The notes below the pieces were generated by a model, which was given only the letters and a program-made list of their open reading frames with translations, was not told the DNA's origin and made no database searches. From a virus (Duplodnaviria > Caudoviricetes): a DNA stretch of 64,000 nt. How positions within the stretch are numbered: the first letter of the stretch is position 1; every line of letters starts with the position of its first letter. The stretch covers positions 160,001 through 224,000 of IMG/VR virus record IMGVR_UViG_3300015606_001334; one strand, 5' to 3'. Below are positions 1 through 64,000 of this stretch, piece by piece. The position numbers were made by a program, and so were the translations under genes.

Positions 1-26
1 AATCAAAATTTGGTTTTGTAAACTGT

Positions 27-314
27 TTATCCACCCCAAGGGATATGTTTTACTTCAACTTGAACTTTTTGTTTTCGTTTGGATCTGCTCTCAGGCCAAG
101 GTTCAGCACCAGTCAAATATGCTTTGTACTTCTCTTTGTCAACAAACCAATAATCTTCTGGATTCTGACCACATTCGTTGATCATTTGAACTTCATAACC
201 GCCAAGTTCTAATGCAGCATGAACCAAAGCGGCAGGAAAATTGATACCACCACCCATCCCAGAAAGTAGTACATAGTCACCGTCCAATGGGGAAATTTTT
301 GCAGGTTTTGTCAT
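27..314 (-). CDS. hypothetical protein
   Basis: 95-aa ORF, start overlaps stop of upstream ORF 311..658. Confidence 0.6.
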   Translation of the reverse strand: MTKPAKISPLDGDYVLLSGMGGGINFPAALVHAALELGGYEVQMINECGQNPEDYWFVDKEKYKAYLTGAEPWPESRSKRKQKVQVEVKHIPWGG

Positions 315-658
315 TTCACGATTTCAAGTTTTGGTCGTTGCTTAGGAGGTTCCTCAGGAGGAGGCTCAATTGTACAAACTTGGGCTTCTCCGCTCGGATG
401 AGGAATCTCACCACATTTGTTTTCAGGAGCAGATGCGTTCTGCACAGTCTGAGCTTGTTGTTCCATTTGTTGAAGGAACATCAACACCGTTTTCGGGGTG
501 ACAGGCATCTCATTCTCGTTGAAATGTTGAATCACATTGAGGATGTCCATTACACCTTGAGAACGTCCTTGATTGAATGAATTCTGAATGTGAATATCGA
601 ATTTCTTACGATAATGCTGTTCAAAAATTGGGTCAACAACAATCATTTTTATCTCCAA
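311..658 (-). CDS. hypothetical protein
   Basis: 115-aa ORF co-oriented with neighbours. Confidence 0.6.
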   Translation of the reverse strand: MEIKMIVVDPIFEQHYRKKFDIHIQNSFNQGRSQGVMDILNVIQHFNENEMPVTPKTVLMFLQQMEQQAQTVQNASAPENKCGEIPHPSGEAQVCTIEPPPEEPPKQRPKLEIVK

Positions 659-660
659 AA

Positions 661-684
661 GAAAAGGGACCGAAGTCCCTTTTC
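661..684 (-). terminator. intrinsic terminator downstream of nadV
   Basis: GAAAAGGGAC-CGAA-GTCCCTTTTC inverted repeat (UUCG loop on minus strand) followed by U tract. Confidence 0.75.
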
Positions 685-699
685 AACACATTACGACAT

Positions 700-2190
700 T
701 TAGTCGTTGCGTTCACCATAAGCGCGAGCGCGAATGGTTTCAAGATCGGTGAATTCCTTGAACCAACCACAGTCGTAAATGACTTCCATGATGTCTTCCC
801 ATTCCGGATTGGTGGGTTCATCAGGGTTGGTCGGCAGGGTCATGATCTCGCCAGTCAGACGGCTACGGTAGGTGTTGAGGAAACCAGCCTTGGACTTCTT
901 ACCGGGATCGGTAATCGGGTCCTTGAAGATTTCTTGCCACTTACCATCGACCTTGATGGCGCAAACCTTCTGAGCGAACTTGTAGGTATCGCGGTTCAGC
1001 TTTTGCAGCAATGCACCACCAGAACCGAACACCAAGTTCTGCGCAGAGTAGCCAAGATCGGTCACCAGTTGCAGAATCTTGCGGATCATCTCGATGTCGA
1101 TGCCATCGCCTTGGATGACGCCAACAGTGTTGATGACCTTATAGCCCTTGCTGTTAACAGTGAAGCCGAAAGTTGCAGCTTGCATGTCAAGCAGACGAGG
1201 AATGACTTCCAGCGGATCACCACTGTCAGGACGGAAGACGATACGAGCGCCGGACTTTTCGATCTGTTCCTTGAATTCAGTGCAAAGCAGCATGGATTCG
1301 CGGTACACGTCGTAACCGTCGAGCACGATCGAAACAATCGCACCAGGTTTCGCGTAGGTATCGAGGATCTTCTTCAGATATTCGCGTTGACGTTTCGGAC
1401 CGAACGAACACTGGATGCTGTGCTCAGTTGCAGGAACCGAGAAAGCAGCCATCGTGCAGTTGTAGTAGAAATTCGCAGCACGGATACCAGAGATGGTGTC
1501 AGAGCCAGTGAAGTTGACCAAGTGGGCCATGCCGCCGATCTGGGCGGATTCTTCAGAACTTACCCCACGGCCGCCAAAGTCATGCAACATGAACGGCAGA
1601 CCAGGATACTTGCCACGAAGGGTCGTTGCACCAGGAACCGGATCAACAGAGAGTTCGAAGAACTGTTCGATCACCTTGCGGATTTCGTAGTCCATCGAAG
1701 CAATCGTGGTCGGATACCAAACGGCACGCTGCATGGAAGTTTCGAGGTAGGAGGCAATCCATGCGACTTTCTTGTCTTCGCAGGTCGCGACATACAAGGC
1801 GTTGGCAGAAGGAATGGGGATACCTTCCTTGACGGCCTTGATCTTGAGGGGAATGAAGCCGTTGTACTTTTCGACGATGTATTCCCAAGGTTCACGGTCA
1901 AACGGTTCACCGTGGGCCTTTGCGAAATCTTCAGCTTCGTCGATCATGTCGATCGTAATCGGAGTGGAGAGGCGTTTGCGAATCCACATTTGGAGACCGA
2001 TCGGAACGACGATCTTGCCCTTGATGCGCGGCTCACCGTACGAAACTTGACCTTCCATCTCGTCCGGATAGACGGGACCGTGGGACAGTTTGTAGGAATC
2101 GGCGTCGAGGATGAAGTTTACCCCAAGAACATTGGGATTTTCGCGTTGGATTTGGCGACGGATTGCACGAGGCAGATCATTAAAATTCAT
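700..2190 (-). CDS. nadV: nicotinamide phosphoribosyltransferase (NAMPT)
   Basis: DADSYKLSH, WYPTTIAS, LHDFGGRG, SVPATEHS, FRPDSGDP, IQGDG, FGSGGALLQ, KDPITDPGKKSK motifs of NAMPT. Confidence 0.96.
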   Translation of the reverse strand: MNFNDLPRAIRRQIQRENPNVLGVNFILDADSYKLSHGPVYPDEMEGQVSYGEPRIKGKIVVPIGLQMWIRKRLSTPITIDMIDEAEDFAKAHGEPFDREPWEYIVEKYNGFIPLKIKAVKEGIPIPSANALYVATCEDKKVAWIASYLETSMQRAVWYPTTIASMDYEIRKVIEQFFELSVDPVPGATTLRGKYPGLPFMLHDFGGRGVSSEESAQIGGMAHLVNFTGSDTISGIRAANFYYNCTMAAFSVPATEHSIQCSFGPKRQREYLKKILDTYAKPGAIVSIVLDGYDVYRESMLLCTEFKEQIEKSGARIVFRPDSGDPLEVIPRLLDMQAATFGFTVNSKGYKVINTVGVIQGDGIDIEMIRKILQLVTDLGYSAQNLVFGSGGALLQKLNRDTYKFAQKVCAIKVDGKWQEIFKDPITDPGKKSKAGFLNTYRSRLTGEIMTLPTNPDEPTNPEWEDIMEVIYDCGWFKEFTDLETIRARAYGERND

Positions 2191-2251
2191 TTGAAAGCTC
2201 CTTTCAAAGATTGAGAAATGTAACTGTCTATCAGCTACAGGAATATTTATT
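2191..2251 (-). promoter_or_regulatory. two-hairpin leader element, copy 1 (nadV)
   Basis: mRNA: AAUAAAUAUUCC-UGUAGCUG[AUAGA]CAGUUACA-linker-UUGAAAG[GAG]CUUUCAA-AUG; same architecture at 8036-8089 and 15386-15444. Confidence 0.8.
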
Positions 2252-2277
2252 CCATCACGAACTCAGAAAAAGTAAAC
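2249..2277 (-). promoter_or_regulatory. early-type promoter GTTTAC-N17-TGGAAT overlapping an ATAAATA late-type box
   Basis: Matches the recurrent GTTTAC...TAnAAT motif with one mismatch in -10. Confidence 0.55.
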
Positions 2278-2284
2278 TGATTTT

Positions 2285-2473
2285 TCAAATATCTTCTACT
2301 TGATGATCAGGAGGAAATTCGCACTGCATTGGTTGACCGTCACGATCGAGGTATTCATGGTCCTCATCGATGATGTAAACCCAAGCGGACTTTTCAGACT
2401 TCTTGATGTAGTACTCACCAGTCTCGCCTTCGAAGAAGACTTCACCGACAGAAATTTGATCAAACGTTGCCAT
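2285..2473 (-). CDS. hypothetical protein
   Basis: 62-aa ORF with GGAGG RBS. Confidence 0.6.
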   Translation of the reverse strand: MATFDQISVGEVFFEGETGEYYIKKSEKSAWVYIIDEDHEYLDRDGQPMQCEFPPDHQVEDI

Positions 2474-2474
2474 G

Positions 2475-2774
2475 TTAACCTCCGATGTTCAGTGAACCAA
2501 GATTATAGGACTTTTCTCCAGTGAAGAGGCTGTAGATCCCATAATTGAGGCTGTTGTAATGCTTCACTTCAGCTTCAGTCAATTCACGCGTTGTTTCTTT
2601 CGGGAAATGGACATCAACGAAGCCCAAGCCAGTAACCCAATTACCGATGTATTCAGTTTCGGTTTCTTTCGTGACTACACAAATATCGGGTTCTTCGCTG
2701 CTGATGTCACCAATCTTATGAAAAGCTTTGGTTGCCATCAGATATTTCGGTTGCTCAAGCTTAATAGGTTCCAT
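2475..2774 (-). CDS. hypothetical protein
   Basis: 99-aa ORF, coupled to neighbours. Confidence 0.6.
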   Translation of the reverse strand: MEPIKLEQPKYLMATKAFHKIGDISSEEPDICVVTKETETEYIGNWVTGLGFVDVHFPKETTRELTEAEVKHYNSLNYGIYSLFTGEKSYNLGSLNIGG

Positions 2775-2986
2775 TATCGTTCTCCGAGCGAGGCATTGTG
2801 GAGGTTCACAATATGCGAAGCCACCTCACGACCAAGATTGAAGGCGATGGCAATTTGCATGTTAACAAATTTGAACTCCAGCTTAACCTTGTACTCTTCT
2901 TCTGTAAAGATAGAGCTATCTTTTACGGTCCAGCGGACCTTACGAACATCAACACTCATCTTCTTCATCTCCATAGAATTCTTCAA
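2774..2986 (-). CDS. hypothetical protein
   Basis: 70-aa ORF overlapping purA-like 3' end; start uncertain. Confidence 0.5.
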   Translation of the reverse strand: MKNSMEMKKMSVDVRKVRWTVKDSSIFTEEEYKVKLEFKFVNMQIAIAFNLGREVASHIVNLHNASLGER

Positions 2987-4220
2987 TATGTTGCGGATTC
3001 ATCAACCTGCCTTCAGTGATGAGGTAGTCTTCTTCACCATGACACATAACCACATGAGAAGCATTGATGCGTGTACCAAATTCCGCAGCGAAAACCTTAG
3101 GTGAAAACATGTAAGGCCTACCATCAAGTACTGCGGGAAAACCATTTTCGCCAACAGCTTGATCTAGACAGGTAATAGCCAAAGAAATTCTACCAATCCT
3201 TTTTACAGGAACTTTGAACTGGTCCTTCAAGATCCGAGCGATCGCATCATCGATATCAAGAATGGCGAGTCGCAGAGAACCTTGGAATTCATGCGGCTTG
3301 TTGGTTTCATCGACCACATTGAATAGGCGACCAAAGCCATCCTCTCCGTCGGTGATTTCACGCTTCAACGGTCCTGCGCCATGGCGGGTGAGGTACGGTC
3401 GGGTCACATAAGCAAGGTTGATAGGATCATCAATCTTTGCGGTGTCAAGAACACGGAGGACATTGTCGATACCAGTGAAAGACCTCGTCACATGAGGAAA
3501 ATCCGCAGACTCCTGATCGAGTGCCAGTCCTTGAGCACCTTCAAAAACGAGGTTATCAAACTGATTCAATGCCTCAGCCTCATCCATGACGATTACCCGC
3601 TCAAGGAAAGCTCGACATTGTAGCTCATATTGATGGTAGACATGGCGCAGATTCCCCATCACGACGTTGTCGATGCCGAGTTCTGCCAATCTCATTGGTA
3701 TGTACTCACCAAGGATGGCATTGATCTTCATGCAAAGGGTAGGACGATGGATGATGTCCTCAACCGTCAGTTGAAAATCGCAATAGTCGTAACCATGGCG
3801 TTCGACAGTCTCACCGAAGCCAACACCAACTGAGCCATGTCGGCCATCGCCTCGTGCACGCTCAATCTCTTGATTGATAAACATATCCCATGGTGTAGTG
3901 ATGGGACATTTCGGATCCACGTAGATGTCAGGCCTGATGACTCCCTTTCGGATCAGCTCGTTGTTCTCCTTCATGAACAGGTACGGAGAGCAGACGAAAT
4001 CCTTCGTCAAGATGGTAGGGATGTAGTCAAAGCTTCCAGAGCCGAAGTGCGAGAACACATGGCGCTGACGACCACTGACGACCGTATGTCCTGCTTGGGC
4101 ACCACCATTAAATCGGACGACTGCGCACTTGTCGTAATTTTTAGCGGCGAAGTAGTTGGTCATACGACCTTTACCTTCGTCGCCGTAGTTGGCGCCAATG
4201 ACGACTTGAATATTTTTCAT
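2949..4220 (-). CDS. purA: adenylosuccinate synthetase-like protein (divergent PurA family)
   Basis: GANYGDEGKG P-loop with catalytic Asp, RFNGGAQAGHT, FEGAQG, FPHVTRS, LTRHGAGP. Confidence 0.85.
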   Translation of the reverse strand: MKNIQVVIGANYGDEGKGRMTNYFAAKNYDKCAVVRFNGGAQAGHTVVSGRQRHVFSHFGSGSFDYIPTILTKDFVCSPYLFMKENNELIRKGVIRPDIYVDPKCPITTPWDMFINQEIERARGDGRHGSVGVGFGETVERHGYDYCDFQLTVEDIIHRPTLCMKINAILGEYIPMRLAELGIDNVVMGNLRHVYHQYELQCRAFLERVIVMDEAEALNQFDNLVFEGAQGLALDQESADFPHVTRSFTGIDNVLRVLDTAKIDDPINLAYVTRPYLTRHGAGPLKREITDGEDGFGRLFNVVDETNKPHEFQGSLRLAILDIDDAIARILKDQFKVPVKRIGRISLAITCLDQAVGENGFPAVLDGRPYMFSPKVFAAEFGTRINASHVVMCHGEEDYLITEGRLMNPQHIEEFYGDEEDEC

Positions 4221-4222
4221 TA

Positions 4223-4426
4223 TTACGCCTTAAACGTCATGAGTTGAAGAAACACTTTATTTCTACGAACACCATCGTAATCCAGAGAAGTTGCGACCGC
4301 GCAAAGGGCAATTGGATCAACTTCTTCAGCATAATGCTTGCTGAAGTAGTCAATCGTTGTTAAAAAATCAGTACACCCATTTTCGCATTCTTCAGCGATA
4401 ATCTTTATGATCTTTTTGATGTCCAC
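4223..4426 (-). CDS. hypothetical protein
   Basis: 67-aa ORF with AAGGA RBS. Confidence 0.55.
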   Translation of the reverse strand: MDIKKIIKIIAEECENGCTDFLTTIDYFSKHYAEEVDPIALCAVATSLDYDGVRRNKVFLQLMTFKA

Positions 4427-4436
4427 GATTTATCCT

Positions 4437-4748
4437 TTAAAGGAAGAACCGAGTGTCATCAATCAGAACCATCGCCTCGTTCATGTCGAGGCTGATGTCG
4501 TGATCGTTCATTTCGTTGAAGTTGGCGGCAAACTTCCCATCGACGCCGATGATGGAATACGCATCATGCACCGGAGAAAGAATCAGATGGGGCTTGGAGT
4601 CAGACGTTCCAGAAGCAATGCCTCGAATGACGTAAATGCCGAGCTCGACGTTGAAGAACATGTCGCCGTGGAAGGTATCTTCACGGAGTTCGGGAACTTG
4701 GAACATCAGACCAGTTTTAACGCAACGCATGGATTTCTCCTTCATCAA
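4437..4748 (-). CDS. hypothetical protein
   Basis: 103-aa ORF in tightly packed array. Confidence 0.55.
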   Translation of the reverse strand: MMKEKSMRCVKTGLMFQVPELREDTFHGDMFFNVELGIYVIRGIASGTSDSKPHLILSPVHDAYSIIGVDGKFAANFNEMNDHDISLDMNEAMVLIDDTRFFL

Positions 4749-4763
4749 TATAGAGACATTATA

Positions 4764-5519
4764 TCATGTCGGGAAGAGTTTGGAAACGATTTTCTTCAAT
4801 GTCGACGGAGCATAGCACTCACGTTTGCCAGCAACAGTGACCATGATTGCTTTGTCAGGCTTTTCTGCAGCCTTCATAAGATCGATCGCTTCGTCTAGAG
4901 AGTCTTCATGATATTCTATCGAAGCATTGCGATCAGAAAAATTGACTCCTGAAATATTTCCAGTATGGGATCTAAAGTATTTCTCAAGATCTTCGCAAAG
5001 TTCCTCGGCGATTTTTTCAACGAGTTCAGGAGGAGAAATGAGGCTGAACTGGATTTCCATGACGCCTTCAGAGGTGTAGATGTCTCCATCCTTACTAGGA
5101 TTCAGCGTGACATCGTAGTAAAACTCGGTGAAGGTGAAACGGCGTGGGATCATCCGATTCTCAGAAAGATAGTACTTTCCAATAGGACAATATGAAAAGG
5201 CTTGGAGAGCTGTCAACGCATTGTCAAGACTACGTTGCACTGCCTGACGATCATCGTTATTACCGTAAGCTCGAAAATGGAAGGTGCAAGTGAGTGCACA
5301 AGACCAAGCCCGATTCGACGTGACACTGATTAGGTCTTGAAGAGACTCAAAATATTCCTTGTAGGTCTCACCATTTGACAGCGAGATAGTCACATTACTA
5401 TCGTCACCAGCCGCCATTTGACGAACCATCTGAACAGGATTCTTTGGGTCATTCGTTGCAAGAATGAACTTCTTGTTGATGAACTTGATTTCTGCCGGGT
5501 CTTCGTATTTCGGATTCAT
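4764..5519 (-). CDS. hypothetical protein
   Basis: 251-aa ORF; no motif recognised. Confidence 0.7.
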   Translation of the reverse strand: MNPKYEDPAEIKFINKKFILATNDPKNPVQMVRQMAAGDDSNVTISLSNGETYKEYFESLQDLISVTSNRAWSCALTCTFHFRAYGNNDDRQAVQRSLDNALTALQAFSYCPIGKYYLSENRMIPRRFTFTEFYYDVTLNPSKDGDIYTSEGVMEIQFSLISPPELVEKIAEELCEDLEKYFRSHTGNISGVNFSDRNASIEYHEDSLDEAIDLMKAAEKPDKAIMVTVAGKRECYAPSTLKKIVSKLFPT

Positions 5520-5554
5520 ATCACATCGTATTCAGAAAATTGCATTATAAACTA

Positions 5555-5580
5555 AAAAAGGGAACCTAGGTTCCCTTTTT
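5555..5580. terminator. intrinsic terminator (palindromic, potentially bidirectional)
   Basis: AAAAAGGGAACCTAGGTTCCCTTTTT perfect palindrome. Confidence 0.8.
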
Positions 5581-5596
5581 CTAACGAATGTTTTCG

Positions 5597-6520
5597 TTAC
5601 AGGCCGAGCGCGTGACGAACTACAGCTTGAGCCTTACTGTTTTCCCAGCTACCGATGACCTTTTCAGGATCAGCGCCTTCATTGACTTCCATGACGGAGA
5701 TGATGACTTCCGAAATGTAGTCGTAGTCGCTCAACAGAATTGCCTTCTTGCCGAGCAGGTTGCGCCATTTCGCAACAGTATCGTTGCGGCTTTGGCTGTA
5801 AGAACAGTGACTGCCTTGTTCACAGATGATGTGGAAGACGTTGTACTTTTCTTGGGCCAGTTCAAGCATTTCCTTGGAGGAATAGCTCTTTTCTTCGCCA
5901 CCGTTAAAGATGTTGTTGATCTGAGCAGAGGTGAGACCTTGAGGCGGTGGCGGCTCATCACCAATCGTGAACAGATAACCCTTTTGACCGCGCTTTTCGA
6001 AGCAGTCGATTGCGGTACGCTTACCAGCGAAGTACCACGGAATGTCGTACGACTCGAAAGCGTTACCACCACCGCCACCTTCCAGCCACAGTTCCTTCAG
6101 TTGTTCAGCGATACGAATATCGGCTTCGAACTGAGAAACTTGCAGAGGAGCACGATCGCAGAAGGCGTCGCCAATAGCCATGACCATCACGTGCGGATCA
6201 TCGACCGGCTTGCGGGTGAGGATACCATCAACCAGTTTGCCGAGACCTTCAGTTGCAATCTTTTCAGCAACGATGCCCATGGAACCAGTAACGTCCAGGC
6301 CGAGGATGATCGCGTTGGAATTCGGATTGGCTTCGGAATCGCGAGATTCGCGGAGCATCACGCCCTTCGGATCAAAGATCGACTTGATGGAAGTTTGCTT
6401 GAAAACTTGAGCACGAGCTGCGGTATCGGAAAAACCTTTTGCGCGAGCAGTACTCAAAGTTGCGGAAGTTGCGCTTGCATAAGCGCGATAATCATTGTTG
6501 TCCCAACGACTGTAACCCAT
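5597..6520 (-). CDS. von Willebrand factor A (vWA) domain protein
   Basis: IILGLDVTGSMG MIDAS motif, GGGGNAFESY, LFTIGDE; start set at MGYSRW behind AGGAG RBS. Confidence 0.85.
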   Translation of the reverse strand: MGYSRWDNNDYRAYASATSATLSTARAKGFSDTAARAQVFKQTSIKSIFDPKGVMLRESRDSEANPNSNAIILGLDVTGSMGIVAEKIATEGLGKLVDGILTRKPVDDPHVMVMAIGDAFCDRAPLQVSQFEADIRIAEQLKELWLEGGGGGNAFESYDIPWYFAGKRTAIDCFEKRGQKGYLFTIGDEPPPPQGLTSAQINNIFNGGEEKSYSSKEMLELAQEKYNVFHIICEQGSHCSYSQSRNDTVAKWRNLLGKKAILLSDYDYISEVIISVMEVNEGADPEKVIGSWENSKAQAVVRHALGL

Positions 6521-6531
6521 CTTGATTCTCC

Positions 6532-7179
6532 TTAAAAACAATCTGCTTCATCGATACCACCGAACATTTCTTGGTCAATGTCGTAATCAACATAACCATA
6601 TTGGTCTTTTACGTACTTCTTCGAAACCGTTTTAAATGTAAGTGGATCAACTACTTGCTTTTCGTAAACTTGCTGAACCGGCTTTTTCTTACCACCGAAA
6701 ATTCCAGTATCATTCTTGAGCTTTTCATCCCGAGCGATCAGAGATTTTGGGTCATAAATTGCACCGTTGATCTCGACCTCGTACATGTCAGGCTTTCCAG
6801 AAGCATTCTTCAATCTACCAATGACATAAATGTCTCTGTTGTTGTAGACTTCAGGATTACCAGGGCCTTGCATGACCGAAGCAATCTTTGCTGCTGAATG
6901 ACGTTGGACATATCCTACATGGTTGAACTTGTCGTACTTCCAAACAAGGACCTTGTAAGCATTTTTGTCGTATGCATTCGTCGGTTCGGCCTTCAAAAAG
7001 ATTCTAGCGCCAGGACCAACTTCTTCCAACATACGAGTTGCCCATGCGCCGCGATAATACTGACCGACGATAGGAACTACGAGTCCAGATAACGAAGGAA
7101 CCGGTTTGATTCCTTCATTAGCCGTCGCATTGGTGGAAGGAGAAACCTTCTCTCCTTCCTTACCTGAACCCGTTACTCG
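6532..7179 (-). CDS. HIRAN-domain region, probably expressed as the -1 frameshift extension of 7173..8036
   Basis: LKAEPTNAYDKNAYKV...HVGYV HIRAN motif; first HIRAN strand (VVPIVGQYYR) lies upstream of the first ATG (7032) in an open frame with no start codon. Confidence 0.7.
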   Translation of the reverse strand, partial: RVTGSGKEGEKVSPSTNATANEGIKPVPSLSGLVVPIVGQYYRGAWATRMLEEVGPGARIFLKAEPTNAYDKNAYKVLVWKYDKFNHVGYVQRHSAAKIASVMQGPGNPEVYNNRDIYVIGRLKNASGKPDMYEVEINGAIYDPKSLIARDEKLKNDTGIFGGKKKPVQQVYEKQVVDPLTFKTVSKKYVKDQYGYVDYDIDQEMFGGIDEADCF

Positions 7180-7185
7180 AAAAAA
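7080..7185 (-). promoter_or_regulatory. putative -1 programmed ribosomal frameshift signal
   Basis: U_UUU_UUC heptamer (7179-7185), 6-nt spacer, 13-bp stem (7160-7172 with 7080-7092) enclosing two further hairpins. Confidence 0.75.
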
Positions 7186-8036
7186 CTCTTGCCGCCCTTG
7201 TTACCACCCATGAGCTTCGACATGAGCATCATCTGCATCATGCCACCCATCGGGTTGGCAGCAGCCGGAGCTGCAGGAGCTGTAGCCTTTACGGTAGCCG
7301 CAGCTTCAACGATCTTGGCCCAAGCAGAAATTGCTTCCTGATAGGCAACCAATGCTTCGTTGTTGCGCTTGTTGATTTCGACGATTTCTGCCTTGGTAGC
7401 AGAAGCAGGAATGTCTTCCTGAACCAGCTTCGGTTGAGCAGGAATTTCGATGGCGACGCCACCAGCTGCTGCCGGAGCGGCCTGATCTTGACCCATCATG
7501 CTCATCATGAGCATCATTTGGACCATGTCACCAGCATCTTCATTGGTGGAGCCGGCCATCAGCATCGGCAGCATCATTTGGAAGTTTTGCTGGCCAGTAG
7601 CACCGGTCAGGGAGAAGAGGTTACGGAGAACCATGACGCCAGATTGATCCATGCCCATGGTAACGACCTTGTTGCGGCGCAGAGTGCCTTCGCTGGAGTC
7701 GGTGTTCAGAAGGATCAGAGAATTCGGGTTCTTTTCAACAACCCAGCCCGGACGACCACCAGGACGGAAGGCCAGATCACCGAGTTGGACGTCATCGAAC
7801 GGGACGCTTTGAGCGAAAGCCGGAACGGCCATGCCGAATTCAGAGAACATGTTTTCAACGACTTGGGCTGCTTCGCCTTCGCCGTTCAGAGAGAAGATGG
7901 AACCGTTCTTGCCGAGGATACCCATCTTACCGGTGGAAATATCCCAAACGACGTCCTTGACCGGCTGGAACATTCGAGCCAGCATCTTGTCGCCGATGGT
8001 TTGACCGAACTTGTTAAGTGCTTGATTTGCTTGCAT
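7173..8036 (-). CDS. hypothetical protein with Met/Ala-rich C-terminal half
   Basis: 287-aa ORF with repeated MMLPML/MMQMMLM segments; GGAG RBS inside hairpin. Confidence 0.85.
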   Translation of the reverse strand: MQANQALNKFGQTIGDKMLARMFQPVKDVVWDISTGKMGILGKNGSIFSLNGEGEAAQVVENMFSEFGMAVPAFAQSVPFDDVQLGDLAFRPGGRPGWVVEKNPNSLILLNTDSSEGTLRRNKVVTMGMDQSGVMVLRNLFSLTGATGQQNFQMMLPMLMAGSTNEDAGDMVQMMLMMSMMGQDQAAPAAAGGVAIEIPAQPKLVQEDIPASATKAEIVEINKRNNEALVAYQEAISAWAKIVEAAATVKATAPAAPAAANPMGGMMQMMLMSKLMGGNKGGKSFFE

Positions 8037-8089
8037 GTCTAAAACTCCTTTTTGACAGAAAAAACTACAGAAAGTCTATCTTCCTGTAG
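8036..8089 (-). promoter_or_regulatory. two-hairpin leader element, copy 2
   Basis: mRNA: CUACAGGAAG[AUAGA]CUUUCUGUAG-UUUUUUC-UGUCAAAAA[GGAG]UUUUAGACA-UG; an extra hairpin at 8091-8113. Confidence 0.75.
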
Positions 8090-8119
8090 GATCGATTGAG
8101 TTATTCAACCGATACATAA

Positions 8120-8148
8120 ATTATATACTAATTCCAGAAAGAGTAAAC
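8120..8148 (-). promoter_or_regulatory. early-type promoter GTTTAC-N17-TATAAT
   Basis: Recurrent motif; T4-early/sigma70-like. Confidence 0.8.
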
Positions 8149-8162
8149 TGATTTTGAAAAAT

Positions 8163-8347
8163 TTAATCTGATTTTTGATTCAAATAACTCAGATGTTCTT
8201 GAACCCTCTCGAACCATTCACGAACATAATGCTCGTACAATGATCCGAACTTTTTGACGGCTTCTTCAGCATCCCCGAACCAGGCTTCATTTACCCCTGT
8301 TCAAGAGGTTCAAACCATTCTTCAAAGCTTTTAAGCTGTTCAATCAT
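8163..8347 (-). pseudogene. small gene apparently broken by a 1-nt deletion in a G run
   Basis: MIEQLKSFEEWFEPLEQG* continues in the -1 frame as VNEAWFGDAEEAVKKFGSLYEHYVREWFERVQEHLSYLNQKSD*. Confidence 0.4.
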
Positions 8348-8970
8348 TTAGGTGCTACCTTTCGAAATTCGGTTGAGAGATTATTGTAGACAATTCGGAA
8401 CTTCTCGTCAATCTCTTCCCAAGTTTCACATGACATCACGTCGTAGTACTCTAGATTCTTTGACGTGATGTCATGGATTTTACCAGTCGTCGCTAGCTGA
8501 ATACCAAAATCGATAATACGAATTGCGTGCCAAGCAGACTTCTTACCAATAAGCGGCGCATAGTCTTCTGGAACTTTCAGCTTCTTCTTAGCTTTTACCC
8601 AGCTATTCGAAGCCTTACGAGAAATACTTTCGCGTAACATAGGCAGAGAAATCTTAGGCATCGCATGCATCTTGCCATATACCAAAGTGCCATTAATGCT
8701 ATAAGCGCGAACGTTGTTGACACATTCAAGGAATGAAATTTCCATTCCATCCAAGCCCCTGAGAAACTCTTCCTCAGTGTAGAGATTTACGTCAAACTTC
8801 GAGAATGAAAGCTGGAAGTATTCCCTTGCAATGGCAATAGCACGAGATTGAATGGTGACATCATCTTTACGATCAACAATAACGATTAAATCGAAATCTG
8901 ATCCAGGTTGAGCGGTCCCATAAACTGTTGAACCGTAAAGATAAATTGAAATGATATTAGCGGATGCCAT
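8344..8970 (-). CDS. DNA pol beta-superfamily nucleotidyltransferase
   Basis: IYLYGSTVYGT...SDFDLIVI (hG[GS]x9-13DhD) and downstream FDVNLY; start set at MASANI. Confidence 0.8.
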   Translation of the reverse strand: MASANIISIYLYGSTVYGTAQPGSDFDLIVIVDRKDDVTIQSRAIAIAREYFQLSFSKFDVNLYTEEEFLRGLDGMEISFLECVNNVRAYSINGTLVYGKMHAMPKISLPMLRESISRKASNSWVKAKKKLKVPEDYAPLIGKKSAWHAIRIIDFGIQLATTGKIHDITSKNLEYYDVMSCETWEEIDEKFRIVYNNLSTEFRKVAPK

Positions 8971-9529
8971 ACTTAAGTTTGAGTTCCTTGATCTTGTCAT
9001 CCCAATTATAATCTACTGCCATGGAAATTGACATAGGAACTTCATCTTTAGCTTCATCATGTGACCACAACAATTGATATTTACCATTTGGTGTTTCATA
9101 AACCTGATCGTGACAATGCAGCGAATTACCTACCGAAATCGGTTCGAGTTTGAGAGTGTTAATGTAGTTGAAAATTTCCCATCTTCCCCGCTCACTCTCA
9201 ACTTCTTCCCATCGAGTTTCGCCATTTAGACGTCTGAGGAAATTTAGATTCTTAAGTTCCTTTTCATATTCGATTTCTTCAGGAGTTGGTTCCTTAACCT
9301 CTTCCATAATCAAACGGAACTTGACAATCTCGCAATCTTCTACTTTGTAACGTCCCCAACGAGACTCATTCTCAAGGGACTTCGTCGCTACCTTAGGAGA
9401 GTTGTAGACTGAAGGGATATCGGTCTCGTAGAACGAATGACCAGGAGTTTTCTTCAGATACCTACCAGTTGGAATATAACGAATGGCGTACTGAAAAACT
9501 TCCTTATTTGGAACAATAGACTTAGTCAT
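8957..9529 (-). CDS. hypothetical protein
   Basis: ORF coupled to upstream stop (TAATG). Confidence 0.6.
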   Translation of the reverse strand: MTKSIVPNKEVFQYAIRYIPTGRYLKKTPGHSFYETDIPSVYNSPKVATKSLENESRWGRYKVEDCEIVKFRLIMEEVKEPTPEEIEYEKELKNLNFLRRLNGETRWEEVESERGRWEIFNYINTLKLEPISVGNSLHCHDQVYETPNGKYQLLWSHDEAKDEVPMSISMAVDYNWDDKIKELKLKYGIR

Positions 9530-9846
9530 TAGAACATCCGAATATTTGAAACCACGCCATCGTTTACATACAAGTTCCAACGGAACGGTAGATGACTGGC
9601 TGTAAGTTCATACCCTTTACCATCACGCTCAGCAACGCGGAACACACAACGATCTTTAATCGCTGACATAACTTCGTGTTCACTTTTCCCGATGAACGAC
9701 TGAGGATCTAGAATTTCGCTTTTCACGTTTGAGCCTTTCTCTATGTTGCTTTCGATTTTCTCCTGGTAAACGACCAATAGGAACCTATTGGTCTTGCCGA
9801 CGGAGATAGTATGCATTTTGTCCATATTTTGTAAATTCGTCCTCAA
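9529..9846 (-). CDS. hypothetical protein
   Basis: 105-aa ORF; start uncertain. Confidence 0.5.
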   Translation of the reverse strand: MRTNLQNMDKMHTISVGKTNRFLLVVYQEKIESNIEKGSNVKSEILDPQSFIGKSEHEVMSAIKDRCVFRVAERDGKGYELTASHLPFRWNLYVNDGVVSNIRMF

Positions 9847-9861
9847 AATCTAAAGCTGCCA

Positions 9862-10740
9862 TTACGTCCATAAACTCCTACGAATCTTGATGAGGCGAAT
9901 GAGCATCTCTTCATCTTCTTTTTCGTATGCTTCTTCGATTTCATTACAGGCGATACTACATTTGCGACCTTCTTCAGCGAGGTCTGGGGACTGGTCATTT
10001 AGTCCTGCCAGGAAATCTCCATCATGACGTTCTTCGAGCTTTTTGAAATATTCGGAATACCCAGAAGCGTCATGAGGATCAGGTCGCTGTGGACGAATAT
10101 GCTTCCACCAATGGTACAACTCAAACTGTTCTTTAGCCGCTTCGGCCTGCCCGGTCAACTTCCCATAATCTCCGGATTCTTTAGCTTGTTGGATTGATTC
10201 TTCATCATTACCATACCAGCTATCATCCTTAACGAGGGACATTTCCCATTCAAGGTACTCGATTCCTGCCAAGGGATGACGCTTCTCGCTTGCGAACCAA
10301 TTCAGCCAACCATTCATCTCGTACCATTTGTAGCCATACTTCTTACGATTTTCGTCCTGGCCCCAAATGACGTGCATCCATGCTTTTTCGATTTCGATAA
10401 AGTCTACCAATGTTTCAAACATCCCATGGAGAATACGAGTGTCGACTTCATGATACTGCCAAGGATTTAACTTTGTCGGAAGATAGTGGTATTTGTCGAA
10501 GTACTTGGCATTAATCGCACAACGAAGATCCCACAGCTTATCTTTCGGCCAACAAAAGAAATCTTGGATCTTGTTGAAAGCAGTGTCAGTCAACCAATGA
10601 ATAAAGGGCGCTTTGCCCTCACTCATTTCTCTCCAAAGCTTCCAATCTTCGCTAGTCAAAGCGTGTGGATTGGTTAAGCCAAATTTTACACGGAGCCAAT
10701 GAGCAAAGCTGCTATTGCTCCAATAATTGATACGACTCAA
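9862..10740 (-). CDS. hypothetical protein (Trp-rich)
   Basis: 292-aa ORF ending MLIRLIKIRRSLWT. Confidence 0.75.
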   Translation of the reverse strand: MSRINYWSNSSFAHWLRVKFGLTNPHALTSEDWKLWREMSEGKAPFIHWLTDTAFNKIQDFFCWPKDKLWDLRCAINAKYFDKYHYLPTKLNPWQYHEVDTRILHGMFETLVDFIEIEKAWMHVIWGQDENRKKYGYKWYEMNGWLNWFASEKRHPLAGIEYLEWEMSLVKDDSWYGNDEESIQQAKESGDYGKLTGQAEAAKEQFELYHWWKHIRPQRPDPHDASGYSEYFKKLEERHDGDFLAGLNDQSPDLAEEGRKCSIACNEIEEAYEKEDEEMLIRLIKIRRSLWT

Positions 10741-11051
10741 ATTACGATTTCCTTTAGAAATTCAGACCGTGGCAAATTCTGGAATGCCTTCGACTCGTCA
10801 AAGTACATGACGGTCCAGTCTGGTAGATTTTGTTTCAATTTGAACGCAAGAGCGTAGCCATTCTTGGCAAAGAGCTGAACATCAAACAGATCTTCTTCGA
10901 GCGAAACGCGATCGTATTCTGCTTGCCATTCAGTGATCATTGATTTCAGCCAATAATGAATTGGTAGGTCGTTGATGTCAATATTAGTCCCATTTTCGTC
11001 CCATACTCCAGACGAACAATAATCAGCCATTAGTCGGACATATTTTGCCAT
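10737..11051 (-). CDS. hypothetical protein
   Basis: 104-aa ORF directly downstream of coaD. Confidence 0.65.
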   Translation of the reverse strand: MAKYVRLMADYCSSGVWDENGTNIDINDLPIHYWLKSMITEWQAEYDRVSLEEDLFDVQLFAKNGYALAFKLKQNLPDWTVMYFDESKAFQNLPRSEFLKEIVI

Positions 11052-11052
11052 T

Positions 11053-11583
11053 TTAACTTTCCTTCTTTTCTAATTTCTTTTTAAACTCGTCAACGATAAT
11101 AGGATCAACGTACTGCTCGACGATTCGTTCCCAACCTTGGAAGCCAACAAGACCCTTCACTGTAGAAGAGCTGACTTCCGTCATAGCTGAAGGAGGGATG
11201 AAGAAAACGGTCTCAACATTCGGGTTGATCTTGCGATTGACTTGCTGAATCTGTGATTCGTAGTTGAAGTCTTCTGTGTTGCGAATACCGCGGAAGATAT
11301 ACGAAGCTCCAATCTTACGAGCGTGGTTGATTAGCAACTCATCGCTGATAGTTTCAATGACAATGTTCTCAAACAGCGAAACTGGAAGAGTATTGTGAAG
11401 GACTGATCGGATTTGTTGCTCACGCTCCTCAACAGAGAAGTAACCTTTCTTCGCTGAGTTCGTGCCAATTACGACATGGAGTTTTCCATCAGGAGCAATC
11501 ATGCCTCCAGCAGCTCGAATCAGCCACATGTGACCGAGAGTAATTGGGTCGAATGAGCCTGCAACAATTCCAATCTTAGCCAT
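11053..11583 (-). CDS. coaD: phosphopantetheine adenylyltransferase
   Basis: AGSFDPITLGH, FRGIRNTEDFNYE, ETVFF, VSSSTVK motifs. Confidence 0.93.
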   Translation of the reverse strand: MAKIGIVAGSFDPITLGHMWLIRAAGGMIAPDGKLHVVIGTNSAKKGYFSVEEREQQIRSVLHNTLPVSLFENIVIETISDELLINHARKIGASYIFRGIRNTEDFNYESQIQQVNRKINPNVETVFFIPPSAMTEVSSSTVKGLVGFQGWERIVEQYVDPIIVDEFKKKLEKKES

Positions 11584-11585
11584 TT

Positions 11586-12032
11586 TTATTTCCGAATTTC
11601 GATATCAGGGACGATTGCAGCCGGCTTAAACGTAACACGATAGTTGTACTGGCTGACGTTGGACGGTTCCATTTGTTCAGCGAAGTAGGTCACGTTTTCA
11701 GAAATGCCGAGGAAGCTCTTCTTAAAGCTGTTCGGACCAGTCTTGCAGGTAACAGCTACCGCCTTGGTTTCAGAAGCGCTGCCAATCGAGCAGAGACCTT
11801 CGATAACCAGCATATACTCGCCGTTCATGGTGTTGTAGAAAACAATTCGACGATTGATTTCGAAATTGTCGGCAGCCTTCTTCAAGTTGTCTGAAGCAAT
11901 TTGCGCATCACTACACCCAACTGCTAGTATACCAATCAGACATGCTGAAATAATGATAGTCAGAATATTCGTTATCTTCTTGTGAGTTTTCATTTCTTGG
12001 TTCATTTCAATCTTTCTTTTGTAGTTGCTCAA
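11586..12032 (-). CDS. putative lipoprotein
   Basis: Hydrophobic signal ending LAVGC lipobox; true start likely downstream of 12032. Confidence 0.7.
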   Translation of the reverse strand: MSNYKRKIEMNQEMKTHKKITNILTIIISACLIGILAVGCSDAQIASDNLKKAADNFEINRRIVFYNTMNGEYMLVIEGLCSIGSASETKAVAVTCKTGPNSFKKSFLGISENVTYFAEQMEPSNVSQYNYRVTFKPAAIVPDIEIRK

Positions 12033-12660
12033 TTAGTATCTTGACATTTTCACGTCCGATTTGTTCCCAACCTGCATCTTTGGCAAATTCAGAAAAGTAC
12101 AGCTTTGGTCGTCCCAAGAAGCTTTGAAGGACTTGGGTACGGCCATGAGAATAAATCTCGTCATTGTATTGAGAGAATTCTTTACGAATGTCCTTCTCAA
12201 ATTGTTGTAGACGTTTTTCAGTTTCAGAAAGAATTCGAAGATCTGCATCAAGGAACATTTTGATGTCTTCAATTTCGGCTTCGGAGAACTTTCCACGATT
12301 TCGAACTCGATCAAGAGTATGACCTTTAGTGCAGCCGATCATCGCCAAAGCTAGACGAACGGTCCGATATTCGGGATCATCAATGTCAAGATCCTTCAAA
12401 TGAGGATTGTCTTCTTCAATCTTTTCGAGAAACATTCGACACGAGTTGATTTCATTGTGCTCATAGGCTTCATCAACTTCGTAGACGATATCATGAAATT
12501 CTGCAGCAAGTTCAGCAGCTCTAAAGTTACTGAACTTGTGCTTCATTAGATACAGAGTATCAAGCACATGACAAACATGTGCGTAGTTATGGTAGTGTCG
12601 ATGCTTCCTGCTAAGCTCTTTAAGCAGAAACTTTCGAGTCTTGTCGCTGATCTGCAACAT
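12007..12660 (-). CDS. HD-superfamily metal-dependent phosphohydrolase (COG4339-like)
   Basis: RHYHNYAH, FHDIVY, TKGH, FLDADLRIL, IRKEF. Confidence 0.85.
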   Translation of the reverse strand: MLQISDKTRKFLLKELSRKHRHYHNYAHVCHVLDTLYLMKHKFSNFRAAELAAEFHDIVYEVDEAYEHNEINSCRMFLEKIEEDNPHLKDLDIDDPEYRTVRLALAMIGCTKGHTLDRVRNRGKFSEAEIEDIKMFLDADLRILSETEKRLQQFEKDIRKEFSQYNDEIYSHGRTQVLQSFLGRPKLYFSEFAKDAGWEQIGRENVKILIEQLQKKD

Positions 12661-13288
12661 GGAAGAAAACCTTTCTGAACTTGTGCTTCATTAGGTCGGT
12701 TACATGAACATCACAATGACCATGAGTATTGTCGATGACGTAATCGGCGTTTTCAATCTTGTACTGTTGAGGTACTTGAGTTGACATTATATCACGAACT
12801 TTTTCTTCTGTAAACCCGTCGCGATTTTTGACGCGTTGTACACGAACTTCGTCGTCAGCTGCAACCACGATAACCTTGACCTTGGTTCGAACCAATTGCA
12901 TTTTGGTAGAGAGCTTCTTCATCTCGAAGAACATTGGCATCTCGATCACCATGGTATTCACAGGCTTACGATTTACCAGTTCGATGAATTTGTCTTCAAC
13001 CAGCTTAAAGAAGAATTGGTTGAGCTCATCCAGGAGAATTTTGGTTGTTTCGGTTTTACCAAGCTGTCGACTCTGATTGAACACGATGTCGCTGATTTCC
13101 TTTTTATCGGAGGTGCCAAACATCGTTTTCAGGAACTGCTTGACATCCTCTCGTTCGTACAACTCTCGAGTGTAGTCATCAAAATTGAAGAAGCCAACTT
13201 TGACTTCAGAACTCCGCTTAATGGACTCGATCACGCTCGACTTGCCGGAACCGATCCCGCCAGTAATTACAATGGTTTCAATTTTCAT
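12620..13288 (-). CDS. coaE: dephospho-CoA kinase
   Basis: ITGGIGSGKSSV P-loop, IEMPMFFE, RVKNRDG, IMSTQ, ADYVIDN. Confidence 0.9.
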   Translation of the reverse strand: MKIETIVITGGIGSGKSSVIESIKRSSEVKVGFFNFDDYTRELYEREDVKQFLKTMFGTSDKKEISDIVFNQSRQLGKTETTKILLDELNQFFFKLVEDKFIELVNRKPVNTMVIEMPMFFEMKKLSTKMQLVRTKVKVIVVAADDEVRVQRVKNRDGFTEEKVRDIMSTQVPQQYKIENADYVIDNTHGHCDVHVTDLMKHKFRKVFFHVADQRQDSKVSA

Positions 13289-13289
13289 T

Positions 13290-13556
13290 TTAGAGTTTCT
13301 TCAGTTTTTCAGATAGATGATAAGCAAGACGTTTGCGAACTTTCTCGCCAACTTCCTCGCGCCATTTTTGAGTTCGCTCGTTAAAGGCGAAAATGGATTC
13401 TTCTTCAGGATTTCTGATAGGCTTTGGAAATTGCTTCCACTCCTCTTCGCGAATCATCGAACCCGCAAATTGGAAAGGGTGGTTAATTCCCATCATCACA
13501 TAAACAGCAGCTTCCGTTTTATTGAATACCGGAATCTGTTTCAATTCATCGCTCAT
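13290..13556 (-). CDS. hypothetical protein
   Basis: 88-aa ORF with RBS. Confidence 0.6.
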   Translation of the reverse strand: MSDELKQIPVFNKTEAAVYVMMGINHPFQFAGSMIREEEWKQFPKPIRNPEEESIFAFNERTQKWREEVGEKVRKRLAYHLSEKLKKL

Positions 13557-13564
13557 TGCTTTCC

Positions 13565-14227
13565 TTATTTTGGAAACTTCAAACCTGTCTTGATGTTGAT
13601 CTTGTCGATAGTTGTGGAATGGACGCCAGAGGTTTCGTTGTTGTCTGCGTAGAAAGCTTTCGAACTTCCATCCGATAGATAGATAATTTTATAATATCCC
13701 GCCGGAATTGGAACAAGATTTACAATTTTTTCATCACCTTCATAAACTGCACCAGTGACTACATTGATCGGCTTTTTGCCAGCGATAGCCATCTTACGAG
13801 TCAAATGCTCAAGCTTCTTCCATTGGCCGCGATTTAGCTTTGGATCTTGTGGAGTCATGTTCGTCATGAGGTAAGTATCGAACATTTCTTCTGGTGAAGT
13901 TGAATCGTCAGAAGGGACCAAATGACCCTTATCTTTCTGGGTTCCTGCATAAACAGCAGGCTTTACAGGATCTTTTAGTCGCTTATCTGCGTGGAACGAA
14001 TTCTTGCGGGACAAATCATGTCCGCTTGGTTGAAGCAGCTCAGAAGAGAATAGAGCACGTTTGTTATCGTCGTCGTATTGGGTAACGAAGAATGAATTGC
14101 AAAGCTCAACTGCGCCCTTTGGTTGGATGGTTTTACCATTTGGGTAAAATTGCGGACATGAAGCAAAAGCCACTCCACTAATTAGTAGCAGAATGTCCAG
14201 AATGAGAAATTTTTTCAAAATGTTCAT
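13565..14227 (-). CDS. secreted DNA/RNA non-specific endonuclease (NucA/EndA, beta-beta-alpha-Me)
   Basis: DKGHLVP, TYLMTNMTPQDPKLNRGQWKKLE, IPAGYYK; N-terminal signal peptide ending AFA. Confidence 0.88.
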   Translation of the reverse strand: MNILKKFLILDILLLISGVAFASCPQFYPNGKTIQPKGAVELCNSFFVTQYDDDNKRALFSSELLQPSGHDLSRKNSFHADKRLKDPVKPAVYAGTQKDKGHLVPSDDSTSPEEMFDTYLMTNMTPQDPKLNRGQWKKLEHLTRKMAIAGKKPINVVTGAVYEGDEKIVNLVPIPAGYYKIIYLSDGSSKAFYADNNETSGVHSTTIDKINIKTGLKFPK

Positions 14228-14289
14228 AAGTAATCCTAAACAAGAAAAGGAGAGAAACACTCTCTCCTTCTCTTATTTACTTCAGTCGG

Positions 14290-15384
14290 TTAGAGATTAC
14301 CAACCAACTTTTGCACGATGAATGAGTGATCTTCGAACATCATGTTTTCCATTTGCTTGAACTCAGCAAGAGGGACCCATTTGACTCGAGTTACATCACA
14401 TTCAGGATCGGTGTTACCTTGCTGTGAACCCTTGACTTTCGGCAGACCTTCTGGAACGGCATCCAAAGCGAAGTAGAAACCGAAGGTAACGGTACGACCG
14501 CGAAGAGAACGCTCAGGATCGTCGAAGTAATCGCGATTCTTGACTGAACCACGAAGTTTGGCTTCAGGAACCTTGATCTTCGTTTCTTCTTGCAGCTCAC
14601 GGATGACGGCATCGAAGATACGTTCTTTCGGATTCACGAAGCCGCCAGGCAGAGCCCAAAGACCTTCACCAGGCATAGCACCACGACGGACAAGAAGAAT
14701 GTGACCGGCTTGGATTACCACTGCATCAACAGTGATAAAAGTCGGTTCATAAGGAGCGGCTTCCCAAGCGCCCTTATACTTCTTGACATGTTGGTATTCT
14801 GATCGGAAACGGTCAGCTTGATCGCGCTCAGTCGAGAAGAATTCTTCGATCCAGTGCATTGCTGCACGAGGGATGTCATTGCGAATCGATTCAGGAAGAG
14901 CGTGAACGTTCAGGTAACCAGTGGATTCAAACAGGAAGTTGCGAATTTCAGTTGCGTTGATCTTGCCGAATTCTTCGATTTCGACACGTTCCCACTGAGG
15001 GAAAAGGTCAAGGTAGAAGGAGGTGTGATCACGCTTGAAACCGATGATGCCGATCTTTGCATCATCTTTGTCGGTCTTGACGTTGACGACAGCTTGAACT
15101 TCAGACAGCCAAAGTTCATCGTTGTACGGATAGTCGTGGATCGGTACGACCTTGACGCGCTTTTGTGAAATGCCTTCATCCTTGAGAACGGCACGAATCA
15201 TGTTTTCACGTTGTTGTGCAGTCCACGGGTTACGGATGTTATTTGCGCGATTGCTACTGCCAAGAAGAATGAGAACTTCATCAGCTTGGTCGAGAGCGGC
15301 CTTCAGAGTTTGAAGGTGACCGTTGTGAAATGGTTGAAAACGGCCGATGTAGACGATGCTGTCGAACTTGCGAGTCTTAGACAT
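14290..15384 (-). CDS. nadM: bifunctional NMN adenylyltransferase / Nudix ADP-ribose pyrophosphatase (NadM-Nudix, NatV-like)
   Basis: YIGRFQPFHNGH, RNPW, INATEIR; Nudix box GGFVNPKERIFDAVIRELQEET; RSLRGRTVT, FEDH. Confidence 0.95.
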   Translation of the reverse strand: MSKTRKFDSIVYIGRFQPFHNGHLQTLKAALDQADEVLILLGSSNRANNIRNPWTAQQRENMIRAVLKDEGISQKRVKVVPIHDYPYNDELWLSEVQAVVNVKTDKDDAKIGIIGFKRDHTSFYLDLFPQWERVEIEEFGKINATEIRNFLFESTGYLNVHALPESIRNDIPRAAMHWIEEFFSTERDQADRFRSEYQHVKKYKGAWEAAPYEPTFITVDAVVIQAGHILLVRRGAMPGEGLWALPGGFVNPKERIFDAVIRELQEETKIKVPEAKLRGSVKNRDYFDDPERSLRGRTVTFGFYFALDAVPEGLPKVKGSQQGNTDPECDVTRVKWVPLAEFKQMENMMFEDHSFIVQKLVGNL

Positions 15385-15385
15385 A

Positions 15386-15444
15386 TATAGAGCTCCTCTA
15401 TAAATATTGATAAATTGTTGGTCTTTCCAACAGGAATATTTATT
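15386..15444 (-). promoter_or_regulatory. two-hairpin leader element, copy 3 (nadM-Nudix)
   Basis: mRNA: AAUAAAUAUUCC-UGUUGG[AAAGA]CCAACA-linker-UAUAGAG[GAG]CUCUAUA-U-AUG. Confidence 0.8.
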
Positions 15445-15471
15445 GTATCAAGACTTCAAGAGATTGTAAAC
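15442..15471 (-). promoter_or_regulatory. early-type promoter GTTTAC-N18-TACAAT
   Basis: Recurrent motif directly upstream of the leader element. Confidence 0.65.
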
Positions 15472-15864
15472 ATGAAAATCACAGAAATTCACCAAGCAGA
15501 TCTTGCCGAACCAACACATGAGGTTCCACTGTCAAAAGCTGAGCAGCTTGACGAGATCCTTTTGTTCTTCAGAGAGAACCCTTCCGCTGGCCGCAAAGAT
15601 CTTCTAGCTCTAAACAAAGCTCTTGGTGTTTCAGAGGAAGAAGTTGAGAACCTTGAGTTTGAACTTTGCAAAGCCCTATGCTCACGGATTGGCAAGAACG
15701 TCAACCATGGCGATGAAAAGGTAGACGAAGCTGAGCTAGAAAAGGGAGTTCAACACGAGATGGAACATACCAACGATCAGTATATCGCAAGATTGATCGC
15801 TCTTGACCATCTTTACGAAATTCCAGATTACTACACCCAACTAGCTAAGTTTGACAAAGATTAA
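15472..15864 (+). CDS. hypothetical protein (DUF5661-like C-terminus)
   Basis: ELEKGVQHEMEHT...IALDHLYEIPDYYTQL; TATAAATA at 15399-15406 on + strand; start set at MKITEI. Confidence 0.65.
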   Translation: MKITEIHQADLAEPTHEVPLSKAEQLDEILLFFRENPSAGRKDLLALNKALGVSEEEVENLEFELCKALCSRIGKNVNHGDEKVDEAELEKGVQHEMEHTNDQYIARLIALDHLYEIPDYYTQLAKFDKD

Positions 15865-16634
15865 AACTTCGCTTGACGCTCAAGGTTAGCATCCACCAAA
15901 GCATCTTGGGCGTCAAAAATATCCCCACCAGATTTTTCAATTTGATCAAGAATATCGCCAGCCCGAGCAAGCGATGAATCTTCATTGCCGGTTCTGTAGG
16001 TGAGTGACTTAATTTTGAAGGTTGGGATCTTCATTAGACTTAGAAGACCCTCTTCAACTGGACTAGCGTTGATCTGAAGGTGCTCAAGTTTTGGTGCTTT
16101 CTTTTGGATGCCAGCTAAGGTCTTAATCCCAGTTGCGCAAGCGGTAATTCTAAGAATCGTTGATGGTAGATAATCCATCTCTTGAAGATTTCTGCAGAAG
16201 CCAATGTTTAGATACTCAGCGTTCTCTGCAATACCTTTTAGCGAAACCAGATTCTTACACTGATCCGCATAATACGTGTTGGTGTATTCCTTATTTGAAG
16301 TGCCAACAAGTTTTGGTCCGCCTTCAAGACTGGTGATATGAGTGTAGCTGCAATTGAACCCTTCACCAACCTCGTCTGGACATCCTTCAAGAGTAGTCAA
16401 AGGAGTATTCTGAATGTGGAATCTTCCAGTCACCTTCTTGAACTTTACAGGCAACTTAGTGAATGACATTTTGGTTAAGTCAACAGATCCTTCTACAGTA
16501 ACTTGAAGGTTGTCGTCGACAGTAAACTCACCATCAATTCTTCGACCCCTTTTCTTTACCCACTCTTGTACCTTTTCTTTAGTGTCAAGGTCAGGAGTTT
16601 TTCTCTCTTCAGAAATTAGATCGGCAATTCTCAT
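15861..16634 (-). CDS. LRR-like protein, paralogue family member 1
   Basis: LTTLEGCP/ITSLEGGP/LVSLKGIA repeats; C-terminal DIFDAQDALVDANLERQAKF. Confidence 0.8.
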   Translation of the reverse strand: MRIADLISEERKTPDLDTKEKVQEWVKKRGRRIDGEFTVDDNLQVTVEGSVDLTKMSFTKLPVKFKKVTGRFHIQNTPLTTLEGCPDEVGEGFNCSYTHITSLEGGPKLVGTSNKEYTNTYYADQCKNLVSLKGIAENAEYLNIGFCRNLQEMDYLPSTILRITACATGIKTLAGIQKKAPKLEHLQINASPVEEGLLSLMKIPTFKIKSLTYRTGNEDSSLARAGDILDQIEKSGGDIFDAQDALVDANLERQAKF

Positions 16635-17686
16635 TGCTTTGCTGCCTTTTCGTACCCAAGATCTAACAATTCATCTTGTACATCTAGAAGGTCAGCTTGG
16701 TTCTTTATGACCTTATTTAGCAAATCGAAAACGTTCTTTATTTCTTTGTCTTTCAAAAGACGAGTATCTCCATTCTTATCAATTGAGACAGCTTCGTGGC
16801 AAATTTTTGGCAATGACAACAATGGCATTTGAAGAGGATTCACCTTAAAGTAGACGAATCTAATATTGTTACCGCTCATAGTCTTAGCTATCTCTTTAAA
16901 GTTTGGATTCGGAGATTCGATCACAATCGAGAGCAATCCTGACGAGAAGAATTTTTCCAAACCTTTGTACGACTTAATATTCTCTCCGCGAATGATGAGC
17001 TTCCAAATACCTTCAACCCGACCAATATCAACGTTTGGTCCAAGCTCTGGGTTATTTCCAAAATCTAGAACGGTCAAACCAATTTTACCACCAGCCTTGG
17101 CGTTAATCAATACTTGACCTTCATCCATAGAGATATATTTGTCATCTTTTTCTGCGCCTTCCTGATAAATTCTGAATCCTTCAGGGAAGCCAAACTTCTT
17201 CATTCTTTCGTCTACAGCCGCTAGACCACCTGCCTTTTTATCATTCTTACGATCGTATGAATTGATGACAGACTGTAAAGATTTCTTCAAGTTGTCAAAT
17301 AAAACTTCAACGGCCTTTGATGGATCATCAAGTTGAGTTGGCTGAAGAGTCGGAATAGGTGATGCGATAAACATTTTGTTATTGTATCCGCCACGGTTAG
17401 CTCTTCTTGCTTGTCCTGTAGCATAACAAGTTATTTGTGTATTTCCGTCTTCAGATTCAAAATACATGGTAGCTCTCTTTTCTTGTAGAGCTGAAGACTT
17501 ATACACGAACCCAAGACCGACAACCTTCTGATACTCACTTGACTTTTTAGCCTTATTCATCGCAGCAGTAATGTCTGCTAGTTGAATGTCGTTGAGTTTG
17601 ATGAAATCAATAATTGATGACTTGTTCTTTTTCTTGGTCAAGTCATAGTCAATTTTATAGGCTTCTAGTAGATTTTGCAGTTTCAT
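16631..17686 (-). CDS. paralogue family member 2 (shared C-terminal module, unrelated N-terminus)
   Basis: N-term MKLQNLLE; C-term DLLDVQDELLDLGYEKAAKQ; TAAATA box upstream. Confidence 0.75.
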   Translation of the reverse strand: MKLQNLLEAYKIDYDLTKKKNKSSIIDFIKLNDIQLADITAAMNKAKKSSEYQKVVGLGFVYKSSALQEKRATMYFESEDGNTQITCYATGQARRANRGGYNNKMFIASPIPTLQPTQLDDPSKAVEVLFDNLKKSLQSVINSYDRKNDKKAGGLAAVDERMKKFGFPEGFRIYQEGAEKDDKYISMDEGQVLINAKAGGKIGLTVLDFGNNPELGPNVDIGRVEGIWKLIIRGENIKSYKGLEKFFSSGLLSIVIESPNPNFKEIAKTMSGNNIRFVYFKVNPLQMPLLSLPKICHEAVSIDKNGDTRLLKDKEIKNVFDLLNKVIKNQADLLDVQDELLDLGYEKAAKQ

Positions 17687-17721
17687 GGTGGTTAACCTGT
17701 AGGTATTCTTGTCTTATTTAC

Positions 17722-18489
17722 TTAAAGCTTAGCAAACTCTTTAAAACCGTCAGCATAAAGCTCTTCTTGACAGTCGTACATCGCATCTTCATTTGGATTA
17801 GAATTCATCAAATGATTATTGATGATAGTCCATGGACCATATTGAGCATACGATTTAGAAATGTTTCCTATGCCAGCCTTAACTTGGCTAATCCCTGGAA
17901 TAAGGAAAATCCCAAGAACTGCCTCTTCTAGGAAGCATTCACCTTCAGGGCCAATCATAATCGTTCCGCCTAAAACGTCTTTATTGACGATATTTGCGGT
18001 GTAGTTAAACTTCTTGATGTACTTGTGGATGTTATGGAGAGACTTTAGACCTCTACATCTTCGAATGTTTAGAGCACCAAGTTCTTCAGAGATTCCTTCA
18101 AGAGAAGTAAGCCTATCACAAGCGCCTATGAATAGTGATCCGCCAACAATTTTCGGACAGCCTTTCAAGGAAGTAATGTCATTCCCCTTTAGGTTCAAGT
18201 TACCTTCAACCTCGTCAGGGAAATTTTCAAGTGTCTTAAGCTTTGAGTCGTTCACAATGAAATTATTGGTGACCTTCCCAAATTTGAATGGTAGTTTATC
18301 CATCTTTAATCCATGGAAATCTACCATTGCGTCGATATCGACAGCACCGTCATTTCTGAAAGTCACATAATTTCTGCTAATGTCAAGCTTCTTCTCAATG
18401 AAGTCGATAATCTCTTCTTCAGTCTTGAGTTCTTTATTGAAGACTGGAGCCGAAGCCCCAGTCTCATTTATTAGTCCACTTAGTTTCAT
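17722..18489 (-). CDS. LRR-like protein, paralogue family member 3
   Basis: LKTLENFP/ITSLKGCP/LTSLEGIS/LKSLHNIH; C-term DAMYDCQEELYADGFKEFAKL. Confidence 0.8.
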   Translation of the reverse strand: MKLSGLINETGASAPVFNKELKTEEEIIDFIEKKLDISRNYVTFRNDGAVDIDAMVDFHGLKMDKLPFKFGKVTNNFIVNDSKLKTLENFPDEVEGNLNLKGNDITSLKGCPKIVGGSLFIGACDRLTSLEGISEELGALNIRRCRGLKSLHNIHKYIKKFNYTANIVNKDVLGGTIMIGPEGECFLEEAVLGIFLIPGISQVKAGIGNISKSYAQYGPWTIINNHLMNSNPNEDAMYDCQEELYADGFKEFAKL

Positions 18490-18490
18490 A

Positions 18491-20350
18491 TCATTCGAAG
18501 TATGTGACGTTCTTTGCTACTTGTTTCAATTGCTTACACATCGCTTCAAATGTGCGACGGGAATCAAGGATGACGAAGATGTTACGATTTTCAGTAATAA
18601 GCTTCTTGATGTTTTCAAAGTTTTCACCATAAAGAATATCCGAGTCGGACATGATCAATAGGTTAAACTTCTTATGCGCAAGTTGTTCAGCTTCATGAGT
18701 AAGCTGATCGCTGAAATTCGTTGACGATCCAATGTGCTTAGAGAACAGTTCCTTCACACTTCCAGTCTTTTCTTCCTTGGACTTGTCAAATACTGAGCTT
18801 AGCTCCTTGTATTTGTTTTGAACAAAGTTACACTTGTAAATGTGGTGATTAGAGGAGAACTTAATTAGGAAGAACTCGCTCTTGCGGACGTTCGCTTTGC
18901 TCTTCATTAGGTTATGAAGGTTAGCGTAAACCTGATCGATCACGGAGGTCATAGAGCCAGATGAGTCGACGATGAATCCCATCTTAATGTCGCTATCAAG
19001 TGTGATCTCACCTGGCTTCATAGCAGCAGCGCCGGTCTGTCGAGCCAAGTCGACACCAGTGATGTTACGTCTATGCGGCTTCTGGAATGTCTCATCAACG
19101 TTATTGCTGGCGTCAGTGATCATCTTAGACAAGAGCTTTTTCCAAGTAAAGGTTGGCTTGATCTTGGAATAGTCGAAGGTTGTTCCTTCACCGTCTCTGC
19201 CACCGCTTCGGCCGCCACGACCACTACCTTGGCCTGCTGAAGAGGACTTCTTGTCATCCTTTGGTGCGTCTTCTTCCTTATCGATTTCCTTACCGCCAGA
19301 AATCTTCTTCTCGATGTCTTTGTTGTTCTTATCTAGTTCGTCAAAGACGTCATCGCCGTCACCCTCAGACGATTTATTTTTGTCGTCATTTTGGTCTCCA
19401 TCACCCTTCTGAGGTTTTCCGCCGCCTTCACCTGGTTCACCAGGCTCGCCTTGATCGTGATTGTCACCAAGGCCGTCCATCATGTTCTCGACCTTTTCTT
19501 GTTGGTCTTTGTTTAGCTTTTCGAACTCTGCCTTGACGATGTCGTACATTTCTTTGTAGGACTTCTGTCTGTCATAGTTGACGTGATCGCTGAAAAGACC
19601 GATAGGAAGCTGTTCAAAGCCACTCTTAACAAGAAGATAATTCGTTCTGAAGTCGCCAACCCAATTGATAATCTTTGGGTTTGCCTTAAGCTTTTTCTGG
19701 TAATGGAAGTCAGCATAAGTATAATGCATGAACTCGTGAATGATCAAGAATTCAATGTAAGCATACTCATCTGGAATTTCACCGCCATTGCTGGCATACT
19801 TCTTGCCCTTCGGAGTTATTCCTTTGAGGTGAGCGTAGTCAATTAGCTTCTGCATGAATGGTTTGCAGAAGATAAATTCGCCAGTCGGTGTAGCCGCAGC
19901 AGTGTCCACATCATTGAACTTCTGATGTTCAGGCTTAGTAGACGGAACTAAGATGATGACTGGATTGTAGAGATACTTGTGATCAATGAAGTTGCGAAGC
20001 GGGAAGAACTGATCATGCTCGATCTTAATGAAGCGGAGAAGCTTTGAGAAGATCTTCACGTCAAAGCGTGGTGCCTTATCAGCAATCTTATGCTTCTCGA
20101 TCAGGTTAAAGATTTCCTGCTCGACGATATTCTTCTTAATGGTATCGTAAAGGATCGGAGACTTCTTAGCGATGTCATCAAATTCTTTGATTCGATCTTC
20201 GACCGCCTTAATGAGTTCTTCCTTCTTTACGCCATACTTGTTGACTATTTCGTCGATGATCTTTTTGACGTGAGGATCATCGAGGGAGGTCGCTGAGAAC
20301 TTGACCTCCCCGAATTCTCTACGTTTGTTGTCAAACGCTTCGTTAATCAT
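18491..20350 (-). CDS. putative metallopeptidase (HEXXH) plus vWA domain protein (DUF2201-like)
   Basis: VDTAAAT, LIIHEFMHY, acidic/Gly linker, FIVDSSGSM MIDAS, IMSDSD. Confidence 0.85.
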   Translation of the reverse strand: MINEAFDNKRREFGEVKFSATSLDDPHVKKIIDEIVNKYGVKKEELIKAVEDRIKEFDDIAKKSPILYDTIKKNIVEQEIFNLIEKHKIADKAPRFDVKIFSKLLRFIKIEHDQFFPLRNFIDHKYLYNPVIILVPSTKPEHQKFNDVDTAAATPTGEFIFCKPFMQKLIDYAHLKGITPKGKKYASNGGEIPDEYAYIEFLIIHEFMHYTYADFHYQKKLKANPKIINWVGDFRTNYLLVKSGFEQLPIGLFSDHVNYDRQKSYKEMYDIVKAEFEKLNKDQQEKVENMMDGLGDNHDQGEPGEPGEGGGKPQKGDGDQNDDKNKSSEGDGDDVFDELDKNNKDIEKKISGGKEIDKEEDAPKDDKKSSSAGQGSGRGGRSGGRDGEGTTFDYSKIKPTFTWKKLLSKMITDASNNVDETFQKPHRRNITGVDLARQTGAAAMKPGEITLDSDIKMGFIVDSSGSMTSVIDQVYANLHNLMKSKANVRKSEFFLIKFSSNHHIYKCNFVQNKYKELSSVFDKSKEEKTGSVKELFSKHIGSSTNFSDQLTHEAEQLAHKKFNLLIMSDSDILYGENFENIKKLITENRNIFVILDSRRTFEAMCKQLKQVAKNVTYFE

Positions 20351-22926
20351 TACTTGATGCCCTTAATAAATTGAGCAATGCTGATGTTGAACTCTAGTAG
20401 CTCATCCATGTAGTCAGCGCCATGCTTGTCCTTGATGTGACGTAGCGCTTCACGGACAGCGAGGCGGATAATTTCACGGTGATCGTTAGATAGCTTATGG
20501 ATTTCGATAGCGTTGACCATTTCGCGGATCAAGTGTTCGAACTTAGACACTTCTTGATTTTCGAATTCGATCTGATCGTTCTTGACAACCTTACCCTTAT
20601 GCTTCTTCTCAATTAGCTTGTCCTTGACATCTTCGTCCTTTTCAAACTGAGCTAGCAAGAAGCCAGCTAGTTCTTCCTTGAACTTCTGAGGATCATGGTT
20701 TTCAATGAAGCTTACGAAGTCCATATCATCTGCTAGGTGTGCATCATCGCTTGGGTTCTGGAAGAACGAGCCAAGGATGGAGCCGACGTCGACAGTCTTA
20801 GCCTTCTTGTAGTACAAACCTTCACCGAAATCAATCTCACTAGAATGTAGGAACCAGTCCTTCAAGTCATGCAAGAACTCAGGAGATTGAACCTGTTGCT
20901 TGGTGAAGATGTTGGATAGCTTATGCTTGAACGAGTCGTACAGGCCGGTGCGTAGCTTAGATTCGGTCTCAGCGATCTCGTCGTTGGTCATGTCAGCGAC
21001 GTTCTTGCGCTTCAATAGACGATTGAACTTTTGATCGAAGTCGATGACTGCGTTGCCATAAAGGTCAGAGTACTCACGAGGAGAAATGTAGACTGGTTGA
21101 GCGCCGATATCTAGGTAGAACGGCTTCTGAGCATTCTTGATCTGGCTAGAAGAGGTCTTCACACGGAACTTGTCAGAGAACTTCATCAACACGTCGTACA
21201 CAACTTCCTTAGACTTCTCGTTCTTTAGAGAAGTGAATGGCATGTTCTGTAGGTACTTCTTGGTCTTTTCGAAGTCTGCTTTAGAGTCGATAACATCAAC
21301 AACGTCACGCATGTGGTGGGTCAAAGGTTCAGCACCGTGGTCAGAAGGGTTAATTGCTGAGATGATGACAGAGCCCTTTGGTAGATCATAGCCGCCACCG
21401 AAAGACTTTTCTAGTAGAACACGACGAATACCGTTGAAGACCTTTGCGGAGTTACGGTTCAATTCGTCGAAGAAGATTAGGTACTTCCACTCTTTGTCTT
21501 GATATTCCTTGATTGCCTTCTTAGCTTCATCACCCTTTAGGGAGTGCTTCAAGAATTCAATATGGTCAGCATCTGCTTGCTTCGCATCATTAAGGATCTG
21601 GTGGTAAAGAGTTGGTTCAGAGAACTGAGTTTCGATATTCTTCTTCTGTTTACCATTGCCCTTTGGAAGTGGTAGACCGACGACGTCTTCTGGATTCAAG
21701 TTAGAACAGTCGACGTAGATATAGCGTAGGTCTAGATCCTTAGCGATCTCGACAGCGTGAGTGGTCTTACCGATACCTGGAGCGCCAGATACGATTGGGA
21801 TGTACTTACGATGTTCACCAAGCTTCATCTTCTGCTTGATCTGATGCTCAAGGGTATCTTGCCATTCTTCTTCGGAGTTTTCCTCAGTTGAAGAGATATC
21901 GATATCAGAAGTTTCTTTGATTAGTTGAGAGACTGCGTCTAGCACTTTAGCTGCTAGGACAGACTTTTCACCGGTCAAATAGTTCTTGAAGTTCGCTTTG
22001 ATGTTGGTGAGAAGGCTCTTTGCTTCTTTTTCGTTCTCTACAGGTAGCGAGCTGTTGATGTAAAGAAGGATTTGTTCCCAACGACGTGGAGAGGTACGAA
22101 CCTCATGATTGACGTCGTCATGGTTAAGCTCTTCCTCTTCTAGGAGGTCATAGAACTTCTGAATGATCTTTGGATTTAGCTTGACCTTCTCATCTTTTTC
22201 GAACTTAGCTAGTAACCAAGAGAACCATTCGTCCTTGTTTGGTGCTTCAAAGTCGATTTGCTGGAAGTCATTGTTTGCTGGGATTTCGCCTACGCCCTCG
22301 TCATTCATGTTAGATGCGTAGATAACGAAAGCACCTGGAGGAATGTCGTGAGAACCGATCTTTCCGTTTAGGATGCCACGTAGCATGTTGCGGATCTTAG
22401 TAGAGGTCTGACGATAGTATTCGTCAAGGAACAAGATCACATTGCGGTGGTCACGGGCTTCACTGATAACTTCTGGGATTGTATCCTTATCGCCACCTAG
22501 TTCTTCAAACACCTTGATCACGTCAGCACTTGAACGATAGATGTTCTGAAGGTACTGCTTGTCAGTAATCTTTTTGGTCGCCTTTAGGCTACTGAACAAA
22601 TGGGAGTCTGATAGAACAACCTTGAAATCGCTAACTTCGAATTCAGTTTCACCTGGCTTTTCAGACTTGGTGACTGGGTCGTAAACGATAAATGGGATAT
22701 TGATGATGTGTTCTTCAGTGATGTGTGGAGCTTCAATGGTGATAAGCTCTAGACCGACCAAAGTGGAGAAGAATCTGATGAAGGAGGTTTTACCTACACC
22801 AGGATCGCCTGCCAAAAGGATGCCGGATTTGCTCACTGATTGTTGTTGGCCCTTCATGTTGGCCAAAATTCGTTCAGATATGTCAATACGCTGATCGAAT
22901 GAGCTTGAGGATGCGTTGATGTCCAT
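20350..22926 (-). CDS. tandem (double) MoxR/dynein-related AAA+ ATPase
   Basis: Two modules: GDPGVGKT/LFLDE/YASN/TSPRRW and GAPGIGKT/IFFDELNR/SAIN/ISPREY. Confidence 0.88.
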   Translation of the reverse strand: MDINASSSSFDQRIDISERILANMKGQQQSVSKSGILLAGDPGVGKTSFIRFFSTLVGLELITIEAPHITEEHIINIPFIVYDPVTKSEKPGETEFEVSDFKVVLSDSHLFSSLKATKKITDKQYLQNIYRSSADVIKVFEELGGDKDTIPEVISEARDHRNVILFLDEYYRQTSTKIRNMLRGILNGKIGSHDIPPGAFVIYASNMNDEGVGEIPANNDFQQIDFEAPNKDEWFSWLLAKFEKDEKVKLNPKIIQKFYDLLEEEELNHDDVNHEVRTSPRRWEQILLYINSSLPVENEKEAKSLLTNIKANFKNYLTGEKSVLAAKVLDAVSQLIKETSDIDISSTEENSEEEWQDTLEHQIKQKMKLGEHRKYIPIVSGAPGIGKTTHAVEIAKDLDLRYIYVDCSNLNPEDVVGLPLPKGNGKQKKNIETQFSEPTLYHQILNDAKQADADHIEFLKHSLKGDEAKKAIKEYQDKEWKYLIFFDELNRNSAKVFNGIRRVLLEKSFGGGYDLPKGSVIISAINPSDHGAEPLTHHMRDVVDVIDSKADFEKTKKYLQNMPFTSLKNEKSKEVVYDVLMKFSDKFRVKTSSSQIKNAQKPFYLDIGAQPVYISPREYSDLYGNAVIDFDQKFNRLLKRKNVADMTNDEIAETESKLRTGLYDSFKHKLSNIFTKQQVQSPEFLHDLKDWFLHSSEIDFGEGLYYKKAKTVDVGSILGSFFQNPSDDAHLADDMDFVSFIENHDPQKFKEELAGFLLAQFEKDEDVKDKLIEKKHKGKVVKNDQIEFENQEVSKFEHLIREMVNAIEIHKLSNDHREIIRLAVREALRHIKDKHGADYMDELLEFNISIAQFIKGIK

Positions 22927-22935
22927 TATTCTACC

Positions 22936-23169
22936 TTAGTCGAAATTTACGATTTTCTTGAAAGCCTTTGGGTTACGCTTCTTTAGCTGCTTAAGGATAA
23001 AGCGATAGTCAGCATGCTCGCTGTCATTAGCCCCAAACATAGGTAGAATCATTTCGATTTCAGGATCGTTGTCTAGCTCGACTACAGCCCCTTTTGATTC
23101 TAATACAACGTCGTCAGATTGTAAACGTTCTTGTTCTTTGATTTTTTGATCTAGTATCTGCTTAAGCAT
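22936..23169 (-). CDS. hypothetical late protein
   Basis: Start set at MLKQIL; ATAAATA boxes at about 23195-23216. Confidence 0.6.
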   Translation of the reverse strand: MLKQILDQKIKEQERLQSDDVVLESKGAVVELDNDPEIEMILPMFGANDSEHADYRFILKQLKKRNPKAFKKIVNFD

Positions 23170-23240
23170 GTGGGTCCCCAAATGGTTGATCATGTATTTA
23201 TGAATGAAGTATTTATTCGAATCAAAGGGACCACGCAATA

Positions 23241-23265
23241 AAAAAGAGGCCCGAAGGCCTCTTTT
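23241..23265 (-). terminator. intrinsic terminator
   Basis: AAAAGAGGCC-CGAA-GGCCTCTTTT (UUCG loop on minus strand, U tract). Confidence 0.8.
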
Positions 23266-23284
23266 CAACATCAGGGAATTGATG

Positions 23285-23866
23285 TTAGCGGAGTTTCATC
23301 GGACCGCTTTCCTTACCGTTCTTGTAGATGTCTTGAACGGCATCGGTAACGATCGGCTTGAACTTGTTCATGTCGACCTTCGGGAAGCCAGCGATACGCA
23401 ACCACATACCGCGCCAGAAGAGACCTTGCTCGGCTTCGTATTGACGCTTGACGTCGATCATCTTGGTCTGGGAGTTCTTGAACTCATCACGATAGGATTC
23501 GATCAGTTGCTGAATCTTGCGATAGAGTTCCTTGTCGATCTGAACATTGTGTTCCTTCAGCCATTGGAAGGTAGCCTTGGAACCATCCTTGCCATAGCGA
23601 CCTTGAACATCAGCAGTGATGATTTCCTTGAAGTCGTCCTTGTACATCGTAGGGACTTGAGCGGCTTCCATCACCTTTTGCTGGCCTTGAGCCAGGATGT
23701 TCTGGTTGTTTTCATATTCAGCATTCAGCTGAGCTTCGATGCGGGCGCCGTAGTTGTTGGCACTGATGTAGGAAGTTGCGGCAACGATCAGAATCGCGAG
23801 GATGAAACCGGCGAAACCGAGACCGATTACGGCACCAGTAGAAATTGCACCTTTTTGCTTATTCAT
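23285..23866 (-). CDS. membrane-anchored coiled-coil protein
   Basis: N-term KQKGA followed by TM helix, then helical soluble domain. Confidence 0.75.
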   Translation of the reverse strand: MNKQKGAISTGAVIGLGFAGFILAILIVAATSYISANNYGARIEAQLNAEYENNQNILAQGQQKVMEAAQVPTMYKDDFKEIITADVQGRYGKDGSKATFQWLKEHNVQIDKELYRKIQQLIESYRDEFKNSQTKMIDVKRQYEAEQGLFWRGMWLRIAGFPKVDMNKFKPIVTDAVQDIYKNGKESGPMKLR

Positions 23867-23888
23867 TTGTGTAAAGCTCCTTGAGAAA

Positions 23889-24002
23889 TTAGAGGGAATT
23901 GAAGATCAGTTGCTTCAGAACCGGCCAGGCAACCGAAGCCAGAATGGCGATGATTGCAACGACAATCATCAATTCAATCAGCGTAAAACCTTTTTGCATC
24001 AT
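23889..24002 (-). CDS. type IV prepilin-like mini-protein (37 aa; not in ORF track)
   Basis: MMQKGFTLIELMIVVAIIAILASVAWPVLKQLIFNSL*; GAGGA RBS and early promoter upstream. Confidence 0.88.
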   Translation of the reverse strand: MMQKGFTLIELMIVVAIIAILASVAWPVLKQLIFNSL

Positions 24003-24032
24003 TTATTCCTCTTTAAGAAAGTTGGTATGGTG

Positions 24033-24061
24033 ATTATATCAACTTTCCAAATTTTGTAAAC
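24033..24061 (-). promoter_or_regulatory. early-type promoter GTTTAC-N17-TATAAT
   Basis: Recurrent motif upstream of mini-pilin. Confidence 0.8.
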
Positions 24062-24065
24062 TGAT

Positions 24066-24185
24066 TTAGTGAAAAATACCCTTGATTGCTTCAACTAAAA
24101 TAACCAAAGCTCCAGTTGACACTAAAACGGCGAAACTTACTACGATCACTGCGCCTGACCACTCGATTATTTTACCTGGGCTCAT
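24066..24185 (-). CDS. small membrane peptide (39 aa; not in ORF track)
   Basis: MSPGKIIEWSGAVIVVSFAVLVSTGALVILVEAIKGIFH; GGAG upstream. Confidence 0.55.
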   Translation of the reverse strand: MSPGKIIEWSGAVIVVSFAVLVSTGALVILVEAIKGIFH

Positions 24186-24393
24186 ATGCTTCTCCGAAAT
24201 TTAAACCTACTGGAACAACTTCCCAATGTCCATCATCTGGATGGTGTGGATGTTTGTTAAACTTCTTGCACCACGCTTCTGCTTGACCTTTAGAGTAAAG
24301 CTTAGGAGTCGCACCACTTGTTCCGCTGGCACCCTTGTACCAATGAGACTTTGAGGTGCGAATCATGTAAAGAGGTTTGTCAATGTAGCACAT
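24172..24393 (-). CDS. hypothetical protein
   Basis: Start set at MCYIDK just after upstream stop. Confidence 0.55.
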   Translation of the reverse strand: MCYIDKPLYMIRTSKSHWYKGASGTSGATPKLYSKGQAEAWCKKFNKHPHHPDDGHWEVVPVGLNFGEAYEPR

Positions 24394-24395
24394 AG

Positions 24396-24971
24396 TTAGA
24401 ACGTGAAGATCGCGATCAGACCAGCAATTAGAACAAGACCATAAGCAATCAACCAACCTGCGGCATTGTCATCGCTCATAGCGATTGGCTCAACGCTTTC
24501 AATTGCATAGTTGCCAAAAATGTTCTTGACTTCTTTGCTGTAAGTGATCTTGCTTGGGTAAGCTCGACGGATGGTGTGACGAATGATTGAGATACCAACG
24601 ATCCAAATTAGGATGCCACCGAACACATGAATAAGCTGAGCACCAATCATGTGCCAAACGATCAGCAGCATGGTGAGTTGACCGACAGGAGTCGTTGCGA
24701 AATCATTCACTGCAACGCCGACTTCTTTTGCTGCCCCAGCCAGACCTTGACCGATGTTCGAACCGATCTTGACCCACTTTTCGACCTTGTCTTCGGTCAT
24801 GGTAGGCATGACGTCCTTTTGGCTTGCTTTATCGGCCACCATCTTGATGATTTCAGCCTTTTCGGTTTCCGACAGCTTGTTAAAACCGGCAGAATGTACA
24901 GCATCAGTCGTGTTCCCCGCCCAGGCAGAAATAGAAACCATCATCAGAATTACTGCAAAAAACTTCTTCAT
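24396..24971 (-). CDS. membrane protein with signal peptide
   Basis: MKKFFAVILMMVSISAWA signal; 2-3 TM segments. Confidence 0.7.
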   Translation of the reverse strand: MKKFFAVILMMVSISAWAGNTTDAVHSAGFNKLSETEKAEIIKMVADKASQKDVMPTMTEDKVEKWVKIGSNIGQGLAGAAKEVGVAVNDFATTPVGQLTMLLIVWHMIGAQLIHVFGGILIWIVGISIIRHTIRRAYPSKITYSKEVKNIFGNYAIESVEPIAMSDDNAAGWLIAYGLVLIAGLIAIFTF

Positions 24972-25270
24972 TGTATTTTTCTCCAAGGACCAATGTGATC
25001 ATAACGGTGTACTGGAATGTGTCCTTGCCATTCATCAGTATCCCAAACTTCTTGACGATCTTTCGCGCCTGAGTAAGTAATTCCTACATCAGGTCCCCAA
25101 AGGCAGAGGATTCCACCTACAGGGTCAAGAGGGTAAATGTCTATTTCTTCATTAGAGGGAATATGAAGCCATACTCCCTCCGAATCTGGAATGTTAACGG
25201 AATCGATATCGGCGTCCATAAACCCTAGCAGTCTTGTTGAAGTAGATAACGGTGCCGATATTACCTGCAA
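24968..25270 (-). CDS. hypothetical protein
   Basis: ORF between neighbours; true start probably MDADID. Confidence 0.45.
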   Translation of the reverse strand: MQVISAPLSTSTRLLGFMDADIDSVNIPDSEGVWLHIPSNEEIDIYPLDPVGGILCLWGPDVGITYSGAKDRQEVWDTDEWQGHIPVHRYDHIGPWRKIQ

Positions 25271-26306
25271 GAAGAATCACGATAGCCAGAACGATAACCC
25301 AAGTAGGAGGTTCAATTTCGTTGTCGAGGTATTCGAAGTCCTTCATGCTCTTACGCTTGAACTCAGCCAAGGTGGTTGCTCGAATCGTCTCAATAATTTT
25401 CGGACGATCGATGTTTTCCATATCTTGGAGAGAGTCACGAAGCTTAACTTTGAAGAGTTCCTTATCAGTCCAGCTCATCACTCGAACAAAATCGATCTTC
25501 GGATACGAAGTAGTTCCAATGATGACTACGATATCGTTCTTCTTACCACCAAGCCAGGCCGAACGCAAAGCATATTCGTAATTTGGGTCGCTAGTGTTGA
25601 CAAACAGAACGATGACGTTTGCTTGCTTTTGAGGACCGAGCTGCTTGAGCATGTTCGAAATATCGTTCGACCAATCTTGAAGATCGGGAACAGGAACCCC
25701 GACGGTCAAAGCACGATTCAGGCGATAGTAATCATAAACTGCATGTGGATATGCGGGAATCATGTTCGCAAACTTAGCAGCAGTCATGTTTTGAGCGGTG
25801 TTTAGAACGCTTTCAGGAACACCTTTGATGTAGTTCGTATGAAGATGCTCTTTCGAGAACGGCTCGCCCTTTTGAACTGCGGCCCAACGAGGAGGAGTGT
25901 GAACGCCTTGACGGTCGACGCGATCAATATCAACATCGCCAATATTCGAATGAACTACCCAGTCGTAATCATGATTATGCTCATAACAAGTATCACATGA
26001 AGTAGACGTTGAGCATGAACGATTTGATCCAGAACCTGAGCAAGACGTGGTAGTCTTACAGTTGCAGGAATAAGAATGAGAGCACGAAACTTGCTGTTGT
26101 TCTTTTCCGGTTACTTCACCATTCCAAACTTCAACATCGAGAGTTTTGCCAGCTTTTCCAGCATAGAAAGCTCCACATGAAACCAGGAGTCCAACAGCCA
26201 CCAATACGCCTACTGCACGAATGTCCAAATCCTTGGCGATAAATGCTTTCACACTTATCGGAAGGATGATCGCTGCTAAAATCAAAAGTACAAGAGTGAT
26301 GTTCAT
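25194..26306 (-). CDS. membrane protein with Cys/Ser-rich extracytoplasmic segment
   Basis: Two N-terminal TMs, CSHSYSCNC...CDTCYEH motif, C-terminal TM. Confidence 0.75.
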   Translation of the reverse strand: MNITLVLLILAAIILPISVKAFIAKDLDIRAVGVLVAVGLLVSCGAFYAGKAGKTLDVEVWNGEVTGKEQQQVSCSHSYSCNCKTTTSCSGSGSNRSCSTSTSCDTCYEHNHDYDWVVHSNIGDVDIDRVDRQGVHTPPRWAAVQKGEPFSKEHLHTNYIKGVPESVLNTAQNMTAAKFANMIPAYPHAVYDYYRLNRALTVGVPVPDLQDWSNDISNMLKQLGPQKQANVIVLFVNTSDPNYEYALRSAWLGGKKNDIVVIIGTTSYPKIDFVRVMSWTDKELFKVKLRDSLQDMENIDRPKIIETIRATTLAEFKRKSMKDFEYLDNEIEPPTWVIVLAIVILLAGNIGTVIYFNKTARVYGRRYRFR

Positions 26307-26348
26307 CAAAAGCTCCTTAATCAACTAAGTGGTATTATATCACATTTC

Positions 26349-26957
26349 TCAGAATTTGATACCGCTAAGTTCAATTAATTCACCTCTTGATCCTATTCGA
26401 GCGGACACTGCAAAAATTTCTTTTACCGTCCGTTCAAGTTTTTGCAGCTCAGAGACGATAGACTCAACTGCTGAAGGATCATTAATGAGCGTATCAATTG
26501 AGTTCTTGTAGTTTTGCGACTCGAATTGGATAATGGACTTGTTCTTTTGCTTACCTTCAATATCGATCAAATGCGCGATGATACTGATTTTTGGAGGAAG
26601 AAATCCAGGACCATAAGGCTTGTCCGCTTTTTCTTTAGGTGGGGTAACTTGAAGATTTTTCGCTTCAGTTAGTTGTTGTTCACTGATTGATTTGACGAGG
26701 TTTGCGTAGAAGTTAATCGGAAGAACCGTGATTAGAGTTCCGAACACCACATCGCGAATGACAACGAAATGTTCCTTTTTATCGATATCGTAAAATAGGC
26801 AATGCTCTCGATTTAGAGCCGATTCTTTACCAACTACTACGTATCGCTTCTTTTCAAGGATCTTAGAAAGAGCGGCTGTGCTTAGCAATGTCCTCTCTTT
26901 AAGGCGTTGCTTTGCGTGATCTGAGAAATATTCGAAACTTTGGAAGCTCATGATCAA
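26349..26957 (-). CDS. hypothetical protein
   Basis: 202-aa ORF; FSDHAKQRLKER motif reminiscent of RelE/BECR-like folds (weak). Confidence 0.6.
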   Translation of the reverse strand: MIMSFQSFEYFSDHAKQRLKERTLLSTAALSKILEKKRYVVVGKESALNREHCLFYDIDKKEHFVVIRDVVFGTLITVLPINFYANLVKSISEQQLTEAKNLQVTPPKEKADKPYGPGFLPPKISIIAHLIDIEGKQKNKSIIQFESQNYKNSIDTLINDPSAVESIVSELQKLERTVKEIFAVSARIGSRGELIELSGIKF

Positions 26958-27496
26958 TAGGAAATATTTACGAAGCTTTCGTCAGCCCAGTTGAGAATGA
27001 ATTGCTCAATGAAGTTTTCCACACATTCAGGGCCATCGCACATTTGGGTCATTGACTTTACCGTCGCTTTATCCCACACCATTTGATTTTCGTCAAATGT
27101 TTGGAAGAAGATAGGCTTCATGCAATTGCGCTGGTAACCTTCACACTTTGCGTTTATGTGAGGATCATTTTGAACCATGGTTTCGCACTGATCTACATGG
27201 ATCGCAAACTTATTGGGATCATCCCAAGGATTCTCATGACCACTTGAACAAAAGTGGAAGACCCCTTCGGATGTTTCCATGAATTGGTCATACTTTTCAT
27301 GAAACTCGTCAAATGACATCTGCATTAGCTTCTGAAAGGTTGCTGGCCAATCGATGTACTCGACCTCTCGATAGAAGATAAAGTCCTTGAATTTCTCTTT
27401 GAACTCTTCAGGAGCATCAACGAGATTAAATTCATGGATACTGGGACCAGTCTTGCCTTCCCGTATTACCTTGAAATGAGAAAGATCGAGTCCCAT
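26954..27496 (-). CDS. hypothetical protein
   Basis: 180-aa ORF starting MGLD. Confidence 0.65.
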   Translation of the reverse strand: MGLDLSHFKVIREGKTGPSIHEFNLVDAPEEFKEKFKDFIFYREVEYIDWPATFQKLMQMSFDEFHEKYDQFMETSEGVFHFCSSGHENPWDDPNKFAIHVDQCETMVQNDPHINAKCEGYQRNCMKPIFFQTFDENQMVWDKATVKSMTQMCDGPECVENFIEQFILNWADESFVNISY

Positions 27497-27497
27497 T

Positions 27498-27905
27498 TTA
27501 AGTCTCCAGTTTGCCGCCTACAGCTTCAAGGAACTTAGGCAGCTCCTTAATGAAATTGCTGAAAGCCTCATCTCCATCTGCGTATGTCGGCCAATCAGGG
27601 CAACCGATTTTGCGAAGAAGCTGCAAGACCAGGATTTCGCGTTGGCACGTATCGCTGATACCATTGGTCGCATTTTCGGCGGCCAGGTCCAAATCGTTCT
27701 GGAAAAGCTCGATCAGCAATTGATCCGGTACGGTGATGCTGTAGTAGTCAGACAAAACGTCCTTTGCCGGCTTGAGGTCCTCACTAGTCCAGCAAGAAAC
27801 CAAAGTTTTGAGAACCAGTTGCTCAGCCATTGAAAGGTTGTTGGCAGTCAATTCCCATCCAGAGGCCTTTTGGGCCGCAAAGTATTCTTCGAAATTCGTG
27901 ATCAT
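27498..27905 (-). CDS. hypothetical protein
   Basis: 135-aa ORF, coupled. Confidence 0.6.
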   Translation of the reverse strand: MITNFEEYFAAQKASGWELTANNLSMAEQLVLKTLVSCWTSEDLKPAKDVLSDYYSITVPDQLLIELFQNDLDLAAENATNGISDTCQREILVLQLLRKIGCPDWPTYADGDEAFSNFIKELPKFLEAVGGKLET

Positions 27906-28171
27906 CGTTGCACCGTAAACCGACGAACCGTTATGACCAAGAGGTCGAGCAGTTCCATGTCGGAGAATTTTTGTTCGTTGAAGAGAATGGCGTGAGGAAG
28001 GCTCAATTCTTGAATGGCCTTCTTGCCAGCCTTGGTCTTTGGGTCAGGTCCGATTTTGTTCAAGACAAATTCATACACCGGCATCCAACGACCTTTGTCA
28101 TTTCCGGGATCGCCATAAGTCGTGAGGACTTCGCGAATTTTCTCGACGGTTTGAGCTCGCATGTTCATCAA
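27902..28171 (-). CDS. hypothetical protein
   Basis: 89-aa ORF behind AAGGAG RBS and early promoter. Confidence 0.6.
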   Translation of the reverse strand: MMNMRAQTVEKIREVLTTYGDPGNDKGRWMPVYEFVLNKIGPDPKTKAGKKAIQELSLPHAILFNEQKFSDMELLDLLVITVRRFTVQR

Positions 28172-28196
28172 TTACTCCTTGGCATCATATGAGTCT

Positions 28197-28226
28197 ATTC
28201 TAAACCAAAATTTGGCTAAAGTAAAC
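28197..28226 (-). promoter_or_regulatory. early-type promoter GTTTAC-N18-TAGAAT
   Basis: Recurrent motif. Confidence 0.7.
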
Positions 28227-28228
28227 GT

Positions 28229-28543
28229 TTAAATCGTGATTGAATCTTTCCATGAGATGGTAAAGTACCAACCATCAGAAAGTTGTTGGAATCGGCAATC
28301 ATATCGCAGCCGCAGCATGTCATTGCGGAATACTCTGAACGCCATTGGATGATTGCCGATCAGGTTGATGTCTTCTGCCCTGAAAGGACCGAACATCTCC
28401 GAAAGCTGAGACATGCTGAGATTAATCTCAGTTTTTCGATTATCGGCCGCTTGAGCAATCATGTCGGTGATATCGATTTTCTTTACTTGCTCACGAATTG
28501 CATTCAACGTACGTTGACCGGCATCAGCTGCTGACATCATCAT
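28229..28543 (-). CDS. hypothetical protein
   Basis: Start set at MMMSAA, overlapping upstream stop. Confidence 0.55.
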   Translation of the reverse strand: MMMSAADAGQRTLNAIREQVKKIDITDMIAQAADNRKTEINLSMSQLSEMFGPFRAEDINLIGNHPMAFRVFRNDMLRLRYDCRFQQLSDGWYFTISWKDSITI

Positions 28544-29574
28544 TGTTCCTTCTGAAAAGCTTCGAAAAGAGGAGTAACGAACTTCTTCATTCCTTCTTGG
28601 CCTGCGGCCAGCACCATGGAATCCCATGCTTCCTTACCCATGACCAGCATTTGGGTTTCACGAAGATGCTTCATGAAGTTTCCAAGCTCTTGGTTTTCAA
28701 GGCCAGTCCATTCACGAACCAGATTTCCGTTAAAGGTAGCCTTCACTTGCTTCCAAGTCTCAAAGTCTGCCATTGTCTTGTCATAGACCGGACCAAATTC
28801 AGCAAAGAATTCGCGAGCTCGTTTGACAAACTCTTCCTTGTACTTAGGACCGCCTTGTTCCTTCATGCTCGCCCACGGGTAGGCAGGAAGTCCTTCAGCA
28901 GTCTCTATCCATTGAAGGAAAGAGTTGTAGGACTTGCGCTTACGATCGCGAGTACGAGAGGTGTGGTTGCGATTCTCCAAGGAGTAGATTTCTTTGTTGA
29001 AGAACGGAGTCGACGCGGCAAACTCAAACATCTCTTGAAGGGTATCGAACCCCTTGAGCAGACGTTCGTAGTCGTAACCAAGGAACTTGGTCATTTGCTT
29101 GACGTCACGAGTTACCACAACTTCGGCAAACTGATAGTCACCATCACGGAAAACCATCTTGAGTCCGTCATGACCGTACTTGAAGCCCATTTTGTGAGCA
29201 ACTCGGCCCATGAGGTTACCAAGGTCGTTCCATGCAAAGTAGTTCACTGAAGTTTCGTACTCTTCGGTTGGAGTGAAGATCAAATCCACTTGGAAACCTT
29301 CGCATTCGAATGACGTAACATCGCCATTCTTGAAGACTTGTTTGGAGTCAAAGACGTTCTTCACGTACTCAGCCATATTCTGCTTAAGGCCAGTCGATTC
29401 AAACAGGACATCCATGTCACCGAAAGAATCCTTCTCGCGATAAGCACGAACTGCTTCAACACGATGACCAGGGAAATCCTTGCGGAGCTGCCCAACAACC
29501 TTTGCTTCCAAAGCAAAGTACTCGTCTTTCATCAGTCGGCGAGTTTCGACTTCTTTAAGAGCATTACCGCCCAT
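28540..29574 (-). CDS. pol beta-superfamily nucleotidyltransferase-like protein
   Basis: MGGNAL start with GGAG RBS, KDSFGDMDVL, FQVDLIF, NDLGNLMGR. Confidence 0.7.
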   Translation of the reverse strand: MGGNALKEVETRRLMKDEYFALEAKVVGQLRKDFPGHRVEAVRAYREKDSFGDMDVLFESTGLKQNMAEYVKNVFDSKQVFKNGDVTSFECEGFQVDLIFTPTEEYETSVNYFAWNDLGNLMGRVAHKMGFKYGHDGLKMVFRDGDYQFAEVVVTRDVKQMTKFLGYDYERLLKGFDTLQEMFEFAASTPFFNKEIYSLENRNHTSRTRDRKRKSYNSFLQWIETAEGLPAYPWASMKEQGGPKYKEEFVKRAREFFAEFGPVYDKTMADFETWKQVKATFNGNLVREWTGLENQELGNFMKHLRETQMLVMGKEAWDSMVLAAGQEGMKKFVTPLFEAFQKEQ

Positions 29575-29575
29575 G

Positions 29576-29761
29576 TTAATCTCCCATCTCGCAGAGGTCT
29601 GCGTAATTGGTGTAACCATCGATCACGATACCCGAAAGAGTTTGAAGCATGTCACATGCATGATAGACAGACCATGCTTCAAATTCAAACACTCGGGAAA
29701 TTTGCTTTTTGGTATGCTTTTCAGCAACACATCCAAGAAACTTAATCATCATGATCTCCAA
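29576..29761 (-). CDS. hypothetical protein
   Basis: Short ORF behind early promoter. Confidence 0.5.
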   Translation of the reverse strand: MEIMMIKFLGCVAEKHTKKQISRVFEFEAWSVYHACDMLQTLSGIVIDGYTNYADLCEMGD

Positions 29762-29772
29762 AATTTAGAGAT

Positions 29773-29802
29773 ATTCTAAACCAAAATTTTCAGTTTGTAA
29801 AC
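29773..29802 (-). promoter_or_regulatory. early-type promoter GTTTAC-N18-TAGAAT
   Basis: Recurrent motif. Confidence 0.7.
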
Positions 29803-30389
29803 TACTTTAGTGCGCTTACTGCGGAACTGAGGATTGAAAGCGTTTTCTGCAGGAGTTCCTTCTGCTCAGCGGTACAGTAAGCGTTGTCAGAACGAACCAG
29901 CTTCGGAAGATCTGCGATCAGTTCAGCGTATTCTTCTTTCGATAGTTTTCCATCAGCTATCGACTTGTTGTAGACATCGAAACGCTGAAGAGCATCAGAT
30001 TCACAGAGCTCGATGTGCATTGAGCTTAGTGTTTTAGCTAGAGCACGAGACGTTGACTGAACTTCAGAGAGCTTATGGATGCAGTACGTTTCAGAGTACT
30101 TGCTTTCATTCTTCATGAAGTCCATAACTAATTGGCGAAGATTGGTGACGCCAACCAAAACTTGTTCGTTTTCAGCATGATGCTTCTCATACTCAAACAA
30201 GTACATCGTTTGAGTGTTCAGCTCTTTGATGTACTCTTGGTACGTTGGAGTTTTGTTTCCACATTGGTGGATTGCCCTTGTTGCCAACACTGAAGAGCTG
30301 ATGGCAAAATTGTATTCGACTGGGTCAAATGGCCGAGTGGCGCAGGCGCTAAGCAGTAGGACTGCGACAATAGCAAATAGCTTTTTCAT
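29802..30389 (-). CDS. putative lipoprotein
   Basis: MKKLFAIVAVLLLSAC lipobox. Confidence 0.75.
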   Translation of the reverse strand: MKKLFAIVAVLLLSACATRPFDPVEYNFAISSSVLATRAIHQCGNKTPTYQEYIKELNTQTMYLFEYEKHHAENEQVLVGVTNLRQLVMDFMKNESKYSETYCIHKLSEVQSTSRALAKTLSSMHIELCESDALQRFDVYNKSIADGKLSKEEYAELIADLPKLVRSDNAYCTAEQKELLQKTLSILSSAVSALK

Positions 30390-30784
30390 TTCTTTATCCT
30401 GTAAAAAATCACGGCATTGTAGCTTCCATTACCAGTCGGTGCAATGCCAATGTACTCAACAATCCCTTTACCAAATTCATTGTCAAGGTATTCTTGTGCA
30501 GTAACAGACTTGACAATTTGTGAGAATTTGTAATGACCGTCCCATGCTGATCCTTTTCCGTAAGGACCACAACCATATCCTTTTGGACCGTCATCAATCT
30601 CGTTGACATGATAACCTTCAGGGCAGAACTTAAAGACGGGTCCCTTGTTAGATTTGTCAATGTTTGCGTAAACAAAGCCATCATTGCCAGTTGAAGGGTA
30701 AATCGCAGGAACTGGAGGTGCAGGAGCTGCGAAAGCTCCGACCGCCCAAAGAGCCATCATTGTTGAGGACATAATGCGTGTCAT
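30386..30784 (-). CDS. putative secreted protein
   Basis: Signal peptide ending AFA. Confidence 0.6.
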   Translation of the reverse strand: MTRIMSSTMMALWAVGAFAAPAPPVPAIYPSTGNDGFVYANIDKSNKGPVFKFCPEGYHVNEIDDGPKGYGCGPYGKGSAWDGHYKFSQIVKSVTAQEYLDNEFGKGIVEYIGIAPTGNGSYNAVIFYRIKK

Positions 30785-31005
30785 TTCTTGTCCAATTCAT
30801 AGGCCAAAGCAGAAAGACGACGGAGTTCATCAACGAATTCCGGTTCACGCTTGCCAATTTGCATCTTGAAACCTGGTGAATGTTCTTTGATGAAGGCAAT
30901 GAAATCTTCATACGGAGCGATGTCAAATTCGAAGGCACCGTTATCGGCTGCTTCTTCAAAAAGTTGACCAATCTCGTCGAAGGTTGCCTTGTACTTGTGA
31001 GCCAT
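30781..31005 (-). CDS. hypothetical protein
   Basis: Start set at MAHKYK behind AAGGAG. Confidence 0.6.
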   Translation of the reverse strand: MAHKYKATFDEIGQLFEEAADNGAFEFDIAPYEDFIAFIKEHSPGFKMQIGKREPEFVDELRRLSALAYELDKK

Positions 31006-31061
31006 TGTTTTCTCCTTGGTTGATACTAAAATTATATCATGAACTTCAGAAAAAGAAAACA

Positions 31062-31089
31062 AAAAAGGGAAGAAAATTCTTCCCTTTTT
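31062..31089 (-). terminator. intrinsic terminator-like hairpin
   Basis: AAAAAGGGAAGAAAATTCTTCCCTTTTT inverted repeat. Confidence 0.65.
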
Positions 31090-31143
31090 AGATTCCCACT
31101 CTTTTTATTATTGTTATCGTGGCTTGGGCGCCATGGGCAACGC

Positions 31144-31425
31144 TTATTTTGCTACGGTTTTTGCAGCGCGCTTACGAGGACGGAACGGCTCGGAAATAGA
31201 AACCACACCAGCTTTCGGATCGACCTTGAGCTCGACCAGAGTTTCAGCAGGGCGGAGAGGAATTTCAAAGCGGTTGCTAAACCACTTGGCCAGGAGCGGA
31301 TCAGATACATGAGACGGCTTGTTTTCAGCAGCATTAAAGCCAGCAAAAAATTGACCATCAGCCCCGCGGACAGCGTATAGCGAATGCGTGAACTTCTCTT
31401 CTTTGGTTTGGATTTCTTGGTTCAT
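31144..31425 (-). CDS. hypothetical protein
   Basis: 93-aa ORF. Confidence 0.6.
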   Translation of the reverse strand: MNQEIQTKEEKFTHSLYAVRGADGQFFAGFNAAENKPSHVSDPLLAKWFSNRFEIPLRPAETLVELKVDPKAGVVSISEPFRPRKRAAKTVAK

Positions 31426-31457
31426 CTTTGGTTTCCCTATTAGTAAGTTACATCAAA

Positions 31458-31910
31458 TCAAGCAAATGTCATTTCCCTCAATTTGAGGAATAAAAGAATG
31501 GCAAATGCCCGTGCTTTAGCTTCTGATTCCATCTCTGGAGACGAAAACATACAGCTAGTTTCATTGAACCCAGAAATCCATCCTGACAAATTTGCATCCG
31601 TGCAGGTCGGGGAAAAGATAACTGGATTCACATTCAACATCCTCTCAATTTTCGAAAGAATGTTTAAATCTTCTAAAGCGTTATCAAGTGAGACTTCTCT
31701 ACGATTAAAATCGTGAACTACTTCGTCTGGAAGAGCATTCTTGAAGTATTTGAGGAAATCTCGATCGGTCTTCCCAATAACTTCCTTGATAACCGCTTGG
31801 GCTACATTGACAAATCGGAGCTTCGAGTTGATGTTACTACCATCAACTGTGGAATCGTTTTCTCTAAGCGCTTTCATCAATGTTATGTCTATAATTTTTC
31901 GATCTGGCAT
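31458..31910 (-). CDS. hypothetical protein
   Basis: 150-aa ORF; ATAAATA box at 31941-31947. Confidence 0.6.
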   Translation of the reverse strand: MPDRKIIDITLMKALRENDSTVDGSNINSKLRFVNVAQAVIKEVIGKTDRDFLKYFKNALPDEVVHDFNRREVSLDNALEDLNILSKIERMLNVNPVIFSPTCTDANLSGWISGFNETSCMFSSPEMESEAKARAFAILLFLKLREMTFA

Positions 31911-31991
31911 ATTCTTTAAAGTGTGAATGTCTAAAAAGAATATTTATTTTGCGTTTGCTATAAATGAATTATATCACAGTTTGTTAATTTG

Positions 31992-32222
31992 TTAACATTC
32001 TTGTAACTGTTTTTTCATTTGTAACCTATTGAACGCACGGCGCAGAGCATAAGTTCTAACAATTGAAACAATTGTAAAAAACACGGAAGCTTTCAGATTT
32101 GCCTCAAGGGGAAGGTCGACTCCCAATAATGGGAAAATAAACGCTGACGAGGCTACTGAAACAACCCACCCAATAAAGATGTTAGACGCAGATTCAAGTA
32201 TGCTGTGCTTCTTCGACTGCAT
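31992..32222 (-). CDS. small two-TM membrane protein
   Basis: MQSKKHSILES...FTIVSIVRTYALRRAFN. Confidence 0.7.
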   Translation of the reverse strand: MQSKKHSILESASNIFIGWVVSVASSAFIFPLLGVDLPLEANLKASVFFTIVSIVRTYALRRAFNRLQMKKQLQEC

Positions 32223-32448
32223 CTTCTTCTTTTTCTTCTTCTGTTACGATTTCGACGTATTGTCCATTGAGCTGGAGAACACGGTTGGTCGCCTGTTGTT
32301 GGAGCTTATTGGTCAAGTAGTGGTAGAAAATGGCGACCTCCTGGTCATTCTTGCACCTCTCAAGGGCATTATACATGACCATTTGGATTTTTGCTACATC
32401 AGCGCGGTGATTGACACCAAGTTGTTCTTGAAGTTTTTGACTATCCAT
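32194..32448 (-). CDS. hypothetical protein
   Basis: 84-aa ORF. Confidence 0.55.
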   Translation of the reverse strand: MDSQKLQEQLGVNHRADVAKIQMVMYNALERCKNDQEVAIFYHYLTNKLQQQATNRVLQLNGQYVEIVTEEEKEEDAVEEAQHT

Positions 32449-32449
32449 C

Positions 32450-32794
32450 TCAATCTTCCTTTTGATTTTCTACGGCTCGAGCATATTGTTCAGCAAGTTC
32501 GGCCAACCGACGATATTGAGCAGTTGGCAGGCATTGAGGTGATGAAGAATGACGACGACCTTTGATCACATCTTGAAGGAACTTAATAGCTTCTTCGGCG
32601 ATTTCAGCAGGTGGCGGAGTAAGTCGATCAATAGTATCAACAGTGCCAACAACATAGTTGACGCACCCAACACCAGACTTTGCTAGCTCTTCAGCCTTTT
32701 CGAGGTCAGGACCAACTACTATCGTTTCTACCGCGTTCGTATTTTTGTCTACCCGTATTACAAAATACGGAGGAATATTGATCATGTTTTTCAT
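32450..32794 (-). CDS. hypothetical protein
   Basis: 114-aa ORF coupled to ligA stop. Confidence 0.55.
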   Translation of the reverse strand: MKNMINIPPYFVIRVDKNTNAVETIVVGPDLEKAEELAKSGVGCVNYVVGTVDTIDRLTPPPAEIAEEAIKFLQDVIKGRRHSSSPQCLPTAQYRRLAELAEQYARAVENQKED

Positions 32795-34839
32795 TTGATG
32801 AGTTCTTTCAATTCGTCTGCAGTGATAACCTTGGTACCTTGCTTCTTTGCCTTTTCGAGCTTGTTGGAACCTTCAGCGATCGAATCGGGACCGGCAACCA
32901 AGTACGTAAGACCCTTGCCCATTGAAGCGATCGTGCCACCAGCATCCACAATCATTTTTTCGACTATCGCCTTCTTGACCTTTTGACCATCCAACTCAGG
33001 AGAGCCAGTCAAGCAGAACGACATTCCAGTCAGAGGACCTTGAATTTGGACAGGCTTGACATCAACCGTCATGCCAATGCCTTCAGCGATCAGAGATTCG
33101 ACGATGTTTCGCATTTCATCGCGATTGAAACCTGCGATAATGTTGGTAGCAACTACATCACCAACCTTATCCAGTTCACAGAGCTGATCGTAATTGATGT
33201 GGGTGAACACTTCGAATAGAGTCGACCATTTCGAGGCGACTTGCTTGGAGGTCGTGTTGCCAAGGCCGCGAATCATGAGACCTGCTAGAACTCGCCATAG
33301 CGGTTGGTTACGAGATCCTTGGATGTTCTTGACAATCTTGGTTGCTGAGCTTTCACCAAGCCGTTCCAAGTTCATGAGTTGATCAACAGTCAGCTTGTAG
33401 AGGTCTTGAGGACCTTTCACCAAACCATCTTCAACGATTTTGAGAAGGGTGGTCTCGCCGATGTCATCGATTTCCATGGAACCGATGAAGCGAAGAATCC
33501 GATTGAACGATTTACCATCGCAATCATCGTTGAGACATTGGAAGATTTCACCCTTGAAACCGGTTTCGCCACCACAGCAAGGACATTTTGCAGGAGGTTG
33601 CGGGAATTCTTCAGTTTGGGAATCACAAGGCGGAACTTCAACGACCTTGGGAATCACTAGGCCAGCACGTTTGACGATTGCCAGCTTGGAACCCTTCTTC
33701 CAACCAATTCGCTTCAGCTCAGCGATGTTGTGAAGGGTAGAATGTCGGATGGAGACTCCGAGGATTTCCATCGAACGAGGATTTTCGTAGAAGTGTGCAC
33801 GAGGAGTGATAACGCCCGTCGAACCGAAGCACCATTCGATACCGTCTTCGTAGACAGAATCGTCAATCTTGAATTCGATTTCGACATCCTTGAACTTGAA
33901 TGCGAAGGCGTATTCAGGAGTGTTGGACTTGATGCCAAGCTTTTCGCGAACATCATACTCATTGACCATTGCGACGAGGCCGTCGACTTCGTAGCCGAGT
34001 TGGAATCGTTCACCATCACGAGCATTAAAATATGCGGTTAGATGTTCGACGGTAATGTCAGTCGGAAGTTTCGAATAACCGACAACATCGAAACCTTGTT
34101 CTTTCAGCCACAAAAGCTTTTGTTCATGAGTTTCGAACTCATGATCTTGACTGAGAACGTCGTAAGCGATCATGCTCAAATGTAAGTCGCGAATCTTTTC
34201 AGCGTCCTTGGTTTGAGAAACCCCTGCTGCGGCATTACGAGCATTTTGGTAGGGTTCGAGACCCTTGGCTTCACGTTCTTGGTTGATGCGATTGAAGTCT
34301 GCTTCACGAATGACCATCTCACCACGAACTTCATAACGATGATCGGTAATCGCAGGCTGGTAGATTCCTTTACGATGAAGAGTCTTTGGCAGATTTTCGA
34401 TTTGGTAGCCAGTAACGGTCAAATCCTTGCCATATTCGCCGGTGTGACGAGTCAGAACTTGAGAAAGAACGCCATCACGATAACGGTAAGCAGAAGAACT
34501 ACCATCAATCTTCCACATGAGGATGAAGTGCTTTGCACCAGCAGCCTTCCACTTTTGAACTTCCTTGAAGAACAGATTGATGTCGTTCGACTTCGCGAGG
34601 GACATCATGGGGAAATCATGCTTGATGTCACCAAAGGTATTTTCCAAACGGGAGAAGCTGGTTGCAGTAAACTCCGCCCAAAACTCCTTCTTCAGGGATT
34701 CATTGGCTTCAAGAGCTTCGCGAATCTCGTCCTTCAGCGAATCGTAGGTCGCATCAGAAATCAGACGACGGCCTGCGTAGTAGGCATCATCCCAAATGCG
34801 CTTCAAATCAAGTTTTTGGCGAATCGTATTTGCATCCAT
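32791..34839 (-). CDS. ligA: NAD-dependent DNA ligase
   Basis: ISDATYD, PMMSL, KIDG adenylation motif, EVRGE, NARNAAAG, VDGLV, Zn finger CPCC...C...C, HhH repeats, BRCT. Confidence 0.95.
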   Translation of the reverse strand: MDANTIRQKLDLKRIWDDAYYAGRRLISDATYDSLKDEIREALEANESLKKEFWAEFTATSFSRLENTFGDIKHDFPMMSLAKSNDINLFFKEVQKWKAAGAKHFILMWKIDGSSSAYRYRDGVLSQVLTRHTGEYGKDLTVTGYQIENLPKTLHRKGIYQPAITDHRYEVRGEMVIREADFNRINQEREAKGLEPYQNARNAAAGVSQTKDAEKIRDLHLSMIAYDVLSQDHEFETHEQKLLWLKEQGFDVVGYSKLPTDITVEHLTAYFNARDGERFQLGYEVDGLVAMVNEYDVREKLGIKSNTPEYAFAFKFKDVEIEFKIDDSVYEDGIEWCFGSTGVITPRAHFYENPRSMEILGVSIRHSTLHNIAELKRIGWKKGSKLAIVKRAGLVIPKVVEVPPCDSQTEEFPQPPAKCPCCGGETGFKGEIFQCLNDDCDGKSFNRILRFIGSMEIDDIGETTLLKIVEDGLVKGPQDLYKLTVDQLMNLERLGESSATKIVKNIQGSRNQPLWRVLAGLMIRGLGNTTSKQVASKWSTLFEVFTHINYDQLCELDKVGDVVATNIIAGFNRDEMRNIVESLIAEGIGMTVDVKPVQIQGPLTGMSFCLTGSPELDGQKVKKAIVEKMIVDAGGTIASMGKGLTYLVAGPDSIAEGSNKLEKAKKQGTKVITADELKELIK

Positions 34840-34876
34840 GTTTAATCTCCGTCAATAAGAGAATTATATCTCAATC

Positions 34877-35284
34877 TTACCTAATTGTAAACTTTTTCAT
34901 TGCTTCTTCAAATTCGCGTTTTTTGACACCAAACATCCAGTCTTGATGTCCTTCAAAATCGTACTTACCATCTTTGATGAACTTCGTAGCAGTTTCGTCA
35001 CCAACTGGCGGATGGTTGTGAACCCATTCAAGCCATTCTTCTTTGGTGAATCGTCCGCCTAAACGCCCAGAGCAATTTGCAGCTCCCATACAGGCGCAAC
35101 CAAATCCTTGTGGTTCGCACCAGCGATATTGCCATTCTGAAGGAATACGCGCCATTGCTTCATCGATCGTTTCCTTTTCAGGAAGAACTGCAGACGAAAG
35201 TGCCATCTGCTTGTAGTAATCTTCGCGATAGTTACGATAATCGCGATACGAGTCTAATTGGTCTGTCATAGTTCGATAATCCAT
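34877..35284 (-). CDS. hypothetical protein (Cys cluster WC...CACMGAANC)
   Basis: 135-aa ORF. Confidence 0.6.
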   Translation of the reverse strand: MDYRTMTDQLDSYRDYRNYREDYYKQMALSSAVLPEKETIDEAMARIPSEWQYRWCEPQGFGCACMGAANCSGRLGGRFTKEEWLEWVHNHPPVGDETATKFIKDGKYDFEGHQDWMFGVKKREFEEAMKKFTIR

Positions 35285-36075
35285 TTGTCGTTAAATTTTT
35301 CGTTCATTTTGTCACCAAAGTATCCACGTGGATTGCAAATGATACGAGTGTTGTAGATCGGATAGTCGTGAGTCGTGTGAATGTGTCCATGCTGCCAAAG
35401 CAGGAAGTTGGAATAAGCGATCTCATTTCCAAATTCTGTTGCATACAGATAGTTGATTGGCCCTTGGCCATACCGAGAAAAGTCGATCGACTTCCAGCAT
35501 GGCGCATGATGCGAAAGGACAACCATCTTCTCGTCATTTTGTGCAAAGCTGAAGATGAAATCGCGATGTCTGATGTGCTCAGCAAGCAGATCACGAGGCT
35601 TTACTCGACGTTCGTAGTTGTTCTTCCGCATGAAGAAGTAATCATTCATCTCGCGTTCGGCCATGTTCAAGACGAGTGAGTCACCTTTGTTGAAGTCTGT
35701 CCAAAGGGTCGCACCAATGAAGCGAACGTCATCGATTACGACAGAATTGCAATCAAGCAAATGAACGTTCGTGACGCCAGCCATAGCCAACGTCTTCTTG
35801 ATCTGCTCTGGGTGGGACTGAAGGTCCCGCTTCCAATAGTCATGGTTACCAAGGACACAGACAACTGCCTTAAACCTCTTTGACATTTCAATGAGGAACT
35901 TGGCCGTATACTTCTGAGTGTCCATATCCCCCGCAATCCCGAGAACCGTGTCCTTATCGGTATCGAGATGAGAAGGCGTGTAAATGTCCCAAAGCTCTGG
36001 TTTCTTCTTCATCCATCTTTGGAAGTACCACCGGTCAAATTCCCGGTGAATGTCGCTAATTGGTCTGTAAAGCAT
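35266..36075 (-). CDS. calcineurin-like metallophosphoesterase
   Basis: SDIH, AGD, GNHD, GATLWTD, HHAP, HGHIH, NPRGY. Confidence 0.9.
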   Translation of the reverse strand: MLYRPISDIHREFDRWYFQRWMKKKPELWDIYTPSHLDTDKDTVLGIAGDMDTQKYTAKFLIEMSKRFKAVVCVLGNHDYWKRDLQSHPEQIKKTLAMAGVTNVHLLDCNSVVIDDVRFIGATLWTDFNKGDSLVLNMAEREMNDYFFMRKNNYERRVKPRDLLAEHIRHRDFIFSFAQNDEKMVVLSHHAPCWKSIDFSRYGQGPINYLYATEFGNEIAYSNFLLWQHGHIHTTHDYPIYNTRIICNPRGYFGDKMNEKFNDKWIIEL

Positions 36076-36623
36076 TAAGCAGCTTTCTTCATAACGTTGG
36101 CGCCCTTACCGATGAAGCGAAGGTCGACGTTGCAGTGGATGCAGTGATATTGAGCTTTACCGCGCAGCATCTTATTGTGCTTCACTGTGGAAACCTTGTG
36201 CTCACGGCAGTCGCATACGTAAACCCAGTCACGTTCGATGACACGAGACTTTTTAACACCTTCTTTGTAGCTATGACAGCGGCTCGGTTCAAGACCAAAA
36301 ACCTTGATCATGATGTTCTGCCAATACTTACCGTGGCCATGACCATCGCGACCGTAAAGGGCATAAGACACCAGGTGAGCAACTTCATGCGGGACAGTCC
36401 GTGCCAAATAGACGTCTTTGTTCGGCGTGTAGATGCTAACATTCCAGCGGAGGATACCAATGTACTTCGCCTGGGCAGAGGTAGTTCCACGAAGATCGTA
36501 TTGATGAACAGGACGATCAAACTTACGGCCAAAGAAAGCTTCAGCCTTCTTGTAAGCCTTTTCAGTTGCTTCTTCAATTTCTTGGATGTAGCTGATTTGC
36601 GGTTTCATCTTTAAGTCCTCCAT
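36075..36623 (-). CDS. SprT-like zinc metalloprotease
   Basis: HEVAH, HGKYWQ, C-terminal CDC...CIHC Zn ribbon. Confidence 0.88.
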   Translation of the reverse strand: MEDLKMKPQISYIQEIEEATEKAYKKAEAFFGRKFDRPVHQYDLRGTTSAQAKYIGILRWNVSIYTPNKDVYLARTVPHEVAHLVSYALYGRDGHGHGKYWQNIMIKVFGLEPSRCHSYKEGVKKSRVIERDWVYVCDCREHKVSTVKHNKMLRGKAQYHCIHCNVDLRFIGKGANVMKKAA

Positions 36624-36634
36624 CGATTAAGTGC

Positions 36635-36664
36635 ATTATAACAAATTTCGGTTTCGGTGTAAAC
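36635..36664 (-). promoter_or_regulatory. early-type promoter GTTTAC-N18-TATAAT
   Basis: Recurrent motif. Confidence 0.75.
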
Positions 36665-36717
36665 GTCTAAATTTCAATGGATAAATAGATCGATCAACCA
36701 TTTCCTGTTGGAGTAAC

Positions 36718-37167
36718 ATGACTAAAAAGAAAATACCACCGCTCATTATCGAGCACTTCGCGGACACTACGAATCTTTGCTTTGTGTCGCTTATTGAGTA
36801 CAAACGAGAACAATATCTCGGGATCATCGACAACATTACCGATACCGAACTGAATGCATTCATTCTAAGCCACGCGAAACCAGAAGTAATCTCAGCAAAC
36901 GATTTTGTACGTTTTGCTATTCGTTGGTTCTACAAGAGCTCTGGAAAATATCCGCTATCTTTCGAATTTGCTAGACTTGGCCTATCAAACAAGATTCAAC
37001 CTTTGTACAAAACCTTCGATTTAGGCTATGTTTCAAGAGTGGTTGGTAGACCATTCATCTTTGAAGACCTAAATGCTGGCACTAAGATCAAACGTCGTAG
37101 AGTAGTTCAAGTTCCTGAGTACGTAGAAATCAAATTCAAAAAACCAGCTTTGCAGCAAACCGCTTAA
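36718..37167 (+). CDS. hypothetical late protein
   Basis: 149-aa + strand ORF, GGAG RBS, ATAAATA at 36681. Confidence 0.75.
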   Translation: MTKKKIPPLIIEHFADTTNLCFVSLIEYKREQYLGIIDNITDTELNAFILSHAKPEVISANDFVRFAIRWFYKSSGKYPLSFEFARLGLSNKIQPLYKTFDLGYVSRVVGRPFIFEDLNAGTKIKRRRVVQVPEYVEIKFKKPALQQTA

Positions 37168-37354
37168 ACTGACTTTTTATAATTTGGTAAGCACCGTAGC
37201 AAATTACTCCAACGAAACCAACAGCAATACCTCCTACAGTCACAGTACAAGCAAAAGATACTAGGAGAACGAAGATGCCGCAGAATAATGGGGTTGCGAT
37301 AACAAGATAAGCGATCGCAAGAAAGAGTCTAAAAACGAATTGAAAGAAGTTCAT
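37136..37354 (-). CDS. small membrane protein
   Basis: 72-aa hydrophobic ORF. Confidence 0.55.
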   Translation of the reverse strand: MNFFQFVFRLFLAIAYLVIATPLFCGIFVLLVSFACTVTVGGIAVGFVGVICYGAYQIIKSQFKRFAAKLVF

Positions 37355-37947
37355 TAGAATTCGAATCCCAAGCTAATTAGATGAAGTTGTAATTGAACCA
37401 CAAGCGCATAAGATATTGCGTGGGCCTTTTTGAATGAGTACTCGTCATTCTCACCCTTTGCGTAAAGGAGTCTTCTACAAGACTCCTTTTCTTTTTGGTA
37501 GAGTCCAATCAGTGACTTCTTACCTGGGCGAATAAGAGCCAATACATCAGCTAGCTCTTCAGTAGAACGAGGACGGATCTTTGACACAGTCTCAAAATGA
37601 TTCGCCAGTTGGAATAGCTTTGACACGATCCCTGGGGACAGGAGAAGATTCCAATCCGGGTCAGTGTCTAACAACTCCTTTATCTCTTCACGACTTGAGA
37701 AATGATCATAAATTGTCAAGTGAAGAAAGTCAAGCTTCACATAGCCAAGTTCTTCAGCAATGTTGTACGGAATTGCACAAAGTCCTGAAATCGGATCCCT
37801 TGCGATTTTCTGCGGATAGACTCCGCAAGGATGAGGCTTTACTGTTTGGTCATCACCATCATAGATGCATGCCTTAGGCCAATTAGGAAAACACGACTCA
37901 GGCTTGAATGACGTCGGTAAGTCGATGTCGATATCGGCCTGATTCAC
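37354..37947 (-). CDS. DNA polymerase III alpha (DnaE/family C)-like catalytic fragment
   Basis: DIDID, HPCGVY, GYVKLDFL, LALIRPG, YSFKKAHAISYA. Confidence 0.85.
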   Translation of the reverse strand: MNQADIDIDLPTSFKPESCFPNWPKACIYDGDDQTVKPHPCGVYPQKIARDPISGLCAIPYNIAEELGYVKLDFLHLTIYDHFSSREEIKELLDTDPDWNLLLSPGIVSKLFQLANHFETVSKIRPRSTEELADVLALIRPGKKSLIGLYQKEKESCRRLLYAKGENDEYSFKKAHAISYALVVQLQLHLISLGFEF

Positions 37948-38723
37948 AGATTCATTTCCTTGTTGATTGCCATAATCTCTTTGACGAGTTCTTTATTGTC
38001 TTGTAGCTTCGTAGTCCAGTATGCTGGGTTGATAATTGCCGACAACTCCATCGACTCTTCTTTGGATACTGCCTTCAGATATTCGCTGAAACGTCTAGAG
38101 CAGAATAGGAACCAAGGAGAAAGCTTACGAAGACGGATCAGTTCAGCAATTCGTCGAACTCCAAGATGAATGAAAATGTCACCTATGTTTGCAACTTCGT
38201 CGGCTTCGGTGATGTCAAGCAGAGTTTCAATACTCAATTTGACCTGCTCAAGAGGATCAAGTTTCTTGTCCATCCACTCGAGATACATGGTGTAACATTG
38301 GTCTCGACGCCACAGAGCCGGAGAAATGTCCTTGTTGCACATGATCTCGACAAACTTTGCGGGATCGGCAATGTTCAATTTCTTAACGTGACGAGCAAAC
38401 TCAATAAATGAAGTATAGTATCGAGAAGTGGCAAAAGTATCGGCAGAAGGAGCTTTACGCTTGTATGCCTTCATCCAATCGCAATAGAACATGTACGCAC
38501 CTTGACCGATCGGTGTTGCCAGTTCTTCAGTACGCTCTTTCTCTCGACAGCTGTGCTTCATGTAGTAAGTTTCATTCGCGAGAACCTTACCACAATATTG
38601 ACATTTCCACTCAGGATTGTAGCTATCTTCTGTCGAAACCTTTCGACGACGATGCGAGGCTGAGCTGACTAAGTCATCAGCATCCATCATCACTACCGGA
38701 TTTTCTTTTGCTTTTCTAGCCAT
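37944..38723 (-). CDS. C2H2-type zinc-finger protein
   Basis: WKCQYCGK...YMKHSC. Confidence 0.65.
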   Translation of the reverse strand: MARKAKENPVVMMDADDLVSSASHRRRKVSTEDSYNPEWKCQYCGKVLANETYYMKHSCREKERTEELATPIGQGAYMFYCDWMKAYKRKAPSADTFATSRYYTSFIEFARHVKKLNIADPAKFVEIMCNKDISPALWRRDQCYTMYLEWMDKKLDPLEQVKLSIETLLDITEADEVANIGDIFIHLGVRRIAELIRLRKLSPWFLFCSRRFSEYLKAVSKEESMELSAIINPAYWTTKLQDNKELVKEIMAINKEMNL

Positions 38724-38744
38724 ATTTCACCATATGATATTATA

Positions 38745-39227
38745 TCATTTTCCCTGAGCTTTTTCAAATTCTTTTTTGAGCTTCTTGACTTCGTCATCCT
38801 GCATGCCGACTTCATGACATATTTTGACGAACTCTTCTGGGGTCAATCGTTCAAGATAATATCCAATATTTCGTTCAGATTCTTCGAAGTATTCCTTGAG
38901 AATAGCCTTGACCGCATCGGCTTTAGCACCTTTCTCTTTGTTTGAAGGTCGTTTTACCCATGAATACCGATTTTGTCTACCTCTAGAGGACAATGCCAAC
39001 ATAATGAAGGCGACATCTTCTTTACCCTTTAAGGTGGTAAACAGGTGTGGGTTAACAAACTCATTGAGATAAAGAACTTGACCGTCATTATCAGAGTTTT
39101 GCATCCACATAGTGAAGACATATGGAGATGCTTGCTTCTTTTCTTCGTCAGTTAGCTTATCCCAAAAATCAAAGTCAAGGGAGTTAAGCCTACGAAAGGC
39201 ACCAAATATGTCAAGTTTTTCGGCCAT
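38745..39227 (-). CDS. clamp loader small subunit (T4 gp62-like), putative
   Basis: SPYVFTMW...LNEFVN...RYSWVK pattern; position next to clamp loader ATPase. Confidence 0.6.
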   Translation of the reverse strand: MAEKLDIFGAFRRLNSLDFDFWDKLTDEEKKQASPYVFTMWMQNSDNDGQVLYLNEFVNPHLFTTLKGKEDVAFIMLALSSRGRQNRYSWVKRPSNKEKGAKADAVKAILKEYFEESERNIGYYLERLTPEEFVKICHEVGMQDDEVKKLKKEFEKAQGK

Positions 39228-39511
39228 TACGCGTCTTCCAAACCTACTGATAGTGACTCTTTGAATGAGAACATTTGACGCTCAAGAAGAGCACCATGAT
39301 TCGGCTTCAACAAAGCTGGTACTTGAGGATTACTGTCGATAGCTTTCAGCATTACGATAGCTTGGACATACTCATGTTGAAGTTTCTCGATTGCTGCATC
39401 CATCGACCCATTCTGTTTTCCAGATTGACGTGCATCAATAATTCCTTTAGATGCGCTCATCAAATTGAGAAGTTGGGTCTTGATCTTTTCGACATCTTCA
39501 GGCTTACTCAT
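39227..39511 (-). CDS. hypothetical protein
   Basis: 94-aa ORF. Confidence 0.55.
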   Translation of the reverse strand: MSKPEDVEKIKTQLLNLMSASKGIIDARQSGKQNGSMDAAIEKLQHEYVQAIVMLKAIDSNPQVPALLKPNHGALLERQMFSFKESLSVGLEDA

Positions 39512-39513
39512 TT

Positions 39514-40443
39514 TTACACTCTCCCTAGGCTGATCAGCAAAGCTTCCATGTTTAGTTCAGGCAAAGCAACGATGCTATGCTTGTACACATAATCGTTCAA
39601 AGTGATGATGGACTCTTCCAACTTTGCTGCGTCAGTCTTATACGCTAGCTTGAGACCATCATAGATGAGACGGAACAATTCTTCGTAATCTTCCTTGGCG
39701 ACAGAGGTTCTGACTAGCTTGCGAAGATCGCCGAACTTCTGTGCCTTCAACAGGTCAAGAACTGCGAACTTGTAGTCAGAAGAATCACCAGTGTTTGAGC
39801 TTGCTACGACTAGCTTACCAGTCGAGCTAAAATCTTCGAGATACTTGATGATGCTACGAATGTCTGGATAGTTTGCGTTGACGACCTTTTCTAGATCATC
39901 AGCATCAAAGTCGACATTTTCAGTGAATAGGATTTCGCCCATTCGCATGAGAACTTCATCGAGAGCTGGTGTCGCGAAACGGAAAGATACCGAACGGGAC
40001 TTAATCGCTGGCATGATCTTGTTGTCATAGTTACAAGTCAAGATAAAACGAGCGGTGTCAGAGAAGTTTTCCATGAGAACGCGGAGAGCTGCTTGAGCGT
40101 TCAAAGAAAGGTAATCAGCTTCTTCAAGGCGAACAACCTTGAAGTTACCAACGGGCATGGTGGAGACGAAATTCTTGATCTTGTCTCGCATGGCATCGAT
40201 ACCGGTTTCTTCAGAGGCATTGATAGTTAGGACGTCGATACGATCGATCTTCAAGTCCTTGATCAATGCTCGAGAAATTGTCGTTTTGCCGCTACCTTGA
40301 ACCCCTGATAGTAGAAGGTTTGGGAATTCCTTGCTCTTTCGATATCCCAAGAACTTTTCCTTCTGAGAATCGTTCTGGAAGATTACTTCGTCAAGACTAT
40401 TCGGGCGATATTTTTCAACCCACAAACGACTAATTGATGCCAT
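39514..40443 (-). CDS. clamp loader ATPase subunit (T4 gp44/RFC-like)
   Basis: LWVEKYRP, GVQGSGKTT, INAS, LEEAD, FILTCN, IKSR. Confidence 0.93.
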   Translation of the reverse strand: MASISRLWVEKYRPNSLDEVIFQNDSQKEKFLGYRKSKEFPNLLLSGVQGSGKTTISRALIKDLKIDRIDVLTINASEETGIDAMRDKIKNFVSTMPVGNFKVVRLEEADYLSLNAQAALRVLMENFSDTARFILTCNYDNKIMPAIKSRSVSFRFATPALDEVLMRMGEILFTENVDFDADDLEKVVNANYPDIRSIIKYLEDFSSTGKLVVASSNTGDSSDYKFAVLDLLKAQKFGDLRKLVRTSVAKEDYEELFRLIYDGLKLAYKTDAAKLEESIITLNDYVYKHSIVALPELNMEALLISLGRV

Positions 40444-40470
40444 GCTTAGACCCTTTTAAGGTAAATAAGA

Positions 40471-40500
40471 ATTATAAACTAAATTGTGAAGCTTGTAAAC
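40471..40500 (-). promoter_or_regulatory. early-type promoter GTTTAC-N18-TATAAT
   Basis: Recurrent motif. Confidence 0.75.
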
Positions 40501-40504
40501 TGTC

Positions 40505-41767
40505 TTACTCAGCGGCCGAGTAAATGTTCAAGACTTTTTTTGATGGTTTCCATGCACCCTCGCTTTCTTGATCATTGAAGGTCACATCAGCTTCGTGATG
40601 ACTTACCTTTCCAAGATCAGAAGGTTGGACTTCTGGAACTTCTTCTTGAACTTCCTCAACTATTTCATTTTCAAGAATTTCTGCTAGCTGTTCGTCAGTA
40701 GTGACGGTTGGCTTTGGCTCTGATTCTTCTTTACGCTTTCTGCCTCGCTTCTTCTTACCTGATTCAGTTTGAACTGGAACGTCGCTTTCAACGACCAACT
40801 CAACTAGACCAGTTGGAGGAACAAATTCTTTCGCAGCTTCTTCTACGGCCTCAGCAGATTGCTCGAATGCTTGGTCTTCTTCTAAAGGCTGAATTCCGGT
40901 CAAATCTGGAATTAGCACTGGAAAATCAGCAGGAGTTTCAATCTTGCTTTCTACAGCTTCTGCCTTTGGTTCTTCACCTAAGATCTTCTCGATTTCTTCG
41001 TAATCTAGCGATTCTTCAGGAACGAATTCGTCTTCTTCCTCAAGCTCTTCAAGCTCTTCTTCGAAAGAAGGTTCGACAGGCTTTGGTTGATTTCTCAACT
41101 GATCGAGCAAGAAATTGCCAGCAATAATCAAAGCGACAGCTAGCGGGTCAAATACGAAAATGATGAGTAGAATGACATACTTAACTGCGGATTCAACAGT
41201 TGTATCGAATGCCTGAGCGATGTACAAGATTGGACCAGCGTGAGCATTGACGTCAACTTGTTCCAATTGTAGCTTTGGTAGCTCTTGATCAATCTCTACG
41301 ATACGAGAGTTGATATGCTCAAGTTCGCCTGCGAACTGCTTTTGAAGCTTTTGACGGCCACGAACGTTTTCTGGCGGCAACTGAGAAATCTGCTTATCGA
41401 TTTCCACTTTACGAGATTCCAAGCGAGTCTTCTCTTCAGTCATGGACTTAACCACGATTTCAGAACCCTTAGTAGGGATGATCGCTTTTTGGAATTCTGC
41501 AGACAAATAACCTGCTGCCCCAGAAGAGGTAATCACCATGAGAATAGCAGCTGCTACCGTCATGTAGTACTTCATGGACTTAGGGATGTTATTCCACTGC
41601 TTGTAGAGGAATGAAACGGTGATCACCTTAGCTATGTCCAGCGACAAAGCAAGGGCAATAATGACAGGGTTTGTAGAGAAAAGTGCGGACAGGCCCACAA
41701 TCGAAATGTATGAGCCTATCGATTCAATCAAAAAAGCAGATATAAAAACTAAAGATGCGAATAACAT
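40505..41767 (-). CDS. multi-pass membrane protein with coiled coil and long acidic tail
   Basis: TM helices, IIFVFDPLAVAL, Glu-rich C-terminus; TATAAATA upstream. Confidence 0.75.
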   Translation of the reverse strand: MLFASLVFISAFLIESIGSYISIVGLSALFSTNPVIIALALSLDIAKVITVSFLYKQWNNIPKSMKYYMTVAAAILMVITSSGAAGYLSAEFQKAIIPTKGSEIVVKSMTEEKTRLESRKVEIDKQISQLPPENVRGRQKLQKQFAGELEHINSRIVEIDQELPKLQLEQVDVNAHAGPILYIAQAFDTTVESAVKYVILLIIFVFDPLAVALIIAGNFLLDQLRNQPKPVEPSFEEELEELEEEDEFVPEESLDYEEIEKILGEEPKAEAVESKIETPADFPVLIPDLTGIQPLEEDQAFEQSAEAVEEAAKEFVPPTGLVELVVESDVPVQTESGKKKRGRKRKEESEPKPTVTTDEQLAEILENEIVEEVQEEVPEVQPSDLGKVSHHEADVTFNDQESEGAWKPSKKVLNIYSAAE

Positions 41768-41824
41768 TGTTATTGGCCTATGCGGTGATAATTAGTTATT
41801 TATATCCAACTGACACGGATGGTG

Positions 41825-42139
41825 TCAGTATGATCGTACTTGAGTGTCGGAGATCGCCGAAACGTGAGGATAATTGGTTTTCCATAGCTTGGTTTTATCT
41901 TCAAGCGTGACACCCGGTGTCCATTTAAGACCATCAACCAAAACGAACTTGCCTGGTTGAATCTCCTCGCCAACTTCTGGGCCAACAGCTACGACAACTC
42001 CCCAACGAGCGTCGTCTTGCTTATCGATAGTTGCTACGTTAGCTTGGATGATGTCACTCAACTTCGGAGTAAACATACCACCTTTAAAATCGTCAACAAA
42101 CGTGAAAAGGATTGAATCGCCTAGAGCTTTCAATTTCAT
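41825..42139 (-). CDS. GroES-like co-chaperonin
   Basis: LKALGDSIL...GVVVAVGP...IQPGKFVL. Confidence 0.75.
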   Translation of the reverse strand: MKLKALGDSILFTFVDDFKGGMFTPKLSDIIQANVATIDKQDDARWGVVVAVGPEVGEEIQPGKFVLVDGLKWTPGVTLEDKTKLWKTNYPHVSAISDTQVRSY

Positions 42140-42306
42140 TTTATTATCCTTATTTTGGAAATTGTGTCAATATGAGGGTCGGTCACCTGCCAACCAAATC
42201 CGAAAATTGCCGCGAAAAAGATCGCACACAGAATGAGAGGGAAACCTATCATTGCTAATGGGAAAGTAAACAAAAATGCGGGACACCCGCAAAAGAATAC
42301 CCTCAT
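42136..42306 (-). CDS. small hydrophobic protein (56 aa; not in ORF track)
   Basis: MRVFFCGCPAFLFTFPLAMIGFPLILCAIFFAAIFGFGWQVTDPHIDTISKIRIIK; TAATG and ATGA overlaps with both neighbours. Confidence 0.6.
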   Translation of the reverse strand: MRVFFCGCPAFLFTFPLAMIGFPLILCAIFFAAIFGFGWQVTDPHIDTISKIRIIK

Positions 42307-42563
42307 TATTCTGCTGAGGTGTCTTCGTCAGTTTCTTCGACTATGGACTCTTGGACAGCTTGGACCGCCAATGCCATTGCGGATGAAGCAGTCTCGCCGC
42401 TTATTTGAGCAGCCTTCTTTGCAGAAATGCCATCTTTATCATTGATGAATTGACGACGTTGGTCGACTGAAACGGGAGGTGGAACACTCTTAAGCGCTTG
42501 TTTGATTTCTAGTTCATCGAAATTAACTACTGCGCCACGTGCGCTACGTGCAAATTTTCCCAT
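42306..42563 (-). CDS. hypothetical late protein
   Basis: RSARGAVVNFDEL; TATAAATA at about 42600. Confidence 0.7.
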   Translation of the reverse strand: MGKFARSARGAVVNFDELEIKQALKSVPPPVSVDQRRQFINDKDGISAKKAAQISGETASSAMALAVQAVQESIVEETDEDTSAE

Positions 42564-42614
42564 ATTTGTTATCCTTATTGGTTTGTTGAAAAACTTAACT
42601 ATTTATATGTCGAA

Positions 42615-43172
42615 TCAGTGGAAAAATTCTTCAACGGGAATATTGTATTTGAGAGGGTTGACTAAGTTCAAGCCCAAAAGAAAGAGAATGTAGCATGCGC
42701 ATGAAGATCCACGGCCAACACCGAACACTACAGAATTTTTGTTAAAGGTATCAACCACATAGATGATAGTCTTAAACAGTAGTTCAATGTTCCGTTTACC
42801 GATTTCTTCAAGCTCACGATCAACTCGCTTCTGAGCTTCATATTTCTGAGATGCCGTCATAGGAATCTCATCAAGCTTTTTCTGAACGAACTCTTTTAAG
42901 TCCAATGTCAAATACTCAATAGGAATATTGTAGACAAGCGGAGAAATCGCGGTTAAGATTTCCTCGTTCTGCTTAGACAATCGAATTTTATCGGTGTCTT
43001 CGTCAACCAATTGATTATGCTGCTTAATGTCCTCTGTTATTGAGAGGGTAGAAATCTGACTCGGTTTCAGCCCCTTCAATAACAGATCGCATGTCTTTTC
43101 TGGATCATGAGCTTCAACCGTACCGTCAAAGTACAGTCGATACTTCTGAAGCTCAATAAACAGCTCTTCCAT
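42615..43172 (-). CDS. DNA polymerase III alpha (DnaE)-like N-terminal palm fragment
   Basis: RVDRELEEI, FGVGRGSSCACYILFLLGLNLVNPLKYNIPVEEFF (cf. [34 protein letters not shown]). Confidence 0.85.
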   Translation of the reverse strand: MEELFIELQKYRLYFDGTVEAHDPEKTCDLLLKGLKPSQISTLSITEDIKQHNQLVDEDTDKIRLSKQNEEILTAISPLVYNIPIEYLTLDLKEFVQKKLDEIPMTASQKYEAQKRVDRELEEIGKRNIELLFKTIIYVVDTFNKNSVVFGVGRGSSCACYILFLLGLNLVNPLKYNIPVEEFFH

Positions 43173-43531
43173 TAGATTTTTGAGATACCCTTACCAATGA
43201 AGCCCATCACGCTGTCGCTGATCTTTTCGACTTTCTTTTCGTGAGGGCGATGGGTGTGCATGTTGAAGGTGTCGAAGGCTTCGTACTTGACGCCGTCCAC
43301 AGCACAAACTTCCTTCATTTCCTTTTGGCAGGCATATTCAGCCAGCTTGAGGAGAATGGTCTGCGGCACAGTGGTGCAAGGCCATTCAGCATTGAACTTC
43401 AGATCCCAAGTACCTTCACGGAAGAACTTGATCGCGGCTTTTCGATGCTCTGCGTTTTTAGGATCAAAATCGATGCGGTCCTTAAGGAACTGAACACGGC
43501 TCGGATAACGTTCAACAAAAGTTTCAACCAT
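43172..43531 (-). CDS. hypothetical protein
   Basis: 119-aa ORF. Confidence 0.6.
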   Translation of the reverse strand: MVETFVERYPSRVQFLKDRIDFDPKNAEHRKAAIKFFREGTWDLKFNAEWPCTTVPQTILLKLAEYACQKEMKEVCAVDGVKYEAFDTFNMHTHRPHEKKVEKISDSVMGFIGKGISKI

Positions 43532-43532
43532 C

Positions 43533-44159
43533 TTAGTTACTCTCCAGAATGTGATTTAGTCGGCCAAGGTATGCTTGGAGTAAATTATCGTCCATCAATT
43601 TTTCAATTATAACACCTTTCTTGAAAAGATGTAACCGCTGATCTTCATAACTATCGACACGATCATACAAATCCTTGAACACGATTCGCTTGATGCCGAC
43701 AGCAGGAAGATTCTTTGAACATTGAAGACATGGTTGGAGGGTACAATACAAAGTAGAGCCATCCAACGAGATGCCATGCTTTGCGGCCCAATTGATCGCA
43801 TTCAATTCAGCATGGGCCTCATTGACATCAGACCATGCACGATGCGCCTTTGCATCAAAGCCTTCCAATGGGAAAAGCTCATCGCAATTCTCGTCTCCGC
43901 TCGATGTTCCATTGATACCTGTAGAGAGTGTTCTACCATCTTTCTCGATTACGCAGCCAACTTGCCGTGACACACAATGCGAGAGATATGATAGATTAAT
44001 TGCGTTGCCAATGAAGACACGATCCAGAAGGTGCTGCTTCAAAAACACTTCAGCTTGTTCTAATATGACTCGCTGATCGGCAAAACGAGGAGCCTTCTTA
44101 ACTCGACTCCTCATTTGCTTGATTTGTTGGGTAAAATCTCTGAGACTTGTGTTATGCAT
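43533..44159 (-). CDS. dCMP deaminase
   Basis: SHCVSRQVGCVI, HAELNAI, PCLQC. Confidence 0.92.
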   Translation of the reverse strand: MHNTSLRDFTQQIKQMRSRVKKAPRFADQRVILEQAEVFLKQHLLDRVFIGNAINLSYLSHCVSRQVGCVIEKDGRTLSTGINGTSSGDENCDELFPLEGFDAKAHRAWSDVNEAHAELNAINWAAKHGISLDGSTLYCTLQPCLQCSKNLPAVGIKRIVFKDLYDRVDSYEDQRLHLFKKGVIIEKLMDDNLLQAYLGRLNHILESN

Positions 44160-44793
44160 TGTTGATTTCTGCTTTCATACCACGGGAGGAGAGGATAACG
44201 GTGTCACTATCTTCAAAGTGCCACTTCACCTTAGCATTGAGGTTGACCGTCAAACCCTTTTCAAGGGCTTCGGTAAAGAGGTCGATGAACTTTGCTGCGT
44301 TCGTCTTAACAGTGAAGAAGATACCAGCCTTGTTCTTCATGGAAATCTTAGTGGTTACGCCAGCGAAGTAACCTTCACCGACTACAACTTCTTCGACCTT
44401 GCGAACTTCCAGCTTTCGGATTTCAGACTTTTCACCAACGACATACCATTCGTCGATGACTTCAGCAACGGCGGCCTTACGCATATCGCGTTCAGTACCA
44501 TTGATGAGAACTTCCATTTGCTTCTGCGACAGGTTACCAAAGCGTTGCCACTTGTTGGCGATGTCCAGGAAGAAATCGTTCTTGGAGTTAACTGCGAAAG
44601 CCAAAGCCTTTTCAAACTTGGCCTTGAACTCCGGTTCCAGCGTTGCAAGGATCTTTTCCCGAGATTCAGCAGCTTGCTGTGCCCAAACCGCTTGACGAGC
44701 CTTCCATTCGGCTTCACGTTGAGCTTGCTTTTCGGCCTTCTTAGCCAGCTTACGTTCCATCTTTTGTTCTTCGGTCATCTTCGGGCGGGCCAT
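44152..44793 (-). CDS. hypothetical early protein
   Basis: Start set at MARPKM behind GGAG and early promoter. Confidence 0.7.
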   Translation of the reverse strand: MARPKMTEEQKMERKLAKKAEKQAQREAEWKARQAVWAQQAAESREKILATLEPEFKAKFEKALAFAVNSKNDFFLDIANKWQRFGNLSQKQMEVLINGTERDMRKAAVAEVIDEWYVVGEKSEIRKLEVRKVEEVVVGEGYFAGVTTKISMKNKAGIFFTVKTNAAKFIDLFTEALEKGLTVNLNAKVKWHFEDSDTVILSSRGMKAEINNA

Positions 44794-44824
44794 GATAATC
44801 TCCAAGTTTGCTGATGTTAGGTGA

Positions 44825-44854
44825 ATTATATCAAACAAACTTGGAAATGTAAAC
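44825..44854 (-). promoter_or_regulatory. early-type promoter GTTTAC-N18-TATAAT
   Basis: Recurrent motif. Confidence 0.75.
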
Positions 44855-44861
44855 CAAAATT

Positions 44862-45122
44862 TTATGGAAGCGTTGTTGCCATGATTCGGTTGTCTCTTGC
44901 GTCTCTGATGTTGTCTGCTTTGTATCTGTCTAGATACCACTCTAGACCTTTAGGAGTTGCTGCGTAAAACCAGTAATCCTTGTCGATTACTACTTCAGCT
45001 GCAAAACCTAACGCGAGCAAACCATTTCTACCGACCTTTGAAGGTAAACCTCCATCTCGTAGAGGTCCTCTTTCAACTAAGGCGACGAGAGTATCGATTT
45101 CTGCGCCAGTTAGAGCTTGCAT
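44862..45122 (-). CDS. hypothetical protein
   Basis: 86-aa ORF coupled to dut stop. Confidence 0.6.
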   Translation of the reverse strand: MQALTGAEIDTLVALVERGPLRDGGLPSKVGRNGLLALGFAAEVVIDKDYWFYAATPKGLEWYLDRYKADNIRDARDNRIMATTLP

Positions 45123-45577
45123 TACTTGGTACCAGTAGATCCAAACCCATCTGCACCACGAGCACCAGCGACGTGGATGTCGCGATATAGCTCGTCTTCA
45201 GGAACAGCAATGGTTTCAAAGGTGATGACTGGAATCAAGATGCCTTGAACGATCTTCTCACCTGGAACAATAGTTTGATCCTGCTCGCCAGCATTGATCA
45301 TGTTGATGTGAACTTCACCAGAGTAACCGTGGTCGATTACACAAGCACCAACAATCAAAGAGCGCTTTGCCGCAACACCAGACTTGTTGAAGAAAACTAG
45401 AGCGTAACCTGCTGGAACTTCGACCTTGATACCAGCTGGGATCTTAACACTTTGACCTGGCTTTAGAACAGTTTCGGGGAAATCGTTTGGTACAAAGAAA
45501 TCGATACCCGCATCGGCGCCAGAGTTAGCACGTTGAGGAATTTTGACGTCGCGGGTTTGTGCCATTTTAAGGTACAT
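45122..45577 (-). CDS. dut: trimeric dUTPase
   Basis: DAGIDF, NKSG, VIDHGYSGE, EKIVQ, RGADGFGSTG; start set at MYLKM. Confidence 0.93.
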   Translation of the reverse strand: MYLKMAQTRDVKIPQRANSGADAGIDFFVPNDFPETVLKPGQSVKIPAGIKVEVPAGYALVFFNKSGVAAKRSLIVGACVIDHGYSGEVHINMINAGEQDQTIVPGEKIVQGILIPVITFETIAVPEDELYRDIHVAGARGADGFGSTGTK

Positions 45578-45645
45578 GTTATTGTTCTCCGTTTTTATTA
45601 TGATTATGAGAGGTAGTTGGCATTGCACCAACTACCAAGTTGAAA

Positions 45646-45675
45646 ATTATAAACTAACTTGTTGATTTTGTAAAC
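45646..45675 (-). promoter_or_regulatory. early-type promoter GTTTAC-N18-TATAAT
   Basis: Recurrent motif. Confidence 0.75.
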
Positions 45676-45681
45676 GTTTGC

Positions 45682-46050
45682 TTAAGCAGCAGGGTCGTCT
45701 TTTCTTTTACCGCCTGGTATTCCATACTTAGCGGAAACGAACTTGCTGTAGCCTTCAACAGAACCAACATAAGCAAGATAAATTGCTAGAAGATCCCAAG
45801 TCATTTTATCGTTCATAGCCAATTTGACCATGATCCAAGTCGCAATCATTGCGCCAACCAACTGGATTAGTTTGGTTAGAGAAATTTCATGAGCGCCTGG
45901 TTTTCTAATAAGGTCAATCCAATTCAACTTGCTCTGAGCCTGAGCGGTCCAGAACATGATGACAAATGAACCAAACATTAGAATGATAACGAAAGACATT
46001 AGATCCATTCCGTTGAAGAATGCTTCTTGAAGACTGTGTAAAAATTCCAT
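45682..46050 (-). CDS. putative holin-like three-TM membrane protein
   Basis: Three hydrophobic helices, basic C-tail, late promoter and RBS-sequestering hairpin like the endolysin's. Confidence 0.55.
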   Translation of the reverse strand: MEFLHSLQEAFFNGMDLMSFVIILMFGSFVIMFWTAQAQSKLNWIDLIRKPGAHEISLTKLIQLVGAMIATWIMVKLAMNDKMTWDLLAIYLAYVGSVEGYSKFVSAKYGIPGGKRKDDPAA

Positions 46051-46051
46051 T

Positions 46052-46099
46052 TTAGGTTACCTTTCATAAACCGGTAAAGTATTTATGAAGGTAACCTAA
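46052..46099 (-). promoter_or_regulatory. RBS-occluding hairpin containing a late promoter
   Basis: UUAGGUUACCUUCAUAAA...UUUAUGAAAGGUAACCUAA-A-AUG; ATAAATA at end of 5' arm. Confidence 0.75.
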
Positions 46100-46111
46100 T
46101 TTTAGTTCATT

Positions 46112-48709
46112 TTAGCTGCACTTGCTGGAACCGCAGTTGACACACTTCTTACAACCTTCTTCGTAAATCACGTTGGAAGAACCACAGTCTTGACAGGTTT
46201 CGCCTGCGACCTTCTCACCGTCCTTGATAAAGGAAGATAGGTACTTCTTGATTTGGAAGAGGAAGGAACCTGCGTAAACGTCTTCCATTGAATCGATGAC
46301 GTTTACGATGTTCTTAATGAGAACGCCATGACGTAGGTTCAAGGAGATAACGCGAGCAATCTTGGAAGCGTTGTCGTTAGAACTGATCTTAGACATTACT
46401 TCGTCAATATGATCGGCAGGAATACCCTTGCGTTTTGCTAGGTCGACTAGCTTTTCTACCGCATCAGAAGTTGTGACATTCTTTTCGTGATGGTTAGTAT
46501 GAACAAACAACGCGAATGGACGGGTTTGGGTTTCATTCCAAATAACGGAGAGATACCACTTGCGACCTTCTGCCTTTAGGGTCTTCATAGAAGCTGGAGC
46601 AGAATCAGGTAGCTTGACGTTTTCAAGGATGATTTCTTCGTCTTCTGGCTCAGCAGTCTTTTCATCCTTTGCGGATAGAACTGCGGTCATGGTACCAGAA
46701 CGGTAAGTAGTAAAGCCCTTGATGAAACCAGTGTTGTAGACCTTGAGGTAGAGGTCCTTGAAGTTTTCGTATGGGTAGTCGAATGGAATATTGCAGGTCT
46801 TTGAACATGCAGAGTCAGTCCAACGAGCGAAACCTTCTAGGTCAGAAACGTGATCATCAACTGTTAGGTTGGTGGTAGTCACTGCCCAATCAGCAGATGG
46901 ATCCCATTCACCGATAGACTTGAGGAAGCGGACGCCGTAGTCTTCGCACAGAACTTCTTTGGTGAGGCCGCGATTCTTGTCGATCTTGTAGGTAGTACCG
47001 TTGAATACGCCCTTAAGGATTTCTTCGTCACCTTCCTTAGCAAACTTGAAGAGGCTGGTTTCAAACCATTCGCCTTCATACCATTTTGGAGTTACTGCGG
47101 CGATTTCGTCTGGGGCACGAGACTGGATAACAGTGCGAACATACTCAGGCATGAAGATTGGTTCAATACCACCAGAAACCACGTTTGCAACGATTGAAGT
47201 GTTGCCGTTTGGTTGTTGGCTGAGTAGGGAAGCATTACGGATACCAGTGGTACGTAGCTTGGTCATGTATTCGTTAGACAGCTTTAGCTGTTGGACGAAT
47301 GGGGTTTCAGCATGCTTGATTGGGTCACAGAATTCAAACTTACCCTTTTCGACGGCTAGATCGATAGAGGTTTCGTAAGCAGTGCGAGCGATAACTTGCA
47401 TTAGCTCTTCACGGATGGACGAAGCCTTTTCAGAAGCAAAGCGAGTCTTCATCATGAATAGGGCAGAACCCCAACCCATGACACCAAGACCGATACGACG
47501 CTTCTTCTCCATGGACTCACGATACTCAGGTAGCGGAGCAGAAGAGTAGGAGTTGACGTTGTCTAGGAAGCGAACCAAGTAGCCAACGAAACGCTTGACT
47601 TCAGCTAGGTTAAACCCAGTGCGGTCAGAATTTACGAATTGAGTTAGGTTGATGGTACCCAAACAGCAAATGTTACCAGGAGAAAGAGTCTGTTCACCGC
47701 AAGGATTGGTTGCGAAGATGGTTTCGCCGTAGCCTAGTGGGTTGAAGTAGTTGGCGCGATCAAGGAAGAGAACGCCTGGTTCAGCGCGGTTGTAAGTGGA
47801 CTCCATGATGAGGTTCCACAAGTACTTAACCGACACAGTGTTGTGAACCTTGAGTGGCAGACCCTTAGATTTCCATAGCTTGATGTCGCCATTCCAAACT
47901 GCTTTGTAGTCGGCAGAAGTAGTGTCTGGGAAAATTAGATCCCACTTGTCTGCATCTTCTAGCTCTTTTTCGAGTACTGCTAGCTTTTCACCAGAGACTC
48001 CGTGATTCTTTAGTTCAGCGATGCTCTTTTCAAGTAGAGCTACGTCGTTGACGCGCTGCATGAAATCGTCGGTACAGTTCACAGAAATGTTGAACTTAGA
48101 TAGACGACCAGCTTGTTGTTTTGCAGTGATGAACTCGACAACGTCTGGATGCCAAACGTCGAGAACGCCCATCATTGCGCCCTTACGAATCTTGCCCTTA
48201 GCTTTCTTATTGGAAGACTTCTTACCAGAACCAGAGGTGATGATTTCAGATGCCTTGTCGAATAGCTCCATGTACTTAACAGCACCAGGAGTTTCAACAC
48301 CGATACCGTGGATGAAAGATCCACGTGGACGAATATAGGAGAAGTTTTCACCCCAACCACCTTCAGACTTTAGGGTCTGGGATTGGCTGAGTAGGTGGTT
48401 GTAGATACCTTCGAGAGAGTCGATATCGAACTTACCGCGAGGACCAACGAAGCAGTTCATCAGAGTGGTACCAGACCATTCAGTGCCTGCATTAGATAGG
48501 GTACGGCCACCAGGCACGCCCTTGAAATTGGTTAGCAGATCGTAAAAGCGCTCTTCCCAAAGAGTACGTAGTTCTTCAGTCGCTTCCACTGAAGCAATCG
48601 CCTTAGCAACTCTTCGCAAATTTGAGTTGATGTCTACGTCCTGATGGTCCTTGTACGTAGTTTCCCAAATTTCTTGTGAAAACGAATCTTGGAAGACGGT
48701 TCCTGTCAT
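46112..48709 (-). CDS. nrdJ: ribonucleotide reductase, class II (adenosylcobalamin-dependent) type
   Basis: PGGRTLSNAG, MNCFV, RKGAMM, TNPCGEQ, CCLG, QPNGNTS, GIEP, TTYR, C-terminal CQDC...CVNCGSSKC; no beta subunit in window. Confidence 0.85.
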   Translation of the reverse strand: MTGTVFQDSFSQEIWETTYKDHQDVDINSNLRRVAKAIASVEATEELRTLWEERFYDLLTNFKGVPGGRTLSNAGTEWSGTTLMNCFVGPRGKFDIDSLEGIYNHLLSQSQTLKSEGGWGENFSYIRPRGSFIHGIGVETPGAVKYMELFDKASEIITSGSGKKSSNKKAKGKIRKGAMMGVLDVWHPDVVEFITAKQQAGRLSKFNISVNCTDDFMQRVNDVALLEKSIAELKNHGVSGEKLAVLEKELEDADKWDLIFPDTTSADYKAVWNGDIKLWKSKGLPLKVHNTVSVKYLWNLIMESTYNRAEPGVLFLDRANYFNPLGYGETIFATNPCGEQTLSPGNICCLGTINLTQFVNSDRTGFNLAEVKRFVGYLVRFLDNVNSYSSAPLPEYRESMEKKRRIGLGVMGWGSALFMMKTRFASEKASSIREELMQVIARTAYETSIDLAVEKGKFEFCDPIKHAETPFVQQLKLSNEYMTKLRTTGIRNASLLSQQPNGNTSIVANVVSGGIEPIFMPEYVRTVIQSRAPDEIAAVTPKWYEGEWFETSLFKFAKEGDEEILKGVFNGTTYKIDKNRGLTKEVLCEDYGVRFLKSIGEWDPSADWAVTTTNLTVDDHVSDLEGFARWTDSACSKTCNIPFDYPYENFKDLYLKVYNTGFIKGFTTYRSGTMTAVLSAKDEKTAEPEDEEIILENVKLPDSAPASMKTLKAEGRKWYLSVIWNETQTRPFALFVHTNHHEKNVTTSDAVEKLVDLAKRKGIPADHIDEVMSKISSNDNASKIARVISLNLRHGVLIKNIVNVIDSMEDVYAGSFLFQIKKYLSSFIKDGEKVAGETCQDCGSSNVIYEEGCKKCVNCGSSKCS

Positions 48710-48747
48710 ATTTTAACCTCTATTTTTGTTTTGTTAGAATTAGAATT

Positions 48748-49326
48748 TTATTTTTGGGAAGCAATATATGCTTTGATGCTAGCAATGCGGTTTAGCCATC
48801 CTTTTAGGAATTTGACTTGCTCTGGCTTTCTGCTAACAATCGATCTGAATAAGTCTTCTCTCGATTTGAGTATTTTATCACAAATCTCAAGGGAATTAAA
48901 CGTTTTTGTTGCACTTATTGTTTGATTTCCAATTTGACCGTCTGGTGTAGCGCCAACTGCTCGTTGAAGCATTTTTGCTGCGGCTCCAATGCCGTGATTA
49001 ACTGCAGCGTCAAATAGGTTTATTGCCAATGGGGCATCAAAGCTTTCGCAGCTTAGCGGCTTCCAATAGCGGTTGTAATACACTTCCATCGCCTGTCGAA
49101 GAGTAAGCGATTTGATGTCTAGGTCGGGGTTGGCGTTTTTGGCAATACCAAACTTGGTCTCGCCGCCAGCATCTTCAGCTATACATGAATAGCCGGTTTT
49201 CCCTTGTTCGATTTTTGTGGTGCATTTTCCAGCGACAGTATCGGGATCTTCGAAGTTAAACTTTGGACCAACTTCATAAATCATCGAGAACTTGAATGCA
49301 CTCACAAATGCAGGTGAAAATTCCAT
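48748..49326 (-). CDS. endolysin, glycoside hydrolase family 108 with peptidoglycan-binding domain
   Basis: DAGGETKFGI, YYNRYW, FDAAVNHG, LQRAVGATPDGQIG, FLKGWLNR. Confidence 0.9.
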   Translation of the reverse strand: MEFSPAFVSAFKFSMIYEVGPKFNFEDPDTVAGKCTTKIEQGKTGYSCIAEDAGGETKFGIAKNANPDLDIKSLTLRQAMEVYYNRYWKPLSCESFDAPLAINLFDAAVNHGIGAAAKMLQRAVGATPDGQIGNQTISATKTFNSLEICDKILKSREDLFRSIVSRKPEQVKFLKGWLNRIASIKAYIASQK

Positions 49327-49327
49327 T

Positions 49328-49380
49328 TGTGGTCTCCTTTACTTTTAGATGATTTATTTATCTCGTAAAGGAGTACCACA
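49328..49380 (-). promoter_or_regulatory. RBS-occluding hairpin with late promoter in loop (endolysin)
   Basis: UGUGGU-A-CUCCUUUAC...AUAAAUA...GUAAAGGAG-ACCACA-A-AUG. Confidence 0.8.
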
Positions 49381-49415
49381 GTCCGGATGTGCACTATCTA
49401 GTTGATTTTAAATGA

Positions 49416-49922
49416 TTACAAGATGTCGCCGATGGTCTTATTATTTAGCCACTTGTGGAGGTCGAAAGGACCTACGATCACACACACGTCAGATTCTTGT
49501 TGACGGTCGACCACTGTTCCTATTGGGTGACAGAGAGCTGTGGCACGCTGAATCATCGGGTGAACCAGAGACATCTTCGGTTCAAAGTCGTCAATAGTCA
49601 CTTCGAACATTCGCATTTTCGAGTCAGTCGGCGACATCGCAAATGCATGGCACTTAGAGTTCGAACACGACGTGACTGGAATCGTATCGATCTGATAGGT
49701 ATCGTCGTCAACAATCAGGATATTCCAGGTAGCAGGAACGAAGAAGGCGAAGTCATTGATTTTCAGTTTGACTGCAGGTCCAGAGCTTTCTTCAAGATAG
49801 GAGATTTGAGCAATCTTGAAATCTAGCATATGTGCTGAGAAAATCCAATGATGTTTGATGACCATTGGTTGATTCAAAGAATCGACGATATACGGCTTGT
49901 TTAGATCGGATAGAAATAGCAT
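49416..49922 (-). CDS. hypothetical protein
   Basis: 168-aa ORF. Confidence 0.7.
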   Translation of the reverse strand: MLFLSDLNKPYIVDSLNQPMVIKHHWIFSAHMLDFKIAQISYLEESSGPAVKLKINDFAFFVPATWNILIVDDDTYQIDTIPVTSCSNSKCHAFAMSPTDSKMRMFEVTIDDFEPKMSLVHPMIQRATALCHPIGTVVDRQQESDVCVIVGPFDLHKWLNNKTIGDIL

Positions 49923-50626
49923 TATTCGATTCCTAGTTTCATGCGCTGAACATAAAGAGCATATTCTTCTTTTTTGATTTTCGCTACTTCCTCGTCTAGA
50001 TTTAGACCGTGCATTGCTTCAAAATCCTTTTTTGCATTGGGGTCTAAATCTCTTTTATAAAACTCGGCTTCCCATTCTTCAAACGGGAGAATCTTTGCTT
50101 CACTTTCCTTTTCAAGTTCTTCGAAATGGTCTTTATACCGAAGGTAGAATTCTTTTGCCTTTTCGAAATCTGCCCTTAATAGTTGTTTAGCAATATCTTC
50201 AGCGTTTTTCTTTTTAATCGCGATGGAATCTGCTAGGTTAGTTTCATAACCACGGAAGAATTCTTCAAACACCGCAGGATCATGAATTTCGGTTAGAAGC
50301 TGTCTCTTGATATTGAGAACATCATTTGGACGCTTTTCGCCAGTGATAACTTCACGATCATCCATCAGATGAACTCGGATGTTATCTCCTAGGTTATCGA
50401 TCGAGGTTACTCGGTAAGTGGTGTTAGCCCAAGGGCGTTTGAATTCGAGACGAGAATGAATCTCGTTCTGCTTTCGAATAATCTTGTTTGCTACACGCTC
50501 GACATATTGCGTTAGAAAGTCATAATGCTTTTTAACCGCATCCCAAGATTCGAGCATATTTTTAACAAGAGATGATGAACCATCATCGTAAATGTCTGGA
50601 TGTAGGATTGAATCAGTGTCTATCAT
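49922..50626 (-). CDS. hypothetical protein
   Basis: 234-aa ORF. Confidence 0.65.
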   Translation of the reverse strand: MIDTDSILHPDIYDDGSSSLVKNMLESWDAVKKHYDFLTQYVERVANKIIRKQNEIHSRLEFKRPWANTTYRVTSIDNLGDNIRVHLMDDREVITGEKRPNDVLNIKRQLLTEIHDPAVFEEFFRGYETNLADSIAIKKKNAEDIAKQLLRADFEKAKEFYLRYKDHFEELEKESEAKILPFEEWEAEFYKRDLDPNAKKDFEAMHGLNLDEEVAKIKKEEYALYVQRMKLGIE

Positions 50627-50633
50627 GAGTTCC

Positions 50634-52040
50634 TCACTTAATTTTGATTTTTACAGTAGCAGTCACTGGATAACCTGCTTCGTCGTAATACTTCTTACGT
50701 TCCTTGAAGTGCTTCTTAGACCATTTCAAGTTAGCATAAACGTCTACTACGTGAACGCTGTTTTTGTCAGCTGCGAGTCGAGTTCCTCGGCCTACGGATT
50801 GGATCGCTCGGACAAAGCTCTTACCAGAATCAAGGAGCATCAAGCAGAAGATTCGATCGATAGAAATACCGGTTGACGCGATACCAAATGTAGCAATCGT
50901 GATAACGTCATTACGATCCTTGTACATGTCGTACTGAGCTTTACGTTCCTTCTTATCATTTTCTCCATATAGGAATACAGAGTCTTTGATCATGGCTTGA
51001 AGCTTTTCGCCCATTTCAACTGAGTTGACGAGGACCAAAGTGTTGCCGTACTTCTCGCACTTGCTGATGATTAGGTCGGCGATGACGTCGAGACGCTTGA
51101 TATTCTTCGCAATGTAAGATCTTTCAGACGCGTAATCTGGGAAATCGTCTTCAGCAGCCTTAGATTCGATAACGACTGGTTCGATTTCGACCTTTGCGAG
51201 GTAACCATTCTCGATTAGCCACTTTGCTGGAATTTCCTTGTGAATCTGACCGATAGTCGACTTCAAGGTCATTTGATCAGCAGCAGGTTTTGGGAACGTA
51301 CCAGTCACACCAAATCGGAATGGGATGTTCTTGCCGTGCTCAGTGATTAGATCGTAGATGACCTGACCCTTAACACCGTGAGCTTCGTCGATAATGAACA
51401 TATCGAAGAATCCCATGAGCTTTGGATTATTCTGAAGGGATTGCCAAGTAGCAACAACGTGCTGACAATCGATTTCCTTCTTTGCACCAGAATATTCGCC
51501 GGCATCCATGCCACAAACTTTGTACCAATCAGCGGTTTGGGAAACCAAATCGGAAGATGGAACAACTGTGATCGTCTTGTAACCTGATTGCCCGTAAATG
51601 TCAGCCAATGAAGCGCAAATTAGAGATTTACCAGCTCCAGTACCAGCAATAATGAAACCAGAACCTTCATCCAAAAGGATGTTGACTGCACCAGTTTGGT
51701 AAGGACGCAGCTCAACTCCAAATTCCTTGAACTGATCCTTATGAGAACGACCAGTCGGATTTTGGAATGCCTTACGTTGATCGATTAGTTCGACGTCGTA
51801 ATTTTCCTCGATCAGGATTTCGAGAATTTCTGGTAGGAAACGAATGTAGGTCTTACCAGTCTTTTCGAAGAACTTCTTCTTTCCATCCCAACGACCTAGC
51901 TTGTATGCAGGCATGAAGAAATAGCCATCAACATAGACGGCAAATTTCTTTTCAAGGGCTTCTAGTGTAGTTGGGCGAAGATTCGAAATGAAGCAGAAAA
52001 CTTCATCTTTGACGGTGATGATGCACTTTTGTTGTTTCAT
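50634..52040 (-). CDS. uvsW: SF2 DNA helicase, UvsW-like
   Basis: WDGK, LRPYQ, GTGAGKS, DEAH, TGT, STGISI, QSVGRGTR. Confidence 0.9.
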   Translation of the reverse strand: MKQQKCIITVKDEVFCFISNLRPTTLEALEKKFAVYVDGYFFMPAYKLGRWDGKKKFFEKTGKTYIRFLPEILEILIEENYDVELIDQRKAFQNPTGRSHKDQFKEFGVELRPYQTGAVNILLDEGSGFIIAGTGAGKSLICASLADIYGQSGYKTITVVPSSDLVSQTADWYKVCGMDAGEYSGAKKEIDCQHVVATWQSLQNNPKLMGFFDMFIIDEAHGVKGQVIYDLITEHGKNIPFRFGVTGTFPKPAADQMTLKSTIGQIHKEIPAKWLIENGYLAKVEIEPVVIESKAAEDDFPDYASERSYIAKNIKRLDVIADLIISKCEKYGNTLVLVNSVEMGEKLQAMIKDSVFLYGENDKKERKAQYDMYKDRNDVITIATFGIASTGISIDRIFCLMLLDSGKSFVRAIQSVGRGTRLAADKNSVHVVDVYANLKWSKKHFKERKKYYDEAGYPVTATVKIKIK

Positions 52041-52351
52041 TTTTCTGTGAAGTGTCTTTCAATCCCGTTTTCCTTTAGAAAAGTTTGGACATCAACATTG
52101 GCCCAGCCTGAAGCATAAGCCCAGAGCCGAAATACATGGCTCATCTCAAATGCGGTAATGTCTTCTTGAGGAGTGAAACGGAAATCTTTTTTGTTCTTAT
52201 TATCGTGAAAAGAGATTTCACATGCGGTCTGATAGGCTGGAGCTATAGTGAAGGATTTGAGAACCTCAGAACCTACGAATAGCTTTGAGCTATCTAAAGA
52301 ACTGACATTATAATTCGGTTCTTCAGATTTGTAAACGTTTTCTTCACTCAT
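52037..52351 (-). CDS. hypothetical protein
   Basis: 104-aa ORF; EDITAFE...GIERH shared with 52360..52689. Confidence 0.6.
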   Translation of the reverse strand: MSEENVYKSEEPNYNVSSLDSSKLFVGSEVLKSFTIAPAYQTACEISFHDNKNKKDFRFTPQEDITAFEMSHVFRLWAYASGWANVDVQTFLKENGIERHFTEK

Positions 52352-52359
52352 TTTAAAAA

Positions 52360-52689
52360 TTAAAGATTTTCTTCGAAAAGGACCTTGATTACAGGAAGGT
52401 GTCGTTCCAACCCAAAAATTTTGATAAATTTTTGAATATCAAAATTAGCTTTGCCTAAGACCAAAGTCTTTAACTCGCCAAGATAATAAAGTTCTTGTGT
52501 TGTTATATCAGATTCAGCGTCAATCGAATAGAATATATTTCTATTTAGCTCGTCTTTCAAATTGGTACCAATGATAGCTTTAGGACCTGCAGTTCTTGAA
52601 AAACTTTGAACTTCGTCAGTGACGAACATTTGAACAGTTAGCTCACTTAGAAGTTCTTTAGTTAAATCGGAGTATTTTAGAATGCTCAT
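52360..52689 (-). CDS. hypothetical protein
   Basis: 109-aa ORF; SDITTQE...GLERH, likely paralogue of 52037..52351. Confidence 0.6.
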   Translation of the reverse strand: MSILKYSDLTKELLSELTVQMFVTDEVQSFSRTAGPKAIIGTNLKDELNRNIFYSIDAESDITTQELYYLGELKTLVLGKANFDIQKFIKIFGLERHLPVIKVLFEENL

Positions 52690-52728
52690 TTTTACCTTTC
52701 AAATAAATAATTCGTACAATTTAGGAGG

Positions 52729-53466
52729 ATGGTTATGTTCTATGTTTATGTGTATTGTGATCCGAGAAAACCCTCAGACTTCTCATCTGGATTCGAACCT
52801 TTCTACATAGGCAAGGGGACGAAGGATAGAGCCTATCATCACCTTCAACCAAACAGAAAGAACTCAAATGCAATCTTCACCAATAAGATTTCCAAGATAA
52901 GATCATTAGGTCTTGAGCCAATTGTCTCGATTGTAGCGGACAATCTCTCAGAAGATCAAGCGTTTCAGCTTGAGGTTGAACTCATCTCTAAATTCGGAAT
53001 GTATCCTAATGGTTGCTTATGTAACTTAACTGAAGGTGGGGTTGGCGGTAGATTATCGGAAGAATCTATTTCCAAAATCTCCGCAACCCTAACTGGCAGC
53101 AAACTTACAGAAGAAACCAAGAAGAAAATCTCTCATTCTCTACAAGGTAAACATCGAGATGCTGAAACTAAATTGAAGATCGCATCAACCCTTAAGGGAA
53201 CAAAACATTCAGAAGAACGACGCTCAAATTTAGTTAAAGCAATCAACGAAAAATTCTCCAACCTTCAAAATCTACAGAGATACACGATCTTCAATAATGA
53301 TGGGCCATTTGCTACTGTTTTTGGTAATGACTCTATCACCGATCTTGGATTCTCAGAGATTTACAACTCACTGAGAACCGGTAAACCGCTATCTCGCGGT
53401 AAATTCAAAGGTTGGAAAATCATCAAAGGACAGTATCCTGAAGTTCAGCAATGCGAAGTCTCGTGA
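52729..53466 (+). mobile_element. free-standing GIY-YIG homing endonuclease with NUMOD3-like repeats
   Basis: YVYVY...FYIGKG...R, NLTEGG, repeated xSEETKKKISxxLxG; opposite strand to neighbours. Confidence 0.85.
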
Positions 53467-53896
53467 TGTGACCCACCATCCACGAAAGGCTTTCAAACGC
53501 CTTCACGATTGATTGAAGTTTTGCCTTAATGTTTGCCACTTCAAGAATAATTTCAGTGAACTCGACATATTCAGGATCACCTTGGATATACATCTGGATG
53601 TCCTTTGAAGCGAGAGCACGCGGATAACCTTCAAGAAACTTCTTCCAAAGCTTTGACTGAATCTTTTCCCGTTTGACGACCATCCATTCCTCAAGAGTTT
53701 TCATCTCTTGGTAATAGCGATCATAGACCGATAAGTTCTTTGGGAGAGTACGACAAACCTCTTCAAGTTTCACACCATCAATCTTGAAGAACTTCTCAGA
53801 ATCATCCACGTATCCTTCGTATCTTGTGATTATCCCCAATAGTTGAGGGAACAGCTGAACATCGTCGGCTGTATCAAGCGTCATTACAATTGACAT
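53423..53896 (-). CDS. uvsY: recombination mediator UvsY-like
   Basis: Helical 157-aa protein with YPRALASKDIQMYIQGD; located between uvsX and uvsW. Confidence 0.7.
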   Translation of the reverse strand: MSIVMTLDTADDVQLFPQLLGIITRYEGYVDDSEKFFKIDGVKLEEVCRTLPKNLSVYDRYYQEMKTLEEWMVVKREKIQSKLWKKFLEGYPRALASKDIQMYIQGDPEYVEFTEIILEVANIKAKLQSIVKAFESLSWMVGHITRLRIAELQDTVL

Positions 53897-53907
53897 ACGG
53901 AGAATCC

Positions 53908-54168
53908 TTAAAATCGGAGAGTAAGCTCGTTGGCTTGTTCGTTGAAATCTAAAATAGAATTAGCAAATTTAATGTAGATGATTGGTTTGATGAGAACTGT
54001 AGGAGTTTGTGTTATTGTTATGAACTCCATTGGATAGTCATTCTCAAATGTTATTATTGTTTGAAAACCATCAACGTCATTACCGGCTAATGAAATATTT
54101 AAGAAATTAGCTTTGTTCTTTTCTAGTAGTTCTTGTATTTTTGTTTTAGCTAATTCTGTGATAACCAT
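53908..54168 (-). CDS. degenerate HesB/IscA-like protein
   Basis: MVITELAKTKIQELL...LNISLAGNDVDGFQ...ILDF resembles A-type carrier N-terminus but lacks all Cys. Confidence 0.45.
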   Translation of the reverse strand: MVITELAKTKIQELLEKNKANFLNISLAGNDVDGFQTIITFENDYPMEFITITQTPTVLIKPIIYIKFANSILDFNEQANELTLRF

Positions 54169-54185
54169 TTTATTCTTATTATTGG

Positions 54186-54208
54186 AAGGGAGGGAATTTC
54201 CCTCCCTT
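54186..54208 (-). terminator. terminator-like hairpin after uvsX
   Basis: AAGGGAGGGAATTTCCCTCCCTT. Confidence 0.6.
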
Positions 54209-54212
54209 ATGG

Positions 54213-55268
54213 TTATGCTTCTTCGAGAGCTGCCGCTTCCGGCATGAGATTGTCTTTAGTGACTAGCTCATCTGCTTCGCGAATGGTCGAAAGACCGAGG
54301 ACCTTGTCGAAGATTTCCTTACCAAAGTTCTTACGTTGGAACTTGATAGGTTCTTCGCCTTCGATCTTCAAGGTGTACCATGCGCCGCCTTGCTCAACGA
54401 GACCTTCTGCTACGAGATCTTCGAGAACGCCGTCGTATGGGTCCATACCCTTGGTATATGGGACTTCAATTTCGACTCGAGTTCCAAGCTTCGCAAAGCG
54501 AGACTTGTAGGTGTCAACTCTCATTCGGATACCCAGAATTTCAGTACCTTCTTTGAGGTTCAACTTGCTGATTAGAGCAATTTGAGATGCAGAGTAACGA
54601 ACTGCGTTGTTGACGATCCACTTACCTTGACCGTTGGTAATGTCTTGGTTGACATACACTTGGTGGGTAGCGACGAATGCGACATTGAGACGAGAAATAC
54701 GGGAAACGATAGTACGTAGCAAGTGCTTGACTAGCTTAGTACGCTGACCCATATCACCAGTTTGTTCGCCCTTTTGGAACTTTTCGCTTTCCGAATCAGT
54801 CAACAACATGTCGATAGAGTCGAGAACGATCATAACCTTTGGAGCGTCTGGATTGTCCTTGCCGTATTCTTTTTCGTAGCCAGTGATGAACTCCGAAACA
54901 ACTGCAGTAACGTCTTGAATGGTGACAACCCCGACGTACATGAGCTTGTCTGGGGAAATATCAACACCTAGGGCTTGCAAGAAGCCTTGGTCCATAGCGT
55001 TTTCAGAGTCAAGGACTAGGATGAATGCACCTTCTTGTTGAGCTTCACGGATAGTGTTGCCGCAAAGGAAGGATTTACCAGCACCTGATTCGCCTGCAAA
55101 AACGGTTACGCGACCAATAGGAATACCACGAAGATAGGAACCACTCAAGCTCTTGTTGAGCGCGTAATTTCCGGTGCTAAACCAATAAGTTGGCGGTGAA
55201 AAGTTGGTAGTCACCGTAGTCATCTTATCCATAGTCTTACGGAAATCTTTCAAAAAGCCTAAAGCCAT
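54213..55268 (-). CDS. uvsX: RecA/UvsX-like recombinase
   Basis: STGNYALN, AGESGAGKS, LDSENA, IVLDS, KSRF, QGGAWY; start set at MALGF. Confidence 0.92.
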   Translation of the reverse strand: MALGFLKDFRKTMDKMTTVTTNFSPPTYWFSTGNYALNKSLSGSYLRGIPIGRVTVFAGESGAGKSFLCGNTIREAQQEGAFILVLDSENAMDQGFLQALGVDISPDKLMYVGVVTIQDVTAVVSEFITGYEKEYGKDNPDAPKVMIVLDSIDMLLTDSESEKFQKGEQTGDMGQRTKLVKHLLRTIVSRISRLNVAFVATHQVYVNQDITNGQGKWIVNNAVRYSASQIALISKLNLKEGTEILGIRMRVDTYKSRFAKLGTRVEIEVPYTKGMDPYDGVLEDLVAEGLVEQGGAWYTLKIEGEEPIKFQRKNFGKEIFDKVLGLSTIREADELVTKDNLMPEAAALEEA

Positions 55269-55301
55269 TTGATTCTCCTTGTTGTAATAATTATTGGGAG
55301 A

Positions 55302-55327
55302 AAATGGGGTCCCGAAGAACCCCATTT
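55302..55327 (-). terminator. intrinsic terminator after SSB gene
   Basis: AAATGGGG-TCCCGAAGAA-CCCCATTT with UUCG on minus strand. Confidence 0.65.
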
Positions 55328-55332
55328 GCTAC

Positions 55333-56253
55333 TTACTCGGCGTCAGCCTTCTTTGCAGCAGCGCGGGCACGAAGCTGTTCAAGAACAGACTTGGCCTTGT
55401 TGGAAGCGCCAGAATCTTCCTGAGGAGCGGAAGAATCGCCAGAATCCGAATCGGTAGACTCAGACTTAGCTGGTGCGCTTTCCTTTGCAGGAGCTGGGGT
55501 GGAATCACCAGAATCGTTGGAATCCTGGAGTGCCTGACCGGTTTGATCAGCTAGAAGGTAAGCTTCTAGGGAAGCACGAGAAACGTACTTTTCACGGAAC
55601 TCAGATAGAGAGTGAAGTTCTGCCTTGATGGCATCGATAACTTCGTCTTCCAAATCGGTTTGCTTTGGAGAGAAGCTGGAGGTACCGTAATCGGACCATT
55701 GACCTGCCTTGGTCTTCTTGATACGGAAGTTGTAACCACCCTTGTACTCGTATGGAGCTTCTTCGAGGTCACCAGACTGGAATGCAGTCTGGATGCACTT
55801 GAAGACCTTTGGACCGAAGTCGATTAGCTTGACGATGCCAGGATTTTCGTCCTTCTCGTCGATGTATTCGAATGGGGATTCGACAACCAAAACTTGGCCA
55901 AGGTAAGAACGCTTCTTGTAGTACTTCTTACCCATGTCTTCGTTGCCTTCGGCGTACAACTTCTGAGAGTGTTCGCAGATTGGGCAAGCTTCGCCGTACA
56001 TGGACAAGCAAGGAACTTTCTTCTTCTGTCCGTTAACGACTAGTTCGTGGGTGAGGTTTTCGACCAAGAACTTTAGTGGATTGGAATCCTCGTCGCGGTC
56101 TGGTAGGAAACGTACTTGTGCGGTGGTGTTGTCTGGCATTTTCCAGAATTGGTAGAACTTCTTCCAGACTGGAGTCTGGTTTCCACCTGCGGAATTATTC
56201 TTGCCAGCGAATGCTGAGGTTAGAGCCTGTAGGCGATCTTTTGCGGATGACAT
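55333..56253 (-). CDS. single-stranded DNA-binding protein (T4 gp32-like)
   Basis: VRFLP, H...CLSMYGEACPIC Zn site, GYNFRIKK, WSDYGTSSF, acidic tail. Confidence 0.9.
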   Translation of the reverse strand: MSSAKDRLQALTSAFAGKNNSAGGNQTPVWKKFYQFWKMPDNTTAQVRFLPDRDEDSNPLKFLVENLTHELVVNGQKKKVPCLSMYGEACPICEHSQKLYAEGNEDMGKKYYKKRSYLGQVLVVESPFEYIDEKDENPGIVKLIDFGPKVFKCIQTAFQSGDLEEAPYEYKGGYNFRIKKTKAGQWSDYGTSSFSPKQTDLEDEVIDAIKAELHSLSEFREKYVSRASLEAYLLADQTGQALQDSNDSGDSTPAPAKESAPAKSESTDSDSGDSSAPQEDSGASNKAKSVLEQLRARAAAKKADAE

Positions 56254-56457
56254 GATAAACTTCTCCTAAACGAAATAAACAAAATAAACTGTCGAAACAC
56301 ACGATTGTGTAGGGACACCGCTTCAATACAAGCAGCTTAAGGAGAATCAATCAAAGGAATTGCTGAAACTCAAACATCTAATGACGCATCAACTTTCTTT
56401 TATTCTCTTCGAACATGGCGTCCGAATCTTTTAAGTTGTTGCGATTGAAGAAATTAA

Positions 56458-56487
56458 ATTATACAACAAAAATCCAGCGGTGTAAAC
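56458..56487 (-). promoter_or_regulatory. early-type promoter GTTTAC-N18-TATAAT for SSB/uvsX
   Basis: Recurrent motif; ATAAATA at 56503-56509; 13-bp inverted repeat 56468-56480/56516-56528. Confidence 0.75.
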
Positions 56488-56535
56488 AACTTTCTTCATT
56501 TTTATTTATTGTTTCCCGCTGGATTTTTCAAAAAT

Positions 56536-58053
56536 TTAGACGATCGCGAAAGGCATTGGCTCGTCTTCTGCTTCTTCTGCATGCTCGTAGTCGAAGACCT
56601 TCTGGTGAGCTTGCTCGTTGAACTTTGCCATGTAGTCCAAAATTCTGATTGTGATCAAGGTTGCAGCTACAGCATCGTCGTTTGCGCCCGGCTTAGCTTC
56701 ATAGCCCTTGCCCTTCGAAGCATAGTTCTTCAGTTCGAAGATCAGATGGTCGGACATGATCTGAATGCCAGTGACCTTCTCAACCATGGTCTTCAACTTC
56801 AAAGCTGCCTGAATTTTGGTCTTACCAGAAGTGTACATTCCAAGCTTTCCTGGCTCGTCACAGACAAGTTCAGCGTGTTCATTCTGATTTTCATCATTGA
56901 AGTACAATGCTGAGATTGCCTCACCAATCGCATTTCGCTCAAAAGACCAGTAAACTTCAGGGCGAAGGTTGTTCTTATGCTTCAAGCTGGTCAAGCGCTC
57001 AAGGATCCAGGTGATCTTCTTGTAGAGGAATGGGATGATTAGTTTGTTGCTTCGGAACTCAGCGACCTGCTTCAGATCAGGGAACGAGAAGACTTGGATG
57101 ACTGAGTAGTCACTGTTTGAACCTGTCGCAGGGTCGACGCCAACCAAGAAGATCGGCACTCTGAGAAGTTCTTCTTCGCTCATGAAGAACTTGAAGTCTT
57201 CCTGTTCAAAGATCGGCTTTGATCCTCTGATCTGGTTGAGCTTGATTGGGTCAATCAGCAAGGAGTCAGAAGATAGGAATTCGCAGTCCAATTCTTGACG
57301 TGTCTTCACAGGACCCAACTTACCCTTCATCTCTTCGTAGTACTCTGGACCACGGTCTGGGTGCTGGTGCCAAAGAACCTTGACAGGGAAGAAGGAGTTC
57401 TGACCTGACATCGCTCCTCGCCAAAGTGTAGCATACAACTCGTCATCACCGTTCGGTGTAGAAGTCAGAACAAATTTACCACCTGTAGAAAGTGCAGGAG
57501 CTAGAGAAGCCCAAAGCTCGTCTTGAATACGTTTTGAGATGAACGCAATTTCGTCTAGGAAGATGATGGTTGGGGAATCACCTCGACCAGTCTTTTCAGA
57601 AGTTGCTTCACACTTGATCTTGGAGCCGTTATCGAATTCGATAGAGGTTCTGTTGTAGAACTTACAACCCGCTTTGATCCAGTCTGGTAATTCTTCGTAG
57701 GCGTACTTGATACGCGACATGATTTCTGTTGCGTGGTTCATCGCCTTGGATGCGATAATCGCCTTGATGTCTTCGTGGAATGTTGTCCACCAAAGGATGT
57801 ACATCGAAACGACAGTGGTTTTACCCAGCTGACGTGAGCAGAGTAGGATCGTGTCCTTGTTGTTGTGGACAGCATCGATCATTTCGAGCTGGTAATCGTA
57901 AAGTTCGAATGGAACGCAACCCTTCGTTGGGTGCTGAATCTTCACGTACTTTTTGATGAAATACACCGGATCGTTTTGACATTTTGCCAATTCCATTAAC
58001 TGGTCCGGTGTATACTCCGATTCTCGATTTGCTCTTTTAATTCCAACAGCCAT
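56536..58053 (-). CDS. terL: terminase large subunit (T4 gp17-like)
   Basis: LYDYQ, SRQLGKTT, IFLDEIAF, TSTPNG, QELDCEF, VGVDPATG, DYS, NDDAV. Confidence 0.95.
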   Translation of the reverse strand: MAVGIKRANRESEYTPDQLMELAKCQNDPVYFIKKYVKIQHPTKGCVPFELYDYQLEMIDAVHNNKDTILLCSRQLGKTTVVSMYILWWTTFHEDIKAIIASKAMNHATEIMSRIKYAYEELPDWIKAGCKFYNRTSIEFDNGSKIKCEATSEKTGRGDSPTIIFLDEIAFISKRIQDELWASLAPALSTGGKFVLTSTPNGDDELYATLWRGAMSGQNSFFPVKVLWHQHPDRGPEYYEEMKGKLGPVKTRQELDCEFLSSDSLLIDPIKLNQIRGSKPIFEQEDFKFFMSEEELLRVPIFLVGVDPATGSNSDYSVIQVFSFPDLKQVAEFRSNKLIIPFLYKKITWILERLTSLKHKNNLRPEVYWSFERNAIGEAISALYFNDENQNEHAELVCDEPGKLGMYTSGKTKIQAALKLKTMVEKVTGIQIMSDHLIFELKNYASKGKGYEAKPGANDDAVAATLITIRILDYMAKFNEQAHQKVFDYEHAEEAEDEPMPFAIV

Positions 58054-58086
58054 AAATCTCTTTCATAGTATGAAAGATGTATTTAT
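58052..58086 (-). promoter_or_regulatory. late promoter with hairpin over terL RBS/start
   Basis: AUAAAU-ACA-UCUUUCAU-ACU-AUGAAAGA-G-AUUUAU-G. Confidence 0.55.
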
Positions 58087-59453
58087 TGCACCATCCAGGC
58101 AATTTCGGGGAACACCCGCTCAAAGTCTAGCTCGCGTCTTTGGTCATACTCATTGTAGAAGAGCTTGAAATCCTGGAGCATTTCTGTGTGATTCGGTAAA
58201 TCCTGGTCCATATACTTCATGAGGCGCTCGAGCTGGTCGATTTCCTCAAGATAGAATAGAGCTTCACCAAATCCTGGCACCTTGTTTCTATGTGCTTCCA
58301 TTACTTCGGTGATATTCTTTTTAGCCTTCTCTTTGACGTCCTTTGGAAGGATTCGAATGTCCTGAAACATCGGCCAACGGAGGTAATTTACGCTCAGACC
58401 GAGAGTACTATGTGCTGCATCCTTAACGTGCTTTGCTCTAAGGATGATAATGTCCTCAAGGAATTCATGGAAGTTGAAGGCGCTAAGTGCATTCACTGTA
58501 GTCATGAAGACAATCTGAACTTCAGGCAAAGCAGTCATGATCTTATCGAGATTGTCGATAAACTTGTCGTAATCCATTCCATAACGAATATAGTTTGCCT
58601 GTTCGCCTGCTGCCTCTGCAGAGGTAAAGATCTTGATGTCTTTGACATTCCCCTGAATAGACTTCAGTTCTTCAATCAAGCGATCGATCAGCTTGTCTGG
58701 AACTCCGAGGTTGGTGTTGATCGCAAACTGTAGATTATGGTTTGGATTCTCTTTGATGTGGTCAATGACTTTCCATGTATGTTTAGAAAGAAGCGGCTCA
58801 CCACCAGTGATTCTGAAAACCTTCAATGTGGAGTAAAGTTCAGGCCACCATTTCCAAAACGCCTCGATGTACGGGTTGTATTCATCGCGATGGATAGGAT
58901 ACTTTCCAGACTGCTTTAACCAGTTGGAATCATGCATCGTAATGGTATGAAGTTTGTAAGGACCATGCTTCTCAACTTCAGCCATCCATTGCGTTGAAAC
59001 ATCTGGAGTGCAGTACATGCAGGCAAAATTGCAGGTGCTTTCAAAGGCAACTTCGAGGTAGGTTGGATTGAAGTTTGGACCTTCACCAGAGTCTAGGACG
59101 TCCTGAAGAAATGGACGAGACCATTGAGACCCAGATTTGTAGATTCGATCTGACACATTCTCATTGTTTGAGTTCTCGATTCTCCAGCAATAATCGCACT
59201 CTTTGGTTTGAATACCTTCAAGCAACTCTTTACGGGCGAACATCTTGATTGGAGTATTGTGGATTGCCTTATGATTGGTCTTCAAAAGCTCAGCATCAAT
59301 CTTATGTCTTGATGGGTGGTGACACGAATGAGTCTCGCCATTGTAAAGGAGAATGGTAGACTGAAGCCACTTTGCTAGGCAAAAGCTCGGGGAAATTTTG
59401 TCGAGCTCTTCTCTAACTGAGACGACTCGGTTAAAATATTCTAGGTTTGACAT
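58083..59453 (-). CDS. radical SAM protein with N-terminal twitch/SPASM-like Cys cluster
   Basis: CNFACMYC, TGGEPLL, INTNL; N-terminal FC...SCHH...ECDYCW; ATAAATA upstream. Confidence 0.9.
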   Translation of the reverse strand: MSNLEYFNRVVSVREELDKISPSFCLAKWLQSTILLYNGETHSCHHPSRHKIDAELLKTNHKAIHNTPIKMFARKELLEGIQTKECDYCWRIENSNNENVSDRIYKSGSQWSRPFLQDVLDSGEGPNFNPTYLEVAFESTCNFACMYCTPDVSTQWMAEVEKHGPYKLHTITMHDSNWLKQSGKYPIHRDEYNPYIEAFWKWWPELYSTLKVFRITGGEPLLSKHTWKVIDHIKENPNHNLQFAINTNLGVPDKLIDRLIEELKSIQGNVKDIKIFTSAEAAGEQANYIRYGMDYDKFIDNLDKIMTALPEVQIVFMTTVNALSAFNFHEFLEDIIILRAKHVKDAAHSTLGLSVNYLRWPMFQDIRILPKDVKEKAKKNITEVMEAHRNKVPGFGEALFYLEEIDQLERLMKYMDQDLPNHTEMLQDFKLFYNEYDQRRELDFERVFPEIAWMVQ

Positions 59454-59493
59454 TGTGATTTGCTTGGTTGGAAACGATGGAGATATTTATCGT

Positions 59494-60228
59494 TTACTTT
59501 CTTACCCAATCGGTCATATCAGCGTCAATGAAATCACTTTGCATATCAAGTACATCACGATCACCCTGCAAATGGTCATTGATTATTTGTTGGGCTTTAT
59601 TGATTTCTGTTGCAGCTGAAGTTCCACCATAGTTATGGACGAATTTTACCTGCTCTAAACCTTCAACTTGTAGGAGCTCTAAAACTCCTCTTTCGATTGG
59701 ATCGCATTGTAGGACCGAACCCATTATCCAATTCTTCGAAATCCCAGTGAAGGTTGTAATCTTATTTCCGTGGATGATTAATTCACCGCACTGAGATGGG
59801 ATACCGTCCCAATCTTTAAGTTGGTTGTCCGAGACATCACATCTATCTTGAACCGAGCCGGCCATACCTTCAAGAGATTCAATGCCGAGCCCTGGTACGC
59901 TGTAACGGCCATAGACGGTTATTGGGCCATTCTTCAATGAGCGAAGCTTTTCTCTACCATTAGTGATAATAATGAAGTTGCCATTTACTTCTCCAAATTG
60001 GTAAGGTAAGTAGCACATGTTGTCATCATCCAGTGGAAGATCATTGGCACGGATTCGAACGCTCTCTTGACAATTGATTACGAAATTCTTACCTTCTTTT
60101 TCAACTCGAATATTCCGTACTTTGACACTTGCACACCAATCTTCGATTTCCTGTTTGGTTAAACGATCATGCTCATCGCCCCAATCAGATTCGTTTAGGG
60201 TTTGTTTGAAAATTGCGGATAGTTTCAT
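59494..60228 (-). CDS. LRR-like protein, paralogue family member 4
   Basis: LRSLKNGP/IESLEGMA; C-term DVLDMQSDFIDADMTDWVRK. Confidence 0.8.
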   Translation of the reverse strand: MKLSAIFKQTLNESDWGDEHDRLTKQEIEDWCASVKVRNIRVEKEGKNFVINCQESVRIRANDLPLDDDNMCYLPYQFGEVNGNFIIITNGREKLRSLKNGPITVYGRYSVPGLGIESLEGMAGSVQDRCDVSDNQLKDWDGIPSQCGELIIHGNKITTFTGISKNWIMGSVLQCDPIERGVLELLQVEGLEQVKFVHNYGGTSAATEINKAQQIINDHLQGDRDVLDMQSDFIDADMTDWVRK

Positions 60229-61151
60229 ATTTTTGCCAATTCTGTAAATCCTGCGTCTACGAGTTCTTCTTGGAACTCAAAAACGTCGTGTGAGCCAATA
60301 TACTTTTCGACGATTGGAATGATTCCATCAGTCGGCCAAGACTTGTCTTCATTGTTTACGTCATAGAATGATTCTTCAACTTCATTTAATCCGTTGATCA
60401 TTGCCAGACCTAAAATTGAAGAAAAGATTTTGGTCTGATAAAGAGTAATTCGTTTTGCCGATTTGACGTATTTATGAATGTTATGGAGTGATGTTAATTT
60501 AGGTAGTTGATCTAGCGACAGCGTGTCTACTTCCTTCGGTAGATCTTTCAAATTGTCGTTAGTGAAATGCTCAGTTGAAGAAAGATTGAAGTTACCTAGC
60601 TTTTCTGGAATGCCAGAAAAGTCTTTAAAGTTTTTGCAGAATCTAATTGACAGATTCATGTCATTGCCGATTTTAGTTGGGAACCCTCTAATAGATTCTA
60701 TTCCATCACAAGCGAAAACTGAAAAAGATGAGTTAACCTCTTCTGGGCCACCAACAAGGTCTTTAACGGTACTATCTAAACCTTGTTCTTCAATAGTGAA
60801 CACTTCACACGAGCGAGGAACTCCAGCAAGAGATTTAAGCTTACAGCCTTGAGAAATAACAAATGCTGTTTTTACATCCTTAAACGGAAACGGCATTTGA
60901 CCATCAACCAGCATCCAATCTTGAATTTGGATTCTATCAACTCTATGGTGCCAATCGATACTAACAGTAACGTCATCATTAAACTTTACTGAAGCGTCCT
61001 CAAATAGGTCGCTAAACATGGGCATCATGACCTCTCCAGAATCTGGATCAACACATATCTTTGCGTAGATCTTTTTCAATTCCTCGACTGTCTTTGGCCA
61101 ATGAGGAAGTTTCTGGGATTCAATAAGGAAATGTTTAAATGTCTTTTTCAT
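60225..61151 (-). CDS. LRR-like protein, paralogue family member 5
   Basis: LKSLAGVP/IESIRGFP/LTSLHNIHKY; C-term DVFEFQEELVDAGFTELAKI. Confidence 0.8.
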   Translation of the reverse strand: MKKTFKHFLIESQKLPHWPKTVEELKKIYAKICVDPDSGEVMMPMFSDLFEDASVKFNDDVTVSIDWHHRVDRIQIQDWMLVDGQMPFPFKDVKTAFVISQGCKLKSLAGVPRSCEVFTIEEQGLDSTVKDLVGGPEEVNSSFSVFACDGIESIRGFPTKIGNDMNLSIRFCKNFKDFSGIPEKLGNFNLSSTEHFTNDNLKDLPKEVDTLSLDQLPKLTSLHNIHKYVKSAKRITLYQTKIFSSILGLAMINGLNEVEESFYDVNNEDKSWPTDGIIPIVEKYIGSHDVFEFQEELVDAGFTELAKI

Positions 61152-61777
61152 AGTCTTGCGTACTCTTCAAAACCTAATTCTAATAGTGCGTCTTGGCAAT
61201 CGAAAATATCTCCGCCTTCATAGTCTGGACTAGCAGGCAAGTACTTAGCAATAAGCTCTTCAAAGTCAAATCCACGTTGACCATTTGCGCCTCCGGCAGC
61301 TTTTCTCCAATCTGCTCCCATAGACAGTGCAGTTACACCTTTAATCTTTAGGATACCAAGAATGTGAGATTTGATCTTATTTCCATCACAGTAAATTTTA
61401 CCATTGATTTCTGTGAAGTGTTTATCTATACCTTTGAATGAATTGAAATGACAGTTTTCACCGAACATTATTGTCGATCTAATAATCTTTGGGAACTTAC
61501 TGAAGTCATTAACAATTTCATCGCCTGTTACGAAAAACAACCCGGACCCAATGTTGAGATTGAAATTCTTTGAGTCATAAAATTTGATAAACTTAGTTAA
61601 CTCATCAAAGTCTGAAGAACGTAAACGTAACTCTTTATCTAAAGAAACACTTTGGAAATCTTCTTGGTGCTGGTCAAGAAATTTTTTAACTTTATCAGAT
61701 ACAGTATTACCAACAGGGAAAGTCTCGTAATAACCAACTTGATTAGTCTGGTTTTCGAACAAGTTAAATAATTTCAT
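61148..61777 (-). CDS. paralogue family member 6
   Basis: FNSFKGIDKH...ILGILKIKGV; C-term DIFDCQDALLELGFEEYARL. Confidence 0.8.
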   Translation of the reverse strand: MKLFNLFENQTNQVGYYETFPVGNTVSDKVKKFLDQHQEDFQSVSLDKELRLRSSDFDELTKFIKFYDSKNFNLNIGSGLFFVTGDEIVNDFSKFPKIIRSTIMFGENCHFNSFKGIDKHFTEINGKIYCDGNKIKSHILGILKIKGVTALSMGADWRKAAGGANGQRGFDFEELIAKYLPASPDYEGGDIFDCQDALLELGFEEYARL

Positions 61778-62574
61778 AGTCTTGCCTGCTTTTCAAAACC
61801 CGCGTCGATGAGCTTGTCTTGAACTTCAAATACGTCGTCTTCGCCTTGGATACTCGCCTCGATGATCTCGCACCATCCCATACTTCTGTCTGCCAAATCC
61901 CATATGATAGTCTTTAGGTTTTTGACAAGCATAAGATTCAATCCACATTCCTCAATCACTTGGCGTTTTCTACCATTGAAGAGAATCAATTCAGCTTTAG
62001 ACTTTTCTCCAAATTTGACATATTTGTGGAAGTCATGGAATGACTTAATAGCGGTATCTGTGATGTTTAGATTACCAAAAATAGTTCCCAATCCTTTTAC
62101 TGACTCTAGCTTTGGGCAATCTGATAGAATAACCGTTCCAGTGTAGAGCATTTGCCCTTGTTCAGAAACTCTTTCAAGTTCTTTACATTGTGCAAATGAA
62201 ACAGGCCCTTCACACTGAAAACCAATAAGCCCAAGGTAATCAAGGTTCTTTAGTGACCAACAATGTTCAAAATTAGCAGTACCTTTTACCCATTTAGGAG
62301 CCCCTTCGACAGACTTCAGCTCCTTATTCATTGAGCAATGGAAATGCCCGGTAACGATGTTGAATCTGAAAGGAAGATATTCAAGAGATAATGCTTTGAG
62401 ATTCACGTTTCCTTTTACGTTTACCGCAGGCCCAAAAGCGGTATCAACAATTTGACAATTGGCAATGCCGCCTTCAATACATTCTTCGAAATCCCAAAGG
62501 GCTTTCTCAGTATCTTCTTTAGTCTTAGGAAGAGGAGCTTTCTCTTCCTTTAGGAAACGTTTAAATGAAATCAT
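61774..62574 (-). CDS. LRR-like protein, paralogue family member 7
   Basis: LKSVEGAP/LESVKGLG/IKSFHDFHKY; C-term DVFEVQDKLIDAGFEKQARL. Confidence 0.8.
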   Translation of the reverse strand: MISFKRFLKEEKAPLPKTKEDTEKALWDFEECIEGGIANCQIVDTAFGPAVNVKGNVNLKALSLEYLPFRFNIVTGHFHCSMNKELKSVEGAPKWVKGTANFEHCWSLKNLDYLGLIGFQCEGPVSFAQCKELERVSEQGQMLYTGTVILSDCPKLESVKGLGTIFGNLNITDTAIKSFHDFHKYVKFGEKSKAELILFNGRKRQVIEECGLNLMLVKNLKTIIWDLADRSMGWCEIIEASIQGEDDVFEVQDKLIDAGFEKQARL

Positions 62575-62575
62575 T

Positions 62576-63043
62576 TTACTGGTTCACGATTGGGCCATTA
62601 CCTTCGGCCATCATTTTCAAAAGTTGATTACGATCTGCCACTACAACGTTGTTAGTGGTTTGGTTTGCATAAGGAACGAAACCACCTGCAGATTTCTTAC
62701 GCTCATTCTTCACTTTAGCACGTAGAGCCACTGCATTTAGAGCAGTGTTCAAGTATCCCGCAGCAACTTCTGCGTTTCTTGCGGCATAACGTGGTTCAAG
62801 AATTTCAACAAATGCAGTTTGATTCTGATAAGCAGACATTGCTTCGCCGTAAATGGTGTCGATCTTCTTGTTGATTTCTTTATCTTCTTCGTCGGGTTCT
62901 GCAACAGGAGCCGGAAGATTAGCTTCAGTGGTTGCTAAATATTGATCGTCATCGATTGTGGTTAGATCAGTTCCTTCAAGAGGATCTGAATTGTAAGTAT
63001 CATCTAGACCGAATGTGTCTTCTAGGGGGTGTTTCATTTTCAT
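62576..63043 (-). CDS. terminase small subunit (T4 gp16-like), putative
   Basis: PRYAARNAEVAAGYL...TNNVVVADRNQLLKMM resembles gp16 central helix and C-terminus; upstream of terL. Confidence 0.6.
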   Translation of the reverse strand: MKMKHPLEDTFGLDDTYNSDPLEGTDLTTIDDDQYLATTEANLPAPVAEPDEEDKEINKKIDTIYGEAMSAYQNQTAFVEILEPRYAARNAEVAAGYLNTALNAVALRAKVKNERKKSAGGFVPYANQTTNNVVVADRNQLLKMMAEGNGPIVNQ

Positions 63044-63052
63044 GTTTTCTCC

Positions 63053-63550
63053 TTATGCAATATGAACAGCTTGTCTATATTTCTGAATATAGCCCATGGT
63101 GAAATCAATTGCATCATGAACAATCTTAAGATCTTCTTTGTTTTTACCAAAGAACCACTTCTTGAAATCGTCAAATCTACGCTCAACAATAGTCTTAAAG
63201 CTCATGAAGTGGTTATCATTGTAAGTGTTGAGAATCTTTTCAATTCCCTTTTCGACTTCACCCTCATTTGCGTGATCCATATCATTGTTATCGACTAATC
63301 GCTTGAAACCGATTAGGTCAGTAGGATCAATCTTCTTAGCTTGAACGAAACGGAAAAACTGTTCAAAAATAGCAACGATCTTAAGATAGTGATCAACTTT
63401 ATGGTTGTCGAGCTGCTCATCTTCTTTTAAAAGCTCAACAAGCTTTTTCTTTAAAACAGACAAAATATCTAGAATGTTTTCTTCCTGAATCTGCTCAATG
63501 AAACCTTCAAAAAGATCATTTGCGAGATATTGTTTTAATGTGAATTTCAT
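63053..63550 (-). CDS. hypothetical late protein, possibly virion-internal
   Basis: MKFTLKQYLANDLFE N-terminus; ATAAATA at about 63577. Confidence 0.65.
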   Translation of the reverse strand: MKFTLKQYLANDLFEGFIEQIQEENILDILSVLKKKLVELLKEDEQLDNHKVDHYLKIVAIFEQFFRFVQAKKIDPTDLIGFKRLVDNNDMDHANEGEVEKGIEKILNTYNDNHFMSFKTIVERRFDDFKKWFFGKNKEDLKIVHDAIDFTMGYIQKYRQAVHIA

Positions 63551-63579
63551 TTTGATTCCAATTCAATAACTTAGGCTAT

Positions 63580-64000
63580 TTATGCTAACAGAAGATCAAG
63601 CACTTTATGAAGTGCTTCTTTTCTTATAGCTAAATACTCATCACATTTAATCATTACTTCATGTTGTTTAAAATCTCTAAATTTGACAAGATCTGTTCTT
63701 AGTGAGTCATCATCGCAATGATAGTCAAGTGAATCCATAAATTCTTGGAATTCTTTGAATTCAGTGTTTGACACTGGAACTTTATCTAAATCTTCGTCGT
63801 CTCTATGACGATTGTTAAACTCTTGAGCAGAATAAGTAAAGTCTTCAACCTTAGGAGACCAACAAAATGTCACTCGGTCTAAAGGAAACACTGCGTAAAC
63901 ATCACCATATGATTCAGCTAGACTAGTCGAACGAGAAACGAAAATAGATTCTGATCTAAATTTTGTTCCAAATTTGTGTTTAAAATAGTCATCAGCAAGC
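63580..64000 (-). CDS. hypothetical protein, probably truncated by window edge
   Basis: ORF track 63580..63891; frame appears to extend upstream. Confidence 0.5.
   Translation of the reverse strand, partial: LADDYFKHKFGTKFRSESIFVSRSTSLAESYGDVYAVFPLDRVTFCWSPKVEDFTYSAQEFNNRHRDDEDLDKVPVSNTEFKEFQEFMDSLDYHCDDDSLRTDLVKFRDFKQHEVMIKCDEYLAIRKEALHKVLDLLLA

What the first reader, a model, noticed from the sequence alone, without database searches (positions are those of the whole stretch)
2191..2251. Recurrent two-hairpin leader RNA on both NAD-salvage genes: candidate undescribed riboswitch or translational operator
Seen: nadV (2191-2251), nadM-Nudix (15386-15444) and the 287-aa gene (8036-8089) are 6-13 kb apart, yet each start codon is preceded by the same architecture. 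Hairpin 1 has loop G[A(U/A)AGA]C. A 7-13-nt U-rich linker follows. Hairpin 2 holds the GGAG Shine-Dalgarno at its apex and ends at the AUG. Loops are conserved while stems differ yet keep pairing (UGUAGCUG/CAGUUACA, UGUUGG/CCAACA, CUACAGGAAG/CUUUCUGUAG; UUGAAAG/CUUUCAA, UAUAGAG/CUCUAUA). The hairpin-1 mismatches are G-U only on the mRNA strand. The two nad copies also share AAUAAAUAUUCC and begin a few nt after a GTTTAC promoter. Inference: an RNA-level regulon coupling translation of the NAD pathway to a ligand (NAD+, NMN, ADP-ribose) or to an RNA-binding protein. I do not recognise it as an NAD+-I/II riboswitch or an NrtR DNA box.
Basis: partly seen in the sequence, partly recalled or inferred. 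Interest (0 to 1): 0.9.

Follow-up and report, generated by a model that had tools for sequence, protein, structure and literature searches.

The report
RNA leader controlling NAD-salvage genes
Three genes of this jumbo phage start with the same small two-hairpin RNA, an uncatalogued control element found almost only before NAD-making genes in many phages and bacteria, and comparative evidence points to one of those enzymes, NadM-Nudix, as the protein that reads it.

Summary
Observation confirmed. A model built only from other genomes finds exactly three copies in the 359.6-kb phage genome: before nadV, nadM-Nudix and the 287-aa gene. The motif is widespread: about 150 phage and bacterial copies with strongly covarying stems and a mRNA-strand G-U bias. 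It precedes nadM, nadV, nadA, pnuC and a few small neighbouring ORFs. No Rfam match; no paper found. One correction: the shared AAUAAAUAUUCC is promoter DNA (sigma70 -10 end plus T4-type late promoter), not part of the RNA motif. A riboswitch is unlikely: conservation is confined to a pentaloop and the SD apex, and loop variants switch together at both genes of a genome (78/87). The motif occurs in 21/24 bacterial nadV genomes that have NadM-Nudix and 0/26 that lack it (5/5 independent pairs, p=0.06). The nadV-leader loop type fits the NadM tree better than the NadV tree (13 vs 18 changes). CsrA, NrtR and PyrR fail as general readers. Best reading (about 0.5): a translational operator bound by NadM-Nudix itself, giving feedback repression. 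Binding, ligand and direction of control are not shown. The scan found this motif before on other DNA (11 notes, at least 10 genomes).

The parts
700..2190 (-). nadV, nicotinamide phosphoribosyltransferase (496 aa); regulated gene
   Evidence: Pfam NAMPT_N + NAPRTase, phrog_448
2191..2207 (-). nadV leader hairpin 2; SD GGAG at the apex, stem ends at the AUG
2219..2239 (-). nadV leader hairpin 1, pentaloop AUAGA closed by G-C; candidate recognition site, predicted at the 5' end of the mRNA
2244..2277 (-). nadV promoter region: GTTTAC -35 (2277-2272), -10 at 2254-2249 (TGGAAT here, TAGAAT in sister strains), overlapping ATAAATA late-promoter motif (2250-2244)
   Evidence: consensus matches only
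7173..8036 (-). 287-aa phage gene of unknown function; small SH3/KOW-like barrel at about residues 74-140 (low confidence); clade-specific target of the motif
8036..8057 (-). 287-aa gene leader hairpin 2 (bulged), SD at the apex
8065..8089 (-). 287-aa gene leader hairpin 1, loop AUAGA closed by G-C, 10 pairs
8120..8148 (-). GTTTAC / TATAAT promoter-like site of the 287-aa gene
14290..15384 (-). nadM-Nudix, bifunctional NMN adenylyltransferase / Nudix hydrolase (364 aa); regulated gene and proposed reader
   Evidence: Pfam CTP_transf_like + NUDIX; PDB 2qjo E 1.7e-80
15386..15402 (-). nadM leader hairpin 2, SD GGAG at the apex
15416..15432 (-). nadM leader hairpin 1, loop AAAGA closed by G-C
15437..15471 (-). 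nadM promoter region: -35 (15470-15465), extended -10 TACAAT (15447-15442), overlapping ATAAATA late-promoter motif (15443-15437)
   Evidence: consensus matches only

Best explanation
The element is a cis-acting translational operator of an NAD-synthesis regulon. Shown by comparison: two covarying hairpins on the mRNA, the second occluding the Shine-Dalgarno, placed before nadM, nadV, nadA and pnuC. It recognises the hairpin-1 pentaloop, probably also the SD loop about 23 nt away, and stabilises the closed SD hairpin, so its own accumulation turns down translation of the pathway. Most speculative: an active-site ligand (ADP-ribose or NMN releasing, or NAD+/ATP tightening) gates binding, so the pathway opens when host defences cleave NAD+.
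For: Structure: 221 leaders chosen on loop sequence alone are 84.5% paired against 29-43% for slid controls; G-U 79 vs A-C 44 (p=0.002), 38 vs 7 in the first two pairs; SD window -5.0 vs -2.6 kcal/mol for 590 other SD-led genes. Model-fitted alignment: 93% paired, 693 two-sided changes vs 204 shuffled. Specificity: 146 of 165 ORF-linked hits precede nadM or nadV; nadA in three phages, once about 300 kb from nadM-nadV; pnuC in four; nadV leaders about 40 kb from nadM. Gene-blind metagenome pattern: 11 of 81 matches precede nadM/nadV. Protein reader: information lies only in the loop and SD apex, spacing varies 18-31 nt, no loop-loop pairing signal; loop class agrees between nadM and nadV leaders in 78 of 87 loci, shuffle mean 41, maximum 57. 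NadM specifically: 21/24 vs 0/26 bacterial nadV loci with and without NadM-Nudix; a model-free test gives 22/24 vs 1/26 and 5 of 5 independent pairs; nadV-leader class needs 13 changes on the NadM tree and 18 on the NadV tree, with clear swaps in L001, L031, L105 and the L067 clade. Rationale: NARP2 overproduces NAD+, consumes PRPP and its operon was toxic in E. coli (bioRxiv 10.1101/2024.02.11.579819).
Against: No binding, reporter or RNA data. Five independent pairs give only p=0.0625. Deleting or swapping nadM can carry the adjacent nadV leader with it, which would mimic dependence; decayed leaders in L231 and L235 argue only partly against this. Trees are FastTree, loop classes were defined after looking, 9 of 87 pairs are discordant, and 13 vs 18 has no formal test. 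NadM-Nudix is not sufficient: L398-L401 and phages CcrRogue, Astolliot, XacN1 and Mx1 have full or partial homologues and no recognisable motif. A candidate binding patch (positions 265-273) is not significant after phylogenetic correction and the window protein is itself an exception at 265. No nadM-plus, nadV-minus genome with the motif was found, so a NadM-NadV complex or NadV as co-reader is not excluded. I know of no report of RNA binding by NadM-Nudix and found none.
Confidence: 0.5

Rival explanations
1. Protein-bound translational operator, but the reader is something else: NadV, a NadM-NadV complex, or an unidentified host RNA-binding protein.
For: Everything that favours a protein reader. 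nadM and nadV nearly always travel together, and loop class also maps well on the NadV tree (18-19 changes vs 36-41 for shuffles on the NadM tree). The C-G closed variant resembles the PyrR site, which a phosphoribosyltransferase binds (PMC7430163).
Against: NadV alone does not keep the motif (0/26). CsrA is missing from motif-bearing Burkholderia, Caulobacter and Aestuariispira and present in motif-less Luteibacter. The standard loop spans beta-, gamma- and alphaproteobacteria and a cyanophage, while chromosomal cyanobacteria use another class. The 287-aa protein is absent from motif-bearing LucasX and B23 and present in phages without the motif.
Confidence: 0.2
2. No regulator: hairpin 1 is a 5'-terminal stabiliser or nuclease/processing signal and hairpin 2 a fixed damper of initiation that limits a costly pathway.
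For: At nadM and nadV hairpin 1 begins within a few bases of the predicted start sites. SD occlusion is strong.
Against: Does not explain a loop sequence confined to NAD genes, its presence between nadM and nadV inside bacterial cassettes without promoter motifs, co-switching of loops or loss with nadM.
Confidence: 0.15
3. A small riboswitch: the two hairpins bind NAD+, NMN, ADP-ribose or PRPP directly and control SD access.
For: Exclusive association with one cofactor pathway, including de novo (nadA) and transport (pnuC) genes; SD sequestration as in the NAD+-I riboswitch (PMC6859854).
Against: About six conserved bases outside the SD, all in a terminal loop; no conserved bulge or junction; variable linker; no loop-loop covariation. 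A small molecule would not change its preferred loop lineage by lineage, and a sensor should stay useful before nadV after nadM loss.
Confidence: 0.1
4. A DNA-level element (transcription-factor palindrome such as an NrtR box, or a terminator/attenuator).
For: Inverted repeats just after promoters; the 287-aa copy is followed by six U and scores as terminator-like.
Against: Stem sequences are free while pairing is kept; G-U bias on the mRNA strand; NrtR wHTH in only 7 of 51 genomes and not in this phage; NrtR boxes are 21-bp GT-N7-AC palindromes (PMC2330246); the U-run is not kept in relatives.
Confidence: 0.05

Closest known systems
Autogenous translational operators read by enzymes: E. coli thrS operator (ThrRS), phage T4/RB69 gene 43 operator (from own knowledge)
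   Same: Leader hairpin(s) next to the SD, proposed to be bound by the encoded enzyme to block initiation; thrS uses two loops for a dimeric enzyme.
   Different: Different sequence and fold, no tRNA mimicry; here a multi-gene regulon across phages and bacteria; binding not shown.
PyrR binding loop of the Bacillus pyr operon (consensus ARUCCAGAGAGGYU; PMC7430163)
   Same: A nucleotide-metabolism enzyme moonlighting on RNA hairpins; the C-G closed variant in one phage clade has the same CCAGAGAGG apex.
   Different: No purine-rich internal bulge, no antiterminator/terminator, NAD rather than pyrimidine genes, no type I phosphoribosyltransferase in this phage, LucasX, B23 or L142's record; no Rfam match.
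NAD+-I (nadA motif) and NAD+-II (pnuC motif) riboswitches
   Same: NAD-pathway genes including nadA and pnuC; SD sequestered in the second hairpin domain.
   Different: NAD+-I has tandem stem-bulge aptamers with conserved internal bulges (PMC6859854); this motif has plain hairpins with a conserved terminal pentaloop; no Rfam hit even at E 5-10.
CsrA/RsmA operators
   Same: GGA presented in a hairpin loop at the SD, two loops about 25 nt apart.
   Different: Hairpin 1 has no GGA in its loop, and the motif's distribution does not follow csrA.
NrtR regulon (Nudix-wHTH repressor, ADP-ribose effector; PMC2330246)
   Same: Controls the same genes (nadM-nadV, nadA); its Nudix domain is very similar to that of NadM-Nudix; suggests ADP-ribose as effector.
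   Different: NrtR acts on DNA palindromes through a wHTH domain; absent from this phage and most motif-bearing genomes.
NARP2 (phage Nampt + Nmnat; bioRxiv 10.1101/2024.02.11.579819)
   Same: The regulated nadV and nadM-Nudix are this pathway's enzyme types.
   Different: The passages read describe no RNA-level control.

Membership tests
Any Rfam 15 family | Match at or near a family's gathering score | tested here: not met
   0 hits in the window; none on the leaders at E up to 10 or on five related loci at E up to 5
NAD+-I riboswitch (nadA motif) | Tandem P1/P1a domains with conserved internal bulge | tested here: not met
   Plain hairpins; information only in the terminal loop and SD apex
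NAD+-I / NAD+-II riboswitches | Direct ligand binding by the RNA | not testable with these tools
   Needs in-line probing
NAD+-II riboswitch (pnuC motif) | Rfam model match / pseudoknot with the SD | tested here: not met
   No Rfam hit; no loop-to-hairpin-2 pairing signal above shuffles
CsrA/RsmA operator | GGA in a loop at the SD | tested here: met
   Hairpin 2 apex; also expected from the SD alone
CsrA/RsmA operator | Second GGA loop upstream and csrA in the genome | tested here: not met
   Hairpin-1 loop is mostly A-N-A-G-A; 10 motif-bearing genomes lack csrA, csrA-positive Luteibacter lack the motif
PyrR binding loop | CCAGAGAGG-type terminal loop | tested here: inconclusive
   Present in the C-G variant clade, not in the window copies
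PyrR binding loop | Purine-rich bulge, attenuator and pyr genes, PyrR protein | tested here: not met
   None seen; PF00156 absent from G000, LucasX, B23; host PyrR not tested
NrtR operator | Sequence-conserved 21-bp GT-N7-AC DNA palindrome with an nrtR gene | tested here: not met
   Stems vary freely; NrtR wHTH in 7 of 51 genomes, not in G000
   Hairpin 2 before nadM in the window and in about 65 other loci
Autogenous translational operator | Element depends on, and co-varies with, the encoded protein | tested here: inconclusive
   Direction supports it: 21/24 vs 0/26, 5/5 pairs p=0.0625, 13 vs 18 changes; residue-level link not significant
Autogenous translational operator | Direct binding and repression by the protein | not testable with these tools
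   Needs EMSA, toeprint, reporter

The most novel reading that the evidence does not exclude
NadM-Nudix is a ligand-gated RNA-binding repressor of an NAD regulon in phages and bacteria: ADP-ribose or NMN, the products of NAD-cleaving defences, release it from these leaders, so the phage senses NAD-depleting immunity and switches on NARP2 only when needed, with reader and loop co-evolving into orthogonal pairs.
Probability: 0.25. Interest if true: 0.9.

Novelty: new variant of a known kind. Interest (0 to 1): 0.72.

Why it matters
How phages regulate NAD-rebuilding counter-defence genes is not described in what I could search, and NARP2 is known to be costly when uncontrolled. This motif gives a 50-nt handle, present in cultured phages (Xanthomonas phage LucasX, Synechococcus phage B23) and in Burkholderia, Lysobacter and Caulobacter, with a named candidate reader and natural loop variants for specificity swaps. 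The motif also flags unknown genes (the 287-aa gene, several small ORFs) as candidates for NAD-related function.

Tried and rejected
Rfam at gathering and E-value thresholds: nothing. Literature searches for the motif: nothing; main texts of Weinberg 2017 and Narunsky 2024 show no nadM/nadV motif, but the supplements of Weinberg 2017 and of the 10,000 viral RNA candidates (PMC10690425) are not held, so prior listing there is not excluded. One DOI recalled from memory was the wrong paper. CsrA, NrtR and PyrR as general readers: rejected on distribution. The 287-aa protein as reader: rejected; Pfam, PHROG and Atlas gave no function, the model is low-confidence (pLDDT 60) and fold matches are generic SH3/KOW barrels at Z about 6. 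Loop-loop or pseudoknot switch: no signal. Terminator reading of the 287-aa copy: U-run not conserved. Residue signature after the Nudix box: Fisher p=0.011 but only four independent pairs, not significant. The NadM-Nudix model was not used further. Expression: no RNA holder listed. Pair counts on alignment A3 are circular because rows were chosen for pairing; one search is the unbiased test. Model R1 was trained partly on NadM-positive bacteria, so repeats that test without it.

Full report
Setting. The window is positions 160,001-224,000 of a 359,550-bp virus record rated complete, held by wastewater metagenomes. No close cultured relative: the best NadV matches in cultured phages are about 45% identical. 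The genes at 700-2190 and 14290-15384 are NadV/NAMPT and NadM-Nudix, the enzyme pair of the NARP2 pathway. The 287-aa gene (7173-8036) has no Pfam or PHROG match.

The observation. All three leaders are present as described. Across the whole genome, hairpins with the G[ANAGA]C loop and at least six pairs lie on the coding strand only at these leaders. A covariance model built from 20 leaders of other genomes (R1) returns exactly three matches in the genome, the same three. One detail is wrong. The shared 12-mer upstream of the two nad copies is the end of a sigma70 -10 hexamer overlapped by ATAAATA, a T4-type late-promoter motif that precedes 41 of 208 genes on the sense strand against 12 antisense. 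Sister strains read TAGAAT at the nadV -10, where this strain has one change at 2253. Hairpin 1 is therefore predicted at the very 5' end of the nadM and nadV transcripts; this is inferred from consensus matches.

Conservation. Five clades of relatives keep both hairpins at all three genes with changed but paired stems. Beyond them I collected 160 phage loci and 80 bacterial loci by NadV or NadM homology. Of 165 hairpin-1 hits followed by an SD and ORF, 81 precede nadV, 65 nadM and 6 the 287-aa family. Others precede nadA (three phages, one copy about 300 kb from nadM-nadV) and pnuC (four phages); several small unknown ORFs near nad genes also carry it. Choosing 221 leaders on loop sequence only, 84.5% of flanking positions pair against 29-43% when slid, G-U outnumbers A-C 79 to 44, and the SD region folds at -5.0 against -2.6 kcal/mol for 590 other SD-led genes. 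A gene-blind pattern scan of metagenomes, with no pairing demand, gave 11 of 81 matches before nadM or nadV; all ten matches with good pairing in both hairpins were among them (threshold set afterwards). An independent draw of 260 genomes gave two more nadM-nadV cassettes, both with both leaders. Cultured LucasX and Synechococcus B23 carry it; Serratia phage BF has a variant loop; CcrRogue, Astolliot, XacN1 and Mx1 show none. It is a real mRNA-strand structure marking an NAD-synthesis regulon.

What reads it. Sequence information is confined to the pentaloop with its closing pair and to the SD apex; the linker is free, loop-to-SD spacing runs 18-31 nt with a mode of 23-24, and the loops do not pair with each other. 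That is little for an aptamer and typical of a protein site (inference). Loop variants switch together: the class at nadM equals the class at nadV in 78 of 87 loci, against 41 on shuffling, though the stems differ, which points to a reader that differs between genomes. Among 50 bacterial genomes with nadV, 24 have NadM-Nudix. The motif is at 21 of those loci and at none of the other 26, and all whole-genome hits lie at nadM or nadV. A model-free test gives 22/24 against 1/26, with five of five phylogenetically independent pairs in the same direction, p=0.0625; Caulobacter L252 and L257 have nearly the same NadV but differ in both nadM and motif. The class of the nadV leader needs 13 changes on the NadM tree and 18 on its own NadV tree. 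In L001, L031 and L105 it follows the NadM clade against the NadV clade, and in the L067 group a replaced, divergent NadM goes with a new loop before nadM and loss of the standard loop before nadV. CsrA, NrtR, PyrR and the 287-aa protein do not follow the motif.

Limits of that argument. Leaders can move with an adjacent nadM; the independent events are few; classes were drawn after inspection; trees are fast trees. NadM-Nudix homologues outside nadM-nadV cassettes lack the motif, so the protein is at most necessary. Positions 265-273, on and after the Nudix-box helix, vary with loop class, but the link fails phylogenetic correction and the window protein is an exception: a lead only. I found no genome with the motif, nadM and no nadV, so NadV as partner stays open.

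Mechanism. Most likely (about 0.5) NadM-Nudix binds hairpin 1, and perhaps the SD loop, and holds the SD hairpin shut, giving negative feedback on the pathway. Shown: structure, position over the SD, gene set, co-distribution. Inferred: binding, repression rather than activation. Speculative: gating by ADP-ribose, NMN or NAD+, by analogy with NrtR, whose Nudix domain closely resembles NadM's and releases DNA on binding ADP-ribose (PMC2330246). A need for feedback is documented: NARP2 overproduces NAD+ without any defence, uses PRPP, and its operon could not be cloned in E. coli. Rivals: another protein reader 0.2, regulator-free stabiliser and damper 0.15, riboswitch 0.1, DNA element 0.05.

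Known systems and novelty. No Rfam family matches and no paper was found, though two candidate lists could not be read. It is not an NAD+-I or -II riboswitch, CsrA site, PyrR loop or NrtR box by the features tested. It would work like the thrS or T4 gene 43 operators and like PyrR as a moonlighting enzyme. I class it as a new variant of a known kind.

Noticed in passing
window 2253: This strain's nadV -10 reads TGGAAT; sister strains in other samples and relatives read TAGAAT, so the early promoter may be weakened here.
   Followed up: partly
window 8094-8110 (-): An extra hairpin just upstream of the 287-aa gene's hairpin 1, kept with changed stems in relatives L007-L017; in L013/L015 it holds an ATAAATA motif.
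   Followed up: no
window 2949-8036; L018, L019, L002, L017: The 287-aa gene, the phrog_2971-like gene and a divergent adenylosuccinate synthetase stay near each other in relatives; homologues of the 287-aa gene lie near purA-like genes in Vibrio phage phiKT1024 and Rhizobium phage TM30, which lack NadM-Nudix.
   Followed up: partly
L152:7011-7731: nadV is split into two ORFs about 1.2 kb apart and the second half has its own strong copy of the leader (43 bits). nadV is also split in L170 and L179.
   Followed up: no
L231, L235, L247 upstream of nadV: Genomes without nadM keep decayed relics of the leader (broken hairpin 2, altered or orphan hairpin 1).
   Followed up: partly
L269:755-806 and 2446-2494 (Serratia phage BF): Same two-hairpin layout before both genes but with a different hairpin-1 loop; a natural specificity variant in a cultured phage.
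   Followed up: partly
L272:714-768: A 29-bit copy of the motif 100 kb from the nad genes of a jumbo phage with no start codon after it: possible decoy or relic.
   Followed up: no
L045, L114, L132, L146, L182, L027, L072, L144, L117: Small or unannotated ORFs beside nad genes that carry the leader and have no informative Pfam match; candidate NAD-related genes.
   Followed up: partly
whole genome G000: ATAAATA precedes 41 of 208 called genes and GTTTAC-type early promoters 24-30, a T4-like two-tier promoter system.
   Followed up: partly

What the first reader, a model, noticed from the sequence alone, without database searches (positions are those of the whole stretch)
6532..8036. Apparent -1 programmed ribosomal frameshift fusing a Met-rich protein to a HIRAN domain
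Seen: the 287-aa gene ends AGU UUU UUC GAG UAA, a canonical X_XXY_YYZ heptamer (U_UUU_UUC, 7179-7185). Six nt later a 13-bp stem begins (CGGGUUCAGGUAA / UUAUCUGGACUCG, four G-U pairs). It encloses two more hairpins (GGAAGGAGA/UCUCCUUCC and GAAGGAA/UUCCUUC), forming a three-way junction. The -1 frame is closed by UAA just before the heptamer, then open without any start codon through a linker (RVTGSGKEGEKVSPSTNATANEG...) and the first HIRAN strand (VVPIVGQYYR) into ORF 6532..7032. Inference: two products, 287 aa and a fusion of about 501 aa with a DNA 3'-end-binding HIRAN domain, made at a fixed ratio as for a minor subunit of an oligomer. This is not in a tail-chaperone context, and the gene carries the same leader RNA as the NAD genes.
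Basis: partly seen in the sequence, partly recalled or inferred. Interest (0 to 1): 0.88.

Follow-up and report, generated by a model that had tools for sequence, protein, structure and literature searches.

The report
Conserved phage frameshift appends HIRAN domain
A widespread phage gene of unknown function, usually found beside NAD-salvage genes, ends in a slippery sequence and a strong RNA stem that very probably make some ribosomes slip back one base and add a DNA-end-binding HIRAN domain, so one gene gives a short and a long protein; none of the phage records examined annotates this.

Summary
In this 360-kb jumbo phage the 287-aa gene ends in U_UUU_UUC, followed 5 nt later by a three-way-junction stem. 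The -1 frame stays open through a complete HIRAN domain and has no usable start codon before it.

Across 53 dereplicated homologous loci (N-domains down to 30% identical), signal and domain go together. All 28 loci with a HIRAN or HIRAN-like frame have it in the -1 frame across the stop. Of these, 25 have a perfect X_XXY_YYZ heptamer and 3 are one mismatch off; only 2 of 25 loci without HIRAN have one. The heptamer differs by lineage (U_UUU_UUC, G_GGU_UUY, C_CCU_UUY). Pro-Phe ends use CCU in 11 of 11 HIRAN loci and 0 of 7 others. The stem shows compensatory changes.

Assembly error, transcriptional slippage and an independent start are therefore unlikely. A -1 ribosomal frameshift giving 287-aa and 501-aa products is about 93% likely, though not measured. 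The function is open. The protein has an SH3/KOW-like barrel and Met-rich helices, and it shares a leader hairpin with the two NAD-salvage genes. I found no paper and no earlier scan note on other DNA describing it.

The parts
8119..8147 (-). sigma70-like phage promoter (TTTACT-N17-TATAAT), of the class found throughout this genome
   Evidence: Pattern scan of the whole genome; function inferred
8065..8089 (-). Leader hairpin, 10 bp with G-AUAGA-C loop, shared with the NAMPT and NadM-Nudix genes
   Evidence: Only three copies in the genome, all upstream of these genes; kept with varying stems in close relatives and before NAMPT or NadM in distant phages L015, L024, L039
7173..8036 (-). Frame-0 gene, 287 aa: beta-rich N-domain with an SH3/KOW-like barrel (residues about 74-138), then Met/Gly-rich helices (9.4% Met)
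   Evidence: no Pfam, PHROG or NCBIfam family; 463 representatives at 50% identity
7179..7185 (-). Slippery heptamer U_UUU_UUC (both tRNAs Phe)
   Evidence: invariant in the close clade; replaced by other heptamers in distant lineages
7079..7173 (-). Three-way-junction stimulator: outer stem 7173-7161 paired with 7091-7079, inner hairpins 7159-7135 and about 7118-7092; the frame-0 stop lies at the foot of the stem
   Evidence: Fold; 93% of cells paired and 10 of 30 pairs with compensatory change in 8 relatives
6532..7179 (-). -1 frame, 215 aa: about 32-residue linker, HIRAN domain (about residues 33-141; Pfam hit 7077..6868), variable acidic tail
   Evidence: Pfam; AlphaFold model matches HLTF HIRAN and lp_0118, Foldseek E 2e-4 to 1e-3; PDB profile search
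5597..6520 (-). vWA-like gene (LDVTGSM motif, phrog_2971); its ribosome-binding site overlaps the HIRAN stop codon
   Evidence: vWA assignment rests on the motif and my own knowledge; follows the gene in most related loci
2949..4220 (-). PurA-like (adenylosuccinate synthetase family) gene, part of the same conserved module
   Evidence: below the curated cut-offs for PurA and PurZ
700..2190 (-). NAMPT/NadV-like gene with the same leader hairpin
14290..15384 (-). NadM-Nudix (NMN adenylyltransferase) gene with the same leader hairpin

Best explanation
This is a programmed -1 ribosomal frameshift. Ribosomes reaching the last codons pause at the stem 5 nt downstream, with tRNA-Phe in both P and A sites on U_UUU_UUC. 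Most read on, add Glu and stop (287 aa). A minority slip back one base and translate the linker and HIRAN domain (501 aa, junction ...KSFF-RVTG...). Shown by sequence comparison: signal, stem, frame, domain, and their joint presence or absence across the family. Inferred: that slipping occurs in vivo (about 93%), and that the long form is the minor one, probably a few to a few tens of percent. Most likely purpose (about 45%): the short form is an abundant self-associating scaffold or adaptor of a phage NAD/nucleotide-salvage module that also holds a vWA-like and a PurA-like protein, and the few HIRAN-bearing copies tie that assembly to free 3' ends of DNA (nicks, breaks, replication intermediates). 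The confidence figure is for the frameshift.
For: HIRAN always lies in the -1 frame and is open across the stop. Perfect heptamers: 25 of 28 HIRAN-side loci against 2 of 25 others (Fisher p 1e-9, not corrected for kinship). The same amino acids are written with slippery codons only where HIRAN follows: Pro-Phe is CCU-UUY in 11 of 11 against 0 of 7, and x-Phe-Phe is xxU UUU UUC in 11 of 11 against 0 of 7. Four different perfect heptamers occur in lineages 30-60% identical. In most HIRAN loci a long stem starts 4-7 nt after the site, though stem sequences are unrelated between lineages. Compensatory changes exceed all 500 shuffles and all slid controls. There is no ATG, GTG, TTG or CTG before the first HIRAN strand in the window, and called starts differ among relatives. 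In E. coli, UUY A-site motifs are among the shifty ones and IS3-family stimulators start 4-10 nt downstream (PMC4066793). The NxYD motif aligns with the HLTF stretch holding Y93/D94, which binds the 3'-OH (PMC5773155).
Against: Kinship inflates the counts: HIRAN status changes 7 times on the tree, but only 3 independent pairs rest on supported branches and the sign test is not significant (median p 0.25). Six of the 28 HIRAN assignments are soft: L006, L009 and L055 are motif-level only (E 0.007-0.016), and L019, L043 and L074 rest on linker or alignment. A few loci have a possible start with a fair SD inside the linker (L005, L013, L038, L049). Two HIRAN-less loci have a perfect heptamer (L023, L040). 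No in-frame fusion was found among about 200 homologues. About half the family lacks HIRAN, so the long form is dispensable there. The link to NAD salvage rests on gene neighbourhood and a shared leader only.
Confidence: 0.93

Rival explanations
1. HIRAN is a separate gene started from a weak or non-canonical codon in the linker, or from the internal ATG at 7032. The stem regulates its translation or is an RNA-processing site.
For: Gene callers and GenBank records annotate a separate ORF. An ATC lies 13 codons before the first strand in the window. Some relatives have a TTG, GTG or ATG with SD energy -5 to -7 in the linker. Stand-alone HIRAN proteins exist (lp_0118).
Against: The ATG at 7032 lies inside the domain and would remove the first strand. 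The window's ATC has no SD (-1.8 against about -8 for real starts), and no start position is shared across loci. This reading does not explain the fixed -1 phase, the open frame back to the heptamer, or the slippery codon choice.
Confidence: 0.04
2. The fusion is made by transcriptional slippage on the T run (RNA polymerase adds a U), not by the ribosome.
For: The window clade has six T's in a row.
Against: Other lineages use C_CCU_UUC and G_GGU_UUC, with runs of only three or four T's. The stem lies 3' of the site at ribosome spacing. Six T's is short for polymerase slippage (own knowledge).
Confidence: 0.02
3. The break is a sequencing error or a recent frameshift mutation in a once-fused gene.
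For: The site is a homopolymer, and raw reads could not be examined.
Against: The same break occurs in many independent assemblies and in cultured phages RHph_TM2_3B, RHph_TM30, RHph_Y65, RP13 and RDJL3. All 40 close homologues end within a few residues of Phe-Phe. No fused form was found.
Confidence: 0.005
4. On function only: the frameshift is real, but the protein is an RNA-binding regulator. Its KOW-like barrel binds the G-AWAGA-C leader hairpins of its own and the NAD-salvage mRNAs, and the HIRAN form links that control to nucleic-acid 3' ends.
For: The closest folds are eIF5A/EF-P domain I, HEX-1 and NusG/Spt5 KOW domains (VIA Z 8.9 to 5.7). The hairpin is confined to three genes including this one, as in autoregulated operons.
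Against: Z values of 6-9 for a small barrel show no function (note). The hairpin was found before this gene only in the window's own clade. NadM-Nudix or a host protein could equally be the binder.
Confidence: 0.15
5. On function only: both forms are virion proteins, and the frameshift sets the amount of a minor internal protein that holds the packaged DNA end, as in capsid and tail frameshifts.
For: Most known phage frameshifts are in structural or assembly genes (PMC5009743).
Against: The gene sits among metabolic genes behind a sigma70-like promoter. It occurs in phages from 55 to 380 kb and has no structural PHROG match.
Confidence: 0.1

Closest known systems
Lambda G/GT tail assembly chaperone -1 frameshift (Levin 1993; Xu, Hendrix and Duda 2004; reviewed in PMC5009743)
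   Same: A -1 slip on a heptamer near the end of a phage gene gives a major short and a minor C-terminally extended product, and is conserved in position but not in sequence.
   Different: The gene is not between major tail and tape-measure genes, and the protein family is unrelated. The extension is a HIRAN domain, a strong 3' structure is conserved, and the extension is absent from about half the family.
T7/T3 capsid 10A/10B and frameshift-appended Ig-like domains (Fraser 2006; PMC5009743)
   Same: An optional, mobile domain is appended to a minority of copies by a shift in the last codons; T7 uses a G_GUU_UUC-type site with a Phe A-site codon.
   Different: Those are virion proteins with surface domains. 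Here the host gene lies in a metabolic module and the added domain is a nucleic-acid 3'-end binder. No in-frame fusion was found, whereas Ig-like domains also occur in frame.
IS911 / IS3-family -1 frameshift signals with a three-way-junction stimulator (PMC5009743, PMC4066793)
   Same: A heptamer is followed within 4-10 nt by a branched hairpin of about 60-130 nt.
   Different: The motif is UUY-type rather than A_AAA_AAG, no upstream SD stimulator was seen, and no transposase is involved.
HIRAN domain (Pfam PF08797; HLTF, lp_0118)
   Same: Same fold and NxYD pocket motif.
   Different: Expressed only as a recoded C-terminal extension. Some lineages are strongly diverged (L006, L009, L055) or carry a Cys-rich zinc-finger-like insert in the linker (L007, L063, L065, L074).
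NARP2 phage NAD reconstitution pathway (Nampt + Nmnat; bioRxiv 10.1101/2024.02.11.579819)
   Same: Both enzyme genes are in the window, share the leader hairpin with this gene, and flank its homologues in many loci.
   Different: NARP2 is defined by the two enzymes; this gene, HIRAN and the vWA-like and PurA-like genes are not described as part of it in the passages I read.

Membership tests
Programmed -1 ribosomal frameshift | In-phase X_XXY_YYZ heptamer | tested here: met
   U_UUU_UUC at 7185-7179; perfect in 25 of 28 HIRAN-side loci
Programmed -1 ribosomal frameshift | 3' stimulatory structure 4-10 nt downstream | tested here: met
   Stem 5 nt downstream, z -4.07; covariation; analogous stems in distant lineages
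Programmed -1 ribosomal frameshift | Overlapping -1 ORF with coding signal and no start of its own | tested here: met
Programmed -1 ribosomal frameshift | Transframe protein detected, efficiency measured | not testable with these tools
   Needs a reporter, mass spectrometry or ribosome profiling
Tail assembly chaperone G/GT | Located between major tail protein and tape-measure genes | tested here: not met
   Neighbours are nucleotidyltransferase, vWA-like, PurA-like, NAMPT and NadM genes
Tail assembly chaperone G/GT | Sequence or fold of a tail chaperone | tested here: inconclusive
   No family hit; the model shows an SH3/KOW-like barrel; absence from the lists does not exclude remote kinship
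Capsid/tail proteins with frameshift-appended Ig-like domain | Appended domain is Ig-like | tested here: not met
   The appended domain is HIRAN
Capsid/tail proteins with frameshift-appended Ig-like domain | Host protein is a virion component | not testable with these tools
   No virion proteome found for a carrier; the text of the phage G paper does not discuss gp39
HIRAN domain | Pfam PF08797 above cut-off and HIRAN fold | tested here: met
   37 bits against cut-off 24.7; Foldseek to 4s0n and 3k2y
HIRAN domain | 3'-OH pocket residues (HLTF Y72, Y93, D94) | tested here: inconclusive
   The NxYD stretch aligns with HLTF and a Tyr pair follows the first strand, but the HLTF alignment did not cover Y72; the Tyr before Asp varies in distant lineages
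HIRAN domain | Binds 3' ends of DNA | not testable with these tools
   Needs a binding assay
NARP2 | Is one of the two enzymes Nampt or Nmnat | tested here: not met
   The frameshifted gene is neither; the two enzymes are separate genes at 700-2190 and 14290-15384

The most novel reading that the evidence does not exclude
A previously undescribed phage module co-regulated with NAD salvage: a Met-rich SH3/KOW scaffold, a vWA-like protein and a PurA-like ligase. A recoding cassette (heptamer built from synonymous codons, stem, HIRAN) has been gained or lost several times, and it lets a few scaffold subunits anchor the assembly on DNA 3' ends, for example to rebuild NAD or nucleotides, or to protect ends, where host defences cut or sense phage DNA.
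Probability: 0.3. Interest if true: 0.85.

Novelty: new variant of a known kind. Interest (0 to 1): 0.72.

Why it matters
Well-supported phage frameshifts are nearly all in tail chaperones and virion proteins. This one lies in a large family of apparently non-structural phage proteins (463 clusters at 50% identity) and spans hosts from Rhizobium and Roseobacter to Ralstonia and Acinetobacter. The family supplies its own control: the same C-terminal amino acids are written with slippery codons only when HIRAN follows. That gives a natural series of bacterial UUY-type shift sites and branched stimulators to test. It also corrects the annotation of cultured phages, whose HIRAN ORFs are called with starts inside the linker or inside the domain. 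Finally, it points to an unstudied four-gene module next to the anti-defence NARP2 enzymes, with a shared leader hairpin as an entry point to its regulation.

Tried and rejected
- Pair counts: my first hand-written structure was out of register and is void; one search uses the RNAalifold structure.
- Self-association: complex prediction on four copies of residues 10-185 gave no answer (0.26 against a mark of 0.42). It is not used as evidence either way.
- Identity of the frame-0 protein: Pfam, PHROGs, NCBIfam, PDB sequence search, Foldseek against PDB and the ESM Atlas gave no named family.
- RNA families: Rfam gave nothing for the stem or the leader.
- Reverse search: HIRAN alignments found no viral loci or could not be run, so I could not test widely whether this HIRAN subfamily occurs without the upstream gene. 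The three close HIRAN proteins I traced all had it.
- Cellular genomes: one locus only, L074, probably a phage contig in a MAG.
- In-frame fusions: none found, but the search of longer proteins is weak.
- Literature: searches on HIRAN, frameshift, vWA, adenylosuccinate and carrier phage names found no description; the NARP3 paper and the NAD-ADPr survey do not mention it. Most subscription journals are not in the library.
- Other recoding: stop readthrough and a +1 shift were rejected. Frame 0 stops again within about 33 codons, the +1 frame closes after 4, and neither encodes HIRAN.
- Bacillus phage G gp39 is a distant relative without heptamer or HIRAN.

Full report
Setting. The window is part of a single 359,550-base contig, 43% GC, a jumbo phage genome. 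The locus is on the minus strand. A sigma70-like promoter at 8147-8119 is followed by a leader with hairpins, a 287-aa gene (8036-7173), a HIRAN-coding frame (7179-6532), a vWA-like gene (6520-5597), three further ORFs, a PurA-like gene (4220-2949) and, further on, NAMPT (2190-700). NadM-Nudix lies upstream at 15384-14290.

Observation. The gene ends AGT TTT TTC GAG TAA, so U_UUU_UUC is in the right phase for a tandem slip of two tRNA-Phe. Five bases later a 13-bp stem begins that encloses two long hairpins; the fold is -48.9 kcal/mol, z -4.07. The -1 frame is closed 5 codons before the heptamer and open for 215 codons after it. Pfam HIRAN covers residues 35-104 of that frame, while the first ATG is residue 50. 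An AlphaFold model of the frame has a strand at residues 34-38 and matches HLTF HIRAN and lp_0118. A protein started at the ATG would lack that strand. Between heptamer and strand there is no ATG, GTG, TTG or CTG; the one ATC has no SD. In the whole genome only one other long ORF has a terminal heptamer with a long -1 frame, and that is an ATGA overlap.

The family. The frame-0 protein has no Pfam, PHROG or NCBIfam family but has 463 representatives at 50% identity. Its model has a confident beta-rich N-domain. Residues 74-138 resemble small SH3/KOW barrels (HEX-1 Z 8.9, rmsd 2.1 over 65 residues; eIF5A 7.0; EF-P 6.8), which names a fold and not a function. Met/Gly-rich helices follow. All 40 close homologues (68% identity or more) end in Phe-Phe plus one to three residues, and a terminal Phe motif is common in the whole family.

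Comparative test. I collected about 70 loci from metagenomes, IMG/VR and cultured phages, and dereplicated them to 53. Every HIRAN hit next to the gene is in the -1 frame and open across the stop, apart from L053/L057, where a deletion breaks it. On the HIRAN side there are 28 loci: 22 scored by HMM, 3 assigned by alignment or linker, and 3 weak. Of these, 25 have a perfect heptamer in the last codons and all 28 are within one mismatch. Of 25 loci without HIRAN, 2 have a perfect heptamer. The heptamer differs by lineage: U_UUU_UUC in the window clade and Rhizobium phages, G_GGU_UUY in Ralstonia RP13 and Roseobacter RDJL3, C_CCU_UUY in two IMG/VR groups, A_AAU_UUU in L055. N-domain identity between these lineages is mostly 30-50%. 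The synonymous control is the strongest point. Genes ending in Pro-Phe use CCU in 11 of 11 HIRAN loci and CCC, CCA or CCG in all 7 others. Genes ending in x-Phe-Phe use xxU UUU UUC in 11 of 11 HIRAN loci and in none of 7 others. Most HIRAN-less loci run straight into the ribosome-binding site of the vWA-like gene. Caveat: these loci are related. HIRAN status needs 7 changes on the tree, at least 5 forced by supported branches in the first tree. Only 3 independent pairs rest on supported branches; they mostly agree (2.7 of 3 on average) but cannot reach significance. Gain cannot be told from loss.

The stimulator. In complete HIRAN loci the 100 bases after the site fold at -30 to -51 kcal/mol, mostly z -2 to -7, usually with a long outer stem starting 4-7 nt after the heptamer and enclosing one or more hairpins; stem sequences are unrelated between lineages. 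HIRAN-less loci mostly fold near shuffle level. The exceptions (L022, L051, L052, L054) have hairpins but no heptamer. In 8 members of the window clade 93% of cells pair and 10 of 30 pairs show compensatory change, above all 500 shuffles and all slid controls. The structure was derived from these sequences, so this supports but does not prove selection. Spacing and branched form match the rules drawn from IS3-family elements, and UUY A-site motifs are shifty in E. coli (PMC4066793). IS911 uses a three-way junction (PMC5009743).

Mechanism. Shown: signal, phase, structure, domain and their co-occurrence. Inferred: a minority of ribosomes slip -1 and make a 501-aa protein beside the 287-aa one. 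Assembly error is excluded by independent assemblies and cultured phages. Polymerase slippage is unlikely because several lineages have only three or four T's. A separate start is unlikely because none is conserved; databases call starts at four different places. I put the frameshift at about 0.93. No reads or peptides could be examined.

What it is for. The gene travels with a vWA-like and a PurA-like gene downstream and often with NAMPT or NadM nearby, though the Ralstonia, Roseobacter and Acinetobacter carriers lack these neighbours within the fetched stretch. A hairpin with a G-AWAGA-C loop occurs only three times in this genome, before NadM-Nudix, NAMPT and this gene. It also precedes NAMPT or NadM in three distant phages. 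NAMPT plus NMN adenylyltransferase is the NARP2 pathway that counters NAD-depleting defences (10.1101/2024.02.11.579819). The HIRAN keeps the NxYD stretch that in HLTF grips a 3'-OH (PMC5773155). My best reading (about 45%) is an abundant scaffold or adaptor of this module, with a few HIRAN-bearing copies that tie it to DNA 3' ends. An RNA-binding regulator acting on the leader hairpins (15%) and a virion protein (10%) are rivals; the rest is unassigned. None of these is tested.

Comparison and novelty. It works like lambda G/GT and T7 10A/10B: a shift in the last codons gives a minor extended form. It is not a member of either family, since the context and the appended domain differ. The GenBank records examined annotate two separate hypothetical genes. 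Verdict: a real feature and a new variant of a known kind, strongly supported by comparison, with its biological role open. Interest 0.72.

Noticed in passing
window 8065-8089, about 2225-2239 and about 15416-15432 (all minus strand); L015:6205, L024:177, L039:757: A hairpin with a G-AWAGA-C loop lies about 15-25 nt upstream of the SD of NAMPT, NadM-Nudix and this gene only. Stems vary while the loop is kept, and there is no Rfam match. Candidate protein-binding operator of a phage NAD regulon.
   Followed up: partly
L040-L042, gene end at 2615: These HIRAN-less homologues end in A_AAA_AAG UAG, with an SD-like GGGAG about 12 nt upstream and an unrelated 80-codon -1 frame. The downstream fold is weak (z -1.1) and an ATG lies 5 codons in. 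Possibly a second, dnaX-like frameshift to a different partner.
   Followed up: partly
L053/L057 against L055/L058, about 130 nt after the gene end: Near-identical phages; one has a deletion that removes part of the -1 frame and shifts the HIRAN-like part out of frame, while heptamer and stem are intact. Natural loss in progress or a misassembly.
   Followed up: partly
L007, L063, L065, L074 (-1 frame): In RDJL3-like phages the linker before HIRAN carries CxxC repeats (Pfam DnaJ central domain hit, E 2e-5, below cut-off), so the long form would also gain a zinc-finger-like element.
   Followed up: partly
L018:4342-5064, L068:3480-4193, L070:3501-4214 (minus strand): An oppositely oriented ORF of about 240 aa (faint NUMOD3 hit, probably a homing endonuclease) is inserted between the HIRAN stop and the vWA-like gene in several close relatives.
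   Followed up: no
window 6520-6535: The HIRAN stop codon overlaps the SD of the vWA-like gene, so the frameshift rate could influence translation of that gene.
   Followed up: no
L076 (Mycobacterium phage ScottMcG, cluster C): The vWA-like and PurA-like genes also occur together in about 200 mycobacteriophages; in the one inspected they follow a kinase gene. I did not search for a remote homologue of the Met-rich gene there.
   Followed up: partly
L075:8840-9880 (Bacillus phage G gp39); P0055, P0061, P0069, P0182, P0192: Distant family members exist in Firmicutes phages, and many carry long unrelated N-terminal extensions, so the domain also occurs in in-frame N-terminal fusions.
   Followed up: partly
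window 11053-13288: CoaD-like gene (NCBIfam TIGR01510 above cut-off), with HD-like and CoaE-like genes nearby; a similar cluster lies directly upstream of the homologue in L015.
   Followed up: no

What the first reader, a model, noticed from the sequence alone, without database searches (positions are those of the whole stretch)
11053..13288. Candidate phage CoA-reconstitution operon: coaE - HD hydrolase - lipoprotein - coaD
Seen: overlapping or abutting genes for dephospho-CoA kinase, an HD phosphohydrolase, a lipoprotein and phosphopantetheine adenylyltransferase, 1 kb from nadM-Nudix. No coaA/B/C in the window. Established: CoaD plus CoaE are the two steps from 4'-phosphopantetheine to CoA. 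Phosphopantetheine is what Nudix CoA pyrophosphatases and the HD-related ACP phosphodiesterase AcpH release. Inference: by analogy with phage NAD reconstitution pathways, this rebuilds CoA after a CoA-cleaving host defence, or harvests it from holo-ACP. The HD enzyme could supply phosphopantetheine or remove 3',5'-ADP. This would predict a CoA-depleting immune effector.
Basis: partly seen in the sequence, partly recalled or inferred. Interest (0 to 1): 0.85.

Follow-up and report, generated by a model that had tools for sequence, protein, structure and literature searches.

The report
Phage coenzyme A finishing gene module
A 360-kb uncultured jumbo phage carries the last two enzymes of coenzyme A synthesis together with an uncharacterised phosphodiesterase-like HD enzyme. 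The same trio recurs, often as fused proteins, in many unrelated giant phages, so the link is real, but nothing yet shows that it counters a host defence.

Summary
On the minus strand lie CoaE (12620-13288), an HD-type hydrolase (12007-12660), a VG64-family lipoprotein (11586-12005) and CoaD (11053-11583). CoaD and CoaE both score above NCBI's equivalog cut-offs for PPAT and DPCK. The whole 359,550-bp phage has no coaBC, no type I or III PanK, no ACP and no PPTase.

New here: the HD protein belongs to a very large uncharacterised family (at least 14,000 clusters). Its predicted fold is closest to class I cyclic-nucleotide phosphodiesterases. In phage contigs it sits beside or is fused to CoaD and CoaE in every order (CoaD-CoaE|HD, HD-CoaD, CoaD-HD, CoaE-HD). 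In 79 bacterial genome loci it is never beside them. The lipoprotein is an unrelated mobile insert, absent in one close relative. CoaE-CoaD pairs also recur next to NadM-Nudix, Nampt and PurA in other jumbo phages.

Best reading: an auxiliary module that turns host 4'-phosphopantetheine into CoA, with the HD enzyme handling a pathway phosphoester. Which one is unknown.

The counter-defence idea has no support. I found no known CoA-depleting effector, no PADLOC match and no sequence link to AcpH.

This scan had already noted the same HD+CoaD/CoaE association on other DNA (phages, CPR bacteria, an archaeon). coaD and coaE are listed as viral AMGs in the literature.

The parts
12620..13288 (-). 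coaE: dephospho-CoA kinase (222 aa), P-loop GGIGSGKS
   Evidence: TIGR00152 scores 72.6 bits against a cut-off of 65.55. Pfam CoaE gives 6.9e-17. All 12 PDB sequence hits are DPCK, best 2if2 at 2.7e-7.
12007..12660 (-). HD-superfamily hydrolase of the uncharacterised 'predicted HD phosphohydrolase' family (217 aa). Its start overlaps the coaE 3' end by 41 nt.
   Evidence: No Pfam hit; phrog_19425 at 9e-17. Invariant residues are H24, H28, H56-D57, H114, D138 and D140. The AF2 model has pLDDT 96.2. Best folds are PDE9A at Z 14.3 and PDE2A at Z 14.1, then HD hydrolases at Z 10-12.6.
11586..12005 (-). Phage_VG64-family lipoprotein or membrane protein. Probable start is ATG 12005; the ORF is open to TTG 12032. 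It is a mobile insert, not part of the conserved unit.
   Evidence: PF25682 scores 161.9 bits. The gene is absent between HD and CoaD in L006. It occurs in 938 phage records at up to 60% identity. The start-region sequence is shown.
11053..11583 (-). coaD: phosphopantetheine adenylyltransferase (176 aa)
   Evidence: TIGR01510 scores 135.5 bits against a cut-off of 103.3. All 34 PDB hits at E <= 1e-5 are PPAT, best 1o6b at 2.5e-22. P13, G17, H18, K45, G99, R101, D105, S138 and S139 are invariant and S140 is nearly invariant among phage copies.
12786..12814 (-). Sigma-70-like promoter match inside coaE, about 125 nt upstream of the HD start (TTTACA-17-TATAAT with TG, 11 of 12 positions)
   Evidence: Consensus scan only. 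The number of sites in the region is no higher than in shuffled sequence, so function is unproven.
14290..15384 (-). Context: NadM-Nudix (NMN adenylyltransferase / ADP-ribose pyrophosphatase), with a hairpin at 14250-14264 after its stop
   Evidence: NF003786 scores 408.2 bits against a cut-off of 397.
700..2190 (-). Context: Nampt (NadV), which completes NAD salvage together with NadM
   Evidence: PF04095 at 7.2e-46 and NAMPT_N at 1.3e-16.
2949..4220 (-). Context: adenylosuccinate synthetase-like PurA
   Evidence: PF00709 at 4.1e-40. PurA recurs beside CoaD in L147 and L218.

Best explanation
This is a phage auxiliary 'CoA-finishing' module. CoaD adenylylates host 4'-phosphopantetheine to dephospho-CoA. 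CoaE phosphorylates that to CoA. This bypasses the host's own control of these two steps and keeps the CoA and acyl-CoA pool up during infection.

The HD protein is a dedicated third component of the module. It is a metal-dependent, phosphodiesterase-like hydrolase that acts on a phosphoester of this pathway. My preferred guess (about 35-40% among the options) is that it frees 4'-phosphopantetheine from a bound form such as holo-carrier protein or a CoA-derived conjugate, and so feeds CoaD.

The VG64 lipoprotein is an unrelated mobile gene that landed inside the operon. The module is part of a recurrent phage 'adenine-cofactor island' with Nampt, NadM-Nudix and PurA.

Shown: the enzyme family assignments, the absence of upstream CoA genes, and the repeated adjacency and fusion of HD with CoaD and CoaE.

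Inferred: the substrates, the direction of flux, the HD reaction and the benefit to the phage.
For: Family identity:
- CoaD and CoaE exceed the equivalog cut-offs and match only PPAT and DPCK structures.
- Invariant residues among the aligned phage CoaD copies include H18, K45, R101 and S138-S139. By my recollection of E. coli PPAT these are its catalytic positions.

Pathway entry point:
- The 359,550-bp phage has no coaBC, PanK I/III, ACP or PPTase. The only possible entry point is therefore 4'-phosphopantetheine.

Conservation of the trio:
- CoaE-HD-CoaD is conserved in relatives whose HD proteins are 55-73% identical (L004, L006, L008). The lipoprotein is optional.
- Distant IMG/VR phages show several arrangements:
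  - a CoaD-CoaE fusion next to HD (L010, L038, L160, L178);
  - HD-CoaD fusions (L045, L046, L049);
  - a CoaD-HD fusion (L165);
  - a CoaE-HD fusion followed by CoaD (L145);
  - adjacent or nearby separate genes (L053, L026, L150).
- 4 of 5 long proteins (404 aa or more) that carry this HD domain also carry CoaD and/or CoaE domains. One is a 598-aa CoaD-CoaE-HD protein.
- In a tree of the HD domains, the window's close relatives (L004, L006, L008; the window's own copy was not in the tree) form a supported group with CoaE-HD fusions (SH-aLRT 95). The linkage is more clustered than in any of 500 shuffles.

HD protein:
- All HD metal-ligand positions are invariant.
- The model is confident (pLDDT 96) and fits phosphodiesterase folds over its full length.

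Wider context:
- CoaE-CoaD lies beside NadM, Nampt or PurA in 10 further IMG/VR contigs and beside PurA in one NCBI-assembly contig, L218.
- coaD and coaE were reported with NAMPT and nadM among the most abundant viral AMGs in snow viromes (PMC11097641).
Against: - No biochemical or expression data exist. The phage is uncultured and its host is unknown.
- The HD reaction is wholly inferred. The family has no characterised member and no solved close relative.
- The HD protein shows no detectable sequence relation to AcpH.
- In 79 bacterial genome loci the same HD family is never near CoaD or CoaE. The family's general function therefore need not concern CoA.
- Only 9 of the 80 best phage CoaD loci have HD within 5 kb, so HD is an accessory, not an obligate partner.
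- CoaE passes its cut-off only narrowly (72.6 against 65.55).
Confidence: 0.65

Rival explanations
1. Counter-defence reconstitution. A host immune effector cleaves or depletes CoA on infection. The trio rebuilds CoA from the fragments, as NARP1 and NARP2 do for NAD+.
For: The module sits 1 kb from NadM-Nudix and in the same 15 kb as Nampt. CoaE-CoaD is found near NAD-salvage genes in at least 9 other phage contigs. It starts from exactly the fragment that pyrophosphatase cleavage of CoA would leave. From my own knowledge, not checked here, phage Nampt+Nmnat pathways were shown to counter NAD-depleting defences.
Against: Three full-text searches found no CoA-depleting defence system. None of the four proteins or their neighbours gave a significant PADLOC match. 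The same HD+CoaD-CoaE unit occurs in metagenome contigs with a cell-like gene context. Earlier unchecked notes of this scan place it in CPR bacteria, a DPANN archaeon and an alphaproteobacterium, where counter-defence makes no sense. Linkage to NAD genes is equally expected for plain cofactor supply.
Confidence: 0.12
2. Same CoA-finishing module, but the HD enzyme does not supply substrate. It clears a by-product or tunes the pathway. Candidates are: hydrolysing 3',5'-ADP; hydrolysing Ap4A made as a side product by the adenylyltransferase (the NadD-YqeK logic); hydrolysing pyrophosphate to pull the reversible PPAT step; or removing the 3'-phosphate of CoA as a brake.
For: Fold matches are to nucleotide-binding phosphodiesterases (PDE9A, Z 14.3) and nucleotide-directed HD hydrolases (YpgQ Z 10.2, YqeK Z 7.5, small alarmone hydrolases about Z 7). 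Conserved arginines R21, R159, R174 and R203 suit a polyphosphate nucleotide. The NadD-HD precedent appears as a weak hit of NF005519, a 361-position model named nicotinate-nucleotide adenylyltransferase. That this family is a NadD-HD fusion is my recollection.
Against: No direct evidence. A by-product scavenger would not obviously need to be fused to both enzymes in all orders. Hosts already have enzymes for 3',5'-ADP and PPi.
Confidence: 0.2
3. The enzymes do not serve the CoA pool. The CoaD-like, CoaE-like and HD proteins make or remodel another adenylylated molecule, for example dephospho-CoA for RNA 5' capping or an RNA-end or nucleotide modification.
For: In 14 distant phage loci the neighbours of the module include RNA ligase (3), PNKP (2), CCA-adding enzyme (2), Ro60 and PTH2. 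CoaE is only just above its cut-off.
Against: CoaD scores 135 bits on the PPAT equivalog model against 34 bits or less on every other adenylyl- or cytidylyltransferase model. Its PDB hits are exclusively PPAT, and CoaE's are exclusively DPCK. RNA-repair genes are common in the accessory regions of jumbo phages generally, and no single RNA gene recurs in most loci.
Confidence: 0.06

Closest known systems
Bacterial CoaD (PPAT, TIGR01510; e.g. B. subtilis 1o6b, E. coli 1b6t) and CoaE (DPCK, TIGR00152; e.g. A. aeolicus 2if2)
   Same: Both score above the equivalog cut-offs. The motifs are conserved: TxGH with H18, K45, RGxR and SSS in CoaD; the GxxGxGKS P-loop in CoaE. The lengths are the same.
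   Different: They are encoded by a virus. They are adjacent, whereas in bacteria the two genes are usually unlinked (my knowledge). They bracket an HD hydrolase. Identity to solved enzymes was not computed here. The phmmer matches are 2.5e-22 for CoaD and 2.7e-7 for CoaE, and tblastn identities to annotated phage and bacterial copies are 30-38% (CoaD) and 22-30% (CoaE).
Eukaryotic CoA synthase (COASY), a bifunctional PPAT/DPCK
   Same: The last two CoA steps are coupled in one unit. Several phage relatives carry a true CoaD-CoaE fusion (L010, L038, L160, L178).
   Different: In the window the enzymes are separate proteins. The phage and bacterial PPAT type is used. From my knowledge, COASY has no HD partner.
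NadD-YqeK (NaMN adenylyltransferase plus an HD-domain Ap4A hydrolase, clustered in Firmicutes and fused in mycoplasmas)
   Same: An adenylyltransferase of a cofactor pathway is paired or fused with a small HD hydrolase. YqeK appears among the fold matches (8wmy, Z 7.5).
   Different: The HD family is different: Z is only 7.5 against 14 for PDEs. The cofactor is different. Here a kinase is also part of the unit.
Phage NAD+ salvage and reconstitution (Nampt + Nmnat, as in KVP40 NadV/NatV; NARP2)
   Same: Both are phage-borne short salvage routes for an adenine cofactor starting from a breakdown product. The two are physically linked in this phage and in other jumbo phages.
   Different: For NAD the depleting immune effectors are known. 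For CoA none is known. No experiment exists for the CoA genes.
AcpH (E. coli ACP phosphodiesterase) and PptH (M. tuberculosis phosphopantetheinyl hydrolase)
   Same: These are the only known enzymes that release 4'-phosphopantetheine from holo-carrier proteins. That is the activity that would best complete the module.
   Different: There is no sequence relation to AcpH (hhalign probability 0.3%; no Pfam ACP_PD hit). PptH belongs to another superfamily, the metallophosphoesterases (my recollection; PMC8557913 appeared in the list but was not read). The resemblance is in proposed function only.

Membership tests
PPAT / CoaD (TIGR01510) | Score above the curated equivalog cut-off, and best match among nucleotidyltransferase families | tested here: met
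   135.5 bits against a cut-off of 103.3. The next families (cyt_tran_rel, NadR, NadD) score 34 bits or less.
PPAT / CoaD (TIGR01510) | Catalytic motifs: (T/H)xGH with His18, Lys42-equivalent, RGxR, and the C-terminal SSS phosphate-binding motif | tested here: met
   P13, G17, H18, K45, G99, R101, D105, S138 and S139 are invariant and S140 is nearly invariant in 11 phage copies. They align with B. subtilis and S. aureus PPAT.
PPAT / CoaD (TIGR01510) | Adenylylates 4'-phosphopantetheine | not testable with these tools
   Needs an enzyme assay or complementation.
DPCK / CoaE (TIGR00152) | Score above the curated equivalog cut-off | tested here: met
   72.6 bits against a cut-off of 65.55, a narrow margin. 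Uridine, adenylate and guanylate kinase models score 25 bits or less.
DPCK / CoaE (TIGR00152) | P-loop GxxGxGKS, and DPCK-type lid and CoA-domain alignment | tested here: met
   GGIGSGKS lies at residues 10-17. Full-length alignment to 2if2 and 1uf9, and all 12 PDB hits are DPCK.
DPCK / CoaE (TIGR00152) | Phosphorylates the 3'-OH of dephospho-CoA | not testable with these tools
   Needs an enzyme assay or complementation.
HD superfamily of metal-dependent phosphohydrolases | H...HD...D metal-ligand signature on an all-helical core | tested here: met
   H24, H28, H56-D57, H114, D138 and D140 are invariant in 20 sequences. The model is all-helical. Z is 10-12.6 to the HD hydrolases 2pq7, YedJ and YpgQ.
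HD superfamily of metal-dependent phosphohydrolases | Match to Pfam HD (PF01966) | tested here: not met
   The window protein has no Pfam hit at E <= 0.01. One relative (P0021) carries PF01966, as do 11-16% of members of two look-alike Atlas clusters. I file it as a divergent HD-superfamily member by motif and fold, not as a PF01966 member.
Class I cyclic-nucleotide phosphodiesterases (PF00233) | Sequence membership in PDEase_I | tested here: not met
   No Pfam hit. The similarity is in fold only: Z 13-14.3 over about 205-212 residues at 11-15% identity, rmsd 4.0-4.6. For helical proteins a Z near 14 is not decisive.
AcpH (ACP phosphodiesterase, PF04336) | Detectable homology to AcpH | tested here: not met
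   No Pfam ACP_PD hit. hhalign of the HD profile against E. coli AcpH gives probability 0.3%.
Phage cofactor-reconstitution counter-defence (NARP-like) | A known immune effector destroys the cofactor, and the pathway restores it and rescues infection | not testable with these tools
   No CoA-depleting effector was found in the literature searched. PADLOC gave no significant hits. Rescue needs experiments.
Phage_VG64 (PF25682) | Score above the gathering cut-off | tested here: met
   161.9 bits against a cut-off of 27, covering residues 23-147.

The most novel reading that the evidence does not exclude
The trio is a true CoA reconstitution pathway, selected because some bacterial immune effectors (or phage-triggered host Nudix or HD enzymes) destroy CoA or strip carrier proteins during infection. 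The HD enzyme would then be the first characterised member of a family of at least 14,000 clusters and would define a new class of 4'-phosphopantetheine-releasing phosphodiesterase.
Probability: 0.1. Interest if true: 0.9.

Novelty: new variant of a known kind. Interest (0 to 1): 0.55.

Why it matters
Phage-borne coaD and coaE are listed in AMG catalogues, but their purpose is unknown. The HD partner has not, to my knowledge, been described.

The repeated adjacency and fusion give the first concrete, testable functional lead for a very large uncharacterised HD family (18,824 clusters at 50% identity). They also show that jumbo phages assemble cofactor islands that cover NAD, CoA and AMP.

If the HD enzyme releases 4'-phosphopantetheine, phages would be converting the host's carrier-protein arm into CoA. 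That would be a new way of reprogramming lipid and acyl metabolism. If a CoA-depleting defence exists, this module would be the handle to find it.

Tried and rejected
- megablast of the region against 50,697 phage records found no match. The phage has no close cultured relative, and the best NadM identity is 44%.
- Sequence search of the HD protein against the PDB gave only spurious His-tag matches. Foldseek against the PDB gave no match at E <= 0.001.
- Bacterial gene context of the HD family: 79 genome loci showed no CoaD or CoaE and no partner conserved across genera. Clusters of recurring neighbours came from single genera, mostly Rothia.
- A Pfam scan of 10 long HD-containing proteins among the 150 best family members found no known domain in their extra regions. 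Those regions are not similar to one another.
- Complex prediction of CoaD with HD gave no answer (score 0.01, mark 0.32). This is neither for nor against binding.
- The PADLOC scan of eight proteins gave nothing significant.
- A literature search for 'COG4339' found no paper. One search failed on a term that was too short.
- p104 and p292, downstream of CoaD, are syntenic only within this phage clade and are not part of the general module.
- I considered chance adjacency of HD and rejected it because of the fusions.
Full report
**What is there.**

The window is bases 160001-224000 of a 359,550-bp IMG/VR virus record. All of the genes below are on the minus strand.

- CoaE, 12620-13288, 222 aa.
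- An HD-type protein, 12007-12660, 217 aa.
- A VG64-family lipoprotein. The ORF is open from 12032, but the likely start is the ATG at 12005, one base after the HD stop.
- CoaD, 11053-11583, 176 aa.

CoaE and HD overlap by 41 nt. The other junctions are 1-2 nt.

The co-directional run is longer than the four genes. Upstream it includes a signal-peptide-bearing non-specific endonuclease (13565-14260) and an 88-aa ORF. Downstream it includes p104 and p292. NadM-Nudix (14290-15384) lies 1 kb upstream and is followed by a hairpin. Nampt (700-2190) and a PurA-like gene (2949-4220) are in the same 15 kb.

**Enzyme identities.**

CoaD scores 135.5 bits on the PPAT equivalog model (cut-off 103.3), against 34 bits or less on every other adenylyl- or cytidylyltransferase model. 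CoaE scores 72.6 bits on the DPCK equivalog model (cut-off 65.55), against 25 bits or less on nucleoside and nucleotide kinase models.

Against PDB sequences, all 34 CoaD hits are PPAT (best 2.5e-22) and all 12 CoaE hits are DPCK (best 2.7e-7). H18, K45, R101, D105 and S138-S139 are invariant and S140 is nearly invariant among eleven phage CoaD copies.

CoaE's margin over its cut-off is small.

**Only the last two steps are present.**

Family searches of the whole phage record find no coaBC, no type I or type III PanK, no ACP and no phosphopantetheinyl transferase. Positive controls ring in well-known genomes. The pathway can therefore only start from 4'-phosphopantetheine supplied by the host.

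**The HD protein.**

- It matches no Pfam family and no solved structure by sequence.
- Its relatives are labelled 'predicted metal-dependent HD superfamily phosphohydrolase' or carry the old misnomer 'NMDA receptor 2C subunit'.
- The family is very large. There are 18,824 clusters (at 50% identity) at E <= 1e-3 and 14,048 at E <= 1e-10. Most members are stand-alone proteins of about 205-215 aa.
- The positions H24, H28, H56-D57, H114, D138 and D140 and several arginines are invariant.
- An AlphaFold model is confident (pLDDT 96.2).
- An exhaustive structural comparison puts class I cyclic-nucleotide phosphodiesterases first (PDE9A Z 14.3, PDE2A Z 14.1, about 205-212 residues aligned, 11-15% identity). 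HD hydrolases of unknown or nucleotide-directed function follow (2pq7 Z 12.6, YedJ 10.6, YpgQ 10.2, YqeK 7.5).
- For helical proteins a Z of about 14 is suggestive, not decisive.
- A profile comparison with E. coli AcpH finds nothing (probability 0.3%).

**The key new result: HD, CoaD and CoaE form a recurrent unit.**

*Close relatives.* Three relatives from sewage metagenomes have HD proteins 55-73% identical to the window's. All keep CoaE-HD-CoaD. The lipoprotein is absent in one and is separated from CoaD by an extra gene in another.

*Distant phages.* Of 46 IMG/VR loci holding an HD relative, 11 have CoaD within 4 kb. Of the 80 best CoaD loci (out of 206), 29 have CoaE and 9 have HD within 5 kb. 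Curated models confirm the domains. The architectures cover every order:

| Architecture | Loci |
|---|---|
| CoaD-CoaE fusion next to HD | L010, L038, L160, L178 |
| HD-CoaD fusion | L045, L046, L049 |
| CoaD-HD fusion | L165 |
| CoaE-HD fusion followed by CoaD | L145 |
| CoaE-CoaD fusion with HD 4 kb away | L150 |
| Separate genes | L053, L026 |

*Long proteins.* A search for proteins of 404 aa or more that carry this HD domain found five. Four also carry CoaD and/or CoaE domains, and one is a 598-aa CoaD-CoaE-HD protein.

*A non-viral-looking context.* A metagenome contig shows a 416-aa CoaD-CoaE fusion whose stop overlaps the HD start. Its neighbours are NrtR-like Nudix, Macro and R2K ATP-grasp genes.

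*Tree of HD domains.* The window's close relatives (its own copy was not in the tree) group with CoaE-HD fusions (SH-aLRT 95). The 'linked' state needs 14 changes on the tree. Well-supported branches force at least 3 of these. It is more clustered than in any of 500 shuffles.

*Two cautions.* The 'alone' label is leaky, because some 'alone' phages carry CoaD elsewhere on the contig (L013 and L191 are on one contig). None of 79 bacterial genome loci holding the best HD relatives has CoaD or CoaE nearby. The link is therefore a property of part of the family.

**The lipoprotein.**

It belongs to Pfam Phage_VG64. tblastn finds it in 938 phage records, at 50-60% identity among the best dozen, in phages of Mycobacterium, Paenibacillus, Erwinia, Vibrio and Pseudomonas. 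Together with its absence in L006, this makes it a mobile insert and not a pathway component.

**Cofactor island.**

CoaE-CoaD pairs lie within 5 kb of NadM-Nudix, Nampt or PurA in ten further IMG/VR contigs (L136, L137, L139, L140, L141, L144, L146, L147, L185 and L196). CoaD alone does so in L166, L175 and L218. A published virome study lists coaD and coaE together with NAMPT and nadM among the most abundant viral AMGs and states that their purpose is unknown (PMC11097641).

**Interpretation.**

The best-supported reading is an auxiliary CoA-finishing module. From established knowledge (not tested here), 4'-phosphopantetheine accumulates in and is excreted by E. coli, and PPAT is feedback-inhibited by CoA. 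A phage PPAT+DPCK would therefore convert an existing host pool into CoA.

The HD enzyme is tied to these two enzymes by gene fusion and must act on something in their chemistry. My preferred guess is that it releases 4'-phosphopantetheine from a bound form. Clearing a nucleotide by-product or acting as a regulatory phosphatase remain real alternatives.

The counter-defence reading is not excluded but has no support:
- no CoA-depleting immune effector turned up in three full-text searches;
- PADLOC gave nothing;
- the unit also occurs outside viruses (and earlier notes of this scan that I did not verify).

Neighbours of the module in 14 distant phage loci are heterogeneous: RNA ligase, PNKP, CCA-adding enzyme, phosphoribosyltransferases, R2K ATP-grasp. 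They point to no single extra partner.

**Limits.**

A CoaD+HD complex prediction gave no answer. The host is unknown. The promoter-like site inside coaE (12814-12786) is a consensus match only.

**Relation to earlier notes of this scan.**

The same association had already been noted on other DNA. I re-derived it independently for phages here. The cellular cases in those notes were not rechecked.

Noticed in passing
window 11586-12005 (-): The VG64-family lipoprotein is unusually conserved across phages of different bacterial phyla: 938 phage records match, with 50-60% identity among the best dozen. It is often annotated as 'recombination directionality factor', which looks like an annotation error for a lipoprotein or membrane protein.
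   Followed up: partly
window 13565-14260 (-): A DNA/RNA non-specific endonuclease (PF01223, 1e-36) with an N-terminal signal-like hydrophobic segment sits between NadM-Nudix and coaE. In relative L008 it is replaced by a PLD-like nuclease and a GIY-YIG homing endonuclease.
   Followed up: no
window 12620-12660 (-): The 41-nt coaE/HD overlap is conserved in L006 and L008 (17 nt in L004). The nearest HD relatives outside the clade are true CoaE-HD fusion proteins (P0088, P0090, L145), so this gene pair is one frameshift away from a fusion.
   Followed up: partly
L136, L137, L139, L144, L146, L147, L175, L185, L196, L218: CoaE-CoaD or CoaD lies within 5 kb of NadM-Nudix, Nampt and/or PurA in many other large phage contigs. 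This is a recurrent island for adenine-containing cofactors.
   Followed up: partly
L219:4013-7039: In a contig that carries a protein named after Burkholderia ubonensis, a phage-like stretch has CoaD-CoaE (48% identical CoaD) followed by a Nudt16-like Nudix hydrolase. That is a family of nucleotide and cap pyrophosphatases that could act on CoA-like substrates.
   Followed up: no
metagenome contig of P0081; two of 14 phage loci: R2K-clade ATP-grasp genes recur next to the HD+CoaD-CoaE unit. In one contig NrtR-like Nudix and Macro-domain genes are also nearby, which hints at a tie to ADP-ribose/NAD-related systems.
   Followed up: no
window 9862-11051 (-): p104 and p292 follow CoaD in all three close relatives but occur nowhere else among the loci examined. 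Atlas look-alikes of p292 are viral hypothetical proteins.
   Followed up: partly
window 8344-9000 (-): A nucleotidyltransferase (NTP_transf_2 / Pol-beta type, 2e-9) is conserved a few genes downstream of CoaD in all close relatives.
   Followed up: no
ESM Atlas row 4: In Actinomycetota the same HD fold is fused to DUF4031 (361 aa). This second fusion partner is of unknown function.
   Followed up: no
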